A stretch of 13,576 nucleotides of DNA from Candidatus Asgardarchaeum abyssi (GTDB lineage: Archaea; Asgardarchaeota; Asgardarchaeia; Asgardarchaeales; Asgardarchaeaceae). The position numbers and the translations under genes were made by a program. The notes beneath the pieces are model-generated. The model did no database searches and was not told where the DNA came from. It saw only the letters and a list, made by a program, of their open reading frames with translations. Below are positions 1 through 13,576 of this stretch, in pieces (the stretch's first letter is position 1; each line of letters begins with the position of its first letter). The stretch is from positions 1 to 13,576 of the forward strand of contig JBECUL010000053.1 of NCBI GenBank assembly GCA_040225955.1. Reading direction: 5' to 3'.

Positions 1-174
1 CAGCGGATGTCCGCATTGGTGAGCGAACATCCACCTTGGGCCTCATCAGCCTCAGCTCCCTCTGGGTTCATGGGGAGTAAGTCATTGGTCTTGACCCCGT
101 TCAGGGTAACCCCACAAGCCCCACATCACATTGCCCCTTTCGGTGCTTTATTGCCACCACATTCGGACACCGCC
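1..174 (-). ncRNA. Putative structured ncRNA resembling archaeal TnpB-associated (omega/sot) RNA; may extend past the window edge
   Basis: GC-rich island in AT-rich DNA. The ends are complementary (173-155 GCGGTGTCCGAATGTGGTG vs 21-3 CACCAATGCGGACATCCGC). There is a GAAA-tetraloop hairpin GCACC-GAAA-GGGGC (146-133) and a TGGGGTTACCCTGAA motif (114-100) that I recall from archaeal tnpB 3' tails. A TATA-like box lies 25 nt upstream. Confidence 0.55.
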
Positions 175-198
175 TTAATACTCACAAATACTCATAAA

Positions 199-214
199 AT
201 ATTTAACTGTTTCA
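199..214 (-). promoter_or_regulatory. Candidate BRE/TATA (TGAAACAG-TTAAATAT) for the minus-strand RNA
   Basis: Archaeal TATA-like box at 206-199, about 25 nt upstream of the first G of the terminal stem (174). It overlaps the start of the HTH remnant, so it may be coincidental. Confidence 0.35.
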
Positions 215-274
215 GAAGGCGAGGTTGCCGGGATTCCTGGCGCTGATAGACACGCTGCGAATAAGTGGATTATG

Positions 275-304
275 GAAAGCTTTATCAAAAGTGATAAAGC
301 TTTC
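275..304. repeat. Perfect 13-bp inverted repeat with 4-nt loop
   Basis: GAAAGCTTTATCA (275-287) AAAG TGATAAAGCTTTC (292-304). Confidence 0.9.
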
Positions 305-343
305 AAGCGGAAGATATAAAATACCTGAGAGGTGAGAGGATAC

Positions 344-484
344 TTGAGGGCAGAAGCGATTAAAGCATATAAGATTCCCATCAAACCTCTAATGGATTTA
401 ATCGATGCATATTTCAAGATCAAGAGCATCGTGCTGGAGGAAATACTGAGTCACGTTAAGTACTCCAAGAGCGATAAAGCCTAA
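344..484 (+). pseudogene. tnpB: Truncated N-terminal fragment of an archaeal TnpB (IS200/IS605/IS607 accessory nuclease)
   Basis: TTG start at 344 after a GAGGTGA RBS (329-335). Reads MRAEAIKAYKIPIKPLMDLIDAYFKIKSIVLEEILSHVKYSKSDKA*, resembling archaeal TnpB N-termini as I recall them. It overlaps the HTH gene end and stops after 46 aa, with no RuvC or zinc finger. Confidence 0.6.
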
Positions 485-503
485 AGAAACTGTTCTTTTT
501 GGT

Positions 504-518
504 GAGAATCTTTAAATA
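504..518 (+). promoter_or_regulatory. Candidate BRE/TATA (GAGAATC-TTTAAATA) upstream of the small structured element
   Basis: Consensus TTTAAATA at 511-518 would place a start site at about 534-540, where the GC-rich fold begins. Confidence 0.4.
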
Positions 519-533
519 TTTTTATGAATAAAT

Positions 534-605
534 ATGAGAGGCTCTGGGGTTACCCCGAAGGCCCTATTAGGGGCGTCAGCCTCGATGATAGAGAAACGTT
601 GGTAG
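534..605 (+). ncRNA. Putative small K-turn-containing omegaRNA-like RNA
   Basis: Stem GAGGCT (538-543)/AGCCTC (578-583) encloses hairpins GGGG-TTA-CCCC (546-556) and GCCCT-ATTA-GGGGC (561-574). It is flanked by ATGA (534-537) and GAT-GAT (584-589), which gives kink-turn geometry. It shares 14/15 nt with the motif at 114-100. Confidence 0.5.
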
Positions 606-613
606 ATAAAAAT

Positions 614-2137
614 TCACATATTTCTATGAAGTTCTATCAACTGTGAACCCCAGAAAGTAATAGCATCCCTGTAAAGGCTGTAATATGGATGACTTTCAAG
701 AAGAATATGTAGTGTTTTTAACTGCCCTACTGGTTTCCCAATATTATACATATAATTATCTATTTTTTCAAAGAAGGCGTTATTAACAACCACCATTTTT
801 GGTTTCAGAAGGATCTTTGATGCTCTTACTAATTTATATACTTCATTCAAGTCTTTTAGTTTCTCATCAAAATCGTTAATAAACATCCCAATATCATTCG
901 GCTTTCTCATAAATGATACATAGATATGATATACTCCAAGACCGCCCTCTACCATGGGTATAACTAAGTACCGATTTAGTACGCAGTTGTTTCTTTTACA
1001 AGCATATACTATTGCTGCATTTATTTCATCTTCTGTAACTTTTTCAGTAGCCAAGTTTATAACTTGCTTGGCCCTGCCTTTTACTTTTATCACTGGCGGA
1101 TCTAGAGATACAAATTCTATTACATCACCTACGTTATAGCTATAAAGACCACTATATGTAGTTACATGCATAACATATGGCACACCCTTCTTAACATCAT
1201 AAAGTGTAAATCTTTCCGGACATTCTTTATTGATGTCATCAAGCTTGACAAACTCATAGAATATTGACTCAACAAACAAAAGCATAGAGTCCTTATATTC
1301 ACTATGTATCTCTGCTCCATAAAAGCCTTCACTTCCTATATAGCTACCCAGATACTGAACACTTCCAATGTTCTCTTCAAACCACTTTTTATATGGTGAA
1401 ATTGAGACACCACTCCAAAATATGACTTCTATATTCTCTCTTATTCTCTTTAATAACCCTTTTTCAGATGCCCTCTGTAATAGGCTAATTAAGAATGGTG
1501 TTACGCCTATAGCAATTGTTATCTTTTTTCTTCTTATGGCTCTAAGTGTTAATTCGTATTTGAGCTCAGTATTTTCCATGTTTATAACATCAGTTGAGGG
1601 AACAAAGAACCTTCGAATGAATTTATTCTGTGTTGTTGCAAGAACCCCACTCATATAACCGACAGGTACCCCATTTATTTCATCAAGTTTTGCTGAAGCA
1701 GTAAAAAGCAAAAATTTGCCCCTTAGAATTTTAGGGTTTTCGCCAATTAAGTAATAAAATATTTTTTTCACAGCTCGCCTATCTATAGAAAGTCTTTTTT
1801 CACTCAGAGGATAAAGTTTCGATGCGCCAGTAGTTCCAGTACTTTTTACCCACCACTTTAAAGGATAATTAAAAAGAATTCGATGGTTTCCATTTATTAT
1901 TTCTTCAATGTACGGTTTCAGTTGCCCATAACTAAGGAGGGGAACGTTTTCCTTATAGTCCTCTACATTGCATATATTTTTGAAGTTATGTTGCTTACCA
2001 AATTTTGTGTCTCTATTCTCGTTAATTATTCCTCTTAAAACATCTTCTTGAGCTTTAATAGCCTCTTCATATGTTTTTATGGTTCTGAATTTTTGTAGTA
2101 GTTTAAATACTTTAGATGTTATACTTATTATTGCCAT
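614..2137 (-). CDS. GH3 auxin-responsive promoter family protein (acyl-acid amido synthetase fold, ANL superfamily)
   Basis: 507 aa with GH3 hallmarks: QEDVLRGII..NRDTKFGKQHNF, VPLLSY, STGTTGASK (phosphate-binding loop), YIGSEGFYG, FYEFV, GLYSYNVGDVIEF, KGRAK, EKVTE. RBS GGGGGTGAGG lies upstream. Confidence 0.92.
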   Translation of the reverse strand: MAIISITSKVFKLLQKFRTIKTYEEAIKAQEDVLRGIINENRDTKFGKQHNFKNICNVEDYKENVPLLSYGQLKPYIEEIINGNHRILFNYPLKWWVKSTGTTGASKLYPLSEKRLSIDRRAVKKIFYYLIGENPKILRGKFLLFTASAKLDEINGVPVGYMSGVLATTQNKFIRRFFVPSTDVINMENTELKYELTLRAIRRKKITIAIGVTPFLISLLQRASEKGLLKRIRENIEVIFWSGVSISPYKKWFEENIGSVQYLGSYIGSEGFYGAEIHSEYKDSMLLFVESIFYEFVKLDDINKECPERFTLYDVKKGVPYVMHVTTYSGLYSYNVGDVIEFVSLDPPVIKVKGRAKQVINLATEKVTEDEINAAIVYACKRNNCVLNRYLVIPMVEGGLGVYHIYVSFMRKPNDIGMFINDFDEKLKDLNEVYKLVRASKILLKPKMVVVNNAFFEKIDNYMYNIGKPVGQLKTLHILLESHPYYSLYRDAITFWGSQLIELHRNM

Positions 2138-2160
2138 ACATATCCCTCACCCCCGCCTTT

Positions 2161-2190
2161 GATTTAAAAGTTAATTTTTAAATCTTTCGT
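2161..2190 (-). promoter_or_regulatory. Candidate GH3 promoter (CGAAAGA-TTTAAAAA) embedded in a 24-bp near-perfect palindrome
   Basis: GATTTAAAAGTTAATTTTTAAATC (2161-2184) is self-complementary except for one pair. The minus strand reads as BRE + TATA about 40 nt before the ATG. Confidence 0.45.
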
Positions 2191-2267
2191 GTGACCATAA
2201 AAATAACCAAAAAGTAAATCAATAAAATTAGATTATTGTAGTTCTGAGAGTCAATTAAGTGATATTT

Positions 2268-3959
2268 ATGTCAACACGGCTTATGGAATTGGCTAAACTT
2301 TGCAACCAGCTGGAAAAGACAACTAAGCGAAAGATATTAATCAATTTACTAATTGATTTCTTTAAGAAATTAAGTTATGAGGATTTGAAAATAACAGTTT
2401 CGCTTCTTTCTGGAGAGTATAGACATCTATTAGAAAGCCCTTTAGAAGTCTCGTGGGGTATTTTCTTTAGAGCTATTCAAAATGTTGTAAGCTTCTCGAG
2501 AGAAGAGTTTATTGAACTATTTGATAAAAGCGGAGACATAGGAATTGTGATTTATGAATTATTTAAGCGGCATAAAGTAGCCAGGCAGATGACGCTTTTA
2601 TCTTTTACTGCAGATGTTACTATAAAGGAATTATTTGATCTTATTCGAATGCTTGCAAGATATGAAGGGACCAAGAGTCAAAGGAAAAGAGAAGAACTCA
2701 TTGCATCTTTCTTTAGCAGACTTTCACCCGATGAGGCAAAATGTGCTACAAAAATACTTTTAGGCGAGCTACGTGTGGGAGTTAGCATCGGTCTATTAGA
2801 GGAAGCAATTGCATCATTTTATGCTGTTCCAGTAGAGAAGATAAAACATGCCCACATGGTGCTTGGTTTGCTTTCTGAGGTTATCGATGTCATTGAAAAA
2901 TATGGCCCTGAATACTTAGATAAAGTTAAGCCCAAATATTTTAGACCATTACGTGTTATGTTAGCTGATACTGCTAAAACTACACACGAAATTGTCGAAC
3001 GTCATGGTGGTTTAGTGGCAACTGAATACAAGTTGGATGGTATTCGCGTACAAATTCATAAACGAGGTAATATTGTAAAAGTCTTTACCAGAAGGCTAAA
3101 AGAGATTACAGAAAATGTACCCGAGATTGTGGATTTTGCATTAAAGATTTCGCTTGATTTCATTGCAGAAGGAGAATTAATAGGAATTAGTCCTAGTGGC
3201 CAACCTCTTCCATTTCAAGATTTGATGAAAAGATTCAAACGAACACCAGAAACTATGCGTGAAGCCATGAAAATACCTATTAAACTTTACTTGTTTGATC
3301 TTATTTCTTTGGGGGAAGATACCCTCCTTGATAAGCCATATCTTATTAGGCATATCAAATTGTTAGAAACCTTTCCCAAGGATGTTATAATCCCACATAT
3401 TCTAACTAATGATCCTAGCACAATAGATGACTTTTTCAAAGAATCTATAGAAGGGGGGCATGAGGGACTTGTAGTTAAAAGGCTTGATAGTATTTATACG
3501 CCAGGGATTCGCGGAAAAAATTGGCTTAAGTATAAATATACTCACGAGACGCTTGATGTAGTAATTGTAGCAGCTGAGTATGGATATGGAAGAAGGCATA
3601 AATGGTTAAGTGATTACTATCTAGCTGTTAGAGATCCGCAGAGCAATGAACTTTTAGTTATTGGGAAAACATTTAAGGGACTTACTGATGAGGAATTTGA
3701 GGAAATAACAAAGAAATTGGAGTCTATCGCAATTAAGAAAATCGGAAGAAAAGTCATTGTTAAGCCGGAGATTGTTTTAGAGGTTGAATTTAATGAAATT
3801 CAAAAATCTCCAAAATATAAGTCTGGTTTTGCTTTAAGATTCGCAAGAGTAAAGCGAATAAGATATGATAAGGATGTAAGTGAAATTGATACTATAGACA
3901 AGGTTAGGAAGTTATATGAGCTACAATTTAGATATAAAGGGATTTTATCAAATATCTAA
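2268..3959 (+). CDS. lig: Archaeal ATP-dependent DNA ligase (probable start ATG 2268; ORF opens at GTG 2259)
   Basis: N-terminal DNA-binding domain (GDIG, LRVGV) and motifs I EYKLDGIR, III EGELI, IIIa YLFDL, IV EGLVVK, V WLKYK, VI ALRFARVKRIRYDK. Confidence 0.97.
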   Translation: MSTRLMELAKLCNQLEKTTKRKILINLLIDFFKKLSYEDLKITVSLLSGEYRHLLESPLEVSWGIFFRAIQNVVSFSREEFIELFDKSGDIGIVIYELFKRHKVARQMTLLSFTADVTIKELFDLIRMLARYEGTKSQRKREELIASFFSRLSPDEAKCATKILLGELRVGVSIGLLEEAIASFYAVPVEKIKHAHMVLGLLSEVIDVIEKYGPEYLDKVKPKYFRPLRVMLADTAKTTHEIVERHGGLVATEYKLDGIRVQIHKRGNIVKVFTRRLKEITENVPEIVDFALKISLDFIAEGELIGISPSGQPLPFQDLMKRFKRTPETMREAMKIPIKLYLFDLISLGEDTLLDKPYLIRHIKLLETFPKDVIIPHILTNDPSTIDDFFKESIEGGHEGLVVKRLDSIYTPGIRGKNWLKYKYTHETLDVVIVAAEYGYGRRHKWLSDYYLAVRDPQSNELLVIGKTFKGLTDEEFEEITKKLESIAIKKIGRKVIVKPEIVLEVEFNEIQKSPKYKSGFALRFARVKRIRYDKDVSEIDTIDKVRKLYELQFRYKGILSNI

Positions 3960-4657
3960 TCCATTTCTGGCTCTAAGAAGTGTAATAATGTTAATAATAA
4001 TGTTAGAAAATTATCTACGTTTTTTCCAGTAATAGCAATAGTTTTAAAAACAGGTACACGTTCGGTCGATAAAACGATATCTACAATATCGTCATCTTTT
4101 ATATCAAAGTTCTTACCTCTTAACTTGTTAGGATACTCTATTACACCATCCACATTTACAACTATTGACGGACGGATGCCTAATTCTCTAAGAATAGTAT
4201 TATGTGACGCTGTACCAGGTAAATCCATTTTGTTAATTACTATTATTTTAGGCAATTCAAAAAGTCTCTTTCCAATAGTTTCAATTGTCTCTAATTCCTC
4301 CCAATAGTAAGCATTCATTTTATAACTTAATCTAATATCCTCTGCCTTATCGGGTCTTTGACTGTTGCACATAAATACAATAAATTCGGGAACTATCGTC
4401 GACAGCACATTTCTTCTATTTGTTGATAACCAATCTTGCCCCCCATAAGCATAAAAAATATGTTCATATTCGTTATCTCTCATTCTAAGTGGACCTATAA
4501 AAAGTCTATCAAGAAATCGCGTTCTGCCGAATATAGGTTCTCTATCGTCAATTAACTTAGATTTACTTATAATTTCAGAGATTCTCATCAAGATTGTTGT
4601 CTTTCCAACATAGGGAGGCCCTGCAAAGAGTGTTGTTGTTACTCTTTTTAATGTCAT
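3956..4657 (-). CDS. Small Ras-superfamily GTPase, MglA-like
   Basis: G1 GPPYVGKTT, G2 GRTRFLD (MglA has DRTLFFD), G3 YAYGGQ lacking the DxxG Asp (MglA has YTVPGQ), G4 NKMD, G5 TIAITGKNV. It starts 11 nt downstream of the roadblock gene, and its stop overlaps the ligase stop by 4 nt. Confidence 0.88.
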   Translation of the reverse strand: MTLKRVTTTLFAGPPYVGKTTILMRISEIISKSKLIDDREPIFGRTRFLDRLFIGPLRMRDNEYEHIFYAYGGQDWLSTNRRNVLSTIVPEFIVFMCNSQRPDKAEDIRLSYKMNAYYWEELETIETIGKRLFELPKIIVINKMDLPGTASHNTILRELGIRPSIVVNVDGVIEYPNKLRGKNFDIKDDDIVDIVLSTERVPVFKTIAITGKNVDNFLTLLLTLLHFLEPEMD

Positions 4658-4668
4658 TGTGTCACAAC

Positions 4669-5190
4669 CTACTTTTTCTTTTTCGCTAGCCGCTCAATAA
4701 AACCTGCAATTTCCTTCCATCTCTTCCTCTCTTCTGGGGTTAACCAAGTAAGCTTTTCTGTTCTATCAAAAAATTCTGCAGCTCTTTCAGCCGTTTTCTC
4801 AAGAATATCATGAATCTGTTTTAGTATATTTTTTGCAACTACTCTTATGACAGCCATATTAGTTTCTGGAGAACAAAAAATAGCTATATACGCCCTCCCA
4901 CCTTCTTCAGAGCTAATGTATGTTTTTACGTCCTTACCCTCTATAATAATATTATCAATATAGGGAGTGCCTAATTCTTGATAAACTTTTGCACCTTCAA
5001 CGTATACACCAAGTACTGTATTGCTTAATGCCAACTCAGCCTCTTCTTTGATATTCCCAGATGAACAAATAGGCAAACCGGTCTCATCTACCACAACAAC
5101 ACCAAGAATTCCTTCCTCTTCAAAAAGCGAGTTAACTAAATCCTTTATACTTTTTGTCTGTTCAGGGGTAAGTGTACGTCCCTCAGCCAT
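4669..5190 (-). CDS. Roadblock/LC7 (MglB-like) protein with C-terminal helical extension (probable start ATG 5190)
   Basis: Roadblock pattern: helix, GILGVVVVDETGLPICS, helix, NIIIEGKDVKTYI, YIAIFCSPETNMAVIRVVAK. GGTGGT RBS precedes the ATG, and the gene is co-oriented with the GTPase. Confidence 0.88.
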   Translation of the reverse strand: MAEGRTLTPEQTKSIKDLVNSLFEEEGILGVVVVDETGLPICSSGNIKEEAELALSNTVLGVYVEGAKVYQELGTPYIDNIIIEGKDVKTYISSEEGGRAYIAIFCSPETNMAVIRVVAKNILKQIHDILEKTAERAAEFFDRTEKLTWLTPEERKRWKEIAGFIERLAKKKK

Positions 5191-5316
5191 TAAACCACCA
5201 TCTCTCCAAAGCAAATTTTATTTTTGATATAAAAATTATTGTTTTATGTAAGTCATATTCTCAATAAGTTAATAAATATTCGTAATATAATTATTTTTAG
5301 TCACTTGGTGCTAATT

Positions 5317-6906
5317 ATGATTTCAAGACTAAGAGAAATATTTGGAGACTGTTTAGAGGACATAGTTTCGGCTTTAATGATACGTTATCCAGTAGTACTA
5401 ATTGGTAATTTAACTGAAAGCACATTTATGAATCTAATAAGTATAGCATCTCCTCACAGATTCTTTTTAAACGCAACAAATATCTCTGAAGATGAGATAA
5501 GAGCTTTGTTTGATTCCGAAGCCACTGAAAAAAGTAAACGTGTTATACTTCACTTTTCACAAGTTATGCCTGACTTTATTCATAAAATCCCATTTGGTTG
5601 GGTCTGCACTATAGAGCATTTCAGTAAGGGGTATAAGCTACTGAATGCTCTGATTTACGATTTATCAAATAAAAAACTTTTAAAAACAAAGAACTTTGAG
5701 ACTGCCTTTAGAAATAGTGTCTCTCTTTACTTAAAAAAGCTTGAAATATTCGAACACATTTATGGAGCTGCTGAAACTAGAACATTTGCAAATGTCATCA
5801 TAACGTCTCTACTAAGTCAGATAGAGATCCTAATTAATCTTTTATATCCAAAATTAAAATCAGGAATCCATTTATCTGAGGATGAATATATTAACCTTCT
5901 AAATGATATATTTACGTATCCAGAATTCATACCTATTGCCTTTAAGATATACTCATCAGATTATCATATAGATCTAGGAGATATTTACGTTAGCTTCCAA
6001 GAGATTTGTAATAAAAGATTAATTGAGAGAGAGAAAATTGTTATAAAGCCTGATTTTCTTACCTTAAAAACAATTTTTGGGAGAGAGATTCTGGATTATT
6101 TATTGAGTTTTGCGCTTATCGGCATCCCTATTGTAATATTAACAGACGACTTAGATATTGTTGATAAATTAATAAACGCACTACAATATATACTTCCAAA
6201 TCGTAAAATAATTTTACAAAAAGAAACGGCAGAAATACCCCACATATCAGAACCACATCTTGCAATATATGTAGACCCTCCAGTGCTTCCTCAAAAGGAG
6301 TTTGACATGATAATCATTACAGAAAGGAGAAAGATTTTTGAGGAAATATCTGATTTTGAATTTTATTTAGCTATTGATTTATTTTCAAATAAGTATAATT
6401 GCTCTATGGATATCCCACCAGTTTTTTCAGATGCGCTGGAATTTAACATTGAAGAACTTATGGAAGAGGCTATTAGAGAAAAAGTCCGAAAATTGATGAT
6501 GCAGATAGATCTTATACTAGGAATTACAAGAGATAAAACAATTATACATGCAATGTACAGTTCTTCGATATCTCATCTCTTGATGGAGGATAAATTATTT
6601 TTAGCTGGCCTATTACGAGCTGAAAGACCAAATGATAAATTCTTTGAACAACTTTTCAGACTGTTTATATCAATAGTATGGCCTCATATACCATACAGAA
6701 TAAAAGTAAAAATGCCCTTTTCTATAAGTAGGATCAATAAATTAGTTAAAGAGGCAAAATCAAAGAGGCATGTGCTTCGTATCTTTGCTTTATCTTCAGC
6801 CATGTTAAGTGAGATTTTATATCTTGACGAAGTAATCCTATTTAGGAATCTTGTAGAAATAGAGAAGTTGCTCAGAAGGGGGATTATAGAGATTGAGCTC
6901 ATCTAA
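5317..6906 (+). CDS. Protein with two tandem DENN/folliculin-C-like cores and a possible degenerate C-terminal wHTH (probable start ATG 5317)
   Basis: Long ORF with GGTG before ATG 5317. Internal repeat: RLREIFGDCLEDIVSALMIRYPVVLIG..LISIASPHR..LIYDLSNK and TLKTIFGREILDYLLSFALIGIPIVILTDDLDIVDKLINALQYILPNR..LAIDLFSNK, matching the cDENN helix-helix-strand-helix-Pro pattern. The CDS is well supported; the domain call is by eye. Confidence 0.65.
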   Translation: MISRLREIFGDCLEDIVSALMIRYPVVLIGNLTESTFMNLISIASPHRFFLNATNISEDEIRALFDSEATEKSKRVILHFSQVMPDFIHKIPFGWVCTIEHFSKGYKLLNALIYDLSNKKLLKTKNFETAFRNSVSLYLKKLEIFEHIYGAAETRTFANVIITSLLSQIEILINLLYPKLKSGIHLSEDEYINLLNDIFTYPEFIPIAFKIYSSDYHIDLGDIYVSFQEICNKRLIEREKIVIKPDFLTLKTIFGREILDYLLSFALIGIPIVILTDDLDIVDKLINALQYILPNRKIILQKETAEIPHISEPHLAIYVDPPVLPQKEFDMIIITERRKIFEEISDFEFYLAIDLFSNKYNCSMDIPPVFSDALEFNIEELMEEAIREKVRKLMMQIDLILGITRDKTIIHAMYSSSISHLLMEDKLFLAGLLRAERPNDKFFEQLFRLFISIVWPHIPYRIKVKMPFSISRINKLVKEAKSKRHVLRIFALSSAMLSEILYLDEVILFRNLVEIEKLLRRGIIEIELI

Positions 6907-7159
6907 TAATGCTTTTTACATTTGGAAGGCTTTAATAGAGAAGGCAATAATAGAAAGCTTACCTAGCATTGAAATTTTTGGGGAACCTTTTAGCATAATC
7001 AATGAAAATACTTTAACCAAGGAGAATAAGATTATTCTCTTTAAAGGTAAAAAGTTAATACTGAGAGACTTAAATAAAAATTATGAGCTCGCTATTGATT
7101 TGAATAGGGCAACAGAAGAAGTTCTATGGAGCACCCTTCTGATTTTTATAAGAAACTGA
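6893..7159 (+). CDS. Small hypothetical protein (88 aa)
   Basis: TTG start overlaps the upstream stop by 14 nt. It fills the otherwise empty gap, has a normal composition, and overlaps the next gene convergently by 36 nt. Confidence 0.55.
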   Translation: MSSSNNAFYIWKALIEKAIIESLPSIEIFGEPFSIINENTLTKENKIILFKGKKLILRDLNKNYELAIDLNRATEEVLWSTLLIFIRN

Positions 7160-8296
7160 ATACTTCTTTGCTATAAGTACCCTAAAAATGCCGGGGATGC
7201 TATGTTCAAAAAGGTATGCGTATTCTTTAAGCCCATGTTCGTTTAGTTGTCTATTAAAATGGTTAATATATAGGTTTCCCGAAAGTTCATCCCTAAATTT
7301 AATAAAATGCGGACGTACCATCCAATTTTCTTTTAGAAACTTTGTTATAAAAATAATTACGCCATTAGTTTTTAAATGATTTTTAATAATCTGTAACGTG
7401 ATACCCGTATTGGTATATAGCTTTTTGAAGTTCTCTAATACTACTACTAAATCGTATTTTCTACTCTTGAGATTATAATCTTCCAAGAAGTCTATTTTCA
7501 TTTGTAAAAAGTCATGCAGATAACTTTTCATTATACTTTCAGATTTTTTATCATCACAAAATACATCGATTTTTTCTATATTTTGAAGCATTTTTACTAA
7601 AATAAAAACTACTTGATGATAACAACCGAGAACAAGTACACTCCTAACATTTTTCAAATTTAAAAGGGAGAGTGTCGCTTGCAGTAAAAACTGCGAGACA
7701 ATTCTATTTATAGATGCTTGCGTCCAGATGAGCCCCTTATTAAAATATATAGCTTTATTGAATATTTGTAGTATCGAGAATACAGTTGAGTATGGCACAT
7801 CAATTTTACTCTGCAGGAATTTTATTAGAGGTGTACTTTTTATGGTTATCTTATTTTTTAGTAAAAATTTGTCATCAATCCTATCAGCTAAATTAAACAT
7901 TACAAGACTTACAAAAAGGTGATATAAGTGAGATTTAGCGTTAACAAGTAATTTTTTATCTACGATTATGTCGTCTATACTTACAGGAACACCAACATAC
8001 CGATCTAAACCAAAGTTTATAATTAGCGTGGGGAACACTACATATCTCCAAAAGTCATCAAATCCATATATTATTTTTAACGCTAGCACGATATTCATGA
8101 ATCTTTTTCCAAGTAACTTAGAAACACTAAAAGGTAAGTGTTTAGCAAATAATTTTGCAAACATCAATTTTAAGATCATTATTTTTTGAAACATAGAATC
8201 ACGATTTAACTTCCTTCCAGCTGGATAAAATTTTTTCCCTCCTAGTAGGAAAAACGATCCTCGACTTTTTTCCCTCCTAGTAGGAAAAACGATCAT
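7124..8296 (-). CDS. Class I SAM-dependent methyltransferase-fold protein with N-terminal wHTH-like region and degenerate motif I (true start may be ATG 8179 or 8194)
   Basis: VRSVLVLGCYHQ (motif I-like), IDVFC, KYDLVVVLENF, LQIIKNHLKTNGVIIF. The segment VSIDDI..LYHLFVSLVMFNLADRIDDKFLLK resembles O-methyltransferase dimerisation wHTH domains. Confidence 0.7.
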   Translation of the reverse strand: MIVFPTRREKSRGSFFLLGGKKFYPAGRKLNRDSMFQKIMILKLMFAKLFAKHLPFSVSKLLGKRFMNIVLALKIIYGFDDFWRYVVFPTLIINFGLDRYVGVPVSIDDIIVDKKLLVNAKSHLYHLFVSLVMFNLADRIDDKFLLKNKITIKSTPLIKFLQSKIDVPYSTVFSILQIFNKAIYFNKGLIWTQASINRIVSQFLLQATLSLLNLKNVRSVLVLGCYHQVVFILVKMLQNIEKIDVFCDDKKSESIMKSYLHDFLQMKIDFLEDYNLKSRKYDLVVVLENFKKLYTNTGITLQIIKNHLKTNGVIIFITKFLKENWMVRPHFIKFRDELSGNLYINHFNRQLNEHGLKEYAYLFEHSIPGIFRVLIAKKYSVSYKNQKGAP

Positions 8297-8302
8297 TATT
8301 TT
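8174..8302. repeat. 12-bp direct repeat GATCATTATTTT flanking a 105-bp segment
   Basis: Copies at 8174-8185 and 8291-8302. On the minus strand each reads AAAATAATGATC and contains the TAATG stop/start overlap. Confidence 0.75.
8231..8294. repeat. Two identical 29-bp direct repeats, 6-nt spacer, each internally palindromic
   Basis: TTTTTTCCCTCCTAGTAGGAAAAACGATC at 8231-8259 and 8266-8294. The core is TCCTA-G-TAGGA with arms TTTTTCC/GGAAAAA. Confidence 0.95.
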
Positions 8303-10554
8303 AATGAAATTGCCCTCTCAAGAGCTTTACGACCCCTCTCAGTGAGCTCGAATTGTATTCGTTTTGAACTTCCAGTAAAAGTTATAATTGGTTTAACTAA
8401 TGACAACTCTTGTAATCTTTTTATAATCCTTTTTAGCGTGTCAAAAGATAAATCCTCTAGTATATTTGCAAGCGCTAGTAATGTTAGGGGCATTTCGTCA
8501 AGCCATGTCAATATTCTGATAACGGAATCTTTTAAATCCCTAAATTCAAGTGCAAGCAAATCATAATTTTCTTGAGGGAGGGCTAATTGATTTGGCTCTT
8601 TCAAAAAATCACTCTCTTCTTCAATATTCTCGTATTCAAGAATAAGCGGTATTGGCAATTGTAAGTCTTTTCTATATAATAGAACTCTATCATTACCCAT
8701 TGTTCTTAGAAAGGAAATCTGTTGAATTTTATGTCTATGCTCACTGTAAAGCCCTTCTCCTGCTTCACTTAGTCGAATATAACCAGCTATTATTTTTGCA
8801 TCATCCAATGCTTTAAGTTCGCCAACTGCGAAATTGTCACAAAGAGAGTATATATCCCTAGCTATTTTTGATGGCATAGTTGTACTGAAGTGAAACAGAA
8901 TACCGACTTTATTAAGCTCCTTAATTAAACTTGTTAAGAGCTCTGGAGCTTTGTTGCTGAGAAAATTTTCAACGGAATCCACTAAAACTATTATTTTTTC
9001 ATTCTTCCTTTTAGAAGTAAGTATTCTATAAAGTATGAAATAAAATATAAGAGAGTGTAGAAATAGTTCCCTTTTCACACCAAAGAAAATAATATTCGAC
9101 TTATAAAGAGCCTCTTCAAATTTAATAGAGTCGGATAGGTAAAAGCGTCTATTCTTATCTACGACAATTGATAATAGAAAATTTCTGAAATTTTGCAACT
9201 CTGCTTTTACCTTATAAGGTAACGGCTCAGTGAGCATACCATCAATTATTCCAATGAGTGTATCAACTGTTGGTTCTGCATCTTCAAACCCTCTCTGTAA
9301 AACTAAAAAAAGATTAGGATCCGCCGGATTTGAAATATAATTGGATAACGTTAGAGCTAAGAGTAAGAATCTAATATATCCTTGGATATTGCTTTTTTGT
9401 GATGGATTTAAAATATTAATTGAGGCATTATAACCGATTATATACCTTGGCAAGTCTTTAAAATCTCTAATTCTAAGAAGCTTACTATCAGAATCTGCAA
9501 TAATAATGTAACGAATATTATCAATTATGGCTTTCTTTAGAATTTTATAATTAATAAGTTCTACAATCTCTTTATTATCTGCGGCAATAATAGTGTTCGA
9601 TGTAAGTAAGTTGTCCCACTTGAATCCTGCTTTTTCTTTTAATTTTTCCTCATTAATTCCTTCAGGATCGTAAATAAATCCTATATCGATATCACTCTCC
9701 ACCGACTGCGGTACAATAAATTCGCTTGGCAGTACAGTTCGTATATTTTTAATGAACATGGGTGATATATCGATAAATCGTTCTACTTCAATACCCCATA
9801 AATAAAAGGATGATAAGAGAGGGGGGCTGCCATCCAAGATTAGTGATAATTCTTTTGCGCCAAGTCTTCTAATCCTAGTATGTGGAAATGCAGAGAGAAA
9901 ACTCGCCATGAGAATGGACATATTCCTTTCGATCTTATTACTGATCTTTTCGAGCCAACCAGGAATGATTCTCGATTCTACAAAGGTTCCTATGATTATA
10001 GCACTTTTCCATAATCCATAGTGTGATACTAATGCGATACCTCTTTTTTCCTTACTTAAGCCACTGCTAATAATCTTCTGAGACTTATTAATAGGATAGT
10101 TAAGAATCGTATAGAAAAATGGGATATTCTCTATCATCGCACTCCTCACAAAGTATCTTAATTTCCCTTGAATTCTTAATGGTAACTCAGATATTTCAAA
10201 AGCAGAGTAAGCTTTAGCTGTAAGCGATTTTTCATCGATTCTTATTAGAACCTTACCATCTTTTATTAATGTTGTTTCGTCCGCTTTTGCAAGCAATAAA
10301 ATCGCTCTTTTCAAAACTTTCATTATAGTGAGATATAGTGAAATGAGTAACAATGAAACAACGATAGACAGTATGATAGTATTGAGGGTTAGGATTTTAG
10401 TGAATACGATGTAAATTAACGACGTTATTGAAAATACAAGCCCAAGGAGAGGTGCTTTTAGCCTTGCTATTATGCCTTCTTTTCGCTTTAATGGCAATGA
10501 AGCAAACGATGCCTCGTCATCCCTTTCAAAATTTTTCTCAGCCATTTTTATCAT
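8296..10554 (-). CDS. Membrane-anchored HerA/FtsK/VirB4-like P-loop-fold protein with degenerate Walker motifs and C-terminal winged helix
   Basis: Two N-terminal hydrophobic helices (about aa 35-80). DIDIGFIY..NTIIAADNKE sits at the Walker A position, followed by INILNP, IIVLVDSVENF at the Walker B position, and LNKVGILFHFSTTMPSKIARDIYSLCDNFAVGEL (compare RKyGv.lilaTQ.Psdi...v.sn). The C-terminus LTLLALAN..TLKRIIKRLQELSLVK..FELTERGRKAL is a typical wHTH. Confidence 0.75.
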   Translation of the reverse strand: MIKMAEKNFERDDEASFASLPLKRKEGIIARLKAPLLGLVFSITSLIYIVFTKILTLNTIILSIVVSLLLISLYLTIMKVLKRAILLLAKADETTLIKDGKVLIRIDEKSLTAKAYSAFEISELPLRIQGKLRYFVRSAMIENIPFFYTILNYPINKSQKIISSGLSKEKRGIALVSHYGLWKSAIIIGTFVESRIIPGWLEKISNKIERNMSILMASFLSAFPHTRIRRLGAKELSLILDGSPPLLSSFYLWGIEVERFIDISPMFIKNIRTVLPSEFIVPQSVESDIDIGFIYDPEGINEEKLKEKAGFKWDNLLTSNTIIAADNKEIVELINYKILKKAIIDNIRYIIIADSDSKLLRIRDFKDLPRYIIGYNASINILNPSQKSNIQGYIRFLLLALTLSNYISNPADPNLFLVLQRGFEDAEPTVDTLIGIIDGMLTEPLPYKVKAELQNFRNFLLSIVVDKNRRFYLSDSIKFEEALYKSNIIFFGVKRELFLHSLIFYFILYRILTSKRKNEKIIVLVDSVENFLSNKAPELLTSLIKELNKVGILFHFSTTMPSKIARDIYSLCDNFAVGELKALDDAKIIAGYIRLSEAGEGLYSEHRHKIQQISFLRTMGNDRVLLYRKDLQLPIPLILEYENIEEESDFLKEPNQLALPQENYDLLALEFRDLKDSVIRILTWLDEMPLTLLALANILEDLSFDTLKRIIKRLQELSLVKPIITFTGSSKRIQFELTERGRKALERAISLK

Positions 10555-10597
10555 CAGAAAGTAGGAGATTTTGAAAGTATTTTTTTAAATGTTTTCA

Positions 10598-13417
10598 TCA
10601 TAGAGCGAGCTTACTAAGTACAGGCATTAGATTGTTAAGTTCATCTTTATTTTCTGTGATAATTTTAACAAGGACACTCTTCTGAACTGGTTTTATAGCT
10701 ATTATAGTATTGTCCTTCGATAATATTTTACCCGCAATGTTATCTCCTTCAACTTGAAAATCAAGTCTTTTAAGTTCGTTAACAATGTTTTCCTCACTTG
10801 TTTGTATAAGAAGAACGTCCATATATTTCCATCTTGACGAAAAAACATCATATGGAATAAACCTTTTGGGAATATGACCCGCTCTTAATTTTACGAAACT
10901 TCTCATAAATACAAAAACTCCTAAAGCGCTAGGTGCAATTATTCCAATTATTAGATTTTTGAAAGAAGGAATTATAGTAATGATAAAAGATTTTCTTAAA
11001 AGTAAAACTCCATTAGGTCCTATAAATTCTAGAATCAGCTCTCTTTTTCCAAAATCATAAATTGTTTCTTCAATGTAGGTGACTTGTAGCTCTATTGCAT
11101 ATGTTTTATTTTTAGATAACACTATATGAGTCCCGTTAGCTACGAATGGCCTCTTAGCTGAAAGAGTTATATTAATCTCTTTTGAAAACTTACTTCTTAG
11201 GTTTACTATTACTTTATATGACATTCCTTGTTCCATGAAAGAGGGATGTTTTACACTCAGAATTTCAATACCACTGTCAACAAAAATACTCAAACATTCG
11301 AAGAGTATGAAAATTCTTGAATTTTCTAAAACGAAGGTAATTGTCAAATTCCCGGATTTCCAGATTCTTTCTGAAGTTATATTTAGAATAGACTCACCTG
11401 GTTTTATAATAATTGATTTGTTAAACAAGTTGGTTGAATTCAAAATTCCTCTTGGAAGTATTGTTATTGTTTCATTTAAAATATTCAGAAAATGGAGTGT
11501 GACATTCAAAGAATCCCCTTGTACTATACTACTAGGAGCGTTTAACTTATAAAATACCGTCTGAGATGAATTTACAATCTTGAAAGTCTCTTTACCGTTA
11601 CATTGCACCTTTATTTTATATTCACTTGGATATTTAGGTACAAAGACTATTTCATTCCAAAGTCTATTCTCAAAGATCCCTTTAAATAAAACATCTCCTC
11701 TAAACATACTTATTATGCTAAGGTTAACTGAAGACTCAACCAGAGTCCATCTCCGAGTTTCAAAAACAGAGAAATTTAACTCGGTTTCCACACCTTGAAT
11801 AAATTTTGGATCTTCTTTAAATACCAGTGATATTTCATCTACTTCCCATTCAACAGCATTTCGAATTACTTGGCTAGAAAAATTATTGGGAATTATTATT
11901 CCAAACAGAATTATATTTGGCTGCCCCATAATGAACTTCAAAATGCTCATGTTTCTTTTTTCATTTAGTATTATATCGAGATCTCCTAAAGCAAAAGTAT
12001 ATGCATGTTCTATTGTTTCATTAATGATATTGAATATTGGAATTCTATGAAGTAACGGGTGATATATAATGTCAGGTTTCATCAATGAGGCTTTGAAACT
12101 CCACTCTAAACTGATATTTTTTCCAAGTACATCTCTGAAATATACTGCAGCACTGGCCCCTAGAAAGATTACTTTTCCATCTCCTACAGCAGTAACGATA
12201 TTATGTAAAGTTTCTTCCGATGTGACTAGGGGGTCTACTATTATTGTATGACTATTAAGGGCCGTTGTTAATTCTGTTAAATCTATAAAGTTAATGTTAG
12301 ATAACGTTCTCTCGAGTGTGTATATCCAGTCGCTTGTTATGGTATTATTTGTCGGTAGATTAAAGCTACTCATCATCAAAAGTGCTTCAAGAAGAATTGT
12401 AGCGTTTCTGATTTTTTCTAATGAAACATAATCGATTGTATCTTCGGGTGAAAATGCTTTGCTTGAGCTATAATTTTCTTCGGAAATCACAACAGCGTTG
12501 ATATTATAATTATAAAATATAAACTCACCAGCGCCCCTATAGTCAATTGCTCTACTTTCTTCGAAATAAGCAAATGAAAAGTCCAAAGCTTTTCTAAGCG
12601 CACTCTCTTTATTTTTAAGTATTCCATTTTTATCAAATATTGATATTCTGCCAATTTTATAGCCTATCTGATCTATAAAGAATACAGTTTTAACCGTGAT
12701 ATTACTTTGTTCTAAATAATCCAAGAACTTAATAATACCGAGATGATTGCAAGTCTCAGCGGATATAAAGGCTATTATAATTGGTCTTTTTATGTTTTCC
12801 ATGTTAATTTTTCTTAAGGCCATTAAAAGTGCTGTAACACCACTGGCATCGTCATCAACTCCAGGTGAGTCATCGGGATATTCCTTCTGAGCAAAATTTA
12901 ACGACAAGCTATCATAGTGTGCAAGAAAAACAGTAACGGTCTCATCAGATGTGATATTTCCTATTTTTACAATAATATTAGCAGTATAATATGTTCTTGA
13001 GTTGTATTCCACATCAAACCATTGCTCTGAATAATTAAGTTGCAAATAATCTAAAGATAACTTTAGGATGCTTCTCGTTAGGTTATTTCCCTCTTTACTA
13101 ATATGTCTGCTTGAAAATATTGTTATTTCTGATAATGTCTGAGCGATTTCACTGGTGCTTGGAGATTTTATATTTGCACGCAAGAATTCATGAGTATATG
13201 TGAAGTTCCCTATATAGTAGACATTTGTTAATGAGTTGTTTTCCGCTTGTTTTTCTTTGAAGTTTACTTTATGATTGCTTTGCTTTTGTATTTTTGTAAT
13301 TTTTATAAATGAGTTATTATTTTCATTGAGATTAGTTATATTAATTAGAATGGTAGCTGATGACAGTATTAGGATGATTGTTATAATTGTAAGTTTAATA
13401 GTTACTCTCTTTCTCAT
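10598..13417 (-). CDS. Large membrane/surface protein: M28 peptidase-fold domain (incomplete Zn site), alpha/beta domain, Ig-like repeats, C-terminal TM and cytoplasmic tail
   Basis: N-terminal basic + hydrophobic segment, then ANIIVKI, AHYDS, SPGVDDDASGVTALL, ISAET, FFIDQIG, FSPEDT. Beta-rich repeats (APSSIVQGDSLNVT, HPSFMEQGMSYKVIV) and many NxS/T sequons follow. TM LIIGIIAPSALGVFVFM precedes a tail of about 100 aa. Confidence 0.85.
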   Translation of the reverse strand: MRKRVTIKLTIITIILILSSATILINITNLNENNNSFIKITKIQKQSNHKVNFKEKQAENNSLTNVYYIGNFTYTHEFLRANIKSPSTSEIAQTLSEITIFSSRHISKEGNNLTRSILKLSLDYLQLNYSEQWFDVEYNSRTYYTANIIVKIGNITSDETVTVFLAHYDSLSLNFAQKEYPDDSPGVDDDASGVTALLMALRKINMENIKRPIIIAFISAETCNHLGIIKFLDYLEQSNITVKTVFFIDQIGYKIGRISIFDKNGILKNKESALRKALDFSFAYFEESRAIDYRGAGEFIFYNYNINAVVISEENYSSSKAFSPEDTIDYVSLEKIRNATILLEALLMMSSFNLPTNNTITSDWIYTLERTLSNINFIDLTELTTALNSHTIIVDPLVTSEETLHNIVTAVGDGKVIFLGASAAVYFRDVLGKNISLEWSFKASLMKPDIIYHPLLHRIPIFNIINETIEHAYTFALGDLDIILNEKRNMSILKFIMGQPNIILFGIIIPNNFSSQVIRNAVEWEVDEISLVFKEDPKFIQGVETELNFSVFETRRWTLVESSVNLSIISMFRGDVLFKGIFENRLWNEIVFVPKYPSEYKIKVQCNGKETFKIVNSSQTVFYKLNAPSSIVQGDSLNVTLHFLNILNETITILPRGILNSTNLFNKSIIIKPGESILNITSERIWKSGNLTITFVLENSRIFILFECLSIFVDSGIEILSVKHPSFMEQGMSYKVIVNLRSKFSKEINITLSAKRPFVANGTHIVLSKNKTYAIELQVTYIEETIYDFGKRELILEFIGPNGVLLLRKSFIITIIPSFKNLIIGIIAPSALGVFVFMRSFVKLRAGHIPKRFIPYDVFSSRWKYMDVLLIQTSEENIVNELKRLDFQVEGDNIAGKILSKDNTIIAIKPVQKSVLVKIITENKDELNNLMPVLSKLAL

Positions 13418-13472
13418 CTTTCATCGAAAGCCAGAAGAAATAAAAGTCAATTTAAAAAGATTTTGTTTTTCA

Positions 13473-13576
13473 TTATTTTAAGTTAATTTTCGTCTTCTGC
13501 GAGCACATGTAAAAATTAAGGAATTTCTGATTTAAGATGTTTTCGCATTCATCAATCCCCAAAATCATGACCCTCT
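13473..13576 (-). CDS. Possible 3' end of an upstream CDS entering from the window edge
   Basis: An open frame from the edge reads RVMILGIDECENILNQKFLNFYMCSQKTKINLK*. It is too short to confirm. Confidence 0.3.
   Translation of the reverse strand, partial: RVMILGIDECENILNQKFLNFYMCSQKTKINLK

Follow-up and report, generated by a model that had tools for sequence, protein, structure and literature searches.

An operon of roadblock, small GTPase and DENN genes is predicted in most Asgard archaea in the available portion of a preprint by Liu et al. (bioRxiv 10.1101/2020.10.19.343400), with the roadblock protein described as LAMTOR1-like. Pairing of Asgard GTPases with their regulators by gene order is usually hard (PMC10933270), and no Asgard DENN protein with a tested function was found in the literature searched. 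The roadblock protein MglB acts by positioning Arg53 of the GTPase MglA, and its C-terminal helix holds MglA-GDP; through this helix, MglB of Myxococcus acts by itself as both GAP and GEF (PMC13408092). Eukaryotic double-DENN complexes pair via longin-longin and cDENN-cDENN interfaces, and two of their members, FLCN and SMCR8, carry a catalytic arginine in the longin domain (PMC8336837).

Here, we analyse a locus of Candidatus Asgardarchaeum abyssi (GCA_040225955.1, contig JBECUL010000053.1, positions 1-13,576 of the forward strand; this entire stretch of 13,576 nucleotides is referred to as the window). We conclude that the locus is a rearranged, lineage-restricted paralogue of the Asgard roadblock-DENN-small GTPase module that is already known. 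The original prediction referred to such domains as reported individually in Asgard genomes; the trio operon is already predicted in the available portion of Liu et al., and what is new here is its divergent version with a double DENN and a single roadblock protein.

Results

Organization of the locus

Four open reading frames, coding for an MglA-type GTPase, a roadblock protein, a 529-residue double-DENN protein and an 88-residue orphan, are present in the window (Table 1). As originally predicted, the roadblock and GTPase genes form a tight pair, with the GTPase gene 3' of the roadblock gene and a spacing of 11 bp between them, and are divergent from the tandem-DENN gene and the small ORF coupled to it. 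A TTG codon at 5239 was considered as an upstream start of the DENN gene and ruled out, since the homologues all begin at the methionine of the downstream ATG.

Table 1. Features of the roadblock-GTPase-DENN locus (positions in the window)
Feature	Position	Strand	Comment
MglA-type small GTPase, 233 aa	3956..4657	-	start at 4657; sequence motifs and profile match to MglA
Single roadblock/LC7 protein, 173 aa	4669..5190	-	ATG 5190, stop at 4669; PF03259 E 1.8e-7, above cut-off
Intergenic region	5191..5316		126 bp between the divergent starts, AT-rich; GGTG-type ribosome-binding site before each start; promoters presumed
Double-DENN gene, 529 aa	5317..6906	+	ATG 5317
DENN repeat 1, aa 1-235	5317..6021	+	cDENN+dDENN fold; retains the Asgard DENN-family motifs (R-x-P, PHR, GW)
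DENN repeat 2, aa 239-459	6031..6693	+	cDENN+dDENN fold; repeat-1 family motifs largely lost
C-terminal domain, ~70 aa	6694..6906	+	strand, four helices, strand
Orphan protein, 88 aa	6893..7159	+	TTG start 6893; overlaps the DENN gene by 14 bp

The promoters of both divergent units are presumed to lie in the intergenic region. In relatives, this region is 97-160 bp long and contains no conserved motif besides the roadblock ribosome-binding site. A scan for σ70 promoters, a model ill-suited to archaea, gave hits at chance level only. Of the single divergent promoter region that had been proposed, the divergent layout stands, and a shared promoter is hypothetical. The position of the DENN gene on the opposite strand excludes its co-transcription with the GTPase gene; co-regulation with the roadblock-GTPase pair is presumed.

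The orphan gene lies directly 3' of the DENN gene in all five lineages in which the locus was found (see below), and the 14-bp overlap recurs in one of them (L013). Its product has no assignment in Pfam, PDB or Atlas, and profile comparison linked it to neither roadblock nor DENN proteins.

The roadblock-GTPase pair

Judging from its motifs, the GTPase is of the MglA type: it contains a P-loop (GPPYVGKT, residues 13-20), Arg-Thr in switch I (R45/T46), Gly-Gln in switch II (G73/Q74) without the DxxG aspartate, an NKxD motif (NKMD, 142-145) and TIA (206-208), and an mglB-type roadblock gene is directly upstream. MglA chains were the sole PDB matches of the family profile (E 7e-4), and in the family-profile alignment R45, T46 and Q74 correspond to R53, T54 and Q82 of MglA. 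The roadblock protein has an MglB/LAMTOR-like fold (residues ~13-133), matches MglB and LAMTOR3 chains in profile searches, and carries a conserved C-terminal extension, the final helix of which is amphipathic and basic. Both domain assignments of the original prediction are therefore upheld by the Pfam and PDB profile matches, and the retained equivalents of MglA Arg53, Thr54 and Gln82 agree with the proposed MglA/MglB-like GTPase-GAP pair.

The pair resembles MglA/MglB of Myxococcus xanthus and Thermus thermophilus in its mglB-mglA gene order, in the intrinsic arginine, threonine and glutamine and the missing DxxG aspartate, and, in the case of M. xanthus MglB, in the C-terminal helix of the roadblock protein. 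It differs in its distant sequence and in two lineage-specific insertions in the GTPase (~8 aa near 107-115 and ~35 aa near 166-200). To our knowledge, none of the MglAB systems described includes a DENN protein. By analogy with MglB, the roadblock protein is probably the GAP of this GTPase. Rag GTPases and Ragulator share with the locus a roadblock fold adjoining a small GTPase, but Ragulator is a multi-subunit scaffold, whereas a single roadblock gene is found here, and the GTPase has no fused C-terminal roadblock domain: its chain ends ~25 residues past the G5 motif, and no roadblock or Gtr1/RagA match was obtained for it. Lacking this fused domain, the GTPase does not belong to the Rags.

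The double-DENN protein

Pfam, NCBIfam and PDB sequence searches did not detect the DENN repeats, and no sequence-level similarity to eukaryotic DENN proteins was detected. The AlphaFold model of the 529-residue protein (pLDDT 83, pTM 0.70) consists of two repeated alpha/beta plus helical units. Structure comparison of repeat 2 (residues 241-446) returned DENND10 (Z 11.2), DENND1A (10.7), FLCN (10.3) and SMCR8 (9.4), the DENN matches having overall Z values of 9.4-11.2 and rmsd of 3.2-3.7 Å over 174-187 residues. Repeat 1 (residues 1-219, folded alone) matched FLCN (Z 10.9), DENND10 (9.5) and SMCR8 (9.5), with overall values of 8.8-10.9 and 4.7-5.5 Å over 180-184 residues. The language-model neighbours of the protein are DENN families. 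We conclude that both halves of the modelled protein adopt the c/dDENN fold, composed of a cDENN alpha/beta lobe and a helical dDENN lobe, as had been proposed for the product of this gene. The C-terminal domain is putatively winged-helix-like, as judged from secondary structure, and searches gave no confirmation. Residues 258-276, which are hydrophobic, were rejected as a candidate membrane span: in the model, they make up the first helix and strand of repeat 2, which are buried.

Repeat 1 keeps R23, P25, P46-H47-R48 and G94-W95, which fall in columns that are invariant or nearly so across the wider Asgard DENN family; in repeat 2, these motifs are largely lost. A tree in which both repeats form one clade was not rejected by the AU test (p 0.15); the unconstrained tree separates the repeats without strong support. 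The trees are compatible with an origin of the repeats either by tandem duplication or by the fusion of two paralogues.

The protein shares the c/dDENN fold, here in two copies, with FLCN-FNIP, C9orf72-SMCR8 and DENND1/DENND10. Unlike these, it has both units in one chain and no longin (uDENN) domain, the cDENN folds starting at residue 1 and ~241 and leaving no room for one. Without a longin domain, there is no FLCN-type arginine finger. Thus, the DENN protein cannot be counted as a folliculin, and the bridge from MglAB to Rag-Ragulator-FLCN that had been proposed is reduced to an analogy, the GTPase having no fused roadblock, the DENN protein no longin domain, and this version of the module being lineage-confined and derived.

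Relation to the common Asgard module

The common form of the module, in which genes for a double roadblock (~310-345 aa), a single DENN (~285-310 aa) and a GTPase (~190 aa) make up one co-directional operon, is present in the same genome (contig C10, double roadblock-DENN-GTPase). It is very likely the operon of Liu et al., which, in the available portion of the preprint, has the same three protein families and a longin-less DENN. At our locus, the roadblock, small GTPase and DENN genes also lie in one neighbourhood, but their arrangement departs from that of the common form: the roadblock is single and has a basic tail, the DENN is double with an extra C-terminal domain, the GTPase contains the two insertions, the layout is divergent, and the orphan is added as a fourth gene. 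Repeat 1 matched the DENN proteins of Asgard operons with an E value of 7e-7 in a single-sequence search, and the C10 copy with an E value of 6e-6 in a profile search; repeat 2 matches this family weakly.

Elsewhere in Asgard archaea, the trio occurs as double roadblock-DENN-GTPase in loci from ten families and as roadblock-GTPase-DENN in two. Since the three families are linked in two further gene orders, the trio has apparently been kept together through several rearrangements. The roadblock-GTPase-DENN form (f18 and f11/g19; L026-L036) shares with our locus a single roadblock directly upstream of the GTPase, and of all profile matches of repeat 1, the DENN of this form scores highest (36 and 22 bits, versus 13 for the common form); the form differs in having a single DENN and a co-directional layout. 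The GTPase and roadblock of our locus score higher against the common form than against the roadblock-GTPase-DENN form. Trees of the trio families have long branches and open forks, and in AU tests, neither the placement of repeat 1 with the common form nor that with the roadblock-GTPase-DENN form was rejected. A profile match between A4 and A9 was partly circular, the same f18 sequence being in both, and was set aside.

Conservation in relatives

A synteny check revealed the four-gene layout in five lineages, including two named Asgardarchaeia, and the expected conservation of the linkage was thus confirmed. No close counterpart was found among 250 other genomes of the phylum, and pattern scans of genome contigs revealed no relative. 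Flanking genes with no relation to the module (M28 peptidase, 752-aa protein, methyltransferase, GH3, Band 7 and fumarase) also keep their synteny in most of these relatives, so synteny within the lineage is weak evidence when taken alone. In one lineage, exactly the four-gene block is inverted between the methyltransferase and GH3 genes; this is a single event. Identity between lineages is 23-38% for the DENN protein (most lineages), 47-77% for the roadblock and 55-77% for the GTPase. The double-DENN version, limited to a single narrow lineage whose branches are long, is therefore derived rather than ancestral.

Discussion

The reading that we favour, at a probability of about 0.6, is that the locus encodes a self-contained switch, a lineage-specific paralogue of the Asgard module. 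It is based on the match of the GTPase profile to MglA only in the PDB, with R45, T46 and Q74 aligned, on the match of the roadblock to MglB/LAMTOR3 and the DENN structure of both halves of the large protein, and on the linkage of the trio in three gene orders together with the inversion of the four genes as a block. On the model of MglA/MglB, a roadblock homodimer would bind the GTPase 2:1 and would stimulate hydrolysis by bringing Arg45 and Gln74 of the GTPase itself into position, while the basic C-terminal helix may hold on to the GTPase, in the manner of the Myxococcus MglB tail, or anchor the complex on a membrane. More tentatively, the double-DENN protein could be the non-GAP partner of the pair, either a scaffold or an exchange factor. 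It may be built as a single-chain pseudo-heterodimer, in which repeat 1 would offer a conserved binding surface, given that the family residues kept there are largely lost in repeat 2, and repeat 2 would be a degenerate structural partner; the 88-residue protein may be its accessory subunit. On balance, we consider it likely that the DENN protein acts in the same pathway as the pair; that it is a true exchange factor is doubtful. The much faster divergence of the DENN protein counts against a self-contained switch. The partners could also be others, since the genome contains ten roadblock matches and several further small GTPases. A complex prediction for the GTPase and two roadblock chains with the DENN protein as partner scored 0.01, against a mark of 0.32, and was given no weight for or against this reading.

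A single roadblock, expected to dimerize, and a fused DENN pair are found at this locus, versus a fused roadblock pair and one DENN in the common operon, and these reciprocal fusions suggest a 2:2 roadblock:DENN stoichiometry. The roadblock homodimer might then replace the longin pair in trans and dock on the two c/dDENN repeats, giving a shape like that of FLCN-FNIP or C9orf72-SMCR8, with two longin-like and two c/dDENN units around one GTPase. Such an arrangement is in keeping with the longin-longin and cDENN-cDENN pairing of the eukaryotic complexes (PMC8336837) and with FLCN and SMCR8 being among the best structural matches, and, if true, would mean that the Asgard family as a whole follows a 2 roadblock : 2 DENN : 1 GTPase plan. 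However, the roadblock and longin folds are related but distinct, the arginine finger of FLCN and SMCR8 comes from the longin domain while this GTPase has its own arginine, and the trees tie neither repeat firmly to longin-DENN proteins. We regard this docked assembly as unlikely, and equally so the notion that the locus is a prokaryotic split counterpart of FLCN-FNIP/C9orf72-SMCR8, in which a roadblock pair takes the place of the longins and the client is an MglA-type GTPase.

The opposite strand and fast divergence of the DENN gene and the high background synteny would also fit an autonomous MglAB-type switch, in which the roadblock provides both GAP activity and tail-mediated exchange, as Myxococcus MglB does alone through a C-terminal helix such as the tail seen here; the DENN and orphan genes would be neighbours by descent, by now devoted to a different GTPase or without any regulatory function left. 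This is rather improbable, as the DENN frame has stayed intact (523-533 aa) across five lineages even at identities as low as 23%, linkage of the trio is seen in three gene orders, and all four genes moved together in the sole inversion. That the 529-residue protein is not a DENN at all but a degenerate tandem AAA+/P-loop ATPase is largely refuted and highly improbable. Tandem AAA+ proteins are the top Foldseek matches of the whole model, and P-loop folds reach Z 8-8.7 over ~115-160 residues, but the Foldseek matches are poor (TM 0.15, rmsd ~25 Å), the five best matches of each repeat are DENN proteins, with higher Z and 175-187 residues aligned, the language-model neighbours are DENN families, and neither the protein nor its homologues contain Walker A (GxxxxGK[ST]).

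The locus names four candidate partners for Asgard GTPase regulation and is relevant to the question of how DENN cores without a longin domain became regulators of small GTPases; being a derived, narrow-lineage form, it is not in itself evidence of the ancestral state of the eukaryotic system. The presence of double DENN/single roadblock and double roadblock/single DENN forms in one genome is a natural experiment, in which the stoichiometry and cross-specificity of two paralogous switches can be compared.

Divergent cassette and its genomic setting

The predicted four-gene cluster, with two pairs transcribed divergently across about 126 bp, was confirmed by the ORF list and the sequence: the starts of the roadblock and double-DENN genes lie 126 bp apart. 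The four genes resemble their neighbours in GC content and third-position GC, so these measures give no hint of recent import. The window is the complete contig C53 of a 2.6 Mb genome (93% complete, 7.8% contamination). No relative of the same genus or family was present among the reference genomes returned; among named organisms, related proteins occur in two 'Candidatus Asgardarchaeia' assemblies and in a further one carrying the label Odinarchaeota.

Cassette genes and their neighbours in the window
Feature	Position	Strand	Basis or remark
GH3-family acyl-adenylate-forming enzyme	614-2137	minus	all three Pfam domains
ATP-dependent DNA ligase	2259-3959	plus	stop overlaps GTPase stop
GTPase ORF, 233 aa	3956-4657	minus	ORF list and sequence
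Roadblock ORF, 173 aa, 11 bp upstream of GTPase ORF	4669-5190	minus	ORF list and sequence
Double-DENN ORF, 529 aa	5317-6906	plus	ORF list and sequence
Orphan ORF, 88 aa, 14-bp overlap with double-DENN ORF	6893-7159	plus	ORF list and sequence
Methyltransferase-like ORF	7124-8296	minus	faint Pfam matches only
752-aa protein	8296-10554	minus	two N-terminal hydrophobic segments, weak C-terminal winged-helix match
M28-family peptidase, 939 aa	10598-13417	minus	N-terminal hydrophobic segment

Double-DENN protein and orphan

Sequence libraries gave no match for the 529-aa protein, and its neighbours in the ESM Atlas were DENN families and Asgard clusters of about 300 aa. An AlphaFold model (pLDDT 83, pTM 0.70) consists of two units with an identical order of helices and strands, followed by a small C-terminal domain. 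In a search of 48,161 PDB chains, residues 241-446 matched DENND10 (Z 11.2, rmsd 3.2 Å over 177 residues), DENND1A (Z 10.7), folliculin (Z 10.3) and SMCR8 (Z 9.4), and these DENN matches outranked every P-loop fold. Residues 1-235, folded alone, matched folliculin (Z 10.9, rmsd 4.7 Å over 180 residues), as well as DENND10 and SMCR8 (Z 9.5 each). A profile comparison between the two repeats likewise gave a match (probability 88%, E 3e-6). As modelled, both halves are c/dDENN cores, and the DENN fold originally called for this product is thus borne out by structure matches in both repeats. The cDENN lobes (window 5317-5700 and 6040-6390) resemble AAA+/RecA P-loop cores (Z 7-8.7) without Walker motifs, which is consistent with a P-loop-like topology of cDENN.

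Repeat 1 retains the R-x-P, PHR and GW motifs, which are invariant or nearly so across the wider Asgard family; most of these are gone from repeat 2. Homologues of the 88-aa protein number five, each encoded immediately 3' of a double-DENN gene; family and fold searches with this protein gave no assignment.

GTPase and roadblock

With a GTPase profile built from nine homologues, all PDB matches were to MglA chains (E 7e-4). Residues R45, T46 and Q74 align in the profile alignment with MglA Arg53, Thr54 and Gln82, and both proteins lack the Asp of the usual DxxG motif. The P-loop, NKxD and G5 are intact, and two insertions are specific to the subfamily. Unlike Rag GTPases, the protein terminates soon after G5 and is therefore not a Rag.

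The roadblock ORF matches PF03259 above cut-off, and its family profile matches Asgard roadblock structures, MglB and LAMTOR3. Beyond residue ~135 there is a conserved extension with a terminal amphipathic helix of net charge +3 to +7.

Relation to the common Asgard operon

The roadblock-GTPase-DENN concept is not new. In the text of their preprint, Liu et al. [quoted passage not shown] They likened the operon to FLCN, Rag and Ragulator, with the remark that its GTPase does not belong to the Rags. A search with repeat 1 led to operons of this type, and a broader DENN profile had matches in 162 of the 251 genomes of the phylum. In examined loci from ten families a double roadblock comes first, followed by a single DENN and then the GTPase. 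The window's own genome carries this common form on another contig, C10 (~22130-24514; loci L048 and L104), with a double roadblock of 312 aa, a DENN protein of 294 aa and an MglA-type GTPase of 192 aa. The common form doubles the roadblock, whereas the window cassette doubles the DENN. In two families, f18 and f11/g19 (L026-L036, L102, L103), the genes run roadblock-GTPase-DENN and the roadblock is single. This second order contains the sole DENN match in each of six f18 genomes; in the g19 GTPase a His replaces the switch I arginine.

By profile, neither repeat 2 nor the GTPase subfamily has a close counterpart among 250 further genomes from the phylum, and the 88-aa protein has no match there; the best GTPase match outside the subfamily is a common-form GTPase (E 8e-13). 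Both the GTPase and the roadblock score higher against the common form than against the second order. Repeat 1, in turn, scores highest against the second order; its grouping with that form is not strongly supported. AU tests on the DENN repeats rejected neither alternative, and in the tree a long stem leads from an open fork to the GTPase subfamily. We conclude that the window cassette and the C10 operon are paralogous and that, in the genomes searched, the cassette is restricted to one narrow lineage. In the literature searched, including the text of Liu et al., we did not find a description of a single-chain double DENN, a single tailed roadblock, the divergent layout and the orphan, alongside the common operon.

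The linkage that the original prediction relied on is kept in relatives, the divergent layout being present in five lineages: the window, GCA_052584985, GCA_052584825 with matching metagenome contigs, SRR32452089/90, and an ENA contig whose end truncates the GTPase gene. Between lineages, identity is 55-77% for the GTPases, mostly 47-77% for the roadblocks and mostly 23-38% for the DENN proteins. This synteny must be read with caution, since unrelated neighbours (M28 peptidase, 752-aa protein, methyltransferase, GH3, Band 7, fumarase) are also syntenic. What does carry information is the arrangement in SRR32452089/90: there a single event has inverted all four genes en bloc between the methyltransferase and GH3 genes; the adjacent methyltransferase has 44% identity to that of the nearest lineage.

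Proposed mechanism

M. xanthus MglB binds MglA 2:1 and places Arg53, and its C-terminal helix holds MglB on MglA-GDP and promotes exchange (PMC13408092). By analogy with MglAB, a roadblock dimer would serve as the GAP and would rely on the arginine and glutamine of the GTPase itself. Folliculin and SMCR8 have a longin domain, whereas none precedes either repeat of the window protein. Since the longin domain carries the catalytic arginine of FLCN and SMCR8, the double-DENN protein cannot act as a GAP of that type. Its most probable role is that of a scaffold or an exchange partner in which repeat 1 does the work. Eukaryotic double-DENN complexes pair by longin-longin and cDENN-cDENN interfaces (PMC8336837). 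A 2:2 roadblock-DENN complex likened to these would predict reciprocal fusions, such as the double roadblock of the common form and the double DENN of the window; we consider such a complex unlikely.

Neighbouring genes and other loci

Next to the cassette, the GH3 gene is retained in each of the five lineages or in close relatives of these. The DNA ligase gene separates GTPase and GH3 in two lineages and is elsewhere not at that position. The methyltransferase-like ORF is possibly degenerate; the gene in the same position at loci L107 and L009 encodes a clear SAM methyltransferase. No family could be assigned to the 752-aa protein, which is 30-45% conserved in relatives. The M28 peptidase has a long C-terminal region with a second hydrophobic segment at its end.

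Genus g19 (L046:665-2451, L047:662-2448) encodes another DENN protein without a longin domain, 320 aa long and with a winged-helix-like tail, directly behind a ParA/MinD-type ATPase gene rather than a GTPase gene. At L041:1-2178 (family f21), the DENN match of a 356-aa protein, probably a longin-DENN, falls in the C-terminal half; its gene precedes those of a roadblock and a Rab-like GTPase, and the three form another trio nearer to folliculin in make-up. A GTPase copy at L015:859-3440, 99% identical to that of L019 from codon ~24 onward, lacks the P-loop and an accompanying roadblock and adjoins a Mutator-type transposase; it is either a transposon-linked rearrangement or a misassembly.
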